Below, piece after piece: positions 1 to 64,000 of a stretch of DNA of 64,000 bases (positions are counted from its first letter, which is position 1; every line of letters starts with the position of its first letter). The notes beneath the pieces were generated by a model, which saw nothing but the letters and a program-made list of their open reading frames with translations, was not told the origin of the DNA and did not search any database. Both the position numbers and the translations under genes were made by a program. Source of the DNA: an uncultured Ectothiorhodospiraceae bacterium (GTDB taxonomy: Bacteria; Pseudomonadota; Gammaproteobacteria; S012-40); contig CALZJE010000003.1 in the NCBI GenBank assembly GCA_945787715.1, forward strand, positions 6,088-70,087, in the 5' to 3' direction.

Positions 1-338
1 AAATTAACGTTGATAAAAATCTCATTAAACAATGTTTAATTCGTACATCTATACTTTCCAATGAAAAATACCGCGGTATCAAATTGGAAATTAATAGCGG
101 CTATTTAAGAGCTTCTGCAAACAATCCTGAGCAAGAAGAGGCAGAAGACGAAATCGAAATAGACTTTGATGGCGAAAAAGTAGAGATTGGATTTAACGTT
201 AACTATCTACTAGATGCCATTACAGCTATCGATTCTGAAATTGTCCAGCTAAATGTCACCGACTCAAACGGTAGTACCTTAATTAAAGCCGATGACAGCG
301 ACGATTGCTTGTATGTAGTTATGCCCATGCGCTTATAA
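1..338 (+). CDS. dnaN: DNA polymerase III beta sliding clamp, C-terminal part (gene starts upstream of the window)
   Basis: The frame is open from the window edge. The C-terminal peptide ...DDCLYVVMPMRL is typical of DnaN, and the gene sits directly upstream of recF-gyrB. Confidence 0.85.
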   Translation, partial: INVDKNLIKQCLIRTSILSNEKYRGIKLEINSGYLRASANNPEQEEAEDEIEIDFDGEKVEIGFNVNYLLDAITAIDSEIVQLNVTDSNGSTLIKADDSDDCLYVVMPMRL

Positions 339-350
339 CCTAGCGCATCA

Positions 351-3852
<3,502 letters not shown>

Positions 3853-3862
3853 TCTTCAAATG

Positions 3863-3894
3863 TGGCGCTTCTAATGAGACTGTTAGAAGCGCCA
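3863..3894. terminator. Bidirectional rho-independent terminator between convergent gyrB and the downstream minus-strand gene
   Basis: Perfect 12-bp stem TGGCGCTTCTAA / TTAGAAGCGCCA with an 8-nt loop. Confidence 0.6.
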
Positions 3895-3900
3895 TATTAT

Positions 3901-4374
3901 CTATAGTGTAGTCGGTTTAACGCTTTTTAATTTTCCCAGCAATTCTTTTAGCATCTTTTTTTCAATCTCTAAATCTTCCATTCTTTTGGATATCTCAACA
4001 ATACTAAGTTGCTGCTTTTGCTCATAATTTGATGTAGTGTCTTGATACCAATCAAGACTAAAATCATTGATGAGTTTCTCCTGGACAGCAGGATAATTTT
4101 TAATTTCTTGCGACCAAAATTCTACATCAGTGTTAATAATATCTAACACTGAAACTTTCAATAAATCCCAGTTACCAGCAGGATCTGAAAACTCATTGGC
4201 TAAGTTAGAAAATTCCCGTTGCCTTATCACTTGCGGCGTTGTTTTATCTTTTATTACTTCCACATATCTCTTAATTTCGAAAATCGAGTTATTAAGATTA
4301 ATAATTGCCTGATCAACAGCATAGGTATTTAATGATAGGCCAGCTAACAAAACTGTAAAAATTATTTTGTTCAT
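3901..4374 (-). CDS. Hypothetical secreted protein (signal peptide MNKIIFTVLLAGLSLNTYA)
   Basis: The ORF track extends to 4464, but that version would overlap the fbp stop and terminator. The internal Met at 4374 gives a clean Sec signal. No family recognised. Confidence 0.5.
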   Translation of the reverse strand: MNKIIFTVLLAGLSLNTYAVDQAIINLNNSIFEIKRYVEVIKDKTTPQVIRQREFSNLANEFSDPAGNWDLLKVSVLDIINTDVEFWSQEIKNYPAVQEKLINDFSLDWYQDTTSNYEQKQQLSIVEISKRMEDLEIEKKMLKELLGKLKSVKPTTL

Positions 4375-4389
4375 ATATATTTCCAACAT

Positions 4390-4422
4390 AAAAAAACCCG
4401 GATAAAGTATATCCGGGTTTTT
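4390..4422 (-). terminator. Rho-independent terminator downstream of fbp
   Basis: Stem CCCGGATA / TATCCGGG flanked by A- and T-runs. Confidence 0.6.
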
Positions 4423-4441
4423 AGACTTAAGCTGTTTAAGA

Positions 4442-5446
4442 TTACTCTTTATGGTATGAAACAACTCTTTCTACTTCGTTCTTAGACCCAAGTATTACAG
4501 GCACTCGTTGGTGGATAGCATTCGGCTCGATATCCATAATTCTTTCTCTACCTGTAGAACTCACTCCACCAGCTTGCTCTACGATAAAAGACATTGGGTT
4601 AGCTTCATACATCAAACGCAGTTTACCCGCCTTGGCTGGATCTTTTGTATCGAATGGATACATGAATATCCCACCACGAGTTAAAATTCTGTAAACTTCA
4701 CCAACCATAGATGCAACCCAACGCATGTTGAAGTTCTTGTCACGCGCTCCTGTAACACCATCAATACACTCTTGAACATAACGTTGAACTGGCGCTTCCC
4801 AAAAACGTTGGTTAGACATGTTAACCGCAAACTCAGCTGTGTCTTCAGGGATTGTGATATCCTTGTGAGTAAGTTTGAACTCACCCGTTCCTGGATCAAG
4901 CGTGAAACCTTGCACACCGTTTCCAGTCGTCAAAATCATTAATGTAGATGGTCCGTATAGAGTGAAACCAGCACAAACTTGTTTGTTACCATCTAGCAAG
5001 TAGTCATTTAACTTTGGATCTGTAACGCCTTCCGGGCATTTAACAATTGAAAATATAGAGCCAACAGTAATGTTCACATCGATATTTGATGATCCATCTA
5101 GTGGATCAAAATACATTAGGTATGGGCCTCGAGGATACTCAGCAGGAATGCTATAAACATCTTCTTCTTCTTCCGATGCCATTCCAGCTAGGTTTCCACT
5201 TCCTTCTGTACAACGGATAAACATCTCGTTAGACATAATGTCTAATTTCTTTTGAGTTTCACCTTGTACGTTTTCACTTTCCGCTGAACCTAGAACGCCA
5301 TAAAGCGCTCCATGGTTTATTGCATCGTGTATTTCTTTACATGCTGAAGCAACATCATCAAGTAAATCAATAAGATGTGCATCAACTGCCTCACCAGCGC
5401 GTTGCGCGTTTACAAGGTGTCTTTTTAGCGTAATGGCGTTTTCCAT
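4442..5446 (-). CDS. fbp: Fructose-1,6-bisphosphatase class 1
   Basis: 334 aa with typical FBPase I sequence ([24 protein letters not shown]). Confidence 0.9.
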
Positions 5447-5535
5447 TGTATTTCCTTAATTTTTAACAAAAGTCTTTTTTCTGCGGCGAATGATAGCAAA
5501 CTAATGCTCTAATTTCATTGTGTATGAATTGATAA

Positions 5536-6246
5536 TTAGAGAGTTGTTATTTTAGCCATCTCTTCTTCAATTTGGAATTCAACCAAATCATTTAGCTCGG
5601 TGGTAGTTTTTCCTATTGGATCAATCGCAGGAAGGATGGAAATGGTAATCGTACCAGGCTTCTTTAACATACTATGTTTTGGCCAAAACTCCCCAGCATT
5701 ATGCGCTACTGGTACAACTAATTGTCCAGTACTTACCGCGAGCCTCGCACCACCAGCTTTATACTTACCTCTTTTACCGGGAGTAATACGTGTTCCTTCT
5801 GGAAATAACACAACCCATCTTCCGTTTTTTAATCGGTTATCACCTTGTTCTATAATCTGCTCCATCGCCTTTTTCTTTGCTGATCTATCGATGGCAATAG
5901 GTTCTAACATTGCTAGTCCCCAGCCGAAAAAAGGAACACGTAATAACGCTTTTTTTAATACCCAGATCTGTTGTGGAAAAATAACTTGTAAAGCAAAAGT
6001 TTCCCATGTCGATTGATGTTTGCATAAGATGATGGATGCTTTAGCTGGAATATTTTCTTTTCCCTTTACTTTAAAGTCTAAATTACACACCTTTTTTAAA
6101 CACCAGATATTAAACCGTGCCCATTGTCGAATAAATGCATATCTCTTTTCGTAGGGAAGTGGAAAGGTCAATAACGAAGGAATTGAATACAATATAGCCG
6201 TTGTTACCATTATAAAAAAATATATATACGATTTTAATTTTTGCAT
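5536..6246 (-). CDS. plsC: 1-acyl-sn-glycerol-3-phosphate acyltransferase
   Basis: 236 aa with the acyltransferase motifs KHQSTWE (HX4D-like) and VLFPEGTR, and an N-terminal TM segment. Confidence 0.8.
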   Translation of the reverse strand: MQKLKSYIYFFIMVTTAILYSIPSLLTFPLPYEKRYAFIRQWARFNIWCLKKVCNLDFKVKGKENIPAKASIILCKHQSTWETFALQVIFPQQIWVLKKALLRVPFFGWGLAMLEPIAIDRSAKKKAMEQIIEQGDNRLKNGRWVVLFPEGTRITPGKRGKYKAGGARLAVSTGQLVVPVAHNAGEFWPKHSMLKKPGTITISILPAIDPIGKTTTELNDLVEFQIEEEMAKITTL

Positions 6247-6355
6247 TCTAAGTTCTAAATTGAAATTGAAGGGAGCAGCTATTATGCAAAGATAATAACT
6301 AAATTCAACCTTGTTGATTATTCACGAGAATAGTATTTTCCAATACAAAATGTAT

Positions 6356-6907
6356 TTAGCCGACACTACAGACATATTCTACCGCGTCCAATAGATTATT
6401 CTTGATTGGGATATTATGTGCTTTGAGCTCTGTTGCCTTTTCCGCGAGTGTCTTCTTGCCTTTCCCTGTCAGAACTAATATTGGTTTCACTGAGACTTTA
6501 ATTCCTGCTTCCAAATCTCTGTATGAATCACCAATGGTGTAAACACCACACAGTGATGTTTGATAATATTCTGCCATTTTAGTAAACAGACCAGAATTTG
6601 GTTTTCTACAACTACAATTATCATCTGGTCCATGGGGACAATAAATTATTGCGCTAATTTTCCCGCCTTGTTCGGCGCATAGCTGCCTGAGTTTATTATG
6701 CATTTCATTGAGTGTCTGATGACTATAATAACCGCGAGATATGCCTGATTGATTCGTCGCTACGATGATTTTAAAACCGTGTGATGTTAATCTTGCAATA
6801 GCTTCAATAGAACCTTCTTCAGGCTGCCACTCGTCTACTGTTTTTATGTAGTTATCTGAATCTAAATTTATTACGCCATCCCTATCTAATACGATTAACT
6901 TTTCCAA
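6356..6907 (-). CDS. gmhB: D-glycero-beta-D-manno-heptose-1,7-bisphosphate 7-phosphatase
   Basis: HAD motif LDRDGVIN and the zinc-binding CPHGPDDNCSCRKP typical of GmhB. Confidence 0.8.
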   Translation of the reverse strand: MEKLIVLDRDGVINLDSDNYIKTVDEWQPEEGSIEAIARLTSHGFKIIVATNQSGISRGYYSHQTLNEMHNKLRQLCAEQGGKISAIIYCPHGPDDNCSCRKPNSGLFTKMAEYYQTSLCGVYTIGDSYRDLEAGIKVSVKPILVLTGKGKKTLAEKATELKAHNIPIKNNLLDAVEYVCSVG

Positions 6908-8035
6908 CGTTTCTTTTTCCTAGTCTCGTCACTAATAAAATAATAAATAAATACAGGGACCGTTCACCAAATTTCAGCGAACTTTTTTCAGTTACGCTTC
7001 TAATGTCATTTTTCGTTGAATCTTTGAGTGTTGTGAGATACATCCCTGAGAGATTGTTCCAAATATGCTTTATTACATATATTTTTCCAAATTCATCCAG
7101 AGATATAGATGTTGGATGAATGGGAGGAAATCGATTATCAGTGCCGCCTTCATCTGAAAGAAATATTTTACGCAACCCACTACTAGTTTCCTGAGTTGTA
7201 TCTGACGCATTTAATACAGCAATGTAGCCGTTCTCTATCTCTGAAGTGGTTTCTTCATTCACGATATAGCTTAAGCTAACAAGTAATTCATTCTTTTCTT
7301 GGTGATATAAAATATCGCTAGGTGCAGAATCATTTGGAAATTGATGATTTCCAATTTTAACGAGTGCTGCACTTTCTGGAGTTTCATAATTATCCACTTC
7401 TAATAAAACTAACTCAGAGGCAGCCTTGCCCCGATTTACCACAAAGAGTTTGTTTTCATCAGCTAAATAAACACCCGTTGCAGTCTCTTTCCCCAAACCC
7501 AGACTAATGCTTGCGACTTCAATATTTGTTGGAGATTCTAAACTGACGAGTGAAATACCATCAACTCCATTATCATTTGTACCTATGACAAAAAGATATT
7601 GTTCATCTTCGGAGAGTACAAGACTGGTGCCACAAGGACGCTAACACCTCTATCATGAGTAACAAATAATTTGCTTTCATCATTTGTAAAAACCATACCT
7701 CTCGCAAAACTACCTGGAATTTCTGGTGAGCCAATTAGTGAATTATTTGAGGTATCGATGATATTCAGGTAGGATTTTTCATCCCCATCCTCTTCCAGTT
7801 CTGTGGTAACAAAAACGGTATCGCCAGTTTTGTTGATTAACACATCTCTTGGATTACCAAACAATTCAATCGATTCAACATAGACACTATAACTTGCATT
7901 GACTACATGTAACTGACCATGTTTGTTATCATCACCGACATGGTCTGGTACATAGGCAAAAACGTCTGCTTTTGTATAAGGGGTTAAAATGATCAAGCCG
8001 ATAAATAATAAAAAGATTTGTGAGTGTTTTGTCAT
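6882..8035 (-). pseudogene. Beta-propeller (YVTN/lactonase-like repeat) exported protein, disrupted by a frameshift between 7586 and 7640
   Basis: ORFs 7583..8035 (with signal peptide) and 6882..7496 carry the same repeated blade motifs (KLFVTHDRG, QYLFVIGTNDNG, KLFVVNRG). The downstream frame is open upstream as far as 7641 and overlaps the end of the upstream ORF, which implies a single +/-1 shift. Confidence 0.55.
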
Positions 8036-8150
8036 AAAATTACACTAATGATTTAATTTGGGAGATATTATTTTTATCTCGGCTTCTGAGACGTAAATAT
8101 TATCTTTTTTAAAAGCGGTATATACGAATTTATAAAATAGAATTCGTCAG

Positions 8151-8594
8151 TTATCGATGAATCACATATTTACCAGAAAAACTTACGGCAATTTGGTTTT
8201 CATTTTTAATTTCGACATCCAATAATATGCGTGATCTCCCTCTTTTTTGAAAAGTTGAGATAAATTTTTCGACCACTTCCTTAGATGGCATTTTGCACTT
8301 ACCGATTATATCTGACTGTATTGCCATACTATAATCTATTTCACTATGCTGAATGACCACATGTGCTTTTATATTCTTTCTTAATAAAATCCCATATACC
8401 ATAGCCCAACCTGTGAGCACGGACACATTGTATAAACTACCACCAAATGCAGTCTTCTTATGATTTATATTGGGAGCTAATGGAGCTTTTACAACTATCT
8501 CATCATCGTTAAAACTCTCGATGCTTATCCCCATCTGGGTACTGAGTGGAATTTCAGTATGAATTATTTCTTCGATTATTTTATGTAATTGCAT
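8151..8594 (-). CDS. Hotdog-fold thioesterase-like protein (YiiD C-terminal domain-like)
   Basis: 147 aa that resembles the YiiD_C putative thioesterase family (…KTAFGGSLYNVSVLTGWAMVY…). Assignment is from memory of the family consensus. Confidence 0.4.
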   Translation of the reverse strand: MQLHKIIEEIIHTEIPLSTQMGISIESFNDDEIVVKAPLAPNINHKKTAFGGSLYNVSVLTGWAMVYGILLRKNIKAHVVIQHSEIDYSMAIQSDIIGKCKMPSKEVVEKFISTFQKRGRSRILLDVEIKNENQIAVSFSGKYVIHR

Positions 8595-8621
8595 TTTTAG
8601 GCTTATGTTTAACTATTGGAT

Positions 8622-8830
8622 ATTTCACGAAGCTCTTCTGTTTGCATTGGCTGTACAAAGTAATAACCTCGATAATAATGACAACTATATTCTTTTAAGA
8701 ATTCATGTTGTTCGAAAGTTTCAAAACCCTCAGCAACCACGCTCAAACCCAAGTGATGAGATATTTAAATGATAGTATCAACAATCACTTAACCTTTTCC
8801 AAAATCATCTGTCACAATTAAGACTTGAGG
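8622..8830 (-). pseudogene. Decayed remnant of an EAL-domain (c-di-GMP phosphodiesterase) gene
   Basis: A minus-strand frame gives ISHHLGLSVVAEGFETFEQHEFLKEYSCHYYRGYYFVQPMQTEELRE, which is the EAL C-terminal signature (VAEGVET…GYYF.KP). A different frame ~40 nt upstream gives IVTDDFGKG (the DDFGTGYSS motif). Stops and frameshifts separate the pieces, and the region has no ORF of 60 aa or longer. Confidence 0.55.
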
Positions 8831-9092
8831 ATATAGCTGAACGATGAACTAATTTTTCTTTAATGCATTTCGTAACTGATTTTGTAAACCCTGTTCAAGA
8901 AACCTTTAATGTCACAATATTTTGTGGAGATAAAAAAATTATTATATAAATGGTTAATGTTTTGACAGAATTACTTAAAAAAGATCCATACTCTTTTCAG
9001 TAGTTGCGTGACAATTCAGAAATACTTACAAAATACCGAAACTATTTCTGACCACATTAAATTCAATATTGAATAATAACTAATCAAATATT

Positions 9093-9860
9093 ATGCTAAA
9101 AACTCGAACAATTGTAATGATACTTTCTTTTTTTATGTCTGAAGCTAACGCCATAGTTAATATGGATAACCTCCATTTAAACTCAAATAAGGGAGGAATT
9201 TCAGGGAATTTCAATCTAAATTCATCTGGTGCATATGGGAATAGTGAACAATTTCTTATTGAAAGTGGAGCTGATTTCTATGCCAAACAATCTCAGTCAC
9301 TTCAATATTTAACACTAAACTATAGCTACGGTGAAAGTTTCTCCAAAGAAAATCAAAACAAATCCTATGTTCATCTTCGTCATATCAACAATGTAGACAG
9401 CAGCTCAACTTGGGAAATATTTACCCAAATTGAACAAAACAAATTTGCTCGATTAAACTTTAGAGGTTTAGTTGGTGGAGGCTATCGATGGAGTTTTTTA
9501 AAACATTCTAAACATAGCTCATCAATCATCGGTGTTGGTGCTTACTTTAGTGAGGAATATTTAACCCACTCTAGTGACATTAGTGAAGAAAGAAGCCTGC
9601 AATTGTTTCGAGGTAACTTCTATTGGATTTTTCGCACTAACATCTTAGAGAACATTACATTATTTAACACCACATACTATCAACCTGATCTCGAAAACCC
9701 TGATGATTACCGAGTTTTGGAAATAGCCGGGATCAAAATACCTTTATCAAAAAATTTGAGATTGAATTTATATGGGGAAGGAACTTTCGATAGCAAACCA
9801 CCAGCTAATGTAAAAAAAGGTGATTTGTCATATAAGACTGGAATTGAGTATAAGTTCTAA
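9093..9860 (+). CDS. Outer-membrane beta-barrel protein, DUF481-like
   Basis: Signal peptide, ~255 aa, alternating amphipathic beta-strand pattern and a C-terminal aromatic (…GIEYKF). Confidence 0.45.
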   Translation: MLKTRTIVMILSFFMSEANAIVNMDNLHLNSNKGGISGNFNLNSSGAYGNSEQFLIESGADFYAKQSQSLQYLTLNYSYGESFSKENQNKSYVHLRHINNVDSSSTWEIFTQIEQNKFARLNFRGLVGGGYRWSFLKHSKHSSSIIGVGAYFSEEYLTHSSDISEERSLQLFRGNFYWIFRTNILENITLFNTTYYQPDLENPDDYRVLEIAGIKIPLSKNLRLNLYGEGTFDSKPPANVKKGDLSYKTGIEYKF

Positions 9861-9909
9861 AACTTAGAGACATATGCTAATACAAATGTCTCATCTACAT
9901 AGTGAAATC

Positions 9910-11973
9910 CTAAGATAACTTGGATATATCAGCAATTCGAGAAAATTGTTGATAGAGTTTTGAAAGCATCGCCAAACGATTATTTCTCACAGCTTTGTTA
10001 TCCGTCATTACCATCACGTGATCAAAAAAATCATCTATTGATTCTTTAAGTTGAGACAACAACTTCAGCGCTTGATCATAATCTTGCTTTTCAACGAGTG
10101 AATTTACATCAGACTCTAGCTCAGTTAATCGAGAATAGAGAATATTTTCTTGTTCTCCTTCAAAAAGATCAACATTAACATCTGAAGGCAACTCTTCTTT
10201 ATTTTTACGCAATATATTACTAATTCTTTTATTCGCTGCGGCTAACGCTTCTGATTCTGGTGATTTTTCAAACAACGCTACCGAATTCATGCGCGCATCA
10301 AAGTTTGCAGGTATTGTTGGCCGTGCTGCTAAAACTGCTTCGAATACTTGTGGTCGATACCCTTGCTCGTGATAGTAACCTTTCAAGCGATCCATCATAA
10401 ACTCATAAACTACGCCAACAACTTCATTATTCTTCAACGAATATTGTTTCGCTACGATTGTTAGAAGCTTATCAAGATCAAGTAGCAATGACTTTTCAAT
10501 CATTATTCGCAATATTCCCAATGTCGCCCGTCTTAATGCAAATGGATCTTTATCACCAGTGGGGATTAGGCCAATAGAAAAAATTCCAACAAGCGTATCT
10601 AATTTATCCGCCAGAGAGACAATTTGCCCAACTTTTGATGGTGGCAAACTATCACCAGCAAAGCGAGGCATGTAGTGCTCTAAAATAGCTTCCGCAACCT
10701 CTGCATCTTCTTTATCGTGAAGTGCGTAATAGCGGCCCATTATTCCCTGTAATTCCGGGAATTCACCAACCATTTCTGTCATCAAATCACACTTTGAAAG
10801 TTCTGCAGCACGCACAACGTGTTTTTTATCGACGCCAAGCTGCTTAGCAATTGCTTCAGCAAGCCCCATCACCCGAGTCGTTTTGTCGTATAGCGTTCCT
10901 AATTTGTTCTGGAAAACAACTGTCTTTAATTTTTGTAATTCAGTATTGAGCGGTGTTTTTCTATCCGTATTCCAGAAAAAATCTGCATCACTTAACCGAG
11001 GATGAATAACTCGTTCATTACCCTGTTTAACGGTATCAGGATTTTTACTGTCAATATTTGAAACAGTGATAAAACACGGCAGCAATTCATCATCTTTAAT
11101 CACATGAAAATATTTTTGATGACTTTTCATCGCTGAAACCAAAGCTTCCGAAGGAATTTCTAAAAATTTCTCATCAAAATTTCCTAAAATTGCTTTTGGC
11201 CATTCCACAAGCCCTGTGACTTCATTGAGTAATGCTTCATCAATAACCGCTAAACCATTTACTTTGAGAGCAGCTTGTTCTACTTGCGCTTTAATGGCTG
11301 CTTTTCGTTTTTCAAAATTGGCTAGCACGTGACCATTAAGTTCCAACAACGATTCATAATCTGATGGATTCGGTAATTCGATCGGTTCAGGATAGTGGAA
11401 TCGATGTCCTTTGGTTGTTCTTCCCGCTTTTAATCCGAGTACTGAACAATCGACCACGTCGCTACCGAGCAACATCACTAACCAATGAACTGGTCTTACG
11501 AATTGAGTCTGGCTGTCTCCCCAACGCATGCGCTTTGGTATAGGCAATTTAGCCAGAGCTTCTTCCACCATTGACGGAAGAAGTTCTCTTGTCTCTTCAC
11601 CTTTCACAGTGCTTCTGAAAACTAGCCAGGCCCCTTTATCGGTATCTGCTTTTTCCAATTCGTCTACTGAAACGCCACATGAGCGAGCAAATCCTACTGC
11701 AGCAGGTGTAGGGCAACCGTCCTCTTTAAACGCAGCACTCACTGCAGGGCCTCTTCGTTCAACTTCTTTGTTTTCTTGTTTTAACAAAATAGAAGATATT
11801 TTCACCGCCAATCGCCTTGGGGATGCAAAATTTTCTACTTCACCAAAAGTAACACCAGCCTTTTCCAGACTTTCAACGAGATTGTCAGAAAATGTTTTTG
11901 ATAACTTCTCTAATGCTTTTGGTGGAAGTTCTTCGGTCCCCAATTCAACAAGAAAATCTGCTGTATTTGACAT
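9910..11973 (-). CDS. glyS: Glycine--tRNA ligase beta subunit
   Basis: 687 aa, typical GlyS. Its start overlaps the glyQ stop (ATGA). Confidence 0.9.
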   Translation of the reverse strand: MSNTADFLVELGTEELPPKALEKLSKTFSDNLVESLEKAGVTFGEVENFASPRRLAVKISSILLKQENKEVERRGPAVSAAFKEDGCPTPAAVGFARSCGVSVDELEKADTDKGAWLVFRSTVKGEETRELLPSMVEEALAKLPIPKRMRWGDSQTQFVRPVHWLVMLLGSDVVDCSVLGLKAGRTTKGHRFHYPEPIELPNPSDYESLLELNGHVLANFEKRKAAIKAQVEQAALKVNGLAVIDEALLNEVTGLVEWPKAILGNFDEKFLEIPSEALVSAMKSHQKYFHVIKDDELLPCFITVSNIDSKNPDTVKQGNERVIHPRLSDADFFWNTDRKTPLNTELQKLKTVVFQNKLGTLYDKTTRVMGLAEAIAKQLGVDKKHVVRAAELSKCDLMTEMVGEFPELQGIMGRYYALHDKEDAEVAEAILEHYMPRFAGDSLPPSKVGQIVSLADKLDTLVGIFSIGLIPTGDKDPFALRRATLGILRIMIEKSLLLDLDKLLTIVAKQYSLKNNEVVGVVYEFMMDRLKGYYHEQGYRPQVFEAVLAARPTIPANFDARMNSVALFEKSPESEALAAANKRISNILRKNKEELPSDVNVDLFEGEQENILYSRLTELESDVNSLVEKQDYDQALKLLSQLKESIDDFFDHVMVMTDNKAVRNNRLAMLSKLYQQFSRIADISKLS

Positions 11974-12902
11974 TATTTAGCCTCCCCAATGTTTTTATTG
12001 AGCATAGGGAAACCCAAATTTTCTCGACAATCGTAATAAGAGTGAGCAACTGCTTTAGACAAATTTCTTACACGACCAATAAATCTTGCACGTTCTGTCA
12101 CCGATATCGCGTGACGTGCATCTAGCAAATTAAAGGTGTGTGATGCCTTTAAAACCATTTCGTAGGCAGGTAACGGCAAATTCAATTCAATGAGTCGATT
12201 ACCTTCTTTTTCATAAAAATCAAATAGTGTAAATAACGTATCTACAGGGGCATGTTCAAAATTGTAGGTAGACATCTCAACTTCGTTTTGATGAAAAACA
12301 TCGCCATAAGTGACTTTACCTTGTGGACCATTTGCCCAGGTTAGATCATACACACTAGAGACCCCTTGTATGTACATTGCGAGTCTTTCTAGACCATAGG
12401 TAATTTCACCGGTTACCGGTTTGCAATCTAAGCCGCCCACTTGTTGAAAATAGGTAAATTGCGTGACTTCCATGCCATTCAACCAAACTTCCCAACCTAA
12501 CCCCCAGGCACCAAGAGTTGGAGATTCCCAGTCATCTTCTACAAATCGAATGTCATGTTCTAGGGTGTCAAAACCAAGCATTTTCAATGAATCTAGATAC
12601 AATTCTTGAATATTATCGGGAGATGGCTTCAATATTACCTGAAATTGGTAGTAATGTTGTAAGCGATTTGGGTTTTCCCCATAACGCCCATCAGTTGGTC
12701 TTCGCGACGGCTGAACATATGCTGCATTCCATGGTTCAGGGCCAATTGAACGTAAAAAAGTCGCAGGATGAAACGTACCTGCGCCTACCTCTATGTCAAG
12801 TGGCTGAATAATCACACAGCCTTGATCTGCCCAATAGTGCTGTAGAGCAAGAATTAGCCCCTGAAAGGTTGAAATATCAACATTAGCATCCGAAATTTGC
12901 AT
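11973..12902 (-). CDS. glyQ: Glycine--tRNA ligase alpha subunit
   Basis: 309 aa, highly conserved GlyQ sequence (…[25 protein letters not shown]…). Confidence 0.9.
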
Positions 12903-13128
12903 ATTGTTAGTGTGTTTCGCGAAAAAAGCGTAAGTATACCGATGCCACCCTGCAAAAACTATCTTTGCTGCCTATATCTCACAGGATATTTCATGAAAGT
13001 TATAACAGAGAACTAAAAAGCAGCATTTGCTTAAATCTCCTTTTAATCAAAATGGATAATCAGATCGTAAAGTATGTGTTTATTTGAGCCGATTAACTAA
13101 ACAGACCATTTAAAGAGAATATATCAAT

Positions 13129-13701
13129 ATGTCTCAAATCATTATCGATTCAAGTAGTACAGAACAATGGCAAAAGTTGGTTCATGAAGCAGAATCTTTA
13201 TGTGAATTTCAATTAGACGAAGAGTTAGAAAGCTATTTGGTATTTTTATTAATGCGCTTTTTAGGTCGTTCGGACTTTACTTCTCGAATAATGGCGATGG
13301 ATTATCTTCATAGCCTAATCCAAACCGGTCAATTACAACAGGAAAGCTTAAGAGATGTGGGGGATCACTGTTTACTGTTTTCTGGTCTATTCCCAAAAAT
13401 AGCAGAGAGACGAAGTGTGAAAATTAGCTACTACGTTGGGATTGGCAAAAGTGCGTATAGCCACTTGGCTGATACCTGCAAAGAAAGTTTAGGAACTTTT
13501 TACCGCCAGTTAGCTGATGCTTTTGTGCAACTAATGGATATTCTTCAAGTAATTGGCAATATGCGAAACAACGCAGAAGTTCTTTCGCCATTAGAAGCAC
13601 TAGAATTATGGGGAGATACTCAAAGTAAACAAGCACTTAGATCCATCCGAAGCTTTTCAAAGGGAACACCAATAATTCATTCGCAATCCACAAAGCATTA
13701 A
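13129..13701 (+). CDS. Hypothetical protein
   Basis: 190-aa ORF with a plausible start. No recognisable motifs. Transcribed divergently from glyQ. Confidence 0.4.
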   Translation: MSQIIIDSSSTEQWQKLVHEAESLCEFQLDEELESYLVFLLMRFLGRSDFTSRIMAMDYLHSLIQTGQLQQESLRDVGDHCLLFSGLFPKIAERRSVKISYYVGIGKSAYSHLADTCKESLGTFYRQLADAFVQLMDILQVIGNMRNNAEVLSPLEALELWGDTQSKQALRSIRSFSKGTPIIHSQSTKH

Positions 13702-14857
13702 ATAATATTTTCGGCATAAATAATGTATTTATTACAGTAAGCAGCTTTAGCTATCTTTAGTTTCGTGATTTGATAATTAACCCAGCCGAATTAAATTCGA
13801 AGTCTTTCTTTTCTTTTCCCACAGTTATCCACTTCCTCTAATAAATAATATATCTATATATAAAAACTTATTGTTATTATTGGTTCAATCATTTTTGTGG
13901 TTAAGTTTCGATTTAGTTATATTTTTCATCATCTTACTGAGAGTTTTTTGTATTAACAAATTGTATAAATATACTTAACTAAGCTGTGGGTAACTTGTTC
14001 ACAAAAAGCGTTATTTTCCGTTCCGATTTTCTATTAACAAGTTATCAACAGTCTATTCCAATTTTATACACGTGTTTTTAAGAATAAATGGCGATCTACG
14101 AGTATTTACCGTTACTAGGTTAGTTAAATACCAGTATTTTTTATGGATATGATTATTACTCGATTCAAACGCAGTGCTTTATTGCAGAAATGCTTTTAAA
14201 ATGACTGATAATTATTAACCACTCTTTTCACATTTACTCTCCAAAATAAAACATTTCTATTATTAGGGGAATAAGAGTTGAATTTAGTGATAATATTTCT
14301 TATAAGAATTTTTTGGCTTTTTACAGATCTTCAAAAACTTTCTACCGGCATAAAATTTGAATCTAATTTATTAAACATATTAACCCCTTTATGTTTTTGG
14401 CTGCTGGTTTGAGACTTCCCCTTAAAACTCAGATCAGCAGCTTTCCTTTATTATTTTTCTTTAGTTATTAACATCTCTATATATAAATATATATCTATAT
14501 ATAAAAATTTGTTGTTGTTATTGAGTCTAAAATATTTGTGGGTAACTTCTATTATCTTATTATTATTCAATATGTTATTTATCAGTATAAGGCTCAACAA
14601 GTTGTATGGATATACTCATCTAAGCTGTGGATAACTTGTTTACAAATATGGTCTTTTTTACATAGAAAATTTTATCAACAGCTTATACACAAGCTACACA
14701 AGTGTTATACACGCGTTCTTTAAGTCAACTTTTGATATTTTTTAACCATTTCCCTCCACTTTTTCAGCTACAATATGCAGTATTTTTTGTAATCCTCCAC
14801 CTGTTGTTATTCTAGGATCGGCTCCTTGGAGTATCTGGAGGTTATGTTTTAATTTTT
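13702..14857. other. Non-coding AT-rich region with clustered DnaA-box-like 9-mers and an AT-rich repeated element; candidate oriC or DnaA-binding locus
   Basis: Boxes matching TTATNCACA or its complement: TTATCCACt 13825-13833, TGTGGtTAA 13896-13904, TGTGGgTAA 13985-13993, TTATCaACA 14042-14050, TTATACACg 14064-14072, TGTGGgTAA 14537-14545, TGTGGATAA 14626-14634, TTATCaACA 14672-14680, TTATACACA 14683-14691, TTATACACg 14705-14713. They sit in two ~230-bp homologous modules, each headed by ATATCTATATATAAAAA. Confidence 0.55.
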
Positions 14858-15916
14858 ATGAGAGTTTTTATGAGTAAACAGCGAAAAGCCGTTGCATTAA
14901 TTTCTGGTGGATTGGATTCTTTATTAGCTGCAAAGGTATTGCTTGAGCAGGGTGTTCACGTAGAAGGAATAAATTTTTACACAGGTTTTTGTGTTGAAGG
15001 ACATACCCATGCAATACGTAAAAAAGGCAAAGATAAAGTAAAACGAAATAATGCATTGTGGTCTGCAGAACAATTAGGCATTAAATTGCATATTGTCGAT
15101 GTCATAGAAGAATACAAAGATGTTTTGATTAATCCCAAACATGGTTATGGTGCAAATATGAACCCCTGTCTGGATTGCAAAGGCTTCATGGTTCGTAAAG
15201 CAATGGAGTGGATCAAAGAAAACAATTTTGATTTTATTGTTACCGGTGAGGTTATTGGCCAGCGGCCTATGTCTCAGCGTAAAGATACTATGCCAATCAT
15301 TGCAAGAGAATCCGGAGCAAATGATCTGCTTTTAAGACCACTATGCGCCAAATATTTACCAGAAACCAAGCCGGAAAGAGAAGGTTGGGTGGATCGTGAA
15401 AAGCTCTATGATTTCAGCGGCCGTTCACGTAAACCACAAATGGCTCTAGCGGAAAAATTTGGTTTTTCCGAATATGCCCAACCCGCCGGTGGATGCTGTT
15501 TTCTAACAGATAAATCTTACTCTGATCGACTTGTCGATTTATGGAAAGCGCGTGATGATGATCGTAATTATGAAATGGATGACATCATGTTGTTGAAAGT
15601 GGGGCGGCATATACGTCCTAAACCACACTTCAAAATGATTATTGGTCGTGAAGATGGTGAAAACAAATTTATGTCTGGTTACAAAAAACAGTTTGCTCAT
15701 ATGTATGCGACTAGTTGTGTTGGTCCCCTGGTGTTAATTGATGGTCCAGCAACAGAAGAAGATTTGGCATTGGCTGCACAAATTACGGCCAGATTTAGCA
15801 AAGGAAGAACTGAGCCATCAGTAACTGTAGAAGTGACAGATGCTCATGGAGTTTCTAAACTCTTAAATGTTGCACCTCTCAAAGAACACGAAATACTTGC
15901 AGAGTGGCAAGTGTGA
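14858..15916 (+). CDS. PP-loop ATP pyrophosphatase of the MnmA/TrmU tRNA 2-thiouridylase family (divergent)
   Basis: SGGLDS PP-loop. NPCLDCKGFM and GGCCFLTDK align with the MnmA NPxxxCN and GICF catalytic-cysteine regions, and IVTGEVIGQR aligns with MnmA IATGHYxRR. The start could be 14870. Confidence 0.5.
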   Translation: MRVFMSKQRKAVALISGGLDSLLAAKVLLEQGVHVEGINFYTGFCVEGHTHAIRKKGKDKVKRNNALWSAEQLGIKLHIVDVIEEYKDVLINPKHGYGANMNPCLDCKGFMVRKAMEWIKENNFDFIVTGEVIGQRPMSQRKDTMPIIARESGANDLLLRPLCAKYLPETKPEREGWVDREKLYDFSGRSRKPQMALAEKFGFSEYAQPAGGCCFLTDKSYSDRLVDLWKARDDDRNYEMDDIMLLKVGRHIRPKPHFKMIIGREDGENKFMSGYKKQFAHMYATSCVGPLVLIDGPATEEDLALAAQITARFSKGRTEPSVTVEVTDAHGVSKLLNVAPLKEHEILAEWQV

Positions 15917-16143
15917 GTGTTTATAAATTGGATGCTAGACGTTTACTCTGTCCGATGCCGGTAATTCGTACTCAGAATAAAATAAAAACACTTAAAGCGG
16001 GAGACACACTGGAAGTAATTTGTACTGATCCAGGCGTACTTCAAGATATCCCTGCTTGGTGTAGAATTAATGGACATAAGTTTCTGAGTCACGAAACAGT
16101 TGATGAAGAAATTATTTTAAAAATAGAGGTGGGCGAAGATTGA
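15904..16143 (+). CDS. TusA-like sulfur-carrier protein
   Basis: 79 aa with the CPxP motif (LLCPMPV). Overlaps the upstream gene by 13 nt. Confidence 0.7.
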   Translation: MASVSVYKLDARRLLCPMPVIRTQNKIKTLKAGDTLEVICTDPGVLQDIPAWCRINGHKFLSHETVDEEIILKIEVGED

Positions 16144-17303
16144 GCGATCAATCGGAGCAATCTGAATCCGCAGTCAGATACCAGCAAGTAAAAAAAGTCA
16201 CCTTAATTGGTGCTCTCGTTAATGCATTCCTAGCCGCATCTAAAATTATCCTGGGTTACATTGGTCAATCACAAGCTCTAGTTGCTGATGGAGTTCATTC
16301 CTTAGCGGATCTAGTTAGCGATATTATTGTGGTATATGCAGCGAAACATGGATCCCGCCAAGCAGACGAAGACCATCCGTACGGTCACGGTCGTATAGAA
16401 ACGGTTGTAGAAGTTTTATTAGGTTTTTTGCTTATTGCTGTAGCACTTGGTATTACGATCGATGCAGTATCAAGAATTAATACGCCCGATCTACTTCTTT
16501 CGCCGACTTGGTTTGCATTAGTAGCAGCATTGATTTCGATTTTTGCGAATGAAGTGCTGTTTCAATATACATTTACAGTTGGTAAGAAAGTAAAATCCAA
16601 CTTACTCATTGCCAACGCCTGGCATCATCGAACAGACGCAATCTCTTCAGTAATTGCACTTATTGGGATTGCAGGTGCGATGCTTGGTTTTCCTTTATTG
16701 GATGCGGTAGCGGCGATTGGTGTTAGCCTTCTTATTTCAAAAGTTGGCTGGGATATTTCTTATCGTGCATTTAAAGAGCTTATTGATACTGCACTTGAAG
16801 CAGAAAAAGTTGAAAAAATAAAAGCATTAATTTTATCGGTAGATGGCGTTAAAGCTGTCCATTCTTTACGGACACGAAGCATGGGCACCTATGCTCTTGT
16901 GGATGTCCACATTTTAGTGGTAAATTCACGTATTAGTGTCTCAGAGGGACATCAGATTAGCGAAAGCGTAATGTACAGGTTACTTAAGGGGATTGATGAG
17001 GTATCCGACGTAACCGTCCATATTGATCCGGAAGATGATGAAACTTGTGCACCATGCAGATATTTGCCATTACGTAAAGATTTTCAAATTTATCTGAACT
17101 CTGTATTCGAGAACAATAGTTACTATGATCGAGTGACAAAATCTACACTGCATTATTTGAATGGAAAAATTATTGTTGAGTTGGTTTTACCGGTTTCAAT
17201 ACTAGATGAAAATATCACCGCCAGTGATATTTTTTCTTCGTTCAAAGATTTCGAAGATCCAAAAAGCTACATCGCAGAAATTAATATTCTCTTTGGATTG
17301 TGA
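16140..17303 (+). CDS. Cation diffusion facilitator (CDF) family metal efflux transporter
   Basis: TM domain with HSLADLVSD and HPYGHGR motifs plus a C-terminal cytoplasmic domain. Probable TTG start overlapping the tusA-like stop. Confidence 0.75.
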   Translation: MSDQSEQSESAVRYQQVKKVTLIGALVNAFLAASKIILGYIGQSQALVADGVHSLADLVSDIIVVYAAKHGSRQADEDHPYGHGRIETVVEVLLGFLLIAVALGITIDAVSRINTPDLLLSPTWFALVAALISIFANEVLFQYTFTVGKKVKSNLLIANAWHHRTDAISSVIALIGIAGAMLGFPLLDAVAAIGVSLLISKVGWDISYRAFKELIDTALEAEKVEKIKALILSVDGVKAVHSLRTRSMGTYALVDVHILVVNSRISVSEGHQISESVMYRLLKGIDEVSDVTVHIDPEDDETCAPCRYLPLRKDFQIYLNSVFENNSYYDRVTKSTLHYLNGKIIVELVLPVSILDENITASDIFSSFKDFEDPKSYIAEINILFGL

Positions 17304-17422
17304 TCTATATTGGTGCTAATTGGTTTCTGCATGTGTTTTTTTAGTGCGCTTATTAATATTTACTATAATTTATAAACGGATTTTGTTAATTAAGCTATTG
17401 TTATAAATAAGTAATTGTGTAT

Positions 17423-17438
17423 TGGCATATGTAATGCT
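17423..17438 (+). promoter_or_regulatory. Sigma-54 (-24/-12) promoter upstream of glnA
   Basis: TGGCAT-ATGTA-ATGCT with GG-N10-GC spacing, ~60 nt upstream of the glnA ATG. Confidence 0.6.
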
Positions 17439-17496
17439 TAAATAAACAAAATTAAAATTTTAAAGTGTCTCCAATTTTATTTTAAAGGGTGAGAAA

Positions 17497-18903
17497 ATGC
17501 CGTCTAACGTTTTAAAGATGATGAAAGAATTTGAAGTGAAGTTTGTTGATTTTCGCTTCTCAGATACTCGCGGTAAACAAATGCATTTAACAGTTCCAAG
17601 TACAGCTGTTGATGAAGATTCATTAAAAGAAGGGATGATGTTTGATGGTTCTTCAATCAATGGTTGGAAGGGCATCAATGAGTCAGACATGATTTTGATG
17701 CCAGATCCAAGTACTGCGACAATGGATCCTTTCACTGAAGATTCAACGTTAAACATCGTATGTGATGTTGTTGAGCCAGCCACTATGTCTGGTTATGAGC
17801 GTGATCCTCGTTCTGTTGCTAAACGTGCAGAAGAATTTTTGAAATCTACAGGTATTGCAGATACCGCTTTCTTCGGTCCTGAAAATGAGTTTTTTGTGCT
17901 TGATGACGTTCGTTGGGGTGCTGATATGTCAGGCTCTTTTTGTAAAATAGATTCAGAAGAAGCAGAGTGGAACTCAGAAAAAGTTTATGCCGACGGTAAC
18001 ATGGGCCATCGTCCAGGTACTAAAGGCGGTTACTTCCCAGTACCACCAGTCGATTCTTTGTATGACTTGCGCTGTGCTATGACTACTGCGCTTCAGGAAA
18101 TGGGGCAAGAAGTTGAAGTGCATCATCATGAAGTAGCAACAGCTGGTCAATGTGAGATTGGTGTTAAATTCAACACATTAGTTTCAAAAGCTGACGAAGT
18201 TCAAGATCTAAAATATGTAATTCATAATGTATCGCATGTATATGGCAAGACAGCGACTTTTATGCCTAAGCCGATGGTTGGCGATAATGGTAATGGTATG
18301 CATGTTCACATGTCTCTTGCAAAAAATGGCGAGAATCTTTTTTCTGGTGATGAGTACGGTGGTCTATCTGAAACTGCACTTTTCTACATTGGTGGAATTA
18401 TTAAACATGCGCGTGCAATCAATGCTTTCGCAAATGCTTCGACAAATAGCTACAAACGTTTGGTCCCAGGATTTGAAGCACCAGTTATGCTAGCTTACTC
18501 TGCACGTAATCGTTCTGCTTCTATTCGTATTCCTTATGTCACAAACCCTAAAGGGCGTCGTATCGAAGTACGATTTCCCGATTCAACAGCAAACCCCTAT
18601 TTAGCGTTTGCTTGTATGTTGATGGCTGGTCTTGATGGAATTAAGAACAAAATCCATCCTGGTGATGCAATGGATAAAGATCTATACGATCTTCCACCAG
18701 AAGAAGAGAAAGAGATCCCACAAGTATGTTTTTCTTTCGATCAAGCATTAGAAGCACTAGATAAAGATCGTGAATTTTTAACTGCTGGTGGTGTATTTAC
18801 TGACGACATGATCGATGCTTATATTGATTTGAAAATGGAAGAAGTAACACGTTTACGCATGACAACTCACCCAGTTGAGTTTGATATGTACTATAGCTGT
18901 TAA
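17497..18903 (+). CDS. glnA: Glutamine synthetase type I
   Basis: 468 aa with conserved GS-I motifs, including the adenylylation-site region NLYDLPPEE. Confidence 0.9.
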
Positions 18904-18923
18904 TTTATTCTTTATTTTGTTTG

Positions 18924-18953
18924 AAAAACGCCCCTTTACGGGGCGTTTTTTTT
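18924..18953 (+). terminator. Rho-independent terminator after glnA
   Basis: ACGCCCC-TTTA-CGGGGCG followed by a T8 run. Confidence 0.75.
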
Positions 18954-19043
18954 GCTGCTGAATTCTTTGATATTGCGTAGAATTATTGAGTAATAATTTC
19001 ATCAACTATTGAATCATTTAGTGACTTTATTGAGGTCAGCACA

Positions 19044-19595
19044 TTGCGAATAACTTTTCTAATACTGTTTTTCTTTTCAGCAAAACTCTCTGCTGCGGTC
19101 TACCAATACCAGGACGAAAATGGAAAGATAGTATTCACAGATAAAGAAGTACCTGGTAGCGTAGAGCGCAAAGTTCAATCACCACCTATAATTAAATTTC
19201 GCAAAGAAGAACAGGTTAAAAAAGAAATAGCGCCAACAGATAATAGTTTTACTGATATTACTGTTACAGAAAATAAAAACAAACCTAAGCCGTATACAAA
19301 ATTTAAAATTAGAAAACCGGTTGATGATGACAATTTTCGCGATAACTTAGGAAACGTACATCTGCAATTAGATATTTCACCTGGGATTCAAACTCAACAT
19401 GGTCATAAGCTCAAGGTTGAGTTTGATGGAAAAATGTTAACGGGTAGTTGGACCAGTTCAACTATCTCTTTTTTTAATGTGAATCGGGGTACTCATACAA
19501 TCCGTGCTTTCATTGTAGATAAAGCTGGTAAAAAAATTAAATCAACAAATACCAACACATTTCATCTACAACGGTTTTCGAAACTATTTCGTTAA
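19044..19595 (+). CDS. DUF4124 domain secreted protein
   Basis: Signal peptide followed by YQYQDENGKIVFTDKEVPG, which resembles the DUF4124 N-terminal signature. TTG start. Lies between glnA and ntrB. Confidence 0.45.
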   Translation: MRITFLILFFFSAKLSAAVYQYQDENGKIVFTDKEVPGSVERKVQSPPIIKFRKEEQVKKEIAPTDNSFTDITVTENKNKPKPYTKFKIRKPVDDDNFRDNLGNVHLQLDISPGIQTQHGHKLKVEFDGKMLTGSWTSSTISFFNVNRGTHTIRAFIVDKAGKKIKSTNTNTFHLQRFSKLFR

Positions 19596-19638
19596 TCCAC
19601 TTTCACGCGCTTCATCTGCACAATCTTTTTGTATGATT

Positions 19639-19655
19639 CTTATTCGCGCACTATA
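19639..19655 (+). promoter_or_regulatory. NtrC-binding-site-like palindrome upstream of ntrB
   Basis: GCACTA-TAA-TGGTGC matches the NtrC consensus TGCACCA-N3-TGGTGCA (GCAC-N7-GTGC). Confidence 0.5.
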
Positions 19656-19758
19656 ATGGTGCGTTGTTAAAATGCGGAATTCGTATATCCCATCTCTGTG
19701 CTTGATATTTTGAATATTGCGATTGTTAACACACTGTTTTTATTCGTGATTATTTAAA

Positions 19759-20886
19759 ATGGTCGATGCGTCTTTTATTGGTTTAACTATTGCAGAGAAG
19801 TTAAATATGGTGCCGAACGAAAAGTGTAATAATTCAATATCAAAAGATTTGCTATACGCAAATATGTCTACAGCGTTGTTGCTGTTAGATGCAAATATGA
19901 AAGTTGTTGAAGCGAATCAAGCGACTGAAAATTTGCTCAATACCAGTGCAAGGCGAATTAAAGGTCTAGATGTTCATCAATTATTTGCAGGATCAGAAGC
20001 CTTTTTAAGTGCGCTCAAGCAAAGTAAGAATAATAAATTCAATGTCACTAAAAGCGAATTAGATCTACTCGTTCCTCATCTGTTACGTGTCATCAAAGTT
20101 GATTGTATTTTTTCACCAATCATCGAAAACGAACAAATTTTGATTGAGATGACGCAAATAGATGAAAAATTACGCGCGGCCAAAGAAGAGCATATTATTG
20201 AGCAGCAGGATGTTTTAAAAATATTGGTGAGAGGTTTTGCTCATGAGGTAAAAAATCCTCTCGGCGGAATTAGAGGCGCCGCACAATTACTTGAACGTGA
20301 GTTACCCTTCGATGATTTGAAAGAATATACCGACGTTATTATTGGTGAAACTGATCGCTTGCAAAAGTTGGTTGATGACATGCTGGGTCCAAATCGACCG
20401 ATGTCTAAAGAACCTGTCAATATACACAAGGTAATCGAACGAGTTCGTCAACTTGTTTTAGCTGAATCGGATGGAAAGTTGATATTCCGTCGCGATTATG
20501 ACCCAAGCTTACCGGAGATTTTTGCAGATTCAGATCAACTCATTCAATCCGTTTTGAATATAGTTCGTAACGCTAAGCAAGCAATGAATGGTGAAGGCGA
20601 AATTGTTGTTCGAACACGTTCAAGACACCATGTAATGATTGGACAAAGACATCATCGCTTGGTTGTTGGTGTAGAAATTATTGATAACGGGCCAGGGATT
20701 GCGCCTGATCTTTTAGACAAAATATTTTATCCAATGATTACCGGTCGTGCTGAAGGTACTGGGCTAGGTTTATCAATAGCCCAGACATTGATTGGCCAAC
20801 ACGGCGGTATTATTGAATGTAATAGCAAGCCTGGAGAAACAAACTTTACGTTGTTGATTCCAATTAATGCTAAGGAAACGGTGTAA
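19759..20886 (+). CDS. glnL: Nitrogen regulation sensor histidine kinase NtrB
   Basis: Aligns with E. coli NtrB throughout (H-box HEVKNPLGGIRGAAQLL, N and G boxes). The true start may be 19807. Confidence 0.85.
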   Translation: MVDASFIGLTIAEKLNMVPNEKCNNSISKDLLYANMSTALLLLDANMKVVEANQATENLLNTSARRIKGLDVHQLFAGSEAFLSALKQSKNNKFNVTKSELDLLVPHLLRVIKVDCIFSPIIENEQILIEMTQIDEKLRAAKEEHIIEQQDVLKILVRGFAHEVKNPLGGIRGAAQLLERELPFDDLKEYTDVIIGETDRLQKLVDDMLGPNRPMSKEPVNIHKVIERVRQLVLAESDGKLIFRRDYDPSLPEIFADSDQLIQSVLNIVRNAKQAMNGEGEIVVRTRSRHHVMIGQRHHRLVVGVEIIDNGPGIAPDLLDKIFYPMITGRAEGTGLGLSIAQTLIGQHGGIIECNSKPGETNFTLLIPINAKETV

Positions 20887-20891
20887 ATATA

Positions 20892-22307
20892 ATGGCAAAA
20901 AAAGAACATATTTGGGTCATTGATGACGACAAATCAATTCGCTGGGTGTTAGAGCGTGCTTTAAGCAAAGCGGATATGGATGTTGATTGCTTTGAAAGCG
21001 CTTCAGGTATTCTCGATAAACTATCAAAAGGATTACCGGATGCGATAGTTTCGGATATTCGCATGCCAGGACAAGATGGTTTGGCGCTTCTTTCAGACAT
21101 TAATAAAGCTTATCCTGATCTCCCAGTAATCATTATGACGGCTCACTCCGATCTGGACAGTGCGGTATCGTCCTATGAAGGCGGTGCATTTGAATATTTG
21201 CCTAAACCCTTTGATGTTGACGATGCAGTTGATCTGGTAAGACGAGCAGTGGATCATAGTAGAAGTGCTACTACTAACGTCAGTGAACAAACTGAAGCTA
21301 CACAAACAGAAATTATTGGCGAAGCAGCAGCGATGCAGGAAGTGTTTCGAGCGATTGGGAGATTATCTCGTTCGAATATCACCGTTATGATAAATGGTGA
21401 ATCTGGGACGGGTAAGGAGCTTGTTGCGAGTGCACTTCATCGCCATAGTCCAAGAGCGTCTAATCCTTTTATCGCACTAAATACCGCTGCTATTCCAAAA
21501 GATTTATTGGAATCAGAACTATTTGGTCACGAAAGAGGTGCTTTTACTGGCGCGCAAACAACACGACGTGGCCGTTTTGAACAGGCTGATGGCGGAACAT
21601 TGTTTCTTGATGAAATTGGTGATATGCCCGCCGATTTACAAACTCGGCTTTTGCGGGTTTTAGCATCTGGAGAATTCTATCGGGTTGGTGGTCATGATCC
21701 CGTTAAAGTCAATGTTAGAATTATTGCAGCCACACACCAAGACCTGGAAGAGCGAGTAGGTAAAGGAAAATTCAGGGAAGACCTATTTCATCGTTTAAAT
21801 GTTATACGTATACATTTACCCGCCTTACGTGAAAGGCAAGAAGATATTCCACTATTGTTAAACTATTTTCTCGTTCGAGCAGCGAAGGAATTAAGTGTTG
21901 ATGTAAAAAGATTAAGGCCTGAAACTGCAAAGTTTTTGAGTCAGTTACAGTGGCCAGGTAATGTAAGACAGTTAGAAAATGTGTGCCGCTGGTTAACTGT
22001 GATGGCCCCAGGTCCTGAAATTCATGTAGAAGATCTTCCGGCGGAATTAAGAGAAGATGTGGTTAAAGCAAGCAGCAATTCTGATTGGGAAGGCGCTTTA
22101 AAGCTTTGGGCAAAAAGCAAGCTCTTGGCAGATGATCAAGGTATTATGGAGAATGCGACTCCCAGGTTCGAAAAAATATTGATAGAAGTTGCTTTAGCGC
22201 ATACCGCTGGGCGAAAACAGGAAGCTGCTAAATTGCTCGGAATTGGTAGAAATACACTGACGAGAAAGTTGAAAGAACTCAAAATAATTAGTGACGATGC
22301 AGCGTAA
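20892..22307 (+). CDS. glnG: Nitrogen regulation sigma-54-dependent response regulator NtrC
   Basis: Receiver domain, AAA+ domain with GAFTGA and a C-terminal Fis-type HTH. Confidence 0.9.
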
Positions 22308-22836
22308 CACTAGCTCCTGGCTATCTCCACTAACCGGTGAACTTGTACAGCAATCAAACCAATTCCTTGCACTCCAATCTCATACTCAACGGATCTTTTA
22401 AGATTTATCTTATCGGTTCCATTCCCGTATTAAACTTAGAAAAAAGTAGATTCATGAAATATACTCTGAGGGCTGTAACCCAACCCTTGTTTCGCCTAGC
22501 GATATGAAAAGCAATACTTTGTGTTTTTTTGATAGCCAGCTGCCTTTTCTAGGATAAGCCTAGAAAAATCAGTTGATCCGTGATTTAGCGCACAACCACT
22601 TGATTCACTTGGCAATATGAAAAGTATTTGAATCACCAACCTGGTGATCATAAATATTTTCATTACGCCAATCAAACCGCACACTTGCATGCTAATTTCG
22701 CATCCAACAGATCTTTCTAGGTTAAACGTTTTTAGCGCGAAGTTTCCTTCGCATCAATTTACTTCATTATTCAAAAATACGAATCAATCTTCGCTTCGAA
22801 AACATTTAAGTCATTGTTTTATATATGTATTAATCT

Positions 22837-22852
22837 TGGCATTCATTCTGCT
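22837..22852 (+). promoter_or_regulatory. Sigma-54 (-24/-12) promoter of the 22.9-28.6 kb operon
   Basis: TGGCAT-TCATT-CTGCT (consensus TGGCAC-N5-TTGCW) with GG-N10-GC spacing, 56 nt upstream of the ATG at 22908, which follows an AAGGAG RBS. Confidence 0.65.
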
Positions 22853-22907
22853 CCTATGCAAGAGATTAGTTTGATGTGATATTCAACCACGAATAAAGGA
22901 GAACAAC

Positions 22908-31101: not shown

Positions 31102-32304
31102 CTATTCAGCTTCGATAATTGAAGCGGTTTCGTCACCAGTTTTAAAGTTGAAATTATACTCTGTACTATTTTTGCCTGACTTATCTGTTACAACCAAAGA
31201 GAACTTATGCTCACCTGCGGTTAGAGGAGCTTTCACGCCCTGGCTTTGTAGTGTGGTAAATTCCTTGGTTACCCTTTCGAATAGATTCAAAATTTCTTCA
31301 GTTTGAGGGTTTTGAAAATAAAGACCTTTCCCAGCTTCTGCAATTGCAGTTAAGCTTTGATCATCAATTTTTTCGCCAAGCCCAATAACATGCACAGTAA
31401 GATTATCAATATTACTTATTTTATTGAGGATCGTTGTCAGTGAAGTTTCTATTCGACCTGACATTAGGTATTCCGCTCCACTCGATGTAACAAAAGGATT
31501 GGGGTTTTGATCGGTGAAAGAACTGTTATCAAATTGACTATAATTGTCTGCGCCATCGGAAAAAACAAGCATCACATTTTGATGATTATTTTCTGTATCT
31601 TCTTCACTGGTTTGACTATTAATCAATTCATCCAATGTGTAATCGATAGCTGCATAAAGTTTTGTATACGTTCCATCAACTGGGCTGGGAATAGTTGTGA
31701 TATCCAGCGGTGACCAGTTTCTATTTTCATTATTCACTGCATAATAAATATATGAGTCGAACCAACTGGATTGAAAAGTGAAATCGCCGGTGCGGTTTTT
31801 CCAGAGTTCTTGGCCGGTTTGTACGCTTTTTTGAGCCGCTTGTAACATTAGCTCAAAAGATTGATTAACTTTCATTGAGTAGCTTGTGTCGAGAACCAGA
31901 TTATAATGAACATTGTACGCGAGTTCTCGTGCACTACTGCTCAAATGGTACTCGACATCAAAGTCTTCATCATCGATTTTTAGCTCTACATCGATTTGAT
32001 CAGGTGTGAGTGGGAGATTATTGTCAGTTCTCGGAATGAATTGCAGAACTATATTAGTAGTACCATGATCTCTGTCGTAGCTTATTGTTGGTTTAGTTAC
32101 CAAATCTATTTTAACATTGCCCGAATAGTTACCTTGATTTTCAGTTTCTGAATCTTTGGGTTCCGTTTCTAACTCATTTTGATCTTTATTCTTTTTTTGT
32201 TTATCAATCTCATTGAGATTACCACCACCACAGGAAATAAGTGCGAACGTAAAAAGCATTACTATTACTAAATCATGGCATTTTACTAGCGTTGTTTTTT
32301 GCAT
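31102..32304 (-). CDS. Lipoprotein with a C-terminal von Willebrand factor A domain
   Basis: Lipobox LISCGG, DxSxS MIDAS motif (DTSYSM) and VMLVFSDGADN, consistent with a VWA fold. Confidence 0.55.
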   Translation of the reverse strand: MQKTTLVKCHDLVIVMLFTFALISCGGGNLNEIDKQKKNKDQNELETEPKDSETENQGNYSGNVKIDLVTKPTISYDRDHGTTNIVLQFIPRTDNNLPLTPDQIDVELKIDDEDFDVEYHLSSSARELAYNVHYNLVLDTSYSMKVNQSFELMLQAAQKSVQTGQELWKNRTGDFTFQSSWFDSYIYYAVNNENRNWSPLDITTIPSPVDGTYTKLYAAIDYTLDELINSQTSEEDTENNHQNVMLVFSDGADNYSQFDNSSFTDQNPNPFVTSSGAEYLMSGRIETSLTTILNKISNIDNLTVHVIGLGEKIDDQSLTAIAEAGKGLYFQNPQTEEILNLFERVTKEFTTLQSQGVKAPLTAGEHKFSLVVTDKSGKNSTEYNFNFKTGDETASIIEAE

Positions 32305-32427
32305 GCTAACCTCAAAGAGTTTCTTTAATAAAAAATAGATTTATTTTGGGCCTATTAAAACAAAGACTATCCATTTAGACAAAAGTTTATCTTTTAAATG
32401 GGAATATATTCGAGGCGAAATGGGTTA

Positions 32428-33447
32428 TTAAATTTCAGCGCGAATTTCACGATTCAATAAATCATGACCAGCCTGTTTTGCAGATTTATTTTGATAAAGG
32501 ACTTCGTATACTTGCTCGACAATGGGCATTTGAATCCCCATTTTATTCGATAGCAGGTATACTTTTTCAGCAGTTTCCACACCCTCTGCTACTTGTCCCA
32601 ACTCATCGAGTATTTGTGATATCGATTTGCCTTGTGCTAAACCTAAGCCTACACGACGATTTCTTGATTGATTGTCTGTACAAGTAAGTACTAAATCACC
32701 CAGCCCAGCAAGACCCATAAACGTTTCTTGATGGGCCCCAAGAGCGACACCTAGGCGAGAGATTTCTGCCAATCCTCGCGTAATAACAGCAGTGCGAGTA
32801 TTTGCGCCGAAGCCTAAGCCGTCTGCTATACCTGCTGCGATTGCAATAACATTTTTTACAGCACCGCCTATTTCAACGCCAATCACATCAGAACTTGTAT
32901 ATGCACGAAAATGATCGTTGGTTAACCATTTCGCATATTTTAATGCAAACGCCTCATCCTCTGAGGCAACAGTTACAGCTGTTGGCAATTCATGTGCAAC
33001 TTCTTTGGCAAAGGTTGGCCCAGATATGATGCAAAGTTTAAGATCATCACCCAGTACTTCATGTACAACTTCGTGTAGAAGCTTTAAGCTTTCTGGCTCC
33101 AATCCTTTGGTCGCAATTGCAATTCCCATGTGGGGCTTATAATAGGGTTTTATTTGTTCAAGACTATTTCTAAAACCTTTTGAAGGTACAGCCATTAGAA
33201 TGGAATTTACGCTTTCTAAGGCTTTTTCAAGATTTGCTTCAGGCTGTAACATTAATGGAAAAACAATATCGGGCAGATAAGTTTCGTTTCTACGATCATC
33301 TGCCATTTTTGAGACTCGGTCAGAGTTTCTTCCCCAAAGGAAAGTTTTGTGACCATTACTAGCAAGAAGCACAGCTAAAGCTGTGCCCCAAGATCCTGCA
33401 CCTAAAACAGCGACTGAATTATTTTGCATATAGCTCGGAGATTTCAT
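32428..33447 (-). CDS. gpsA: NAD(P)H-dependent glycerol-3-phosphate dehydrogenase
   Basis: GAGSWGTALA Rossmann motif. Typical GpsA sequence, in synteny with secB. Confidence 0.9.
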   Translation of the reverse strand: MKSPSYMQNNSVAVLGAGSWGTALAVLLASNGHKTFLWGRNSDRVSKMADDRRNETYLPDIVFPLMLQPEANLEKALESVNSILMAVPSKGFRNSLEQIKPYYKPHMGIAIATKGLEPESLKLLHEVVHEVLGDDLKLCIISGPTFAKEVAHELPTAVTVASEDEAFALKYAKWLTNDHFRAYTSSDVIGVEIGGAVKNVIAIAAGIADGLGFGANTRTAVITRGLAEISRLGVALGAHQETFMGLAGLGDLVLTCTDNQSRNRRVGLGLAQGKSISQILDELGQVAEGVETAEKVYLLSNKMGIQMPIVEQVYEVLYQNKSAKQAGHDLLNREIRAEI

Positions 33448-33464
33448 GAATTATCCGAGTTTTA

Positions 33465-33950
33465 TTAATGTGTGGTTTCAGGTGCTGCTTGTTGCTTTTG
33501 AGCTTGCTGCATATGCTGTTGATATAATGCATCAAAATTAACAGGCGCCAAAAGCATTTGTGGGAATCCACCCTTAACAACCAAGTCAGAAATAGCTTCG
33601 CGTGCGTAAGGGAAAAGAATATTTGGACAGTAGGAACCCGCCATCATACCCATTTCCTGGTCTACGTAACCCTTGATAGTAAAAATACCGGCTTGTTTAA
33701 CTTCACAAAGATAGGCAGTTTCTTCACCTATTTTTGCGGTTACAGTAATGGTTAATACAACTTCATGAACACCTTCGCTGAGGGTAATAGCGTTATTACC
33801 TAACTGTAAGCCAATTTCTGGTTCCCATTTTTTTTGGAAAATTGCAGGAGTGGTTGGTGCTTCGAAAGAAACATCTTTCAGGTAGATCTTTTGGATTGCA
33901 AACTCTCTTTCGTTTGCTGGATTTGCATTTGTAGTGTTCTCGTCACTCAT
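33465..33950 (-). CDS. secB: Protein-export chaperone SecB
   Basis: 161 aa with a conserved SecB core and an acidic Q-rich C-terminus. Confidence 0.85.
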
Positions 33951-33963
33951 AATATTACCTTTG

Positions 33964-34407
33964 TTATAGTGTATTTAATTTGTTATTAATCCATTGTAAG
34001 AGCTGCGGTAATTGCATTGCACCGGAGATTCGATCAATTTCTTTACCCTGCCGGTATAGGACAAGTGTGGGAATGCTACGAATATTAAATTGTGCACCCA
34101 AAGTTTGTTCTACTTCTGTATTAACTTTACCAATACGTATTCCAGGTTCCATTGATTTAGCTGCTTCTTCCAAAACAGGCCCCATCATTTTACAGGGACC
34201 GCACCAAGGCGCCCAAAAATCCACAAGTATAGGCAGTTCGCTCTTAACAACATGCGCAGAAAAAGATGATTGTGTGAGATTAACAGGTTTTTTTTCAAAA
34301 AGTGTAGATTTGCAACTGCCACACTTGCCGTCATCTGAGAGTTTTGATACTGGCAGGCGATTCAATTTATCACAGTGCGGGCAGGCAATAATTATAGACT
34401 GATTCAT
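33964..34407 (-). CDS. trxC: Thioredoxin 2 (N-terminal zinc-finger thioredoxin)
   Basis: N-terminal CPHC…CGSC zinc finger plus the WCGPC active site. Confidence 0.8.
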
Positions 34408-34883
34408 TCTTTTTCGGTTTGTTTTGCAATGAGTTTTTCAGATTTTTTGTTGCGTTTAGTTTCTTTGCTGATAGGTAGGTTGGCATTTATCCAACCATTG
34501 ATTCCACCGTCAATATTGTACATTGATGTGAAGCCGTGTTTTTTAAGAATAGTTCCTGCTTGTTTAGAACGCATCCCTGTTTGACAATAAAGAATAATAT
34601 TTTGACTCTTATAATCTGTCAGTTCTTTTATTCGATTTGCCACTGCCCCCAAAGGTATATGGAGCGAATCCATGATATGCCCTTCTTTAAATTCTTTTTC
34701 GAGGCGAACATCTAGTACGACGGTATTTTCATCATTCATTAAGCGAACAGCTTCTTGCGGTTTGATTGTTTTAACACCAGTAAGAATTGGTTCCAAGAAT
34801 GAGCGACCTAGTAATATTACAATGAATACGAAAGCCGCCGAGAAAATCCACTCTTCAAACAAAAAGTCTATAAATTGTTCCAT
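34404..34883 (-). CDS. Membrane-anchored single-domain rhodanese (YibN-like)
   Basis: N-terminal TM helix and a rhodanese domain with the active-site Cys (YCQTGMRS). It occupies the yibN position of the yibN-grxC-secB-gpsA block. Confidence 0.75.
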   Translation of the reverse strand: MEQFIDFLFEEWIFSAAFVFIVILLGRSFLEPILTGVKTIKPQEAVRLMNDENTVVLDVRLEKEFKEGHIMDSLHIPLGAVANRIKELTDYKSQNIILYCQTGMRSKQAGTILKKHGFTSMYNIDGGINGWINANLPISKETKRNKKSEKLIAKQTEKE

Positions 34884-35088
34884 GATAATCCATCAGTTTA
34901 AAATAAGATAAGTATCGATTCAGGATGACTTCCTGGTCGAAATAGGCCCGCTATTCTACCTGTTGTATGTTCTAAATGCGATGGGAGAAAGATTTTGAAT
35001 AGATTTGATTAACCATAGAAACTCGATAGATGACAAATATGTTCTGGTTTATCATTATTCAAAATGATAAAATGCCGCCGTTTGTGAT

Positions 35089-35418
35089 TTATTGGTTGGC
35101 TTTAATGTGGTCACTACAAAAGACGTCGCGCATCATATCGATTAATCGTAATGTTCGAGCGTCTTCAATTTTGTAATAGACACGATTAGCATCTTTACGG
35201 GAAGAGAGAATGGCTTTATCCCGCAAAATTGCGAGATGTTGCGAGATGTTACTTTGAGAAGTACCTACGAGTTCAACAATATCTTGGACACTAACTTCAT
35301 TTGAACCCAACATGCAGAGAATTTTTAATCGAAGAGGGTGAGCCATCGCTTTCATTGATAACGCAGCACGTTCAATATCTTCATCACGAGTGATTAGCAT
35401 ATTTTTGGCAGTTTCCAT
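35089..35418 (-). CDS. ArsR/SmtB family transcriptional regulator
   Basis: 109 aa with a winged HTH (LRLKILCMLGSNEVSVQDIVELVGTSQSNISQHLAILRD). Confidence 0.75.
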   Translation of the reverse strand: METAKNMLITRDEDIERAALSMKAMAHPLRLKILCMLGSNEVSVQDIVELVGTSQSNISQHLAILRDKAILSSRKDANRVYYKIEDARTLRLIDMMRDVFCSDHIKANQ

Positions 35419-35675
35419 GATTTTAGTATTCCCGTTTTGTGTTATTAATTGCGATTAATCTCCGGCCACCTTTAGAGAATCGACAGTAGATTTAGCTTCT
35501 CAATTAAATTCGATAAGCAATTTTTGAATGATCTACGACTTTGTTATGGCAAAGATTATACAATAATACGCTTTTGGAAAAGAGTGAATAATTGGGATTT
35601 CCCTTATTAAATGGAGATTTTTTTAATCTTTTTATAAGTCGTACAGTTTTTAAACTAATTTGATGTAGAGAGTAT

Positions 35676-37229
35676 ATGAGTATAAAACATCGCCCGGTTG
35701 CTCTAATTATTTTGGATGGTTGGGGTTATAGTGAAGAACCAGAAAATAACGCAATCTATTCTGCAAAAACACCCAATTGGGATCAGTTATGGGAGCGTTA
35801 TCCACATACATTGATTCGTGCTTCAGAGTCTGCTGTTGGCTTGCCCGCTGATCAAATGGGGAATTCCGAAGTAGGTCATCTCAATCTTGGTGCTGGTCGT
35901 GTTGTTTACCAGGAAATTTCGCGTATTGCGCATGCTATCAAGTCTGGTTCATTTTTCTCCAATGGTGTATTGACCGCCAGTGTGGATCAAGCAATTGAAA
36001 ATGATAAAGCTATACATATTATGGGCCTGTTGTCCGATGGTGGCGTACACAGCCATGACAAACATATCCATTCGATGGTTGAACTTGCCGTTAAACGCGG
36101 TGCAAAGAAAATATATCTCCATATTTTTTTAGACGGTCGTGATACTGCCCCTAAAAGTTCAGAAATCTACATAAAAAGCTTAGAAAACAAGTTAACAGAA
36201 CTTGGTGCTGGCAAACTGGTTTCAATGATAGGCCGTTATTTTGCTATGGATAGAGACCATCGCTGGCCAAGAATTAAAAAAGCTTATGATCTAATTGCTC
36301 ATGGCATGGGTAAACATTCAGCGACAACTGCATTAGAAGGATTGCAAGCTGCCTATGAGCGAGGTGAATCGGATGAGTTTGTTCAAGCAACATCCATTCA
36401 TGCTGAAGGTGAATCCGCCGTCAGCATTGAAGATGGAGATTCAGTTATCTTCATGAATTTCAGATCTGATCGTGCGCGTCAAATTACACGTCCTTTTATC
36501 GAAGCAGATTTTGATAAATTTGATGTTGGTGATGCGCCTAAATTGGGCTCTTACGTGAGCCTAACAGAATACAATTCCGAATTTGACGTGAGAGTCGCGT
36601 TTCCACCTGAACGTTTACGTAAAGTATTTGGTGCCTATATTTCAGATTTGGGTCTACGCCAGTTAAGAATTGCAGAAACTGAAAAATACGCGCATGTAAC
36701 CTTCTTTTTAAATGGTGGAATTGAGACACCGTACCCAGGTGAAGAGCGAATACTTGTTCAATCACCAGATGTTGCGACTTATGATTTGCAGCCTGAAATG
36801 AATGCTCCTCTATTGACAGAAAAGTTAATAGAAGCTGTTAACAGTAAGAAATTTGATACTATTATTTGCAACTATGCAAATCCTGACATGGTCGGCCATA
36901 CGGGTAATTTTGAAGCAACTGTTAAAGCCATTGAAGCACTTGATGTTTGTATTGGTGAAGTTGTAGAAGCCATAAAAGCGGTAGGCGGAGAAGTATTAAT
37001 CACAGCAGATCATGGTAATGCAGAGCAGATGTTGGATAAAACGACGGGCCAAAGACACACGGCCCATACGCTTAATCCTGTACCGTTCTTATACATCGGT
37101 CGTAATGCAAAATTAGCGAATTCCGGCGCTTTGTCAGATGTAACACCAACAATGCTGTATTTGATGGGGCTTGATAAGCCACAGGAAATGGGTGGTCAGT
37201 CATTGGTGGAGTTGATAGATACTCATTAA
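35676..37229 (+). CDS. gpmI: 2,3-bisphosphoglycerate-independent phosphoglycerate mutase
   Basis: 517 aa. iPGM motifs: the N-terminal LIILDGWG and the catalytic Ser region. Confidence 0.9.
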   Translation: MSIKHRPVALIILDGWGYSEEPENNAIYSAKTPNWDQLWERYPHTLIRASESAVGLPADQMGNSEVGHLNLGAGRVVYQEISRIAHAIKSGSFFSNGVLTASVDQAIENDKAIHIMGLLSDGGVHSHDKHIHSMVELAVKRGAKKIYLHIFLDGRDTAPKSSEIYIKSLENKLTELGAGKLVSMIGRYFAMDRDHRWPRIKKAYDLIAHGMGKHSATTALEGLQAAYERGESDEFVQATSIHAEGESAVSIEDGDSVIFMNFRSDRARQITRPFIEADFDKFDVGDAPKLGSYVSLTEYNSEFDVRVAFPPERLRKVFGAYISDLGLRQLRIAETEKYAHVTFFLNGGIETPYPGEERILVQSPDVATYDLQPEMNAPLLTEKLIEAVNSKKFDTIICNYANPDMVGHTGNFEATVKAIEALDVCIGEVVEAIKAVGGEVLITADHGNAEQMLDKTTGQRHTAHTLNPVPFLYIGRNAKLANSGALSDVTPTMLYLMGLDKPQEMGGQSLVELIDTH

Positions 37230-37293
37230 TTTTTTCAGTTTTGCCGGAATGTTTGATTAGCAATCATTCCGGTGTTCTTCTAAAGGAAAACAG

Positions 37294-38475
37294 ATGAATC
37301 ATAGGAAAAGCGTTTTTTATGTTTCATTTTTTCTATTAATAACTTTTCTTCTCTATCTATCTCCCGCACCCGCCGCTAAAGAGACTTCTCCACAGGATAA
37401 AATTAATTTACTTAAGTTAGAAATTAAAAATATTAAAGCTGAACTTGATAAGCAGCAACATACTAAATCCAAAACGAATAAAGAGCTTAACCACTTTGAT
37501 ATCGAAATTGCTGAACTTAGTCGCCAATTACGCTTAATTAGGCAAGAAAGTATAGATATCGATATAGATTTAAAAAAGCTTGTCGAGAAAAAGAACAGTC
37601 TTACAACTAGTATATTTGCTAATAAGGCATCTCTCGCTCAAATTGCGCGCACTTTTTATATGCTTGGTGAGCAAAATTATTTAAAAACATGGGTCAACAA
37701 CGAAGATGTTGGAAGACTTTCACGCACAAAAGTCTACTTTGAATATTTACATAATGCTTATCAGCGAAAATATAGCCAACTTGACTCTGAGTTAAAGCAG
37801 AAAAAAAGTTTGTTATCTCAATTAGAAAAGAAACAAAAACATCAAACGGATTTGTTGGCACAAGTTACCGATCAAAAAGACAAATTGAGCACTAAACAAA
37901 CGCTCAAAAAGGATTATCTAAAAAAGTTAGATAAACAAATTAAAGCAAAACAAAGAAATATTTCACTTCTCAAAAAAGATCAAAAAGGGCTGGAAAAACT
38001 AGCGAAGGCAATTCTTAACCGAAAAAAAGAGGCCAAAAAGCGCGCTACATCCGGCATGGCTTTCGCAAATAATAAAGCAACACTTCGCTGGCCTGTTTTA
38101 GGCAAAGTTACCAACAAATTTGGAAGCTCCCGACTGGGTGGAAAATTGAAATGGCAGGGTGTATTAATAACAACAAAATTTGGTGCCGAGGTCAGAGCTG
38201 TAGAAAAAGGCCAAGTTGTTTTTGCAGATTGGTTAAGTGGTTACGGTTATGTTTTGATACTTGAACACAGTGGTGGTTATATGAGCTTATATGGCCATAA
38301 TCGACAACTTCTTAAAGAGGTTGGAGAGTCCGTCAGTAAGGATGAATTGCTTGCCGAAGCAGGAAGTAGTGGACGAGGCGGTGATCCGGCACTATATTTT
38401 GAAATAAGGCATGAGGGAAAGCCGGTAAACCCAGTGAAATGGATGATTTCCAAAAATGCTCGCCAATCTGGATAA
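37294..38475 (+). CDS. envC: Murein hydrolase activator EnvC (coiled-coil plus degenerate LytM/M23 domain)
   Basis: Signal peptide, long coiled coil and a C-terminal M23 domain. Synteny gpmI-envC as in E. coli (yibO-yibP). Confidence 0.75.
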   Translation: MNHRKSVFYVSFFLLITFLLYLSPAPAAKETSPQDKINLLKLEIKNIKAELDKQQHTKSKTNKELNHFDIEIAELSRQLRLIRQESIDIDIDLKKLVEKKNSLTTSIFANKASLAQIARTFYMLGEQNYLKTWVNNEDVGRLSRTKVYFEYLHNAYQRKYSQLDSELKQKKSLLSQLEKKQKHQTDLLAQVTDQKDKLSTKQTLKKDYLKKLDKQIKAKQRNISLLKKDQKGLEKLAKAILNRKKEAKKRATSGMAFANNKATLRWPVLGKVTNKFGSSRLGGKLKWQGVLITTKFGAEVRAVEKGQVVFADWLSGYGYVLILEHSGGYMSLYGHNRQLLKEVGESVSKDELLAEAGSSGRGGDPALYFEIRHEGKPVNPVKWMISKNARQSG

Positions 38476-38749
38476 AATTCATGAAATATCCGGGTTAAAA
38501 TTGATATAAGATTGAAAGTCATACGATTATTATCTCACCCTAAATTTTATTATGATTTAATAGTGATACTAATTTTGATAGAGTTGGTCGGTTAAGAATT
38601 CTCAGCTGCAAAACTAATAAAGTGTTTTGCGATTGCCGAAATTTATTATGGAACTACCGATTAGTTAATTGAGACATGCCGCATCAGAAGTTTCCTGATA
38701 TACGTGATATTTATTACAGAGAATCCGGCCTTGAGTCGGGGAGCAAAGA

Positions 38750-40048
38750 ATGAAACCAACATTACGAAATTTTTCTATTCTGAGTATCGGCCTAGTACTT
38801 GGTGTGAGCCTGGCCATTACTCAAGGTGTAATCGCTGAGAGTAATTCCAAATCTGAATTAACGCTGCCGGTTGATGAATTAAGAGCATTTACTGAAGTTT
38901 TTGCAAAGATCAAAAATGACTATGTAGAACAGGTTGACGATAAAACACTATTGGAAAATGCTATACGAGGCATGCTATCTGGTTTAGATCCTCACTCCAG
39001 TTATCTGGACCCTGAAGGTTATAAAGAGCTGCAAGTGGGAACCACGGGTCGATTTGGTGGCCTAGGTATTGAGGTAGGAATGGAAGATGGTTTTGTAAAA
39101 GTTATCTCTCCTATTGATGACACGCCGGCTAAACGGGCAGGAATACAAGCAGGTGATCTTATTGTTCGATTGGATGATACGCCGGTAAAAGGTCTCACAT
39201 TAAGCGAAGCAGTTAAAATTATGCGCGGAGAGCCTGATTCAGAAATTGTACTAACCGTTGTTCGCGAAGGTGAAGATAGGCCACTAAAGATTACCATCAA
39301 GCGAGACATTATTCGTGTTAAATCTGTAAAAAGTAGAACACTCGATGAGGGTTATGGTTACATTCGCATTACCAGCTTTCAATCTAAGACAGGTGAAAGT
39401 CTGTTAGAAGAACTTGAAAATCTTAAAGATGAAAATAAAAACGGATTAAAAGGGTTAGTACTTGATTTGAGGAATAATCCTGGTGGTGTACTAAGCGCTG
39501 CTGTGGATGTGTCGGATGCATTTTTAACCAAGGGTTTGATTGTTTATACTGAAGGAAGAGATCAAGATTCTCGTCTGAAATTTAGTGCGACCCCAAATGA
39601 TGCTATCGACAACTCTCCTATCGTAGTATTGGTTAATGGTGGATCAGCTTCAGCATCAGAAATTGTTGCAGGTGCTCTACAAGATCATAAACGAGCAATC
39701 ATCATGGGGGAAAAAACATTTGGCAAAGGCTCTGTGCAAACAATTTTACCCATGAATAGCAATGCCGCATTAAAGCTAACTACCGCTCGTTACTACACGC
39801 CACTGGGTCGATCTATCCAAGCGGAGGGAATTGTTCCTCATATCGAACTTGAACCATTAAGGGTTTCAAAGGTGGATTCTGGCTTTAAGCGAATTAAAGA
39901 GGCTGATTTAACAGGTCATTTAGAAAACGGTAAGGGTGAAGGTGAAAGTAAGGATAAAAAAGAAGACTCATCTGATATAGCGGATAAAGATTATCAACTT
40001 TATGAAGCGTTAAACACGCTGAAAGCGATTAATATATCCCGTCTTTAA
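38750..40048 (+). CDS. ctpA: Carboxy-terminal processing protease (S41 family)
   Basis: PDZ domain and S41 catalytic region (GGSASASEIVAG, GEKTFGKGSVQ). Confidence 0.8.
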   Translation: MKPTLRNFSILSIGLVLGVSLAITQGVIAESNSKSELTLPVDELRAFTEVFAKIKNDYVEQVDDKTLLENAIRGMLSGLDPHSSYLDPEGYKELQVGTTGRFGGLGIEVGMEDGFVKVISPIDDTPAKRAGIQAGDLIVRLDDTPVKGLTLSEAVKIMRGEPDSEIVLTVVREGEDRPLKITIKRDIIRVKSVKSRTLDEGYGYIRITSFQSKTGESLLEELENLKDENKNGLKGLVLDLRNNPGGVLSAAVDVSDAFLTKGLIVYTEGRDQDSRLKFSATPNDAIDNSPIVVLVNGGSASASEIVAGALQDHKRAIIMGEKTFGKGSVQTILPMNSNAALKLTTARYYTPLGRSIQAEGIVPHIELEPLRVSKVDSGFKRIKEADLTGHLENGKGEGESKDKKEDSSDIADKDYQLYEALNTLKAINISRL

Positions 40049-40060
40049 GTTTGAATCATT

Positions 40061-40091
40061 AAAAAAAGCGCCATAAGGGCGCTTTTTTTTT
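40061..40091. terminator. Bidirectional rho-independent terminator
   Basis: A7-GCGCCATAAGGGCGC-T9. It serves convergent ctpA and the minus-strand gene at 40121. Confidence 0.75.
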
Positions 40092-40120
40092 ACCTCAAAA
40101 CTTGGTGTTTAATGTAAGTT

Positions 40121-40696
40121 TTAATCGTTAAGAAATGATATGGAGCCGCCATACATAAAAAAGTCATCTAAACCATCTGAGAGGAAATAATTTCGTACAA
40201 ATACACCCAGACGAACCTTTTTATTAATAGCGAAGTTGGAGCCAAACTCAGGAAAAATACCAACATATCCGTTATCGTCTGAATTATTTGTACAATACAT
40301 ACACTCGATAATCTCGCTGTAAAGCCCACCTACTCCCCAAAAAAAAGACAATCTACCGGGTAGACGTATGCCGCTGGAGATCTCTAGACTTGAACTGAGA
40401 TACCGTGGATTTGAAAGTAAACTTAAACTAATACCAATTTTTCCATACATAGGGACATCATCGAAAGTCGATTCTTTGATAGCGTAAGCGCCAGCATGTG
40501 CATGTTCTGTGCGGCTCAAACTTTTACTATTAACAGCTTTCAGGGTATTGAAAGTTACTGAGCCATCAAGACTGACATATAACCTTTGGGTGTCAGGCTT
40601 GTTAGTATTTTCATCGGTAAGATCTAAAGAAATATCCTCAGCATAAGAAGAGTTAACAAATAGCGACAGGAAAAGTGCGTATGCAATATTTTTCAT
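40121..40696 (-). CDS. Hypothetical exported protein, probably a small outer-membrane beta-barrel
   Basis: Signal peptide, alternating hydrophobic pattern, G/Y-rich, 191 aa. Confidence 0.4.
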   Translation of the reverse strand: MKNIAYALFLSLFVNSSYAEDISLDLTDENTNKPDTQRLYVSLDGSVTFNTLKAVNSKSLSRTEHAHAGAYAIKESTFDDVPMYGKIGISLSLLSNPRYLSSSLEISSGIRLPGRLSFFWGVGGLYSEIIECMYCTNNSDDNGYVGIFPEFGSNFAINKKVRLGVFVRNYFLSDGLDDFFMYGGSISFLND

Positions 40697-40931
40697 ATTT
40701 TAATATGTCGGCTGATGATCGAATTCATATACTAAAAGAATAACTATTCTAAATTTAAAATTCATTTGTTTGTTTCTGTTAAGTATATGCTTTTATGAAT
40801 GTTATGAGCATTGATTTTTAAAGTAACGCTAGATATAGTCCTAACACTGGTTTATGTTACCGCCCATTATACGTGTTTTTATTGACTGATCATCCATTGA
40901 TCACCTGCCGGACGGCTTTCTAAAACGATTT

Positions 40932-41792
40932 ATGCCTATTTTTAGCTTGTTGAAAAGATCAGTAACCCAGGAGTGGATACGGAATATCATGCCCATTCCT
41001 AAACTAATATGGCTTTTATCGCTATTATGTTTTCTGGTTGCTGCTCCATTATCTGCAAATGATGATTTGCCATATGTTGCAATAGTCGTCGATGATATTG
41101 GTGATAATTATCCTCGTGGACTAAGAGCGGTCAAACTTCCGGGTCATGTTACTTATTCCATTCTTCCACATACACCATATGGCAAAAATTTAGCTGATCG
41201 AATAAATCGTTCTGGTCGAGAAGTTATGCTTCATATGCCGATGCAGCCGTTGGGTGACGAGAACATGGGCCCCGGTGGATTGCTCAACACAATGCCAAAA
41301 ACGCTATTTATTAAAACGGTTAGAAATAACATCGCTGCAATTCCCTATATCGCAGGCATCAACAATCATATGGGCAGTTTGTTAACTCAACAATCGATTC
41401 AGATGAATTGGTTAATGCATGAGCTGAATGATAATAACGATTTCTATTTTGTTGATAGTTATACTCACGCTGGCAGTGTCGCTTTCCGAACCGCACAGAG
41501 GTTTAATGTACCAAGTACGACACGCGATATTTTTCTGGATCATGTTATTGACGCTGGTGAAATAGAAAAGCAATTCTTACGCCTCATAAAAAGAGCCCGA
41601 ATTTTTGGAAGTGCTCTCGGTATTGCTCACCCCCATATGGAAACTTTGCTTGCTCTGGAATACTGGATTCCACAATTAGCGGCTGAAGGTATTGAATTAG
41701 TACCGGTCAGCCAATATATAGAGTTGAAAAATCAAAGGAGTCCAACATGGCAAGCGTCCTTATCCCCCTCGCGCAAGGCTGCGAAGAACTAG
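40932..41792 (+). CDS. Divergent polysaccharide deacetylase family protein (YibQ-like)
   Basis: 286 aa with a signal/TM segment. Occupies the conserved position after envC/ctpA (E. coli yibQ). Confidence 0.6.
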   Translation: MPIFSLLKRSVTQEWIRNIMPIPKLIWLLSLLCFLVAAPLSANDDLPYVAIVVDDIGDNYPRGLRAVKLPGHVTYSILPHTPYGKNLADRINRSGREVMLHMPMQPLGDENMGPGGLLNTMPKTLFIKTVRNNIAAIPYIAGINNHMGSLLTQQSIQMNWLMHELNDNNDFYFVDSYTHAGSVAFRTAQRFNVPSTTRDIFLDHVIDAGEIEKQFLRLIKRARIFGSALGIAHPHMETLLALEYWIPQLAAEGIELVPVSQYIELKNQRSPTWQASLSPSRKAAKN

Positions 41793-42301
41793 AAGCCATC
41801 ACAATTGTTGATTTATTGCGTAGAGCGGGTATCGAAGTTGTTGCAGCTGGATTAACTCATGAGCCGATTAAGGCGAGTCGCGGTACCACCCTAATTGCAG
41901 ATTCTCTATTAAGTGATGTAATCGATCGTGACTATGATATGGTCGTGCTACCCGGTGGTTTGCCAGGTGCAGATCATTTAAACGGCAATAGGCAATTGCA
42001 TCAGTTGTTACAAAAAATGAATTCAAACGGAAAATGGTTAGCGGCAATTTGTGCAGCACCAAAAGTTTTTGCGAAAGCTGGTTTGCTTAAAGGTAAAAAA
42101 GCGACAAGTTTTCCCGGTTCATTGGATGGATACGATCTTTCAGAGATAGATTATCGGGAAGAAGCTATTGTGATTGATGGGAATTTGGTCACATCGCGTG
42201 GCCCTGGTACAGCAATGGATTTTGCTTTAACGTTAATTGAACTGCTGGAAGGCAAAGAAACAAGAGATGCAGTAGAAAAGCCATTACAACGCCCAACTTA
42301 G
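41747..42301 (+). CDS. DJ-1/PfpI family protein (YajL/ThiJ-like)
   Basis: 184 aa with the nucleophile-elbow Cys (AICAAP). Strong RBS AAAGGAG. Overlaps the upstream ORF by 46 nt. Confidence 0.75.
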   Translation: MASVLIPLAQGCEELEAITIVDLLRRAGIEVVAAGLTHEPIKASRGTTLIADSLLSDVIDRDYDMVVLPGGLPGADHLNGNRQLHQLLQKMNSNGKWLAAICAAPKVFAKAGLLKGKKATSFPGSLDGYDLSEIDYREEAIVIDGNLVTSRGPGTAMDFALTLIELLEGKETRDAVEKPLQRPT

Positions 42302-42308
42302 AATCGCT

Positions 42309-42354
42309 AGGAGCTTGTCCGAGTATGCGTTCTATTCTCGGACAAGCTCCTTTG
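42309..42354 (+). terminator. Rho-independent terminator after the DJ-1 gene
   Basis: 15-bp perfect stem AGGAGCTTGTCCGAG / CTCGGACAAGCTCCT. Confidence 0.65.
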
Positions 42355-42436
42355 GAACTGTGCTGATATTAATCAGTCTACGTAGTCATTCTACGACATT
42401 ATCTATTAAACACTATATTTTGGAAGATACATCTAC

Positions 42437-43408
42437 ATGAGTTCTGCATTTGAAAGCATCAAATCTTATTTAAACTATCTTGATCAGCAAATTATTGGTC
42501 AAACTACTTTAACTAAACGCCTATTTATTGCACTACTTGCTGATGGTCATTTGTTAGTGGAAGGTGCACCAGGATTGGCTAAAACCACAGCAATCAAAGC
42601 ACTTTCAGATGGTTTGGAAGGAGACTTTCATCGAGTTCAGTTCACACCAGATTTATTACCAGGCGATTTAACCGGCACAGAAATCTACCGCCCACAAGAT
42701 GGATCGTTCGTTTTCCAACAAGGTCCGTTGTTTCATAATCTCTTATTAGCAGATGAGATCAATCGCGCTCCTGCAAAAGTGCAATCAGCTTTATTAGAGG
42801 CAATGGGTGAACATCAAATTACAGTGGGCAGAACAACTTATAAACTGCCTGAACTATTTTTGGTAATGGCAACGCAAAATCCCATCGAACAGGAAGGTAC
42901 ATATCCATTACCTGAAGCACAATTAGATCGCTTTTTACTTCACGTCAATATTACTTATCCTAGTATAGAATCTGAAAAGAAAATTCTACAATTGGTGAGA
43001 AACCAGGCTTTATCAAAACCAGTAACAGCAGTAGAAAAGCCTGAAGAAGTAACCCAAGCTATGCTGTTTGAAGCCCGCGAAGCGACTTTGAATTTACATA
43101 TGTCAGATGCGATCGAAGAATATATTGTGCAACTTATCGCAGCTACACGTAATCCATCGGTATACGGCGATGATTTGGCGAACTGGGTGATGTATGGTGC
43201 CAGTCCTCGTGGGACTATTGCATTGGATCGCTGTTCCCGTGCAGTTGCATGGTTAGCGGGTCGTGATTATGTTTCACCGGAAGATGTGCAGGAAATTATC
43301 GGTGATGTATTGCGTCATCGTATCTTGATGTCATTCGAGGCAGAAGCTGAAGGAATCACTTCAGATAAGTTTATTGAAGAGTTGGTTAATCGCGTTCCTG
43401 TTCCATAA
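42437..43408 (+). CDS. moxR: MoxR-family AAA+ ATPase
   Basis: Walker A GAPGLAKT and Walker B LLADEINR. First gene of a Bat-type operon. Confidence 0.85.
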   Translation: MSSAFESIKSYLNYLDQQIIGQTTLTKRLFIALLADGHLLVEGAPGLAKTTAIKALSDGLEGDFHRVQFTPDLLPGDLTGTEIYRPQDGSFVFQQGPLFHNLLLADEINRAPAKVQSALLEAMGEHQITVGRTTYKLPELFLVMATQNPIEQEGTYPLPEAQLDRFLLHVNITYPSIESEKKILQLVRNQALSKPVTAVEKPEEVTQAMLFEAREATLNLHMSDAIEEYIVQLIAATRNPSVYGDDLANWVMYGASPRGTIALDRCSRAVAWLAGRDYVSPEDVQEIIGDVLRHRILMSFEAEAEGITSDKFIEELVNRVPVP

Positions 43409-44359
43409 ATGGAAAATATCAATCTAAACGAAGTTCCCGATAACGTACTAGTATCTTTAAATAGTTTACTGGCGTTACGATATAGCAGTGGAAAAACTTT
43501 TCACAAAACCTATAAAAAGTCAGGCGCACTAATGTCTGGTAATTTTTCGTCGCCATTCAGAGGTCGTGGTATCGATTTTTCTGAAGTCCGTTTATATCAA
43601 CCGGGCGATGATATTCGCAATATGGATTGGCGCGTCACTGCACGCACCGGCAAACCTCATACAAAATTATTTACTGAAGAACGTGAACGCCCGGTTTTGT
43701 TTGTCTTCGACAGTGGTTCGAGCATGCAGTTTGGAACCAAAGTCGCATTTAAAACCGTGACTGCGGCAAATACCATTGCAATACTGGCTTGGTCGGCAAT
43801 ATCACATGGTGATCGTGTCGGAGGATTGCTATTTGACGGTGAAAATCATGAAGAAGTAAAACCAGCAGGTGGTAAACGCGGCATCTTGAAATTTTTAAAA
43901 AAACTGGTGGATTGGAACAAACAAAGTTTTATTAATCGATCAGAAACCCAGGCGACAAATTTTCATGACGTCGTCGCGCGTTTAAGAAGAACAGCAAAAC
44001 CCGGTAGTCTGGTTTATATCGTGAGTGACTTTATAAACCTTGATAGAAACTCACAGCTCCACTTAGGGCAGATAGCTCAACATTGTGATATTGTTTTAAT
44101 ACAAATTTTCGATGTTATTGAAAAAAATCCACCACCACCGGGAAGTTACATGATCACCGATGGTAAAACATTTGAAAATTTGGCGATGGATAGTGGTGAT
44201 ATGCAAAAGGCATTTCAAAATGAATTTACACATCGGCAAGAAAATATCCAAAAATTTTGTACTAGACACGGCATCCACTATCTATCCTTAAGCAATGCGG
44301 ACAATGTACAACAAGTTGTCCGTGATGAACTGACACACAAAATTCTCAAGACGTTATAA
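43409..44359 (+). CDS. DUF58 domain protein (MoxR-associated, VWA-like)
   Basis: Position and size (316 aa) match the second gene of Bat/MoxR operons. Confidence 0.7.
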   Translation: MENINLNEVPDNVLVSLNSLLALRYSSGKTFHKTYKKSGALMSGNFSSPFRGRGIDFSEVRLYQPGDDIRNMDWRVTARTGKPHTKLFTEERERPVLFVFDSGSSMQFGTKVAFKTVTAANTIAILAWSAISHGDRVGGLLFDGENHEEVKPAGGKRGILKFLKKLVDWNKQSFINRSETQATNFHDVVARLRRTAKPGSLVYIVSDFINLDRNSQLHLGQIAQHCDIVLIQIFDVIEKNPPPPGSYMITDGKTFENLAMDSGDMQKAFQNEFTHRQENIQKFCTRHGIHYLSLSNADNVQQVVRDELTHKILKTL

Positions 44360-44361
44360 AC

Positions 44362-44835
44362 ATGGATCAACTTCAAGAAGCACTAAAAGACTTGAGAGAT
44401 ATACATCAACCAGATCCGGTTTCAATCTGGCCACTGGCTCCCGGTTGGTGGATATTAATCGTTCTAGTGCCGGTGTTGATTTTCTTAATTCGTTATTTAA
44501 TGAAACGAAAAAGTACACCTAATTACAAAAAACTCGCATTAGAAGAACTGCAAAATATTATCGCCGATTTCGAAATTCAGCGAAACAGTCACAAAACAAT
44601 TGGTGAGATTTCGCTTTTTATACGCAAAGCACTAGTTGCAAAAAAGGGTAATGAACAAATAGCAGGCTTAATTGGTGATGACTGGCTGGATTATCTCGAT
44701 AAGATCAGTGGCACAGAACTATTTTCAAAAGGTGGTGCATCAATTATTGCAACATCGCCTTATCGTAAACAGCATGAAGATCACGATTTGCAAGATCTTT
44801 TTTCGGCAACAAAAAGTTTGGTTAAAAAACTATAA
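44362..44835 (+). CDS. DUF4381-like small membrane protein of the Bat operon
   Basis: 157 aa with one TM helix, between the DUF58 and batA genes. Confidence 0.5.
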   Translation: MDQLQEALKDLRDIHQPDPVSIWPLAPGWWILIVLVPVLIFLIRYLMKRKSTPNYKKLALEELQNIIADFEIQRNSHKTIGEISLFIRKALVAKKGNEQIAGLIGDDWLDYLDKISGTELFSKGGASIIATSPYRKQHEDHDLQDLFSATKSLVKKL

Positions 44836-45839
44836 TGTTTCAATTTGAATGGATCGAAATGTTTCTTTTTTTACCATTACCGTGGCTTGTTACACTGTTA
44901 TTGCCTGGTGATGAGTCAAAAACATCTGCATTGAAAGTGCCTTACTTTAAACAGTGGCATAAAATTCAACAGAGTGTACGTTCAGTTTATCACGGCAAAC
45001 GCAAATCAAGTGTGCTGTTATATTTAGCGTGGGCATTGTTTATCACCGCTGCAGCAAAACCCATGTGGATTGGTGATCCAGTCAGTTTACCTTTGACTGG
45101 GCGTGATCTAATGATGGCTATTGATCTTTCTGGCAGCATGGAAAACCCCGATTTTCTACTCAATGGAGAAAAGGTTGATCGATTAACAGTTGTAAAAAAC
45201 GTCGCAGGCGATTTTATTGCCCGTCGTCAAGGTGATCGCATTGGGTTGATTTTGTTTGGTCGTCGTGCCTATGTGCAAACTCCGCTGACCTTTGATTTAA
45301 AAACTGTTGAATACATGCTGAAAGAAGCTGAGATCGGTTTGGCTGGAAAAGAGACAGCGATTGGGGATGGAATAGGCTTGGCGGTTAAACGACTGCGTGA
45401 CAAACCGGAACAGAGTCGAGTTTTAATTCTCCTCACAGATGGGGCTAATACTGCAGGTGAGATAGAACCACTAAAAGCGGCAGAATTGGCAAAAGAATTA
45501 GGATTAAAGATTTATACGATTGGTGTCGGTGCAGACTCCATGGAAGTCCAAACTTTTTTCGGTCGAAGTCGAGTAAATCCATCTGCTGATCTGGATGAAG
45601 GAACATTAACGAAAATTGCCGCCGAAACCGGTGGTGCCTATTTTCGCGCCAAAGATACAAAGGGGCTGGAAGACATCTACAAAAAGTTGGATGAACTGGA
45701 ACCAGCAATACAAGAAGCTGAAACATTACGACCTCAAAAATCGTTATTCTTTTGGCCTTTGTTAGCAGGTTTGTTAATCGCTTTCATTTACAGCGTTATA
45801 AACACAAAAATTATTTCGTTAAAGGGTGGTAGAGCGTGA
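44835..45839 (+). CDS. batA: VWA domain protein BatA
   Basis: N-terminal TM helices, VWA domain with DLSGSM MIDAS motif, C-terminal TM helix. Confidence 0.8.
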   Translation: MFQFEWIEMFLFLPLPWLVTLLLPGDESKTSALKVPYFKQWHKIQQSVRSVYHGKRKSSVLLYLAWALFITAAAKPMWIGDPVSLPLTGRDLMMAIDLSGSMENPDFLLNGEKVDRLTVVKNVAGDFIARRQGDRIGLILFGRRAYVQTPLTFDLKTVEYMLKEAEIGLAGKETAIGDGIGLAVKRLRDKPEQSRVLILLTDGANTAGEIEPLKAAELAKELGLKIYTIGVGADSMEVQTFFGRSRVNPSADLDEGTLTKIAAETGGAYFRAKDTKGLEDIYKKLDELEPAIQEAETLRPQKSLFFWPLLAGLLIAFIYSVINTKIISLKGGRA

Positions 45840-47659
45840 TGGAACAAATTCACTTTATGCGTCCCTATTTTTTCCTTTTATTTGTGGTGCTGGTTTTTCT
45901 TTTGTGGCGTTTATACAAGGCGTCGAAGAAAAACAGCGCCTGGTCAGATGTATGTGATCAGCAGTTGATTTCTTATCTATTAGTACAAACGGGGAAGAAA
46001 CGCAGCTACATTCCACTATTTTTACTTGCCGTTGTTGGTGTCTTAACTGTGATTGCTATGGCAGGTCCTGCCTGGGAAAAATTACCACAAGCCGTTTATA
46101 AAGATGAATCTGCACGTGTTTTTGTGTTGGATATGTCGCGCTCCATGGATTCCACGGATATTATCCCTAGCCGCGCTGACCGGGCAAAACTAAAATTGAT
46201 CGATCTACTCAAAGCTAATAAAGAAGGACAGTCAGCACTGGTTGTTTTTGCAGGCCAAGCACATATTGTTTCACCTCTAACAGATGATAGTAAAACTATC
46301 TCAAACATGGTGCCGAGTTTATCGACGGATATTTTACCAGTGCAAGGTAGTCGAGCTGATTTGGCCATCAAAAAAGCGGCATTACTCCTACAACAATCCA
46401 ACAGTGCTACCGGCGATATCATTATGATTACAGATGGTGTCAATCTTGGAAAATCATTAACTCTTGCTGAAAAAGCAGCAGCACGTGGTTATCGATTATC
46501 AATCATCGGTATTGGTACTGAGCAAGGTGCACCTGTTCCCGTTGCATCTGGTGGCTTTTTGAAAGATAACAATGGTGCCATTGTTTTACCTAAACTTGAT
46601 CGAAGTGAATTAAAAGAGTTGGCACTCGCCGGATCAGGGCGTTATCTCGATTTTGCTGTGGATGATAAAGATGTCAGACAGTTGATCACTTCAGCAAATG
46701 ATCGTGAATTAAATAACGAGAATCCTTTCACCCGTGATGTGGATCTCTGGCAAGACGAAGGACATTGGTTTCTGCTCGCTGCACTCCCATTTGCTGCATT
46801 AGGATTTCGTAGGGGATGGTTGGGTTCGGTTATCCTGGTATCGTTTATGTTACCTTCGAATGAAGTTTATGCCTTTGAATGGAAGGATCTTTGGCAAAAC
46901 AAAAATCAACAAGCAGCAGAACAACTACAACAGGGCAATGCTGATAAAGCGGCAACGTTATTTAAAGAAGAGAACTGGAAAGGTACGGCGTACTATCGTA
47001 ATGGTGATTTTGAAAAAGCGGCTGAGTATTTTTCTGAAACGGATTCGCCAGATGGAAAATACAACTACGCTAATGCATTAGCCAGGCAAGGCAAGCTACA
47101 AGAAGCGATGGATCTCTATGATGAAGTGTTGAAAGATAATCCCGAACATGAAGATGCAAAATTTAATAAAGAACTGGTCAGCAAGTTAAAACAAGAGCAG
47201 CAATCTGATCAAAAATCGGAGAGCGATGAGAATCAGGATGGTGAAAAGCAGGACGGTGAAAAAAACGACCAGCAAGATCAGTCACAATCTGATGAGTCAC
47301 AAGAGTCCGATCAACAGCAACAAAATCAATCTTCCGAATCTCAAGATGGAAAGGAAGGTGAGCAAGACCAGCAACAAATGAACGAACAAAAAGAATCTGA
47401 ACAACAACAATCAGAAGAGCAAAAAGCAGCTCAACAGCAACAAGACGAACAAGAGCAAGACAGCCAGCAAGAAGAACAAGTGCAAAAGCAGGAAAGTGAA
47501 GATAAGAGTGCCGAAGATGCTGAACGCAAGGAGATTCGACAAGCTACAGAACAGTGGTTAAGGCGAATACCCGATGATCCTGGTGGCTTGCTACGTGAGA
47601 AATTTCGCCGGGAAAATTTGCGTCAACGAGGTAGAGAAAATACGGAGGACGAGTGGTGA
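45836..47659 (+). CDS. batB: VWA plus TPR protein (BatB/BatC fusion-like) with a long Q/E/D-rich low-complexity C-terminal region
   Basis: VWA domain (DMSRSM), TPR region (NGDFEKAAEYF…) and a ~110-aa acidic Gln-rich tract encoded at ~47200-47530. Confidence 0.75.
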   Translation: MMEQIHFMRPYFFLLFVVLVFLLWRLYKASKKNSAWSDVCDQQLISYLLVQTGKKRSYIPLFLLAVVGVLTVIAMAGPAWEKLPQAVYKDESARVFVLDMSRSMDSTDIIPSRADRAKLKLIDLLKANKEGQSALVVFAGQAHIVSPLTDDSKTISNMVPSLSTDILPVQGSRADLAIKKAALLLQQSNSATGDIIMITDGVNLGKSLTLAEKAAARGYRLSIIGIGTEQGAPVPVASGGFLKDNNGAIVLPKLDRSELKELALAGSGRYLDFAVDDKDVRQLITSANDRELNNENPFTRDVDLWQDEGHWFLLAALPFAALGFRRGWLGSVILVSFMLPSNEVYAFEWKDLWQNKNQQAAEQLQQGNADKAATLFKEENWKGTAYYRNGDFEKAAEYFSETDSPDGKYNYANALARQGKLQEAMDLYDEVLKDNPEHEDAKFNKELVSKLKQEQQSDQKSESDENQDGEKQDGEKNDQQDQSQSDESQESDQQQQNQSSESQDGKEGEQDQQQMNEQKESEQQQSEEQKAAQQQQDEQEQDSQQEEQVQKQESEDKSAEDAERKEIRQATEQWLRRIPDDPGGLLREKFRRENLRQRGRENTEDEW

Positions 47660-49443
47660 GTAAGCGAGATAGAACAGTTGAACCATGGAAAGTGACACAA
47701 CCCAATGTTTCCCAGTTTAATCGCCTGGTCATCCTATTTTTATGTTTATTTTTTGCGTTTGATGTTAGCGCGAAAGTAAAAACGATGGTTGATCGAACCA
47801 CCATAGAATTTGGCGAAACCTTTCAATTAACCGTCGAAACCGACGGTGATGAACCTGAGTTGGATGTGCTTGAAAACCAATTCAACGTATTGGGAACTTC
47901 CGTGAATACTAGTGTGAGCATTATTAATGGTTCCTTGGAAAGTGTTAAAAAATGGATCGTGACACTGTCACCAATCCAAATAGGAAGCTTTGTCATTCCC
48001 GGCATTCGAGCAGGTAATAGCAAATCGGCACCTATACAAGTGGAAGTGATCCAACCAGTGATTCAAAAATCGGGAGAAGGACGGGATATTTTTCTCGAAG
48101 CTAAGGTAGACACCCCTAAAGCCTATGTGCAATCACAAGTTGTTTACACTGTGCGTTTATATCGAGCCGTTGAAATTCGTGAAGCATCACTGACTGAACC
48201 GGATTTGAATGACGTGGTACTGGAGCGTTTTGGTGAAGACATAACGTTTCAAACGCGTCGTAATGGTCGGCTTTATCATGTCACGGAGCGCAAGTTTGCT
48301 ATCTTTCCACAAAAGAGTGGAACATTGAATATACCGCCTGTGATATTCCAAGGTCAGATTCCCGATACCCGTTCGGGCCAACAACGTCAAACTAACGATC
48401 CATTCAATCGGTTTTTTCAAACCCAGCGCATGAAACGAATTCGAATTCAAAGTGAAGCTGTGGATTTAGACGTTAAACCGGAACCAGCAGCAACCAGTGC
48501 CAAGCATTGGTTGCCTGCTAAAGCATTTGAAATAACAGAAGCCTGGTCACCAGACCCACCAGTATTTAAAGTGGGTGAACCGATCACGCGAACACTGCGT
48601 ATGGAAGCGACAGGCCTGACTGGCGCTCAGTTGCCTGAACTAAAACTGTTTAACTCAAACGGCATAAAACAGTACAACGATCAGCCCGTGGTTGAAACAA
48701 AGTGGATTAATGCTTCATTGCATGGAATTCGTGTTGAAAAGTTTGCCATTGTACCAACGGAGAGTGGCAAATTAGTGCTTCCTGAAATTCGTCTCTACTG
48801 GTGGGATACAGAATTTGAGCGTGAAAAATCAATCTCAATTCCACCAAAAGTGATTAATGTTGCGGTAGCAGATAATGTAGCTCCTGCACCCCAAATACAA
48901 CAGTCAGCAGCTACCATTTCGGAAGAATCAGTTAGCAACATGGCTGATACAGCGAAAGACGTGGTTAAAATAGTTGTTGATGCAGGTAGGTGGCCACTCA
49001 TTGCATTGGTGTTAGGCCTGGGTTGGTTGGCCACGATTATCGCAATAGTGATTTTATGGCGACGGCAGAAAACCTTGGAGCCAGGCGTAGCTAGCACTAA
49101 CTCTTCTGTTGTTGATCAAGCTTCCATTGCACAAGCTAAAAGCCAATTAAAAACTGCGTGTAACGCAAACGATGCGGCGGCAGCTAATCAAGCGCTACTT
49201 ACCTGGGCCTCTGCAATGTGGCCAGAAGACCCACCGAGAAGTTTGTCCGTCATTGCTAAAAAAATGCACGATTCGACGTTAAGCCAACAGTTTAGGGAGT
49301 TAAACCATCGACTTTATTCAAAAGAAGAGAGAGCATGGGATGGTAATGCGTTTTGGAATGACATCTCTGTAAGGTTAAAAAAAACTCGGGAAACGAAAAA
49401 TAAAAAGGTAGAATCGTTACCAGATCTGTATCCACAATATTAA
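47653..49443 (+). CDS. batD: BatD (oxygen-tolerance) family protein
   Basis: 596 aa with a signal peptide and a C-terminal TM helix. Last gene of the Bat operon. Confidence 0.7.
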   Translation: MVSKRDRTVEPWKVTQPNVSQFNRLVILFLCLFFAFDVSAKVKTMVDRTTIEFGETFQLTVETDGDEPELDVLENQFNVLGTSVNTSVSIINGSLESVKKWIVTLSPIQIGSFVIPGIRAGNSKSAPIQVEVIQPVIQKSGEGRDIFLEAKVDTPKAYVQSQVVYTVRLYRAVEIREASLTEPDLNDVVLERFGEDITFQTRRNGRLYHVTERKFAIFPQKSGTLNIPPVIFQGQIPDTRSGQQRQTNDPFNRFFQTQRMKRIRIQSEAVDLDVKPEPAATSAKHWLPAKAFEITEAWSPDPPVFKVGEPITRTLRMEATGLTGAQLPELKLFNSNGIKQYNDQPVVETKWINASLHGIRVEKFAIVPTESGKLVLPEIRLYWWDTEFEREKSISIPPKVINVAVADNVAPAPQIQQSAATISEESVSNMADTAKDVVKIVVDAGRWPLIALVLGLGWLATIIAIVILWRRQKTLEPGVASTNSSVVDQASIAQAKSQLKTACNANDAAAANQALLTWASAMWPEDPPRSLSVIAKKMHDSTLSQQFRELNHRLYSKEERAWDGNAFWNDISVRLKKTRETKNKKVESLPDLYPQY

Positions 49444-49452
49444 AGGTTTCCA

Positions 49453-50043
49453 ATGGCTGGCAAACAAAAATCTAAAAGAAATTTAAAAAAAGAGGTTGTT
49501 CGTCTTTTTGAGCGATCATTTGATCTACAAAAACTGGATTACAAAAAACGCAGTATGTCATTAAAGCCAAAATCCATGTTGGTGGGTTTAGGTGTGGCAG
49601 CTGGTCTATATATCATTGGATTTGCATTGGCAAATTACGCAATGAGTAACAATGTTATTCCCTTGGAAGCCTTTGCAAAGCTGGTCTGGATAATGATGAT
49701 TCCAACAACTATCGTGGGAGCTCTAGCTTGGCAGATTGCAAAAAACCGAATGGAGTATCCTATTCGTCAGGATGTGCGTGAATATATGCACGGCCTGGAA
49801 CAGACAGGTGGATTATTGTGGAAATTCTCTCCGCTGATGGATATTATTGGTATAGACGATATGACCACCAAACGCGCACTAGCCCAATCCAAAGAGGACA
49901 AGTGGGAAGAAATAGAAATTGAAGACTACACCGATGCCGTATTTGCCCTGAACAAAGCGTTAGAGGGAACGGAAAACAAACAGTTTTCAACAGTCGTTGC
50001 AGAAGCCGTGTTAGAAAATTTCGGTAAGCTAGAAGCCAATTAG
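49453..50043 (+). CDS. Hypothetical membrane protein (two predicted TM helices)
   Basis: 196-aa ORF immediately after batD. No family recognised. Confidence 0.4.
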   Translation: MAGKQKSKRNLKKEVVRLFERSFDLQKLDYKKRSMSLKPKSMLVGLGVAAGLYIIGFALANYAMSNNVIPLEAFAKLVWIMMIPTTIVGALAWQIAKNRMEYPIRQDVREYMHGLEQTGGLLWKFSPLMDIIGIDDMTTKRALAQSKEDKWEEIEIEDYTDAVFALNKALEGTENKQFSTVVAEAVLENFGKLEAN

Positions 50044-50053
50044 GCATCTTCAG

Positions 50054-50761
50054 TTGAAAAAAGGAACAGACTATCAGGTGAGAGTAAGTGCGCGCGCTAA
50101 ACGCATGCGTATTAAAATCTCACCTGTTGGTAGTATAGAGGTTGTTATTCCAAAGCGAATATCATCCTTAGAAGTTGATCACTTTGTGCAAAGTAATATT
50201 GACTGGATCAACAACACCCAACAAAAACTCTCCGCACTTCGAGAAACAACACCTGAACTTGATTATTCCCCTCCCGATACCATTAACTTTGTGGCTGTCG
50301 ACAAAATATTCACCGTTCACTATAAATCCAATACCGACGAAAAATCTATCGTCGAAGATGGCCGACGACTAGCTATCAATGCATCTAATGATGATGAACG
50401 TCGAGATATTCTGAAATTTTGGCTTCGACAAAAAGCCAAACAAATACTCACACCCTGGATAAGCGAAGTCGCTCAACAACACGGATTTCAATTCAACCGA
50501 GTTACCATCAAAGCACAAAAAACTCGTTGGGGTAGTTGTTCCGCGATAAAGAATATTAATCTGAATAGAAATCTTCTTTTTGTTCCACCTGAGCTCGTTC
50601 ATTATTTGTTTGTTCATGAGTTAAGTCATTTGATTCATCTAAATCATTCGGCGGAGTTTTGGGATTTGGTTTCAACGTTTGAGCCTGGTTATAAACAACT
50701 AGATATGGCGCTAAATCGGGCGACACGGGATGTACCGTTGTGGGCTATGGATTTAAATTAA
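50054..50761 (+). CDS. YgjP-like metal-dependent hydrolase (M48/DUF45 HEXXH family)
   Basis: HEXXH motif FVHELSHLIHLNHS near the C-terminus, typical of COG1451. Confidence 0.65.
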   Translation: MKKGTDYQVRVSARAKRMRIKISPVGSIEVVIPKRISSLEVDHFVQSNIDWINNTQQKLSALRETTPELDYSPPDTINFVAVDKIFTVHYKSNTDEKSIVEDGRRLAINASNDDERRDILKFWLRQKAKQILTPWISEVAQQHGFQFNRVTIKAQKTRWGSCSAIKNINLNRNLLFVPPELVHYLFVHELSHLIHLNHSAEFWDLVSTFEPGYKQLDMALNRATRDVPLWAMDLN

Positions 50762-50830
50762 CAAGCTTAGTCAAAAGATATTTCTTTTAAGGGTACTGAT
50801 CCCTTTTATACATATTAAAGAAAATAATCA

Positions 50831-51280
50831 ATGCAAAAATTAATACGTAGAAAGATATTTCTAATACTACTATTTGCATGCCTGCCTATAAATTCTGCGG
50901 ATTTCGTTCTCCCTATTGAGTTAACTTGTAAAATATTCTTTTCAAATTATGCTGGTGTGAAACAGGCGGAAATTACAAGAATAGTTGTTTTGAAACATCT
51001 AAAGCATAATGCGAATGGCAGGGAAATGATTTCTCAAACCGATGATTTTGAGTTTTGGGTTATGTTGCACAGTGCTCAAACGCTTGATGGAAAACGATTT
51101 GTGAATAATTTTCAAGTTGCTATAAAAGAAAAAAAGACCGGTTTATTCGCACACGCGATGAGTGATTCCAGTCATTCATTTGACGTTAAACCAAAATCTG
51201 CAAGAATTAGTTTCGTGGAATATCATCCGGAATCTTTTATTGAAAGCGGTGAGTTATTTTTTAAGTGTGACTCTTTTTGA
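50831..51280 (+). CDS. Hypothetical secreted protein
   Basis: 149-aa ORF with a signal peptide. No family recognised. Confidence 0.35.
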   Translation: MQKLIRRKIFLILLFACLPINSADFVLPIELTCKIFFSNYAGVKQAEITRIVVLKHLKHNANGREMISQTDDFEFWVMLHSAQTLDGKRFVNNFQVAIKEKKTGLFAHAMSDSSHSFDVKPKSARISFVEYHPESFIESGELFFKCDSF

Positions 51281-51442
51281 AGCTATTTCGCGGCTGAAGG
51301 GGCAATCATTAGGATGAAAGAAACAGGTATATAGCACAACCCTATTTTCACTCCTCCTCATTCTTAGTTCAGATGGTAAAAATTCGTTGGAGGTCTGTGT
51401 GCATTAGCTATCGAAGTCAAAAAGCTAGCAAATTATCTTGAA

Positions 51443-51587
51443 TAAAGGGGTCGGTACCGAATGGCACTAACTTAAGCCCTTTCATCATTTATCAGTTTTT
51501 CAGAAATGCTATGTATAAAGGGTTTAAGTCACTGAACAAACTATGACAAATGCCCTTAAGGGAGTGGCATTCGGTACTGACCCCTTT
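51443..51587. repeat. ~145-bp MITE-like element with ~24-bp terminal inverted repeats (or a long structured RNA hairpin)
   Basis: The left arm AAAGGGGTCGGTACCGAATGGCACT (51443-51467) and the right arm AGTGGCATTCGGTACTGACCCCTTT (51562-51586) are reverse complements with 2 mismatches. Inner sub-repeats CTTAAGCCC / GCCCTTAAGGG. Located between convergent genes. Confidence 0.5.
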
Positions 51588-51714
51588 CCCGCTACTTGTT
51601 AGATGAAATAAATAAGCGGATATATTAATTTTTCTATTTATACTGTGCTTATAAAAGCGATTAAATTTATAGGTTGGCGCATATCAAAAGCAGTATGCGC
51701 CAGATATTGATTGT

Positions 51715-53040
51715 TTACAGTGTGGCACACAGTTGTGGGTCAAACGGTGGTTCACAATCTGTGCAGCTTAGACTGTTCCATCTCTTTTTCTTGCCATTAC
51801 GGGTTAGGTTGTCGACCCAGTTTGTAAATCGTACGCCCTCTGCACTGTTCTCAGTGTAATAAAAGTTCTTAGTGAATGCATCGGTCAACACCGTATGGTC
51901 CATACCTTTACCGATGTAGTATCGATAATTTGATGCAGATGCTGTGAGCGAGAAGGATTTTTCCATACGCGCGTTCCATTCACAAAATGTCTTGTTCGAA
52001 ATATTCTTCCAAAAACTGGGATTGTCTGGATTGTTCATAATGTTAAGAAACTGCACCTGGACCGAATCCCATGCAGTGGAATATTGCGCAATACGAACTT
52101 TGTAGTTATTAGCAATGCTGGTCATTATTGTTCTGTTAAATGTTAGCGCGTTAAAATTACCGAATTGCTCAAAGCCTGTTACCCAAATTGGAAATGTATT
52201 TTCTGTCCCCCAATTGCTACCCGTCGAAAATATAGAATCAATAAAATCCTGAGTCAATACCCAGGCAGAACCATCAGAAATCAACGCGTGTTTTGCTTTA
52301 GGAAAAGCTCTTTCCAGATAGGGGAAGTTTAGAGTAGCACCGTAGCTGCCAGCGCTGGTGCCAGCGACAAGTAAGTGTTTTAGAGATGACTTTTTCCTAC
52401 GTGATGAGAATTTTTTCTTTGCCCAATCACGAACCGCTAAAAAATTATCAAATCCTCGATGTTGAACCATTACAGGTGCCCCTGGAATGCCCGATATTAG
52501 ACCAAGCTGATCTTGATAAATTGTATTTTTACTTCCAATGTGAATATCGCCTGTACAGTTAGGGATGAAAATCATACTCCAATTGCGGTAGGGATTTTCA
52601 CGGCGAGTTGAATCCAATATGCCGCCAGCATTTGGTGAATTGTCAGTTAATAGGTTTGGATTATAAATTGGATTATCCACATTACTCAGAGAAGTTAAGC
52701 AAGTGTGATCATTCCAACAGGCGCCGCCGCCATTAAAAAAGACTAGCAATTTATCCTTTTTACCTTGTTTGAAAAAAAAGTGGTAAGCATGCTCTTCATT
52801 CAGTGGTTGAGAGGGATCTGCTGAGTCATATCCAAATGCACAACCGGGAGAAATATCTTTTTTGTTGCCATCATCATCGATTATTTGCATATGAGCAGGC
52901 ACGTCAATTTGTTGCCAATTAGTGTTTTTTTGTGGCTTATGTTTATATTTATTTTCCTTTGATGCTATTGCAGGAGTACTCAGTAGTATTGATGCGCATA
53001 TCACTGCACTTAATAGGGTGAATCGCCGATAAAAATTCAT
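51715..53040 (-). CDS. Secreted pectin-acetylesterase-family (PAE/Notum-like) hydrolase
   Basis: Signal peptide. FFNGGGACWNDHTC matches the PAE GGGWC…C motif. GTSAGSYGA matches the GCSAGG nucleophile motif. Confidence 0.5.
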   Translation of the reverse strand: MNFYRRFTLLSAVICASILLSTPAIASKENKYKHKPQKNTNWQQIDVPAHMQIIDDDGNKKDISPGCAFGYDSADPSQPLNEEHAYHFFFKQGKKDKLLVFFNGGGACWNDHTCLTSLSNVDNPIYNPNLLTDNSPNAGGILDSTRRENPYRNWSMIFIPNCTGDIHIGSKNTIYQDQLGLISGIPGAPVMVQHRGFDNFLAVRDWAKKKFSSRRKKSSLKHLLVAGTSAGSYGATLNFPYLERAFPKAKHALISDGSAWVLTQDFIDSIFSTGSNWGTENTFPIWVTGFEQFGNFNALTFNRTIMTSIANNYKVRIAQYSTAWDSVQVQFLNIMNNPDNPSFWKNISNKTFCEWNARMEKSFSLTASASNYRYYIGKGMDHTVLTDAFTKNFYYTENSAEGVRFTNWVDNLTRNGKKKRWNSLSCTDCEPPFDPQLCATL

Positions 53041-53632
53041 TTTAAGTCCTTTTTAGTTTTGCAACTTCCGTATATAACATAATTGTTGATCGCAGCTTTC
53101 TTGCGGATTGTTATATTTTGTTAAAACTTGAAAGCATAGATCTGCACAGTGAATATACCAGATTAAACTAATATTGAACGCCCATTATAATTAAAAGAAA
53201 TTGTTGATAACTATTCAGGCGCCGTTTTTTGTACGTTTTGATTCCAGTTGAGAAAAATGAATATATTTGTGACGGATGATTATATTGGTATTGTTTAAAA
53301 CTGAGTTGCTTTTTTCTACAACTTTCCACAGCATCTACGGAGCTTAATCTAGAGTTGGTGCTTGGCATAAATTGATGATTACATGATGCCGGCTACATTA
53401 GAGGTAATAAAACTGTATCTAAAGGAATTGGACTCAAAGTGAACAGAGCATTAGATATAGTTATTGTTACTAAGTTGAGCATGTTCTAATTGGAAATAAT
53501 GTTTATAGGGAGAAATACAATCAAATATGTGCTAGATATTTTGTTGATTATTAGTTTATCAACTATAGTTATATGCGGGGTTACACTCAACATATGTAAG
53601 CCGCAAACATAGAAGTACCGAAGCTTTTTTAT

Positions 53633-54799
53633 GTGATTAAAAATAGGTATTGGAAAAATTTGTTAAGCTTGAGAAACATGACTATGTTGACTGAAAAATT
53701 ACAAACAAATATAAATTTAACACTAGCCGTATTAATAATCTTGTTTTATGGCGGTGTTGTCGCCGCGCAGCCCTTTAAATTAAATACCATAGCCGAAGGT
53801 TTAGAGCATCCATGGGGAATGGCATTTTTACCTAATGGTGATATGTTGGTGACTGAACGACCTGGCCGTTTACGTTTAATTCGCGATGGTAAGTTGATAA
53901 GGCAAGCGATTGTTGGGTTGCCAAGAATTGAGGCGAATGGCCAAGGTGGTTTGCTTGATGTCGTGTTACATCCAGACTATTTGAAAAATGGTTGGATTTA
54001 TTTTTCCTATGCTGAACCTGGTTCGGGGGGGGTTGGTACTGCGGTGAGCCGTGCACGTTTGAAAGGCCTGCAATTATTGGATGTGGAAAAAATATTTAGC
54101 ATGAATATTAAAAGTGGTGGAGGTCGGCATTTTGGTTCTCGTCTATTGTTCGATCAAAAGAGATATCTTTATATAACTGTCGGTGAACGAGGTGATAAAG
54201 AAAGAGCCCAATTGTTGAATGATCATGCAGGTTCAGTGATACGTCTATACGATGATGGTCGAATTCCAAAGGACAATCCATTTGTTAAACGAGCGGATGT
54301 TAAAGCTGAAATTTATTCCTATGGTCATCGTAATCCACAGGGCATGAGTCTGCATCCACAAACTGGCGATGTGTGGATACATGAACATGGTCCTCAAGGT
54401 GGGGATGAACTAAATCGTATACAATCGGGAAATAATTATGGCTGGCCAGTGATTACTTATGGTGTGAATTATTTTTTTGGTACAAAAATAGGCGAGGGAA
54501 CACATAAAGCTGGCATGGAGCAGCCACTCTATTATTGGGTGCCATCTATCGCACCTTCTGGTATGGCTTTTTATACCGGTGATAAATTTCCCAGATGGAA
54601 AAATAACTTGTTCATCGGTTCATTGAAGTTTCAGTTATTGGTGCGACTAGAGCTACTAGGTGAAAAAGTAGTGAAAGAAGAGCGTCTATTGGAAGGTAAG
54701 CTGGGGCGTATTCGAGATGTACGAACAGGTCCTGATGGTCATCTCTATTTGCTCACCGACGAAAAAAATGGCATGGTCGTTCGCTTGGAGCCATTGTAA
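53633..54799 (+). CDS. PQQ-dependent soluble aldose sugar dehydrogenase (YliI/SGDH family)
   Basis: Beta-propeller dehydrogenase motifs (PWGMAFLPNGDMLVTERPGRLRLI…GLLDVVLHPDY). The start is probably 53681 or 53687 (signal peptide). Confidence 0.75.
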   Translation: MIKNRYWKNLLSLRNMTMLTEKLQTNINLTLAVLIILFYGGVVAAQPFKLNTIAEGLEHPWGMAFLPNGDMLVTERPGRLRLIRDGKLIRQAIVGLPRIEANGQGGLLDVVLHPDYLKNGWIYFSYAEPGSGGVGTAVSRARLKGLQLLDVEKIFSMNIKSGGGRHFGSRLLFDQKRYLYITVGERGDKERAQLLNDHAGSVIRLYDDGRIPKDNPFVKRADVKAEIYSYGHRNPQGMSLHPQTGDVWIHEHGPQGGDELNRIQSGNNYGWPVITYGVNYFFGTKIGEGTHKAGMEQPLYYWVPSIAPSGMAFYTGDKFPRWKNNLFIGSLKFQLLVRLELLGEKVVKEERLLEGKLGRIRDVRTGPDGHLYLLTDEKNGMVVRLEPL

Positions 54800-55048
54800 G
54801 ATATTTTTTTTCCATTCTCATAATTTTTCTTTCGCTTATTATATTTTTAATTGAAGAAAACCCAAATTTGGTTTGAATTTGGGGGATAAGATTTTCTAAT
54901 TTTTTTTGACTTCATGCAGAAAGACAAAAGACTTTGTAAGTATCAGGTTCGCATTGAGCGAATTATTTAATGTATTGAAGATAACTTTAACAAAAGAACT
55001 TCGCTTAAGGAAGTTGCTGAAGCCTTAATTTTTGGAGGGTGAAATCGT

Positions 55049-55729
55049 GTGATGAAAAAACTGTTAATTATAATTAATTTGTTGATACTCTCAGCCTGTT
55101 CATCGGAACCCTATGTTATTAAACCTATTGAAAGGGATAGTTCACCTAAGCACTCGGCAATATTCGTCGTTAGCCATGACTGGCATACTGGATTTGTCAT
55201 TCCCGCTGAGGATATCCAATTATATATTCCTGAGTTGCGAGAAAGGTATGGAGATACACCCTATATTGAGTTTGGTTGGGGAGATAAAGGTTTTTATCAA
55301 GCAAAAGAAATAACCGCGGGATTGGTACTAAGAGCAGTATTTTGGCCAACAGAATCAGTTATTCATTCAGTAGCTGTGCCTGAAAAAGTTGAAAGATATT
55401 TTAAAAATAGTCTAGTCGAGAAAATATGCCTTAATAGTAGTAGCTTCACTTCACTATTGCATTTTATTTCTAATAGCTTTTATAAAAAAGAAAAAAATAG
55501 AGTGTTGGAGCTTGAAACTGGGATATATGGGAATAGCCAATTTTATAAGGGAACTGGTGATTATTATCTAATGAATACCTGCAATAAATGGACAGCCAAA
55601 GGCTTAAGTAGTGCGGGGTTTGACATATCACCGACACTCAATCTAACAGCTAGCAGTGTTATGAATTTTATCGTGTTGCATAATCAAAAACAAAAAAATA
55701 CATTGAGTAATGGGATTGTGTCTTGCTAA
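55049..55729 (+). CDS. Hypothetical lipoprotein
   Basis: Lipobox LILSACSS, 226 aa. No confident family. Confidence 0.4.
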   Translation: MMKKLLIIINLLILSACSSEPYVIKPIERDSSPKHSAIFVVSHDWHTGFVIPAEDIQLYIPELRERYGDTPYIEFGWGDKGFYQAKEITAGLVLRAVFWPTESVIHSVAVPEKVERYFKNSLVEKICLNSSSFTSLLHFISNSFYKKEKNRVLELETGIYGNSQFYKGTGDYYLMNTCNKWTAKGLSSAGFDISPTLNLTASSVMNFIVLHNQKQKNTLSNGIVSC

Positions 55730-55774
55730 TCAAATGCTTATTCTAGGGTTATCGTGTAGTATTTTTTGGAATAA

Positions 55775-57217
55775 TTAGTGAGAAAAAACCAACGGTAGAA
55801 ATTTAAGAATGAAAAACGTTATTAGTACACTTCCAACTATATTCAATAAAAATCCTGTTTTTGCCATCTGCTGTATAGTTACATAACGACTACTGTATAC
55901 AATTGCATTTGGGGGTGTTGCTACAGGTAACATAAATGCAAATGATGCGGAGATCGCAACAGTAGCCATGAGGTACATAGGTGGCAATTGCATGACTTCT
56001 GATAATGCAATCATTACCGGTATTAGTATGCTTGCAGTTGCGGTGTTGGATGTAATTTCAGTGAGAAAGATAATTAAGAGCGACAAAGCGAATATAATAA
56101 TTAAAATATTCACACCTTCAAGGAAATTTAGCTGACTTCCAATCCAGATTGTTAAACCTGATTCGCTAAAACCTGAAGCGAGTGCAAATCCACCACCAAA
56201 TAGAATCAAAATATCCCACGGCAGTTTTTTTGTTGTTTCCCAATCCATTAGCCGTGTTGAGCCATTCTTGGCGGGAATCATAAATAAAAGTATTGCACCA
56301 ATGATGGCGATTGTGGAGTCTTTAATCTGCCTAAAAATTTCAATGTCGATTAAACCACGGGCGATCCACCCAACAGCAACCAGAAAAAATACGATAAGTA
56401 CTTTTTTCTCTTCAGTGGTTAATTGCCCTAGCTTAGCAAGTTCATCTTTGATCAGAGTTTTATCAAAGGTATTTAATGATGAGTGTTCTTTCTTTTGTTG
56501 ATAGCTTAGGTAGATCCAAACAATAGCGAGAAAGATACATGAAAGAGGAAGTGCAAAGGTTAGCCAATCAAAAAAGCTGATGCTTGTATCGAGTTGTTGC
56601 TCCAGAATGCCTGCTAAGATAGCATTTGGTGGAGTACCAATTAATGTCGCAACGCCACCAATTGATGCTGAATAAGCAACGCCTAACATTAGTGTCATGC
56701 CAAAAATAGATTCTCTTGAGTCGTCAATTTTTTTGATAACAGCAATTGCAATGGGTATCATCATAAGTGTTGTGGCCGTGTTTGATATCCACATTGACAA
56801 ACACGCAGTGGCTAACATAAACCCCAGAAGTATTTTTTTATGACTACTACCCACAATAAGAATAGTTTGAAGCGCAATACGTTTGTGTAGATTCCAACGC
56901 TCGATACAGAGCGCGATAATAAATCCGCCGAGAAAAAGAAAGATAATGTGATTTGAATACGCACTAGTGACATTATTAACATTCATCACATCAAGCGTTG
57001 GAAATAAGGCAATGGGTAGTAAAGCAGTGATGGGGATAGGTATAGCTTCAGTAATCCACCAAGTAGCCATAAGTGCAGCAATTGCGCTAACACTTAAAGC
57101 TGCAGGATTCATTGAATGCTGAAGTGGAAGGAATAGAATTAGCAGAAATAGCAAGAGTCCGCCAAAAAAACCCAGGTTTTGTCGCGATAGGATAATCTGT
57201 GGAAAGTGTTTGCCCAT
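55775..57217 (-). CDS. SLC13/DASS family anion:sodium symporter
   Basis: 480-aa polytopic membrane protein with a repeated hairpin architecture typical of DASS permeases. Confidence 0.6.
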   Translation of the reverse strand: MGKHFPQIILSRQNLGFFGGLLLFLLILFLPLQHSMNPAALSVSAIAALMATWWITEAIPIPITALLPIALFPTLDVMNVNNVTSAYSNHIIFLFLGGFIIALCIERWNLHKRIALQTILIVGSSHKKILLGFMLATACLSMWISNTATTLMMIPIAIAVIKKIDDSRESIFGMTLMLGVAYSASIGGVATLIGTPPNAILAGILEQQLDTSISFFDWLTFALPLSCIFLAIVWIYLSYQQKKEHSSLNTFDKTLIKDELAKLGQLTTEEKKVLIVFFLVAVGWIARGLIDIEIFRQIKDSTIAIIGAILLFMIPAKNGSTRLMDWETTKKLPWDILILFGGGFALASGFSESGLTIWIGSQLNFLEGVNILIIIFALSLLIIFLTEITSNTATASILIPVMIALSEVMQLPPMYLMATVAISASFAFMLPVATPPNAIVYSSRYVTIQQMAKTGFLLNIVGSVLITFFILKFLPLVFSH

Positions 57218-57280
57218 CGCTATCTCTTTTCAATTGCTAACTCAAAACTCGCGTCGTTATTGAGTGTCATAATGTAAATA

Positions 57281-57631
57281 TTATTCAAATGCTAAGTAAA
57301 CTTTATCTTCTTCAATGCTGACACCATAAGTTTTTAGATCTTTTTGACTTCTGATGAAGTTTAGTGCCTGTATGCCTGGTGGAAAGTTTGCCCACAACTC
57401 GGCTTTACCAGTTTTAATATCAAATTCAGCGCGATGGAATTTACATTGAATACGGCAATTATCAATTATTTGTCCTTTTTCAAGAGGTGCGGATAAATGA
57501 GGGCATTTTGATTGTGTTGCAAAAAAACCATCGTCTAAATGAAATAGAATAATTTTTTCATTGTTGACGATAAAAGACTTCATTTCACCAGCTGCTAACG
57601 CTGTGGTATCGCACACATACTCTTTACTCAT
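57281..57631 (-). CDS. Rieske [2Fe-2S] domain protein (NirD-like small ferredoxin)
   Basis: CPH…(17)…CKFH Rieske ligands (CPHLSAPL, CKFHRAEF), 116 aa. Confidence 0.75.
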   Translation of the reverse strand: MSKEYVCDTTALAAGEMKSFIVNNEKIILFHLDDGFFATQSKCPHLSAPLEKGQIIDNCRIQCKFHRAEFDIKTGKAELWANFPPGIQALNFIRSQKDLKTYGVSIEEDKVYLAFE

Positions 57632-57663
57632 TTCCGCTTCCTCTTAATTTTTCTAGGTTTAGG

Positions 57664-60591
57664 CTATATATAGTCATTCAACTCGGTCGGATAGTCATGT
57701 TTTAGTGCTGCAATCGCTTTTTCTCGACGCTCTTTTAAAACGGACAGACGTTCATTTGATACTGGTCCGGTACAAAGCCAATTTGCTTCTGTTTCCAGAA
57801 ATTCTTCCCAGGTGCCCTTCTCTTCATGATTTTGAAGTTTTTTTGATAAACGCTGTGCTTGAATCTTTAAACGATCTTCGGCGCTATCCTGTGGTGTTTC
57901 AATATCAGCCAATACTTCTAACTGGGTTGTGGTCATTTTTAAGTTTTCGTAATTTTGTTCAAGAATATCTGTACTATTATTTAACAACAGTTGGTTCAAC
58001 TGATTTATTCGATGTTCGAGCTTCTTCTGCCAGTCGGATTCGCTTATTTGCTCCGCTTGACTTAATTTAGCAATAATTGCGTCCACTTCTTCTTTCGCTT
58101 TATTTTGTTCAATAGCCAGTTCAGCAGTTTCACATAACATAGCAGATTCTTTAAGTGCTTTTAGTATTGAAAGTTTTTCTAACTTGCCGACGGATTCCAG
58201 CTTTCGTTCAAAAATATCTATGGCATCATTGACGCGTTTTTTGAGCTCTTTTTCCTTGTCCTTCACATTAGTAGATATGGATTGAAATTCTGCTTTAAGT
58301 TTTTGGAAAGAGGATTTTACTTCATCAATTTCTTCAACTGATTTTTGTGCCAACTGTTCAATCTGCTGACAAAGCATCTCTTTGTTGTTTATTGTTTCTG
58401 CTGCTTGTTGTTCTTTTTTCTCTTGCTCTTCATGACGCCGCGTAAAAACTTTATCACAAGCCTGTTTGAAAATTGTCCAAAGTTCGCGTTCTTTTTTAGG
58501 TTCGATTCGACCAGCATTTTTCCACGAAGTTTGTAATTCCTTCGCTTTTGAAATTGCCGTTCTTAAGTCTTCTATAGAAGTGAGTTCATTTGCGGCGTTA
58601 ATTAAGTCTTGCTTGGCATCGAAGTTTCGAGCCCACTCTTCTTTGAGTTTATCTCGCAAAGTGTTGTACGCAGTGTAAAATCGCTTGTTGAGCTCTTTTC
58701 TTTTTTCGTGATCGGTTTGTCCGAGTGATTGCCACTCACCTTTTGCTTGCCGGTGAAGTTGTTCAACTTTTTTCCAATCAATAGTTTCCCAATTAGTAAT
58801 CTTGATGAATTGTTCAAAATTTTCAAGAAACTCAACACGGCTCTGATAATTTTTCTCTCGAATTTCGGACTCTTTTTCAAAATATGCTTTGCAGGGTTCA
58901 TAGGCCTTATCACAGACTTCTTGAAATTTTTCCCACAATTCTTGAGATGTCTCCTTTTCCGAGGCACCGAGATTTTTCCACTCTTTTCTAGATTGGCTAA
59001 CAATAAATGCGATCTCTTTTGGATCATCATTGCTGTCGATCAGTGTTTCAACTTTAGCGATTAATGCTTCCTTCTGAGGGGTATTTGCCCAACTTTTCCA
59101 GTTGTTTAACTCATCAATTTTTGCCGATGCAATCGATAGATGGTTTTTATATTTTTGAAGACCTTTGACATTTAGCTTTTCGAGCTTTTTTAAAACTCCT
59201 TGCACATTTCTCTTGATACTAATGGCATCTTTAAGAATGCCCTGTTCCAAGGCTTCATTCAGTTTAGGAAGTTTATCTTTAACTTCGTCAATGAGCTTAC
59301 TGATGCTTTGCTCTTTTTCTTCAAGTTTGTTGATGGCTTTATTGATTTTATTACTGATTCTATTTTTTGCATTAAGCGCATCGGTGGATAAGTGACCGAT
59401 GCTCAGTGTCGTGAGTTGTTTTTGAGAATTTTGAATGTTGCTTTCAGTGATTCTTGCGATACTACTTAATGCACGATCGACATTTTTTTCGAGTGTAATT
59501 AGTTCGCTTAGCTGTGATTTTTCACTTTCAGCAGTTTTGATGATTGTTTTGATGGATCTAGAAATATCATTGAACTGCGTAGTAAGTTCAGTCTCCAGCT
59601 CAGAGGGGAGTTGTTGAATTGAGTGCCAGAGTCTTTCTTTCTCGCGGATAATTTCTTTGTGAGAATTTATCTCTTCATCGTTAAAATTGGGATTTTCTCC
59701 AAATGAGGCAAGTAAACTACTTAACTCAGAAATGATATTTTGTTTTTCTTTTTTTATTGGTAAAAGTGCTGCTTCTTGCTTGAGCTGCTCCTCATATCGT
59801 TTAAGGTAATTTTGATAATTTTTGTTAAATTGATTTTTGGCATCTTCAAAACGGTTGAGCAATTCAAGTGTTTGGCCTTCTGAAAGCTCTTGCCACTGAC
59901 TAGATAGATTATCAAATTGAATTTTATCTCTTTCCCAAAGCCCTTTTGTTCCCAATGCTTCCATTTTTGAACAAAGCGTTTTTTGGTCATTTAAGCGTTT
60001 TATCGGCAGCTCTTCTTGCCTAGTAATCTCATCAAGCTTCTCTTTTGCGATACGGCTAACAACTTTATCTTTGGTTTTTGTGGCTTTAAAAATCCTTTCT
60101 AATGTTGATTTTTGTGTTATTTGGCTAATCGCCGTTTTGCGTATTTCCGCATCGTTATCATTTATGGCAAGATTGCCCAGCAATGACTCCCGATTCACTT
60201 TTTTAATAGCGGTTAAACGCAATGCTGGTGTGACGCCTTTTTGAGCGATATATTCCACAACTTTAAGATTATCCAGCTGGGAGACTTTTTCCTGCCGTTG
60301 TTCATTGTTGAGGCTGCCCTCAGCTTCCCCCGATAACATTTGGCATAATATCTTATTGCCCAATTCATTAATCTTATTGTCGCTATCAGCTAGTGCGATT
60401 TTGTTGACAGCTGCCAAGTCGATTAAGCGCTTTAATGCGAGTAATCGTAATTCAGGAGAAGGATCATGAGTTGCAATCTGCATGAATACGTCTTGATGTG
60501 ATTCTTTATCCAGGTGTATCAACGCTTGTTTGCGGATTTCAGGATCACTATTTTTCCATTTTGGCTTGAATAGGTTTTGAAATAATTTCAT
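57664..60591 (-). CDS. DUF349 repeat protein (975 aa)
   Basis: Many repeats of the ~75-aa DUF349 unit (W.N.G…ELW.KF….C…F). Predicted coiled coil. Confidence 0.65.
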   Translation of the reverse strand: MKLFQNLFKPKWKNSDPEIRKQALIHLDKESHQDVFMQIATHDPSPELRLLALKRLIDLAAVNKIALADSDNKINELGNKILCQMLSGEAEGSLNNEQRQEKVSQLDNLKVVEYIAQKGVTPALRLTAIKKVNRESLLGNLAINDNDAEIRKTAISQITQKSTLERIFKATKTKDKVVSRIAKEKLDEITRQEELPIKRLNDQKTLCSKMEALGTKGLWERDKIQFDNLSSQWQELSEGQTLELLNRFEDAKNQFNKNYQNYLKRYEEQLKQEAALLPIKKEKQNIISELSSLLASFGENPNFNDEEINSHKEIIREKERLWHSIQQLPSELETELTTQFNDISRSIKTIIKTAESEKSQLSELITLEKNVDRALSSIARITESNIQNSQKQLTTLSIGHLSTDALNAKNRISNKINKAINKLEEKEQSISKLIDEVKDKLPKLNEALEQGILKDAISIKRNVQGVLKKLEKLNVKGLQKYKNHLSIASAKIDELNNWKSWANTPQKEALIAKVETLIDSNDDPKEIAFIVSQSRKEWKNLGASEKETSQELWEKFQEVCDKAYEPCKAYFEKESEIREKNYQSRVEFLENFEQFIKITNWETIDWKKVEQLHRQAKGEWQSLGQTDHEKRKELNKRFYTAYNTLRDKLKEEWARNFDAKQDLINAANELTSIEDLRTAISKAKELQTSWKNAGRIEPKKERELWTIFKQACDKVFTRRHEEQEKKEQQAAETINNKEMLCQQIEQLAQKSVEEIDEVKSSFQKLKAEFQSISTNVKDKEKELKKRVNDAIDIFERKLESVGKLEKLSILKALKESAMLCETAELAIEQNKAKEEVDAIIAKLSQAEQISESDWQKKLEHRINQLNQLLLNNSTDILEQNYENLKMTTTQLEVLADIETPQDSAEDRLKIQAQRLSKKLQNHEEKGTWEEFLETEANWLCTGPVSNERLSVLKERREKAIAALKHDYPTELNDYI

Positions 60592-60955
60592 TATGATGTC
60601 GCTTAGGTTTGAGGTTGATTATATAGTAAGCAGAACTTTACTCTGATTTACTAAGCCGATACTAAGAAGCCACATAACAGTGGTAGAGTTTTGATGGTGG
60701 TCTTCTGCATCTGATGCGTGCTAAATGTGAGTTGTAGATAATCCATAGATTCATTCCATTGACTCAAGGCTTATGACACACAGTGTTAGTTTGCATGCAC
60801 AAATCCCCATCATCAACTTAATATTATCGGATGACTAATATATAAGTCATAACTCTTGTTTAACCTATTAATCTTTTACAATATTTCCATAACTAAAACA
60901 ATCGCCTGATGCCGTTGTGGACAAAATACATGCATATTGTAAAGTTTATGAAATA

Positions 60956-60977
60956 AATGTCATAGATTTGTAACAAT
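60956..60977 (+). promoter_or_regulatory. Pho box upstream of phoB
   Basis: Two 11-bp direct units aTGTCATAgAT / tTGTAACAaTA, ~50 nt upstream of the phoB start. Confidence 0.5.
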
Positions 60978-61025
60978 AGATCGTTTTAATAACAGCAAAT
61001 TTCCATAATGATTTATGAGTGTGTC

Positions 61026-61715
61026 ATGTCTCTAAAAATATTACTTGTTGAAGATGAAGCGGCAATACGTCAAATGCTGGTTTTCGCGCTACAACAACAG
61101 GGTTTCGAAGTTTTGGAAGCGGGAAATACTCAAATCGCTTTTGAGCTATTAGCCAGTAATGATATTGATTTGTTAATTCTTGACTGGATGTTACCGGGTA
61201 TTAGCGGTGTTGAACTCTGTCGTCGATTGAAAAAAGATACTAGTTCGAAACATATTCCTATCATTATGTTGACTGCGCGTGCTGAAGAAGATGATAAAAT
61301 TCAGGGATTAAATGCCGGCGCTGATGACTATTTAACCAAGCCATTTTCGCCAAGAGAACTTATTGCGCGTATCAATGCGGTTCTACGTCGAGTAAGCTCT
61401 AAGAAGACTGAGGATAGTATTATGGAATTCGGTGGTTTGCAGTTAAATGAAAAAAGTTACCGAGTAACAAGTAATCGCGAACCTCTTCAAATTGGGCCGA
61501 CTGAGTTTAAATTGTTGCATTTTTTTATGTCTAACCCAGATAGAGTCTTTACCCGGGCGCAGCTTTTGGATAATGTGTGGGGCAATGAAGTGTATGTCGA
61601 AGAGAGAACCGTTGATGTGCATATTCGTCGGCTCCGAAAAGCGTTAGAGCAGGGGCATCATGATCATATGATTCAAACCGTACGTGGTGCAGGTTACCGC
61701 TTTTCATTGAACTAA
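61026..61715 (+). CDS. phoB: Phosphate regulon response regulator PhoB (OmpR family)
   Basis: Receiver domain plus winged helix. Start at MSLKILLVEDE (the ORF track starts at 61008). Followed by phoR and pstS. Confidence 0.85.
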   Translation: MSLKILLVEDEAAIRQMLVFALQQQGFEVLEAGNTQIAFELLASNDIDLLILDWMLPGISGVELCRRLKKDTSSKHIPIIMLTARAEEDDKIQGLNAGADDYLTKPFSPRELIARINAVLRRVSSKKTEDSIMEFGGLQLNEKSYRVTSNREPLQIGPTEFKLLHFFMSNPDRVFTRAQLLDNVWGNEVYVEERTVDVHIRRLRKALEQGHHDHMIQTVRGAGYRFSLN

Positions 61716-61751
61716 CATTCGGCAAAGTCCAGGCCACTAAATAAATCTATT

Positions 61752-64000: not shown

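Follow-up and report, generated by a model that had tools for sequence, protein, structure and literature searches.

Deletion-biased erosion of pseudogenes into 'intergenic' relics is known from Rickettsia, Mycobacterium leprae and insect symbionts. Among the genes of c-di-GMP turnover, an active EAL domain needs the Glu of EAL, an Asn, the Glu of E(L)xxE, the Asp-Asp of DDFG, the Lys of KxD, the Glu of EGVE and the Gln of QG. Lineage-specific pseudogenisation of GGDEF and EAL genes is already well documented; five of the nine GGDEF or GGDEF-EAL genes of Shigella flexneri are described as mutated in PMC11327459, and degradation of the c-di-GMP pathway is described for Salmonella Paratyphi A in bioRxiv 10.64898/2026.06.04.730116. 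Here, we analysed a 64-kb stretch of DNA (the window, that is, the whole stretch at its full length) from an uncultured environmental gammaproteobacterium. Judged by comparison with the sequences of its relatives, a 498-nt spacer in this window almost certainly holds the non-functional, orthologue-derived remnant of a ~3.05-kb GAF-PAS-GGDEF-EAL gene that was destroyed by three deletions.

Results

Pieces of an EAL domain in a 498-nt spacer

The spacer lies between a DUF481 gene and a yiiD_C-type gene, its longest ORF in the ORF list of the window is at most 55 aa, and the public record of the same organism (contig L081) has no called gene in it. The initial annotation had placed a degraded EAL-domain pseudogene at 8622-8830. 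The place was right and the extent was not, since the coding remnant in fact runs from 8609 to 8881 and is preceded by the ancestral 5′ intergenic region (8882-9092). The features of the locus are as follows.

9093..9860, plus strand: intact, divergent DUF481 gene, 255 aa (Pfam DUF481, E 6.4e-22), the upstream boundary of the locus
8882..9092, no strand assigned: ancestral intergenic region between DUF481 and the lost gene, kept when the 2348-nt deletion took the leader and codons 1-764
8609..8881, minus strand: what is left of the GAF-PAS-GGDEF-EAL coding sequence, a single frame of 91 codons with three collinear EAL-domain pieces
8810..8881, minus strand: piece B, the EAL-domain start, orthologue residues 765-788, reading NQLRNALKKN, stop, FIVQLYPQVLIV
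8790..8809, minus strand: piece C with DDFG(K)G, matching orthologue residues ~919-925, between the 390-nt deletion on its upstream side and the 93-nt deletion on its downstream side
8609..8789, minus strand: piece D, the C-terminal 59 EAL codons and the original stop, from blastn to the relative L082
8851..8849, minus strand: internal stop TAG in piece B, a point mutation
8791..8789, minus strand: internal stop TAA, made by the 93-nt deletion junction
8767..8765, minus strand: internal stop TAA, a point mutation
8151..8594, minus strand: intact yiiD_C-type thioesterase-domain gene, 147 aa (Pfam YiiD_C, E 2.7e-45)

With its stops written out, the minus-strand frame of the spacer reads ...LEQGLQNQLRNALKKN, stop, FIVQLYPQVLIVTDDFGKG, stop, VIVDTII, stop, ISHHLGLSVVAEGFETFEQHEFLKEYSCHYYRGYYFVQPMQTEELREISNS, stop. 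The EAL C-terminal signature and the DDFG(K)G motif were both found where they had been reported on the minus strand, with IVTDDFGKG at 8809..8792 and ISHHLGLSVVAEGFETFEQHEFLKEYSCHYYRGYYFVQPMQTEELREISNS ending at the stop 8611..8609. They had been assigned to different frames about 40 nt apart; in fact, DDFGKG and SHHLGL share one frame and are 48 nt apart, with two TAA codons between them. These two codons (8791..8789 and 8767..8765) are the stops that were said to interrupt the frame, and the shortened distance from DDFG to LGL, also noticed before, is due to the 93-nt deletion. The statement that the rest of the gene is gone was mostly correct, but it missed a third collinear piece from the EAL N-terminus (8881..8810), which lies outside the coordinates given at the time.

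The absence of a significant EAL alignment in a formal search had been named as the outcome that would count against a pseudogene. Pfam EAL (PF00563) matched the stop-masked translation significantly (E 2.3e-10; the 40.7 bits exceed the gathering score, which is 31.3), and the match was limited to profile positions 186-236 of 236. When the intact 1015-aa orthologue was compared with the window by tblastn, the E value was 1e-26 with 73-75% identity over 56 codons; with the intact orthologues as queries, E ranged from 1e-26 to 7e-28 for the C-terminal piece and from 4e-09 to 1e-07 for the N-terminal piece. The 98-aa conceptual translation had one match in a large protein database, the 112-aa fragment P0001, and this is where the 31-codon gap was first visible. 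A complete EAL domain has about 236 positions in an open frame, and the remnant has 90 codons in three pieces with internal stops, which means that at most 38% of the domain (at most 90 of 236 profile positions) is kept in the window. No Rfam family matched anywhere in the window, so a reading of the spacer as an RNA element was dropped.

Relatives keep an intact gene at the same position

A yiiD_C search of a large protein collection found relatives at 87%, 78% and 65% identity (contigs L082, L084 and L087/L088, from ENA ERZ27251221, JGI 3300032373 and Logan SRR9045884, respectively). The gene order in these three uncultured relatives is glyQ, glyS, DUF481 (on the opposite strand), a 1015/1016-aa gene, yiiD_C, a 432-437-aa gene, gmhB, plsC and fbp. 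The order in the window is the same, except that the 498-nt spacer stands in place of the 3.05-kb gene. Thus, the intact gene that the initial annotation had expected at the orthologous locus of relatives is present in all three, at exactly the same position, with the same DUF481 gene on one side (L082, L084 and L087) and flanks that match on both sides, as expected for a unitary pseudogene in the window. The yiiD_C gene starts 14 nt past the stop of the remnant in the window and 14-15 nt past the intact gene in the relatives, and its dN/dS is 0.09-0.13 when the window is compared with L082 and L084 (for L087, synonymous sites are saturated).

The same species is represented by a second assembly. 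Contig L081 (CALZGR010000255.1, MAG GCA_945786995.1) encodes an identical GlyQ, is 99.93% identical to window positions 7634-14817 and carries an identical 498-nt spacer. An exact-match search of an assembly index with the yiiD_C protein was negative. Among GTDB species representatives, a scan with the yiiD_C peptide found no relative, and a scan with GlyQ found 80 gammaproteobacterial loci at 75-84% identity with the usual glyQ-glyS-gmhB-plsC order; in none of these 80 loci were DUF481, yiiD_C or the remnant found beside glyS.

In a fourth lineage, L170, an orthologue whose protein is 75% identical occupies the same place, and an additional 793-aa GGDEF-EAL gene lies upstream of it. This lineage has two GGDEF-EAL genes in tandem (793 and 1016 aa), and its yiiD_C is called at just 104 aa. 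The island between glyS and gmhB/plsC varies in its c-di-GMP genes among relatives (L170 4347-10528, L091 354-4103, L093 797-4613 and L096 4852-5934).

The lost gene encodes a composite membrane sensor in relatives

The initial annotation regarded the lost gene as that of a c-di-GMP phosphodiesterase. This description was too narrow. The L082 protein has a hydrophobic membrane region of ~230 aa at its N-terminus, followed by GAF (301-439), PAS (460-571), GGDEF (583-745, E 4e-52) and EAL (765-1003, E 1e-76) domains, and its sequence contains RSED five residues before GGDEF (the I-site), EALIRW, NVSPRQ, ELEITE, DDFGTG, KIDKSF, AEGVET and QGFYF. By the usual motif criteria, both its GGDEF and its EAL domain look catalytically competent. 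The relatives' gene thus joins both domains and the sensor domains in one polypeptide, as in a composite GGDEF-EAL protein, which the remnant in the window does not. Since the GGDEF and EAL motifs of the ancestral protein are both intact, the loss concerns a composite sensor, and the proposed loss of c-di-GMP signalling capacity holds for this one gene only. Within the 64-kb window, no further GGDEF or EAL match was found. In a search of 5.8 billion proteins, the closest match from any NCBI source had 44% identity.

The best NCBIfam match of the orthologue is DibA, with 504 bits against an equivalog cut-off of 980, and all other matches are also below their cut-off; because of these scores, the ancestral gene is placed outside every named equivalog family (DibA, DosP, HmsP, LapD and others). 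Amino-acid identity of the orthologues is 96% for the pair L082/L084 and 91% in the comparison with L087, and dN/dS is 0.034. This makes the 1015-aa gene the most conserved of the island, as DUF481, yiiD_C, gmhB and plsC are just 62-70% identical to L087. Such conservation (L082 4939-7986) is unusual for a GGDEF-EAL sensor, and it makes the complete loss in the window lineage more notable.

Three deletions account for the length of the spacer

Comparison of the spacer with L082 by blastn gave four collinear segments which cover the whole spacer, and three deletions lie between them.

Window 9089..8876, minus strand, L082 4673-4888: ancestral intergenic region between DUF481 and the big gene, 73% identity, E 1e-29
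Deletion of 2348 nt, L082 4883-7230: the last ~56 nt of the leader and codons 1-764 (membrane region, GAF, PAS, GGDEF)
Window 8883..8815, minus strand, L082 7229-7297: EAL-domain start, 83% identity, E 4e-16
Deletion of 390 nt, L082 7303-7692: 130 codons of the EAL catalytic core, including EAL, Asn and ELEITE
Window 8813..8790, minus strand, L082 7689-7712: DDFG motif, 24 nt, 92% identity
Deletion of 93 nt, L082 7713-7805: 31 codons between DDFG and the last helices, including KID
Window 8798..8601, minus strand, L082 7796-7994: EAL C-terminus and stop, 82% identity, E 4e-54

Together, the deletions remove 2831 of ~3050 nt (93% of the gene). The lengths balance, as 3328 nt in L082 minus 2831 gives 497 nt and 498 nt are observed in the window. 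When L082, L084 and L087 are spliced at the inferred breakpoints, they reproduce the 91-codon remnant codon for codon. At the third junction, the spliced orthologues also give a TAA (GGT TA/A G.., with the slash at the junction), which shows that the 93-nt deletion itself gave rise to the TAA at 8791..8789.

The 2348-nt deletion is bounded in L082 by AACCAGCTT and AATCAGCTT, which form a direct repeat matching at 8 of 9 positions, and the junction in the window is AATCAGTTA. We estimate the chance probability of such a match to be of the order of 1e-4, and the junction sequence fits a deletion between short direct repeats. Microhomology is 4/6 at the 390-nt junction and 1-2 nt at the 93-nt junction, which does not exceed what chance would give. 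The lengths of both internal deletions are divisible by three; this is expected by chance in about 1 of 9 cases and carries no weight either way.

The remnant is drifting neutrally

For the count of substitutions, we took the sites that are the same in all three intact relatives and different in the window. The window-specific changes comprise 3 synonymous and 19 non-synonymous ones (86% non-synonymous, compared to 79% under random mutation). On the intact branches, the ratios of synonymous to non-synonymous changes are 2:1 (L082), 6:5 (L084) and 26:5 (L087), or 34 and 11 when pooled, and the window differs from the pooled relatives with p = 3e-6 (Fisher test). Since the ratio is 3:19 in the window and 34:11 in the intact relatives, the remnant is drifting neutrally. 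Both the lesions (three deletions and three internal stops) and the relaxed selection are found on the window branch only. Taken together, the profile match, synteny, collinearity and the 3:19 substitution pattern back the decayed EAL-domain pseudogene that was originally proposed.

In the remnant, 0.11-0.13 changes per site fall on the window branch, compared to 0.19-0.25 at the four-fold sites of five flanking genes. As a rough estimate, the gene has therefore been dead for about half of the time since the split from L082. Because the remnant is identical in the two assemblies of the species despite a within-species divergence of 0.07%, the loss is old and fixed.

Compared with an active EAL phosphodiesterase, only DDFG and the AEG(F)E glutamates are kept. 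The deletions took away the glutamates of EAL and ELEITE, the Asn and the lysine of KxD, and Arg now stands in place of the final Gln (QG to RG); all of these residues are present in the intact orthologue. By these motifs, the remnant is without catalytic potential, and residual activity is excluded because 93% of the gene is deleted and the catalytic core is absent.

Conserved sequences at both ends of the spacer

Upstream of the coding remnant, the following site was found.

8941..8968, minus strand: promoter-like CTGTCA-16-TATAAT, pointing to the remnant and yiiD_C, putative in function, inside the ~30-nt block GCTGTCAnAACATTAACCnTTTATnTAATAAT

The site has 10/12 matches to the consensus and is one of 9 such sites in the region, compared to 6.6 ± 3.0 in shuffled sequences. 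The block GCTGTCAnAACATTAACCnTTTATnTAATAAT (8941-8975, minus strand; L082 ~4790-4825) is nearly invariant in four lineages, including the outgroup L087 with its saturated synonymous sites; its -10-like hexamer is TATAAT in the window and TGTAAT in the relatives. The block is probably a cis-regulatory element, either of the lost gene or of DUF481, as judged by its conservation. No alignment to the block was found in the upstream region of L170, where the second GGDEF-EAL gene lies between DUF481 and the orthologue. No terminator-like site was found in 8100-9300. At the other end, the last ~25 nt of the remnant (GAAGAGCTTCGTGAAATATCC, 8615-8640, minus strand) are free of changes specific to the window, and their DNA sequence hardly varies across the four lineages, which could be due to chance or to a constraint tied to yiiD_C expression.

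A second gene of the island is decaying

Two genes downstream of the remnant lies another broken gene.

6882..8035, minus strand: beta-propeller-like gene, broken, 432-437 aa in relatives

The protein of the relatives has a signal peptide, a hydrophobic anchor at its C-terminus and weak similarity to beta-propellers of the YncE/YVTN type. In the window, a 49-nt frameshift deletion between 7634 and 7633 splits the gene, as seen from a jump from frame -1 to -3 in tblastn and from the DNA alignment, and a 114-nt in-frame deletion between 6958 and 6957 takes its Cys-rich segment. Past the position that corresponds to 7634, L081 (7185-7222) continues for 38 nt that are homologous to undeleted L082 sequence, and then the contig ends. 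Since L081 is without the deletion, the 49-nt deletion is polymorphic in the species, or at least differs between the assemblies, which suggests that this polymorphism broke the L081 assembly there.

In the 16-kb syntenic block, the 11 remaining genes (recF, gyrB, a 162/187-aa ORF, fbp, plsC, gmhB, yiiD_C, DUF481, glyS, glyQ and a 190-aa ORF) match the L082 lengths to within a few codons, and those at 13 to 22 kb in the window are undamaged and in synteny with the genes of more distant relatives. Because the 11 block genes are intact, general genome degradation is not evident in the window; these genes and those at 13 to 22 kb argue against general genome reduction. Only two genes, both in one island, are affected by decay.

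In L091 and L093, an 800-814-aa GGDEF-EAL gene that is 35% identical over GGDEF-EAL lies directly upstream of a propeller homologue, and in L096 the propeller homologue occurs alone with no GGDEF-EAL gene. The recurrence of the pairing in distant relatives suggests a functional link and does not prove it. It is conceivable, though we consider it unlikely, that the sensor and the secreted beta-propeller work together as a conserved pair, which would link c-di-GMP signalling to a protein of the cell surface, and that this pair is being lost stepwise. The sensor would have gone first (an old, fixed loss with 273 nt remaining) and the partner would now follow through the still-polymorphic 49-nt deletion, with yiiD_C surviving on the promoter of the dead gene and the remnant leader.

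Other features of the window

A 1.16-kb gap without ORFs at 13702-14857 holds 8 of the 34 DnaA-box matches of the window (TTATCCACA, at most one mismatch), at 13825-14691. It coincides with the minimum of the cumulative GC skew and with a switch of gene orientation from minus to plus, and recF-gyrB are nearby (351-3852). The gap was considered as another pseudogene; this was rejected in favour of oriC, and the gap is likely the chromosomal replication origin. At E 1e-8, Pfam gave no match for three consecutive plus-strand ORFs at 22908-26826 (239, 440 and 622 aa), behind which an Amidase_2 protein and then a trypsin-like protease are encoded.

Discussion

We propose that the ancestor had a ~3.05-kb gene for a 1015-aa membrane sensor between DUF481 and yiiD_C, in a lineage-specific island from glyS to gmhB. 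In the window lineage, deletions of 2348, 390 and 93 nt destroyed this gene; point mutations added two stops and a deletion junction one, so that 273 nt of EAL coding sequence, now in neutral drift, and the ancestral upstream region are what survives. The 2348-nt deletion may have arisen by slippage or illegitimate recombination between the short direct repeats, and the leftover sequence may persist because it is flanked by a kept promoter region and a still-needed yiiD_C. The sensor was probably lost first, with the decay of the beta-propeller gene still in progress, and its loss may have relaxed the selection on this neighbour. We found no evidence that contradicts the pseudogene status, and the weak points of this history are confined to its inferred steps.

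The same spacer could be read in other ways. A 47-aa ORF at 8609-8752 (TTG start, MGLSVVAEGF...) exists in it, and its last ~8 codons are unchanged compared to L082, so one may ask whether the EAL C-terminus now makes a functional micro-protein. This is very improbable, as the ORF has 12 window-specific amino-acid changes at positions that are invariant in the three relatives, among them the conserved Gln-to-Arg change and a Val-to-Phe change in AEGVE, and its TTG start has no evident ribosome-binding site. No autonomous function is known for a piece of a TIM-barrel-like domain with just its last two or three helices. Collapsed or chimeric metagenome assembly could also have removed most of an intact gene, since the source is evidently metagenome-assembled and the neighbouring 49-nt indel differs between two assemblies. 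The independent public contig L081 (GCA_945786995.1) has the identical 498-nt spacer, however, and three deletions, stops from point mutations and a neutral substitution pattern are not products of assembly errors, which makes the chance of such an artefact almost negligible.

Another explanation is compatible with a dead gene. The remnant, together with the upstream region, could be kept as promoter and 5′ leader of yiiD_C, which is intact and constrained and in the relatives is probably co-transcribed with the big gene. The 2348-nt deletion spared the ancestral upstream region, the conserved block has its promoter-like site on the correct strand (TATAAT in the window, TGTAAT in relatives) with no terminator-like site between it and yiiD_C, the stop-to-start spacing is still 14 nt and no change has occurred in the last ~25 nt of the remnant. 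However, promoter-like sites are no more frequent here than in shuffles, the block could serve the divergent DUF481 gene instead, the upstream region of L170 does not align to it, and most of the remnant evidently tolerates change, as it has taken up 19 non-synonymous changes and three stops. On balance, retention of the remnant for this role is possible but rather unlikely. With moderate-to-low confidence, we suggest that yiiD_C was formerly co-transcribed with the big gene and now depends on the candidate promoter, with the remnant of the dead gene as a passive leader; such a role would explain the survival of these particular ends.

With the deletional remnant as the preferred reading, a spacer that appeared empty is explained base by base, and this guards against misreading it as a regulatory RNA or a new small gene. 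The locus is also a datable example of deletional erosion with exact breakpoints, one deletion flanked by direct repeats and one stop made by a junction. This lineage has dropped a sensor that its relatives conserve above any neighbouring gene, and the adjacent conserved partner is failing too, which hints at a changed surface or biofilm behaviour in the window lineage.

Compared to known systems, the orthologue of the lost gene shares the C-terminal architecture of PAS-GGDEF-EAL phosphodiesterases such as DibA (NCBIfam NF045675) and PRK10060, its best NCBIfam matches, and the DibA alignment covers its residues 440-1010; it differs from DibA in the extra N-terminal membrane region of ~230 aa and the GAF domain. 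The mode of decay resembles the erosion in Rickettsia, M. leprae and symbionts in that multiple deletions leave short, stop-ridden, collinear fragments in a seemingly non-coding spacer, whereas the window has no sign of genome-wide reduction. With host-adapted enterobacteria, the locus shares the lineage-specific inactivation of a c-di-GMP turnover gene that is intact in relatives, recognisable by synteny and disabling mutations. The Shigella cases described in PMC11327459 are mostly nonsense or frameshift mutations with the domains left in place, and some of the proteins there still make c-di-GMP; in contrast, 93% of the gene is physically deleted in the window, and the host is an uncultured environmental gammaproteobacterium. 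Taken together, these comparisons show that the remnant is a clear but ordinary case of bacterial gene decay, which differs from the known ones in degree, in setting and in its exact breakpoint map.

Follow-up and report, generated by a model that had tools for sequence, protein, structure and literature searches.

Bacterial chromosomes are taught as carrying one origin at a fixed, conserved place. Bipartite origins (incAB/incC of B. subtilis and oriC1/oriC2 of H. pylori) have DnaA-box clusters that flank dnaA, with only one unwinding element. To our knowledge, only the end states of origin movement, such as that in the E. coli lineage, are known. An unwinding element, DnaA-trios, and a reverse R1 box form the conserved core of bacterial origins (bioRxiv 10.1101/2025.08.05.668638; PMC8287927), and in the basal unwinding system the trios are defined as (NAN)≥3 located no more than 16 bp from the proximal box (PMC8287927). 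In Thioalkalivibrio sulfidiphilus, which has the same parB–gyrB gene order as the genome analysed here, oriC is predicted in the dnaA–dnaN spacer; dual origins, oriC1 and oriC2, are present in Pseudomonas aeruginosa and are also predicted in most Halomonadaceae (bioRxiv 10.1101/2025.08.05.668638). According to the Weigel 2025 preprint, the Halomonadaceae pair did not arise by a late duplication. In M. bovis BCG Pasteur, a 29.7-kb tandem duplication (DU1) gave rise to two oriC copies (PMC2448323). E. coli oriC is separated from dnaA (PMC8287927), and two-origin E. coli strains have been engineered (PMC6116050). A second origin copy is known to be tolerated by cells.

Here we analysed an intergenic region (13702–14857) of the window, the whole 64-kb stretch of DNA under study, which comes from an uncultured marine-type gammaproteobacterium. 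This region is probably the chromosomal oriC of the bacterium, in the form of an inverted copy of the dnaA–dnaN origin that was then tandemly duplicated. A first-pass annotation had proposed a candidate oriC here, and the proposal is supported by the box cluster, the two least stable elements, the cumulative G−C minimum, and the GC3 skew. The region had also been described as non-coding and AT-rich, in agreement with its G+C content of 27.9%, its longest ORF of 61 aa (low-complexity), and the lack of Rfam matches when 12800–15200 was scanned at E ≤ 1. It begins 9.85 kb from the end of gyrB (3852), as the earlier estimate of ~10 kb from dnaN–recF–gyrB had it, and lies ~14.7 kb from the end of dnaA. 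GATC had been called sparse; its four sites (3.5 per kb) are close to the 3.9 per kb of the window, so that GATC is not enriched. The region is flanked on the left by a gene for a 190-aa conserved hypothetical protein (13129–13701, + strand) and on the right by a ThiI-like PP-loop/NFACT-R_2 gene (14858–15916, + strand). The 190-aa gene reads toward module A (see below), whereas transcription away from the unwinding element is expected on the left flank (Weigel); at the ancestral site, dnaN flanks the element and the left flank shows the expected arrangement.

Allowing no more than one mismatch to TTATNCACA, we found 12 DnaA-box-like sites in the region (13825, 13896, 13985, 13995, 14042, 14064, 14465, 14537, 14626, 14672, 14683, and 14705), two of which were perfect; at least ten had been reported earlier. 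Across 2000 dinucleotide-preserving shuffles, we counted 2.1 ± 1.45 boxes per shuffle and 7 at most; none reached 12. The region was the top 1156-bp stretch of the window for box density (window mean, 1.65). Since the modules are mutual copies, only about six boxes per ~270 bp count as independent signal. The region thus contains a cluster of TTWTNCACA boxes above background, as expected of an oriC, together with reverse R1-type boxes (TGTGNAWAA) at 13896 and 14537, each with one mismatch and ~30 bp past the AT-rich core. However, these R1-like boxes are poorly conserved between the modules, which counts against the oriC reading.

A blastn self-match revealed two repeat units, unit 1 (13721–14142, + strand) and unit 2 (14364–14788, + strand), which share 66.5% identity over 433 columns with a period of ~643 bp. 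Unit 1 holds module A (core 13815–14090) and unit 2 holds module B (core 14455–14730); the cores are 67% identical over 275 columns with the same order of elements. These identities bear out the internal duplication guessed in the first-pass annotation, and the two modules with a common element order that it described are real, but the units are larger than the ~230 bp it gave. A unique spacer of 221 bp (14143–14363) separates the units, and the cores are ~365 bp apart (~400 bp in the earlier description). Each unit holds five parts, namely a very unstable AT-rich duplex, a 3-nt-periodic TT[A/G]TT run, a reverse R1-like box, two strong boxes in inverted arrangement, and a terminal box.

In module A, box 1 (TTATCCACT, one mismatch; 13825–13833, + strand) lies to the left of the AT-rich candidate unwinding element (13839–13878), whose conserved core ATATCTATATATAAAAA is at 13850–13866. 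The element is followed by a DnaA-trio-like, 3-nt-periodic T-rich run, CTTATTGTTATTATTGG (13867–13883, + strand), consisting of four overlapping TT[A/G]TT motifs, and by the R1-like reverse box TGTGGTTAA (13896–13904, − strand, one mismatch) proximal to the unwinding element. The reverse box TGTGGGTAA and the overlapping weak box TTGTTCACA (13985–14003) form the left arm of the inverted box pair (inverted repeat I4), and the forward boxes TTATCAACA (14042) and TTATACACG (14064) form its right arm and the terminal box, respectively (14042–14072, + strand). Box 1 has the same position in every new-site module of the window clade as well as in L066, but in L096 this position is not conserved.

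Module B repeats this order. Box 1 (TTATTAACA, one mismatch; 14465–14473, + strand) starts at the same position as the AT-rich candidate unwinding element (14465–14504; core ATATCTATATATAAAAA at 14491–14507), the second of the two such elements noted in the first-pass annotation. The T-rich periodic run TTTGTTGTTGTTATTGA (14508–14524, + strand; again four overlapping TT[A/G]TT motifs), the R1-like reverse box TGTGGGTAA (14537–14545, − strand, one mismatch), and the perfect reverse box TGTGGATAA (14626–14634, − strand), which is the left arm of the inverted pair (inverted repeats I8 and I13), come next. The box scan then gave the forward boxes TTATCAACA (14672), TTATACACA (14683, perfect), and TTATACACG (14705) within 14672–14713 (+ strand). 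IHF-consensus matches overlap a forward box and are indistinguishable from a weak tandem DnaA box.

Directly upstream of module B, a 15-bp hairpin is followed by a T-rich tract (14399–14442, + strand), resembling a terminator. A simple terminator pattern scan missed this hairpin, and RNA folding found it (dG −22.9 kcal/mol, z = −4.9). Equivalent hairpins with a different stem sequence are present in the relatives L081 and L083, and that of L083 likewise precedes the module. The tandem structure is not an assembly artefact, since the copies have diverged and independent assemblies of a relative from JGI and ENA (L081 and L082) show the same two-module layout.

The candidate unwinding element of module B is the least stable 40-mer in the 64-kb window (−35.7 kcal/mol). 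That of module A (−36.0 kcal/mol) ranks third among overlapping 40-mers and second among distinct sites. The mean stability of 40-mers in the window was −51.7 ± 3.8 kcal/mol, and both elements have a z of ~4.2; by computed stability, each module has the flanking AT-rich unwinding element expected of an oriC. An NTT run of five repeats was found in all five modules of the window clade and its complement, AAN × 5, at two intact dnaA–dnaN sites, while the run was absent from the decayed old dnaA–dnaN sites; in this test L066 was below the threshold and L096 was left out. In the window modules, TGT triplets interrupt the run, which therefore departs from the strict published rule of (NAN)≥3. At the homologous position, trios following this rule are present in L093 (TATTATTATTATTAG, spacer 13) and L066, and module A of L081 shows them only with a relaxed box of two mismatches.

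To compare the modules with the dnaA–dnaN origins of relatives, we used an nhmmer profile of the five modules. The profile matched, on the opposite strand, the dnaA–dnaN spacers of L093 (E = 3.4e-14) and L095 (E = 2.8e-6), with alignments spanning AT-rich element, periodic run, and box pairs, and gave no match in the dnaA–dnaN spacers of the window genome, L090, and L089. A broader profile also matched the dnaA–dnaN spacers of the distant relatives L070, L028, L052, L049, and L077. The least stable 40-mers were −33.7 (L093) and −35.3 kcal/mol (L095) in the intact dnaA–dnaN spacers, where the periodic run is present, about −35.5 to −36 kcal/mol in all modules, and −41.6 to −43.8 kcal/mol in the old-site spacers of three module-bearing genomes. 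On this sequence evidence, the module is homologous to the ancestral dnaA–dnaN origin but relocated and inverted, and the old dnaA–dnaN site has decayed in the window clade, where its predicted unwinding element is gone. Four box-like sites remain in the old spacer of the window genome, one of them a perfect TGTGGATAA that has three NAN triplets at a distance of 12 bp; residual activity is therefore possible at this site. The sister genome L095+L096 carries both sites intact, ~21 kb apart. A cut-and-paste or double-inversion move is disfavoured, and copying followed by decay fits better, because the old dnaA–dnaN spacer is homologous along its full length and one genome has both copies. When GTDB genomes were scanned with the 190-aa family, the best identity was 56% and no close relative was found; nearly all of the 80 outgroup loci obtained have a short spacer and 0–1 boxes after the gene of this family. 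A 417-bp spacer in L086 looked by eye similar to a module remnant, and with an nhmmer E of 0.86 it is not claimed as one.

The GC-skew minimum had been put forward in the first-pass annotation as a check on the candidate oriC. In the merged 73.6 kb (L092 plus the window), a local rather than whole-chromosome stretch, the cumulative G−C minimum was at 14801, inside the region, and all positions within 15 counts of the minimum were in 14459–14909. The pooled top-strand GC3 skew of the window genome was −0.105 to the left of dnaA, −0.29 in dnaA, −0.175 over the 12 genes from dnaN to glyQ (p = 4e-10), and +0.088 to the right of the region; in these 73.6 kb of the MAG, its sign thus changes at the region, as expected locally of an oriC. 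In L090+L081, which has two modules, the skew was −0.179 in the interval and +0.118 to the right, and in L089/L083, which has one, it was −0.18 and −0.26 in the interval and +0.075 to the right. In contrast, module-less L093+L087 and L086 showed +0.106 and +0.127 over the same orthologous genes, and the cumulative G−C minimum of L093+L087 was at 8526, the 3′ end of dnaA, ~135 bp from the dnaA–dnaN spacer. In L095+L096, with both sites, the interval skew was only −0.046. The skew of ~12 orthologous genes reverses sign between relatives exactly as the relocation model predicts. Skew records long-term history rather than current firing and does not separate modules 640 bp apart.

From the anatomy of the region and established models of DnaA-dependent origins, we infer that DnaA would occupy the strong inverted box pair and the weaker R1-like box near the unwinding element, and would then oligomerise onto the neighbouring 3-nt-periodic T-rich run. 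The very unstable AT-rich element would open and allow the helicase to be loaded there, and forks would depart both ways. With bidirectional forks, plus-strand dnaA, dnaN, recF, and gyrB would be replicated head-on, and the minus-strand genes from the FBPase gene to glyQ co-directionally. A head-on orientation of dnaA, dnaN, recF, and gyrB to replication is unusual and counts against the oriC reading. As to the history of the locus, we infer from the genome comparisons that the ancestral origin was in the dnaA–dnaN spacer and that an inverted copy of it came to lie in the spacer flanked by the 190-aa and thiI-like genes. Some genomes retain both sites; in the window clade the old site would have lost its unwinding element and periodic run. 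The new origin would then have been duplicated in tandem (643-bp period) before the window species and its closest known relative split.

The module copy number is one in a close relative (L083) and two in the window genome and its closest relative. Between the window and L081, orthologous modules are 73–76% identical (A–A 76%, B–B 73%) and four-fold degenerate sites 69% identical; between the window and L083, the values are 63–64% and 43%, respectively. The A–B identities (67–70%) are below those of A–A and B–B, indicating that the tandem duplication predates the split between the window species and L081. The fast-evolving spacer between the modules could not be aligned between the window and L081, in keeping with constraint on the modules themselves.

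Module B is the more likely principal initiation site, since it has two perfect boxes, a shielding terminator-like hairpin upstream, and, in the only module of L083, a positional counterpart; firing of module A is possible as well. That both tandem modules are active, or cooperate as an origin with two unwinding elements, and have been kept by selection since before the two species diverged, can be suggested only tentatively. It is quite conceivable that one module only, probably B, works and the other is a decaying duplicate or an extra DnaA-binding reservoir. This explanation fits the lack of a perfect box and of a preceding hairpin in module A of the window, and also the earlier decay of an origin copy in this lineage; for Halomonadaceae, one origin of a pair is inferred to have been 'downgraded' repeatedly (Weigel 2025 preprint). 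However, the AT-rich element is equally unstable in both modules, both have the periodic run, and module A of L081 retains two perfect boxes. Moreover, module A orthologues are conserved to the same degree as those of module B while the intervening spacer is unalignable, and the duplication is older than a species split that has brought identity at four-fold sites down to 69%.

A locus of the datA/DARS type, for DnaA titration or reactivation, would have no unwinding element of its own and be sited at a distance from the skew switch. Both modules, however, contain an extremely unwinding-prone element (with a periodic run), and the skew turns at the region, which makes it unlikely that the region is such a locus, or a DnaA-regulated promoter of the thiI-like operon, with the origin at dnaA–dnaN or elsewhere. 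Clusters of DnaA boxes outside oriC do occur in E. coli and B. subtilis (PMC3245932), and the remaining box-like sites of the dnaA–dnaN spacer formally include a box-plus-three-trios arrangement. Nevertheless, the modules are homologous over their full length to an origin-type dnaA–dnaN spacer, the AT-rich element is gone from the old site, and G−C and GC3 skew turn at the region but at dnaA–dnaN in module-less relatives. As for a promoter, sigma-70-like sites in the region were fewer than in shuffles. The confinement of the module to a few lineages and the variation in spacer length at the locus among relatives (138 to 1156 bp) could also be explained by the remnant of an integrated plasmid or mobile-element origin, or by an AT-rich spacer with chance box-like words. 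We consider this highly improbable, given the homology to the chromosomal dnaA–dnaN spacer of relatives and a box count never reached in shuffles; the region had no match among 72,556 plasmids at blastn sensitivity, and no rep, integrase, or transposase gene flanks it.

A chromosomal oriC therefore stays the preferred reading, and under it donor, recipient, and intermediate are all recognisable in closely related uncultured genomes, as a decayed dnaA–dnaN site, an inverted copy ~15 kb off, and a genome with both sites. Origin turnover, and the redundancy of complete origins 640 bp apart, can here be put to the test in a concrete case. If both modules are active, the lineage would preserve every stage of origin copying, moving, replacement, and re-duplication, and would be a natural system for studying how cells tolerate and resolve redundant origins. 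Origin predictors that search beside dnaA would choose the decayed dnaA–dnaN spacer in these genomes.

Compared with the dnaA–dnaN oriC of B. subtilis (incC), C. difficile, and S. coelicolor, the region has the same order of boxes, reverse R1-type box, trio-like run, and AT-rich element, but it is not between dnaA and dnaN; it is inverted, doubled, and placed after a gene reading toward the unwinding element. Like bipartite origins, it has two DnaA-box clusters at one locus, whereas its clusters are duplicates with an unwinding element each and no intervening gene. As in the translocated oriC of the E. coli type (mnmG–mioC), rearrangement parted the origin from dnaA; here, however, the shift is short (~15 kb), a decayed remnant still marks the donor site, and intermediates survive in relatives. 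Unlike in the engineered E. coli strains, the two-origin state is natural. As with DU1, tandem duplication left two origin copies per chromosome, but the DU1 unit contains many genes and its copies are near-identical in a laboratory-passaged strain, whereas the unit in the window is ~0.64 kb, gene-free, old (33% diverged), and kept in two species. The dual origins of P. aeruginosa and Halomonadaceae are similar in that a single chromosome has two or more complete DnaA-type origins near one another and one copy has repeatedly been downgraded or lost during diversification. Their locations differ, and in contrast to the Halomonadaceae pair, the window copies are clearly paralogues of recent date (67% identical), arranged in direct tandem at a distance of 643 bp. 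In the window genome, the spacers of Pseudomonas-type origins are 73 bp (mnmG–mnmE) and 287 bp with two box-like sites (rpmH–dnaA), and with a z of only 2.0–2.1 for their least stable 40-mers they do not resemble such origins. The state closest to dual origins is that of L095+L096, with its two sites ~21 kb apart.

The spacer at 13702–14857 (1156 bp, 27.9% G+C) belongs to an uncultured gammaproteobacterium with a G+C content of ~38%. Before dnaA, parA, gidB, mnmG, mnmE, yidC, yidD, rnpA, and rpmH are all on the minus strand, and dnaA, dnaN, recF, and gyrB (ending at 3852) are on the plus strand. Minus-strand genes, including FBPase, plsC, and gmhB and then glyS and glyQ, occupy 3901–12902, a stretch broken only by a plus-strand DUF481 gene (9093–9860). 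The candidate-origin spacer lies between a 190-aa conserved hypothetical gene (13129–13701, plus strand) and a ThiI-like PP-loop/NFACT-R_2 gene (14858–15916, plus strand), downstream of which are a CDF transporter gene, glnA, ntrB, and ntrC, in that order. It contains 12 DnaA-box-like sites with ≤1 mismatch from TTATNCACA, compared with 2.1 ± 1.45 (maximum 7) in 2000 dinucleotide-preserving shuffles, and has the highest DnaA-box density of any such stretch in the window. No ORF longer than 61 aa and no Rfam match at E ≤ 1 were found in the spacer, and its GATC density was at background. Two repeat units, 13721–14142 (containing module A) and 14364–14788 (containing module B), share 66.5% identity with a period of ~643 bp and are separated by a unique spacer of 221 bp. 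These results bear out the two homologous box modules in an AT-rich non-coding spacer that the first-pass annotation described; the module length it gave was too short, the real units being somewhat longer.

Five module copies (A and B of the window, A and B of its relative L081, and the single module of the relative L083) were aligned column by column. From the left, each module comprises a forward box (TTATCCACT in module A, TTATTAACA in module B), an AT-rich block with ATATCTATATATAAAAA, and a 3-nt-periodic T-rich run, CTTATTGTTATTATTGG, of four overlapping TT[A/G]TT motifs. A reverse R1-like box (TGTGGTTAA or TGTGGGTAA) lies ~13 bp past the run, and ~80 bp further a reverse strong box with an adjacent weak box (CTGTGGATAACTTGTTTACAA), whose mirror image (TATCAACAAGTTATCCACAG) follows after ~26 bp, before the terminal box TTATACAC(G). 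Of all distinct 40-mer sites in the 64-kb window (−51.7 ± 3.8 kcal/mol), the AT-rich blocks of B (−35.7 kcal/mol) and A (−36.0 kcal/mol), candidate unwinding elements, rank as the two least stable. A layout of this kind has been described as the conserved core of bacterial origins (bioRxiv 10.1101/2025.08.05.668638; PMC8287927). A run that fits the formal trio definition, (NAN)≥3, is present at the homologous position in the relatives L093 and L066, and in L081 module A only if a 2-mismatch box is allowed; in both window modules, TGT triplets break up the periodic run.

A 15-bp hairpin with a T-tract (14399–14442; ΔG −22.9 kcal/mol, z = −4.9), missed by a simple terminator scan, is located just upstream of module B. 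It is also kept in L081 and just upstream of the single L083 module, and its stem bases differ between the three genomes, consistent with compensatory change. Module A lacks an upstream hairpin of this kind. Module B has two perfect boxes, window module A none, and L081 module A two. Therefore, from its hairpin and perfect boxes, module B is likelier than A to be the principal origin; A may or may not be active.

The 190-aa protein has 631 homologues in gammaproteobacterial MAGs, in which its gene is usually divergent from glyQ. It matched no Pfam or NCBIfam family, and its confident AlphaFold2 model (pLDDT 85, pTM 0.83) is all-alpha, with no match to PDB folds with E below 0.5. Relatives, gathered by this protein and by RecF, are MAGs labelled Ectothiorhodospiraceae, Chromatiales, or Thiohalobacter. 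The spacer after the gene is 984 bp with two modules in L081/L082 (190-aa identity 92%), 693 bp with one in L083 (86%), and 414 bp with one in L096 (63%); L086 (68%, 417 bp) and L087 (69%, 138 bp) have no module. Among 70 more distant GTDB loci with a measurable downstream spacer, 64 have ≤265 bp, and all except L066 have 0–1 boxes. The window clade, its sister genome L096, and the distant Chromatiales MAG L066 (GlyS identity 55%) all have an origin module directly 3′ of the 190-aa gene; in L066, a module-like stretch (10594–10847) in a box-rich 575-bp spacer has the same place and orientation but a different gene downstream.

Skew is a record of history, not of present firing; we examined it in MAGs over about 74 kb around the site. 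When the window was merged with L092, which carries the same genome's DNA to the left (window position 1 = L092 position 9645; 73.6 kb in total), the cumulative G−C minimum fell at window 14801, with all near-minimal positions within 14459–14909. We then pooled by gene block the top-strand-oriented GC skew at third codon positions (GC3), which removes most of the gene-strand effect. The window genome (two modules) gave −0.105 left of dnaA, −0.29 in dnaA, −0.175 from dnaN to glyQ (12 genes, p = 4e-10), and +0.088 right of the new site; the skew was lagging-strand-like even in plus-strand dnaA, dnaN, recF, and gyrB. For the same four blocks, L090+L081 (one genome, two modules) gave −0.100, −0.124, −0.179, and +0.118. 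L089/L083 (one genome, one module) gave −0.18/−0.26 from dnaN to glyQ and +0.075 on the right. In these three genomes the old site, the dnaA–dnaN spacer, is decayed. L093+L087, with the old site only, gave −0.134, −0.099, +0.106, and +0.188, and L086, with no module and the old site outside the locus seen, +0.127 from dnaN to glyQ and +0.164 on the right. L095+L096, with both sites intact, gave −0.082, −0.006, −0.046, and +0.016. The skew follows module position across the relatives. For all nine genes of clear orthology in the dnaA–glyQ stretch, the window genome has a lower skew than L093+L087 (sign test, two-sided p = 0.004), and the cumulative minimum of L093+L087 is at 8526, the 3′ end of dnaA, ~135 bp from the dnaA–dnaN spacer.

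An nhmmer profile built from the five module copies matched, on the opposite strand, the dnaA–dnaN spacers of L093 (E = 3.4e-14) and L095 (E = 2.8e-6), and none of those of the window genome, L090, and L089. Module and old site align across the AT-rich block and the periodic run as well as both pairs of boxes. A broader profile also matched the dnaA–dnaN spacers of the distant relatives L070, L028, L052, L049, and L077, in agreement with the dnaA–dnaN origin predicted for Thioalkalivibrio sulfidiphilus, whose gene order is the same (bioRxiv 10.1101/2025.08.05.668638). In the three module-bearing genomes, the least stable 40-mer of the old-site spacer lies between −41.6 and −43.8 kcal/mol, and the run is missing; the corresponding figures for L093 and L095 are −33.7 and −35.3 kcal/mol, respectively, and both of these spacers carry the run. 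The putative unwinding element and run are thus found at one site or the other. L095+L096 (JGI Ga0316207_10000050) has both, at L095 8651–8875 (dnaA–dnaN spacer) and L096 10628–10879 (module), ~21 kb apart; its near-zero interval skew would be expected of a chromosome with two origins or in transition, and this genome is a candidate for a natural dual-origin chromosome. The window genome's old site (L092 8665–8881, about 0.8–1.0 kb left of window position 1) retains a perfect TGTGGATAA, with TATCATTAT 12 bp off, and three more box-like sites adjoining a TATAAT-like element before dnaN, and may persist as a dnaN promoter under DnaA control.

In a GlyS+GlyQ neighbour-joining tree, a quick, rough distance tree without support values, the clade of the window, L081, and L083 has L096 as its sister, followed by L086, L087, and L001; L066 is deeper within the same low-G+C group. 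The simplest reading is that the dnaA–dnaN origin would have been copied, inverted, into the spacer after the 190-aa gene, that a two-site stage, still visible in L095+L096, followed, that the old site then decayed in the window's clade, and that a tandem duplication of the new origin took place in the common ancestor of the window and L081. Since the old spacer can still be aligned over its length, a copy that left the original to decay is a better fit than excision. Modules are 76% (A–A) and 73% (B–B) identical between the window and L081, more than A–B (67–70%), which points to an old tandem duplication. In flanking genes, identity at four-fold degenerate sites is 69% for the window–L081 pair and 43% for the window–L083 pair, whose modules are still 63–64% identical; the inter-module spacer is unalignable between the window and L081. 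From these comparisons, both modules look constrained. Since the L066 module has the same place and orientation, either the copying happened much earlier, with repeated loss, or it occurred twice; this case is less clear than the others, as GC3 skew goes from −0.28 to −0.09 at the module without changing sign, staying slightly negative on the right.

Origins in the dnaA–dnaN spacer and evolutionary translocation of oriC, as in the E. coli type, are already known. Dual origins occur in Pseudomonas aeruginosa and are predicted in Halomonadaceae (bioRxiv 10.1101/2025.08.05.668638), and a 29.7-kb tandem duplication gave BCG Pasteur two oriC copies (PMC2448323). The candidate origin, as read from MAG sequences, differs from all four in that two complete modules form gene-free direct repeats 643 bp apart, the tandem modules were maintained across a species split, and the donor site and intermediates are preserved in relatives. 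Sites of the Pseudomonas type are not origin-like in the window genome. An incomplete literature search found no description of a tandem origin of gene-free modules.

At 6882–8198 (minus strand), the counterpart of an intact 436-aa L081 gene is present as two ORFs in different frames (6882–7496 and 7583–8035), which would be a pseudogene with a frameshift or else an error in the MAG consensus; its orthologue in the more distant L086 has a faint lactonase/beta-propeller match. GlnA (window 17497–18903, L081 14218–15624) is 100% identical in protein and 87% at four-fold sites, compared with 90–95% and 56–70%, respectively, for neighbouring genes; strong codon constraint or recent recombination is possible. 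The gammaproteobacterial synteny of glyS, glyQ, and the 190-aa gene also occurs on L011, L030, and L032, three GTDB records titled 'Halobacteria archaeon', whose contigs or MAGs have probably been binned or labelled wrongly.

Follow-up and report, generated by a model that had tools for sequence, protein, structure and literature searches.

The 64,000-nt stretch of DNA analysed here (the window) comes from an uncultured Ectothiorhodospiraceae bacterium and contains an operon of five genes, g1–g5, located downstream of the nitrogen regulatory genes ntrB and ntrC. A short element upstream of the operon resembles a sigma-54 promoter. This locus raises two questions: whether the element is the promoter of the operon and, if so, which activator acts on it. 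From sequence comparison, positions 22837–22852 very probably constitute a sigma-54 promoter of the g1–g5 operon, driven by an enhancer-binding protein (EBP) encoded in the same gene cluster. The promoter is accepted despite the weakness of the site because of its context, namely the EBP gene, the -24/-12 sites conserved at related loci, the palindromes that accompany them and a small number of natural controls.

The element and the translation signal downstream of it are as follows.

22837–22852, + strand: candidate sigma-54 -24/-12 element, TGGCAT, TCATT and CTGCT in succession (TGGCATTCATTCTGCT), read from the window sequence
22896–22901, + strand: ribosome-binding site AAGGAG, 6 nt 5' of the g1 ATG

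The geometry of this region is as originally predicted. The GG doublet (22838–22839) and the GC doublet (22850–22851) are 10 nt apart, as in the consensus TGGCACG-N4-TTGCW, confirming that the invariant bases stand at the exact -24/-12 spacing. The distance of 56 nt to the operon also holds, measured from the last base of the element to the A of the ATG at 22908, as does the presence of an AAGGAG ribosome-binding site before the first gene. The start codon of g1 at 22908 appears secure because the N-terminus that it yields, MHDLDQTQ, matches the MHDIDRTQ conserved in homologues (pattern MHD(I/L)D.TQ). Standard sigma-54 geometry, taking GG as -25/-24 and GC as -13/-12, would place the transcription start at about 22863 and give a leader of about 45 nt. 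The site is intergenic, lies a short distance upstream of g1 in the same orientation, and is the only occurrence of GG-N10-GC on the + strand of the 600-nt intergenic region. A search of the + strand from 22466 to 22908 gave no sigma-70-like site, and 22250–22960 had no Rfam match.

Considered alone, the element is weak. It matches 9 of the 12 specified positions of the consensus, deviating by C to T, G to T and T to C. A search of the window with the degenerate pattern TGGCAYN5YTGCW finds one occurrence, where 0.31 would be expected, and at least one match is present in 27 of 100 shuffles. When scored with a weight matrix built from 67 distinct orthologous -24/-12 sites, the element reaches 9.4 bits, at the low end of the training sites (8.2 to 23.5, median 20.5). 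This ranks it 6th among some 128,000 positions, and about 2.5 sites of at least this score would turn up in a shuffled window of 64 kb. The T directly following TGGCAT is found in none of 69 orthologous sites. The original prediction had proposed scoring with a weight matrix as a check and had called the promoter near-consensus. On this check the site scores low, and by itself it proves nothing and is not beyond chance expectation; "near-consensus" was generous for what is a weak variant, whereas the assignment as a promoter stands on conserved context and register. The position of the site, unlike its sequence score, does exceed chance: it is the sole GG-N10-GC of its region and is found at a conserved offset from two conserved palindromes.

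The operon (22908–28645, + strand) has intergenic gaps of 5, 11, 37 and 36 nt and is followed by a convergent activator gene.

22908–23627, + strand: g1, 239 aa, no curated family
23633–24946, + strand: g2, 437 aa, with HEVGH (190–194) and E230...D234
24958–26826, + strand: g3, 622 aa, Ig-like sandwich N-domain and conserved helical C-terminal domain
26864–27694, + strand: g4, 276 aa, N-acetylmuramoyl-L-alanine amidase (Amidase_2, Pfam)
27731–28645, + strand: g5, 304 aa, trypsin-like serine protease with homologues in 9 related loci
28736–30085, - strand: sigma-54 activator (bEBP), 449 aa, convergent and 90 nt from the operon end

The first three genes have no significant family in Pfam, NCBIfam or PADLOC. 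The g1 product has an acidic N-terminal part followed by a cationic amphipathic stretch and a glycine-zipper segment, and its C-terminus is conserved as GRW.R(R/K)G..I.L.G. Its 577 homologues are all labelled hypothetical or, loosely, 'DUF697', and one to three paralogues are present in other loci. When the E-value limit is relaxed to 5, g1 gives a weak match to the C19orf12 glycine zipper, the remaining matches of g1–g3 being noise. In g2, residues H190, E191, H194, E230 and D234 are invariant across 21 sequences, a signature (HExxH plus E...D) that resembles that of gluzincin metallopeptidases. More than 5,400 homologues of g2, at about 55% identity, occur in very diverse phyla, and those that are named are all labelled hypothetical. 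The predicted model of g2 (pLDDT 74) matched no solved fold (best E-value 0.2), and its profile found no match among PDB sequences or in Pfam. Homologues of g4, 49–64% identical, are found in 12 of the related loci, and another, of 57% identity, in Nocardiopsis. No signal peptide is visible by eye in g4 or g5. Elsewhere in the window, a 975-aa ORF (57664–60591, - strand) has no NCBIfam match at E <= 1e-10 and falls in a region whose AT skew is strongly negative (-0.29 at 58–60 kb).

The activator gene encodes, as judged from its motifs and helix-turn-helix (HTH), an AAA+ bacterial enhancer-binding protein of the NtrC type. Walker A (GETGTGKE, 157), an intact GAFTGA loop (205), Walker B (DEVGE, 229) and a C-terminal HTH are all present; the AAA+ domain matches Pfam PF00158 (Sigma54_activat, 3e-56) and the HTH is conserved in the family alignment. 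The closest solved structures are FleQ, NtrC1, ZraR and PspF. Conservation of the N-terminal domain, of about 110 aa, is confined to the protein's own family. The EBP falls below the cut-off of every named EBP family in NCBIfam. With the NtrC model (TIGR01818) it reaches 224 bits, the cut-off being 559, and it has no Pfam Response_reg match; comparison of its N-terminus with the NtrC receiver by hhalign is not significant (probability 1%). For RtcR (NF038308) it scores 261 bits against a cut-off of 650, over residues 126–382 only; no match to the RtcR CARF domain was found, and the PADLOC profile RtcR_PspF2 aligns at profile positions 164–472, the AAA+/HTH part. Alignments to NtrC1 and LuxO in the PDB start inside the receiver domains of these proteins, and the N-terminus of the EBP is possibly a degenerate receiver-like domain. 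No partner kinase is encoded in the cluster.

Evidence that the element belongs to a conserved control region comes from related loci. A genome scan yielded 80 loci with 10-kb flanks, to which the window proteins were aligned by tblastn. These loci represent at least 12 phyla (Proteobacteria, Nitrospirota, Acidobacteriota, Planctomycetota, Verrucomicrobiota, Chloroflexota, NC10, Calditrichota, Myxococcota, Desulfobacterota and others). The gene order is nearly everywhere g1 (one to three copies), g2, g3, variable genes and then an orthologue of the EBP. The latter is found in 45 of the 52 loci whose sequence continues for 11 kb or more beyond the start of g2, and is convergent in 40; the orthologues are 42–56% identical, the N-terminal domain included. 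In most of the 80 loci, a gene for an aminotransferase of about 370 aa directly follows g3, and one for an Amidohydro_2 protein of about 275 aa directly precedes the EBP gene; the window has neither. Between these two genes, the related loci contain varied genes for peptidoglycan-binding proteins or hydrolases.

Promoters were sought within 380 nt before the first g1-like gene, at a score of at least 17.7 on a scale with a maximum of 20.2; the window site scores 18.0. A -24/-12 site is present in 69 of 73 usable loci, against a background expectation of 0.039 per stretch. Three of the four initial misses (L014, L045 and L069) have a promoter outside the stretch first searched, bringing the count to 72 of 73. 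The binomial P is nominally 1e-92, a value that is inflated by the loci being related and not phylogenetically independent. Base frequencies at the orthologous sites give yTGGCAC(G/A)-N4-TTGCw. The T that the window site has at the sixth position is found in 16 of the 69 sites, and the C before TGC in 5. Most sites with an unambiguous start codon lie roughly 35–165 nt upstream of it.

The related loci also share sequences further upstream, which in the window correspond to two putative activator sites and a spacer.

22737–22752, unstranded: UAS1, the distal putative activator site, GCGAAG, TTTC and CTTCGC in succession (GCGAAGTTTCCTTCGC), a perfect palindrome that starts 100 nt before TGGCAT
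22779–22794, unstranded: UAS2, the proximal putative activator site, ACGAAT-CAAT-CTTCGC, with 2 mismatches, which starts 58 nt before TGGCAT
22795–22836, unstranded: spacer of 42 nt between UAS2 and the -24 element, 81% A+T

These sites were recognised from k-mer enrichment in the 310 nt before cluster promoters, where 57 of 70 regions contain CTTCGC/GCGAAG and about 9 would be expected to. The enriched k-mers resolve to the palindrome sCGAAr-N4-yTTCGC, present in exactly two copies in 53 of the 70 regions; about 60 related loci have GCGAAG-N4-CTTCGC before the promoter. Of 71 pairs of neighbouring sites, 17 are spaced 41 bp apart and 43 are spaced 42 bp apart, 60 in all; the spacing in the window is 42 bp. 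Across 1.4 Mb of loci together with the window there are 63 palindrome pairs, 61 of them directly before a cluster promoter, and UAS1 is the only match to SCGAARN4YTTCGS with at most one mismatch in the 64 kb of the window.

The proximal site starts at -45 to -49 relative to TGGCA in 20 loci, at -55 to -60 in 14 and at -69/-70 in 3, with looser groups at about -112 to -139 and -161 to -216. Steps of about 11 bp separate these offset classes, suggestive of a constraint to one face of the helix. When the window is lined up without gaps with the 13 other loci of the -55 to -60 class, the sequences agree only at the palindromes and the -24/-12 bases; the sequence between these elements is unrelated and strongly different in base composition. 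The A+T-rich spacer could be a bend or IHF region, and a single match to an IHF site with one mismatch, found by eye, carries no weight in DNA so rich in A+T. At one related locus (L041, 9254 and 9094–9151), a second palindrome pair and a weaker -24/-12 site (16.7) precede the second g1 paralogue; some clusters may thus have two EBP-dependent promoters.

A few loci serve as natural controls. One in Trueperaceae (L079) has g1–g3 and a best promoter score of 14.5; it is without a promoter-like site or a pair of palindromes, and no EBP is encoded within 21 kb. Francke et al. (PMC3162934) describe sigma-54 as missing from most phyla of non-LPS diderms and the whole system as missing from Actinobacteria, with only some Chloroflexi having it. 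A locus in the actinobacterium Nocardiopsis sp. YSL2 (L083; JAMOAO010000001.1, 7060–15018, 75% G+C), reached via a g1 homologue, contains in order g2, a full rpoN (8532–9845), a g1-like gene, g3, the Amidase_2 gene and a convergent EBP gene whose loop motif is GSFTGA. Of its two -24/-12 sites, TGGCACGAATCCTGCT precedes g2 by 60 nt and TGGCACGGCTCCTGCT precedes the g1-like gene by 58 nt. Both have CTGCT, and the locus also has a palindrome pair (GCGCAGCCGGCTGCGC) 42 bp apart at an offset of -46. The palindrome is a symmetric variant (GCGCAG), and the recognition helix of the EBP also differs (VSVRTLQ versus VTDRALQ); as a single case, this matched change of helix and palindrome is only suggestive. 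In two Chloroflexi loci, a full-length rpoN with AID, CBD and DBD domains (L035, 18581–20032; L071, 16175–17521) adjoins the EBP gene of the cluster. Taken together, the cluster appears to travel with sigma-54 control, and to carry its own factor where the host may not supply one, because the Trueperaceae locus is without all three elements and the Nocardiopsis and Chloroflexi loci have their own rpoN.

The mechanism that these features suggest is as follows. Sigma-54 RNA polymerase would bind at the -24 GG and -12 GC of 22837–22852 as a closed complex. Dimers of the cluster EBP are predicted to occupy both palindromes (22737–22752 and 22779–22794), which lie four helical turns apart and on a fixed helix face with respect to the promoter. 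The EBP would then oligomerise into an AAA+ ring and contact the polymerase across the 42-nt A+T-rich spacer. Hydrolysis of ATP, together with the GAFTGA loops of the EBP, would open the promoter, with transcription from near 22863. The signal is presumably sensed via the EBP's own N-terminal domain. Regulation of this kind is canonical, textbook sigma-54 control, and the promoter itself is unsurprising.

The operon had originally been tied to RpoN and to an enhancer-binding protein that was left unnamed. The first part is supported by the EBP gene of the cluster, the conserved promoters and the palindromes, and the activator is most likely the cluster's own EBP rather than NtrC, whose gene lies directly upstream in the following neighbourhood.

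17423–17438, + strand: TGGCATATGTAATGCT, 59 nt before the glnA ATG
17497–18903: glnA, upstream of the operon
between glnA and ntrB: a DUF4124 gene
19759–20886: ntrB, upstream of the operon
20892–22307: ntrC, with a 600-nt gap to g1

The glnA site is the top weight-matrix match in the window and has T at its sixth position. It is probably the glnAp2 promoter, a classical sigma-54 target, and as such is an internal positive control for this genome. No rpoN was seen among the annotated genes of the window; its presence in the genome is expected from the two intact EBPs and the glnAp2-like site.

This neighbourhood raises the alternative that the promoter is real and is activated by NtrC, which would place the operon in the nitrogen regulon, with NtrC acting alone or besides the cluster EBP. 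Beyond the proximity of ntrB and ntrC, which end 600 nt upstream, such a role would be consistent with a perfect palindrome about 200 nt before the promoter (ATCACCA-ACC-TGGTGAT, 22632–22648; 2 mismatches to GCACCA-N3-TGGTGC) and with a one-mismatch NtrC-like site before ntrB (GCACTATAATGGTGC, 19648–19662). However, glnA and ntrBC are nearby in none of the 80 related loci, where the promoter is kept regardless, and the conserved GCGAAG-N4-CTTCGC sites are unlike those of NtrC. NtrC-like matches in the window number 19 against 15 expected, which is no enrichment, and the palindrome at 22632 forms the tip of a hairpin of 76 nt and might have some other role. NtrC is thus an unlikely activator of the operon, and we regard this alternative as improbable; an extra nitrogen input in this particular genome is possible. 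The hairpin itself (22600–22675, -22.9 kcal/mol, z = -5.2) is a long imperfect palindrome between ntrC and the activator sites, and its candidate roles are an NtrC input, a read-through attenuator or a repeat element.

Less probable still, and in our view very doubtful, is that the element arose by chance or has decayed into an inactive remnant, and that the operon owes its transcription to a sigma-70 promoter that went unrecognised or to read-through from ntrC: the frequency of such sites in shuffled sequence, the three deviations from consensus (one of them absent from all orthologues), the lack of a predicted terminator downstream of ntrC and the reduced state of the cluster, without the common aminotransferase and amidohydrolase genes, would all agree with it, but the -58 offset from the palindrome pair falls in the class shared with 13 other loci, no other GG-N10-GC exists in the intergenic region, the five operon genes and the EBP gene are all intact, other loci, among them Nocardiopsis at both its promoters, also have CTGCT as the -12 element, and the glnA promoter of the same genome likewise has TGGCAT. 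Since the search for an intrinsic terminator after ntrC found none, some read-through into the operon is possible; it would come in addition to the promoter, not in its place.

A sigma-54 promoter served by the cluster's own EBP can be compared with several known systems. The combination of glnAp2 and NtrC is the classical example of a sigma-54 promoter that has two activator sites upstream (its consensus is discussed in PMC3162934). The two share the -24 GG and -12 GC, two dyad-symmetric upstream sites on one face of the helix (predicted in the case of the window) and an AAA+ activator with GAFTGA and a C-terminal HTH. They differ in that the window sites are of the form GCGAAG-N4-CTTCGC and stand 41–42 bp apart in the cluster, whereas those of NtrC are TGCACCA-N3-TGGTGCA; furthermore, the cluster EBP has no recognisable phospho-receiver, no kinase accompanies it, and its gene is convergent with the target operon.

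RtcR and PspF are activators without a phospho-receiver, each of which controls one adjacent operon. The cluster EBP resembles them in being a dedicated activator encoded beside a single target operon, and its best NCBIfam and PADLOC matches are RtcR or RtcR_PspF2, in the AAA+/HTH part. Unlike in those systems, its N-terminus has no CARF match and the target genes have nothing to do with RNA repair or phage shock. The cluster promoter is accordingly assigned, on the evidence of sequence, to the sigma-54 class but outside the NtrC, PspF and RtcR regulons, because the EBP stays below the cut-offs and lacks the defining N-terminal domains of these families.

The operon can also be set beside phage-type lysis cassettes and holin/endolysin-dependent ('type 10') protein release, in which a membrane hole-former is combined with a peptidoglycan hydrolase that has no export signal. 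As in these systems, a small, putatively membrane-active protein with a glycine zipper (g1) is encoded together with an amidase without a visible signal peptide (g4), and the type of hydrolase varies among loci (amidase, muramidase, M23, M74, CHAP, VanY). In contrast to them, g1 is no recognised holin, there is no spanin, control is by sigma-54 and an EBP, and PADLOC gave no phage counterpart for either g2 or g3.

What is new is the subfamily of activators with its palindrome, the fixed arrangement of two sites, and the connection to a large cluster that is uncharacterised and in some lineages has its own rpoN. Nothing specific to this cluster or its activator was found in the literature, where a paper may still exist.

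What the operon does can be approached from the genes associated with it. Among 115 ORFs between g3 and the EBP gene at 30 related loci, the most frequent were PG_binding_1 (28), Amidohydro_2 (27), aminotransferase (18), PG_binding_3 (14) and Amidase_2 (6); rarer were M20 peptidase (5), OmpA (3), trypsin (3) and VanY (2), with one each of muramidase, M74, M23, CHAP and 3D. Modules like g1 are also fused to PG-binding proteins, for example in L024 (14660–16633, PG_binding_1); part of the same ORF looks, by eye, like a GIY-YIG motif. From gene association, and with low confidence, the operon products may act on the cell envelope or peptidoglycan, in lysis, remodelling or antagonism, by means of interchangeable hydrolases. 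A function directed at peptidoglycan agrees with the proposal that the cell exterior is what sigma-54 mainly controls (PMC3162934).

The cluster stands between ntrC and trmL (30632–31096), and G+C is 0.41–0.43 over 20001–30000 of the window against 0.35–0.39 in the flanks, which would fit horizontal acquisition as an island. A broader reading, held tentatively and with a little less than even confidence, is that the activator, the two palindromes, the sigma-54 promoter, the g1–g3 core and the swappable hydrolases make up a self-contained, horizontally mobile and undescribed module for wall lysis, remodelling or antagonism, whose dependence on sigma-54 would be so tight that it carries its own rpoN in phyla where sigma-54 is described as missing or rare (Actinobacteria; Chloroflexi).

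Homologues of the cluster number in the thousands across many phyla. It belongs to no family in Pfam, NCBIfam or PADLOC, and no function has been described for it. The analysis defines its full control region (promoter, two putative activator sites and dedicated activator) and thereby offers a way into the system. That the cluster brings its own rpoN in Nocardiopsis and at two Chloroflexi loci also bears on the accepted view that Actinobacteria lack sigma-54 (PMC3162934). With the switch known, the system could be turned on at will, for example by means of the activator minus its N-terminal domain, and the effect on the cell wall observed.
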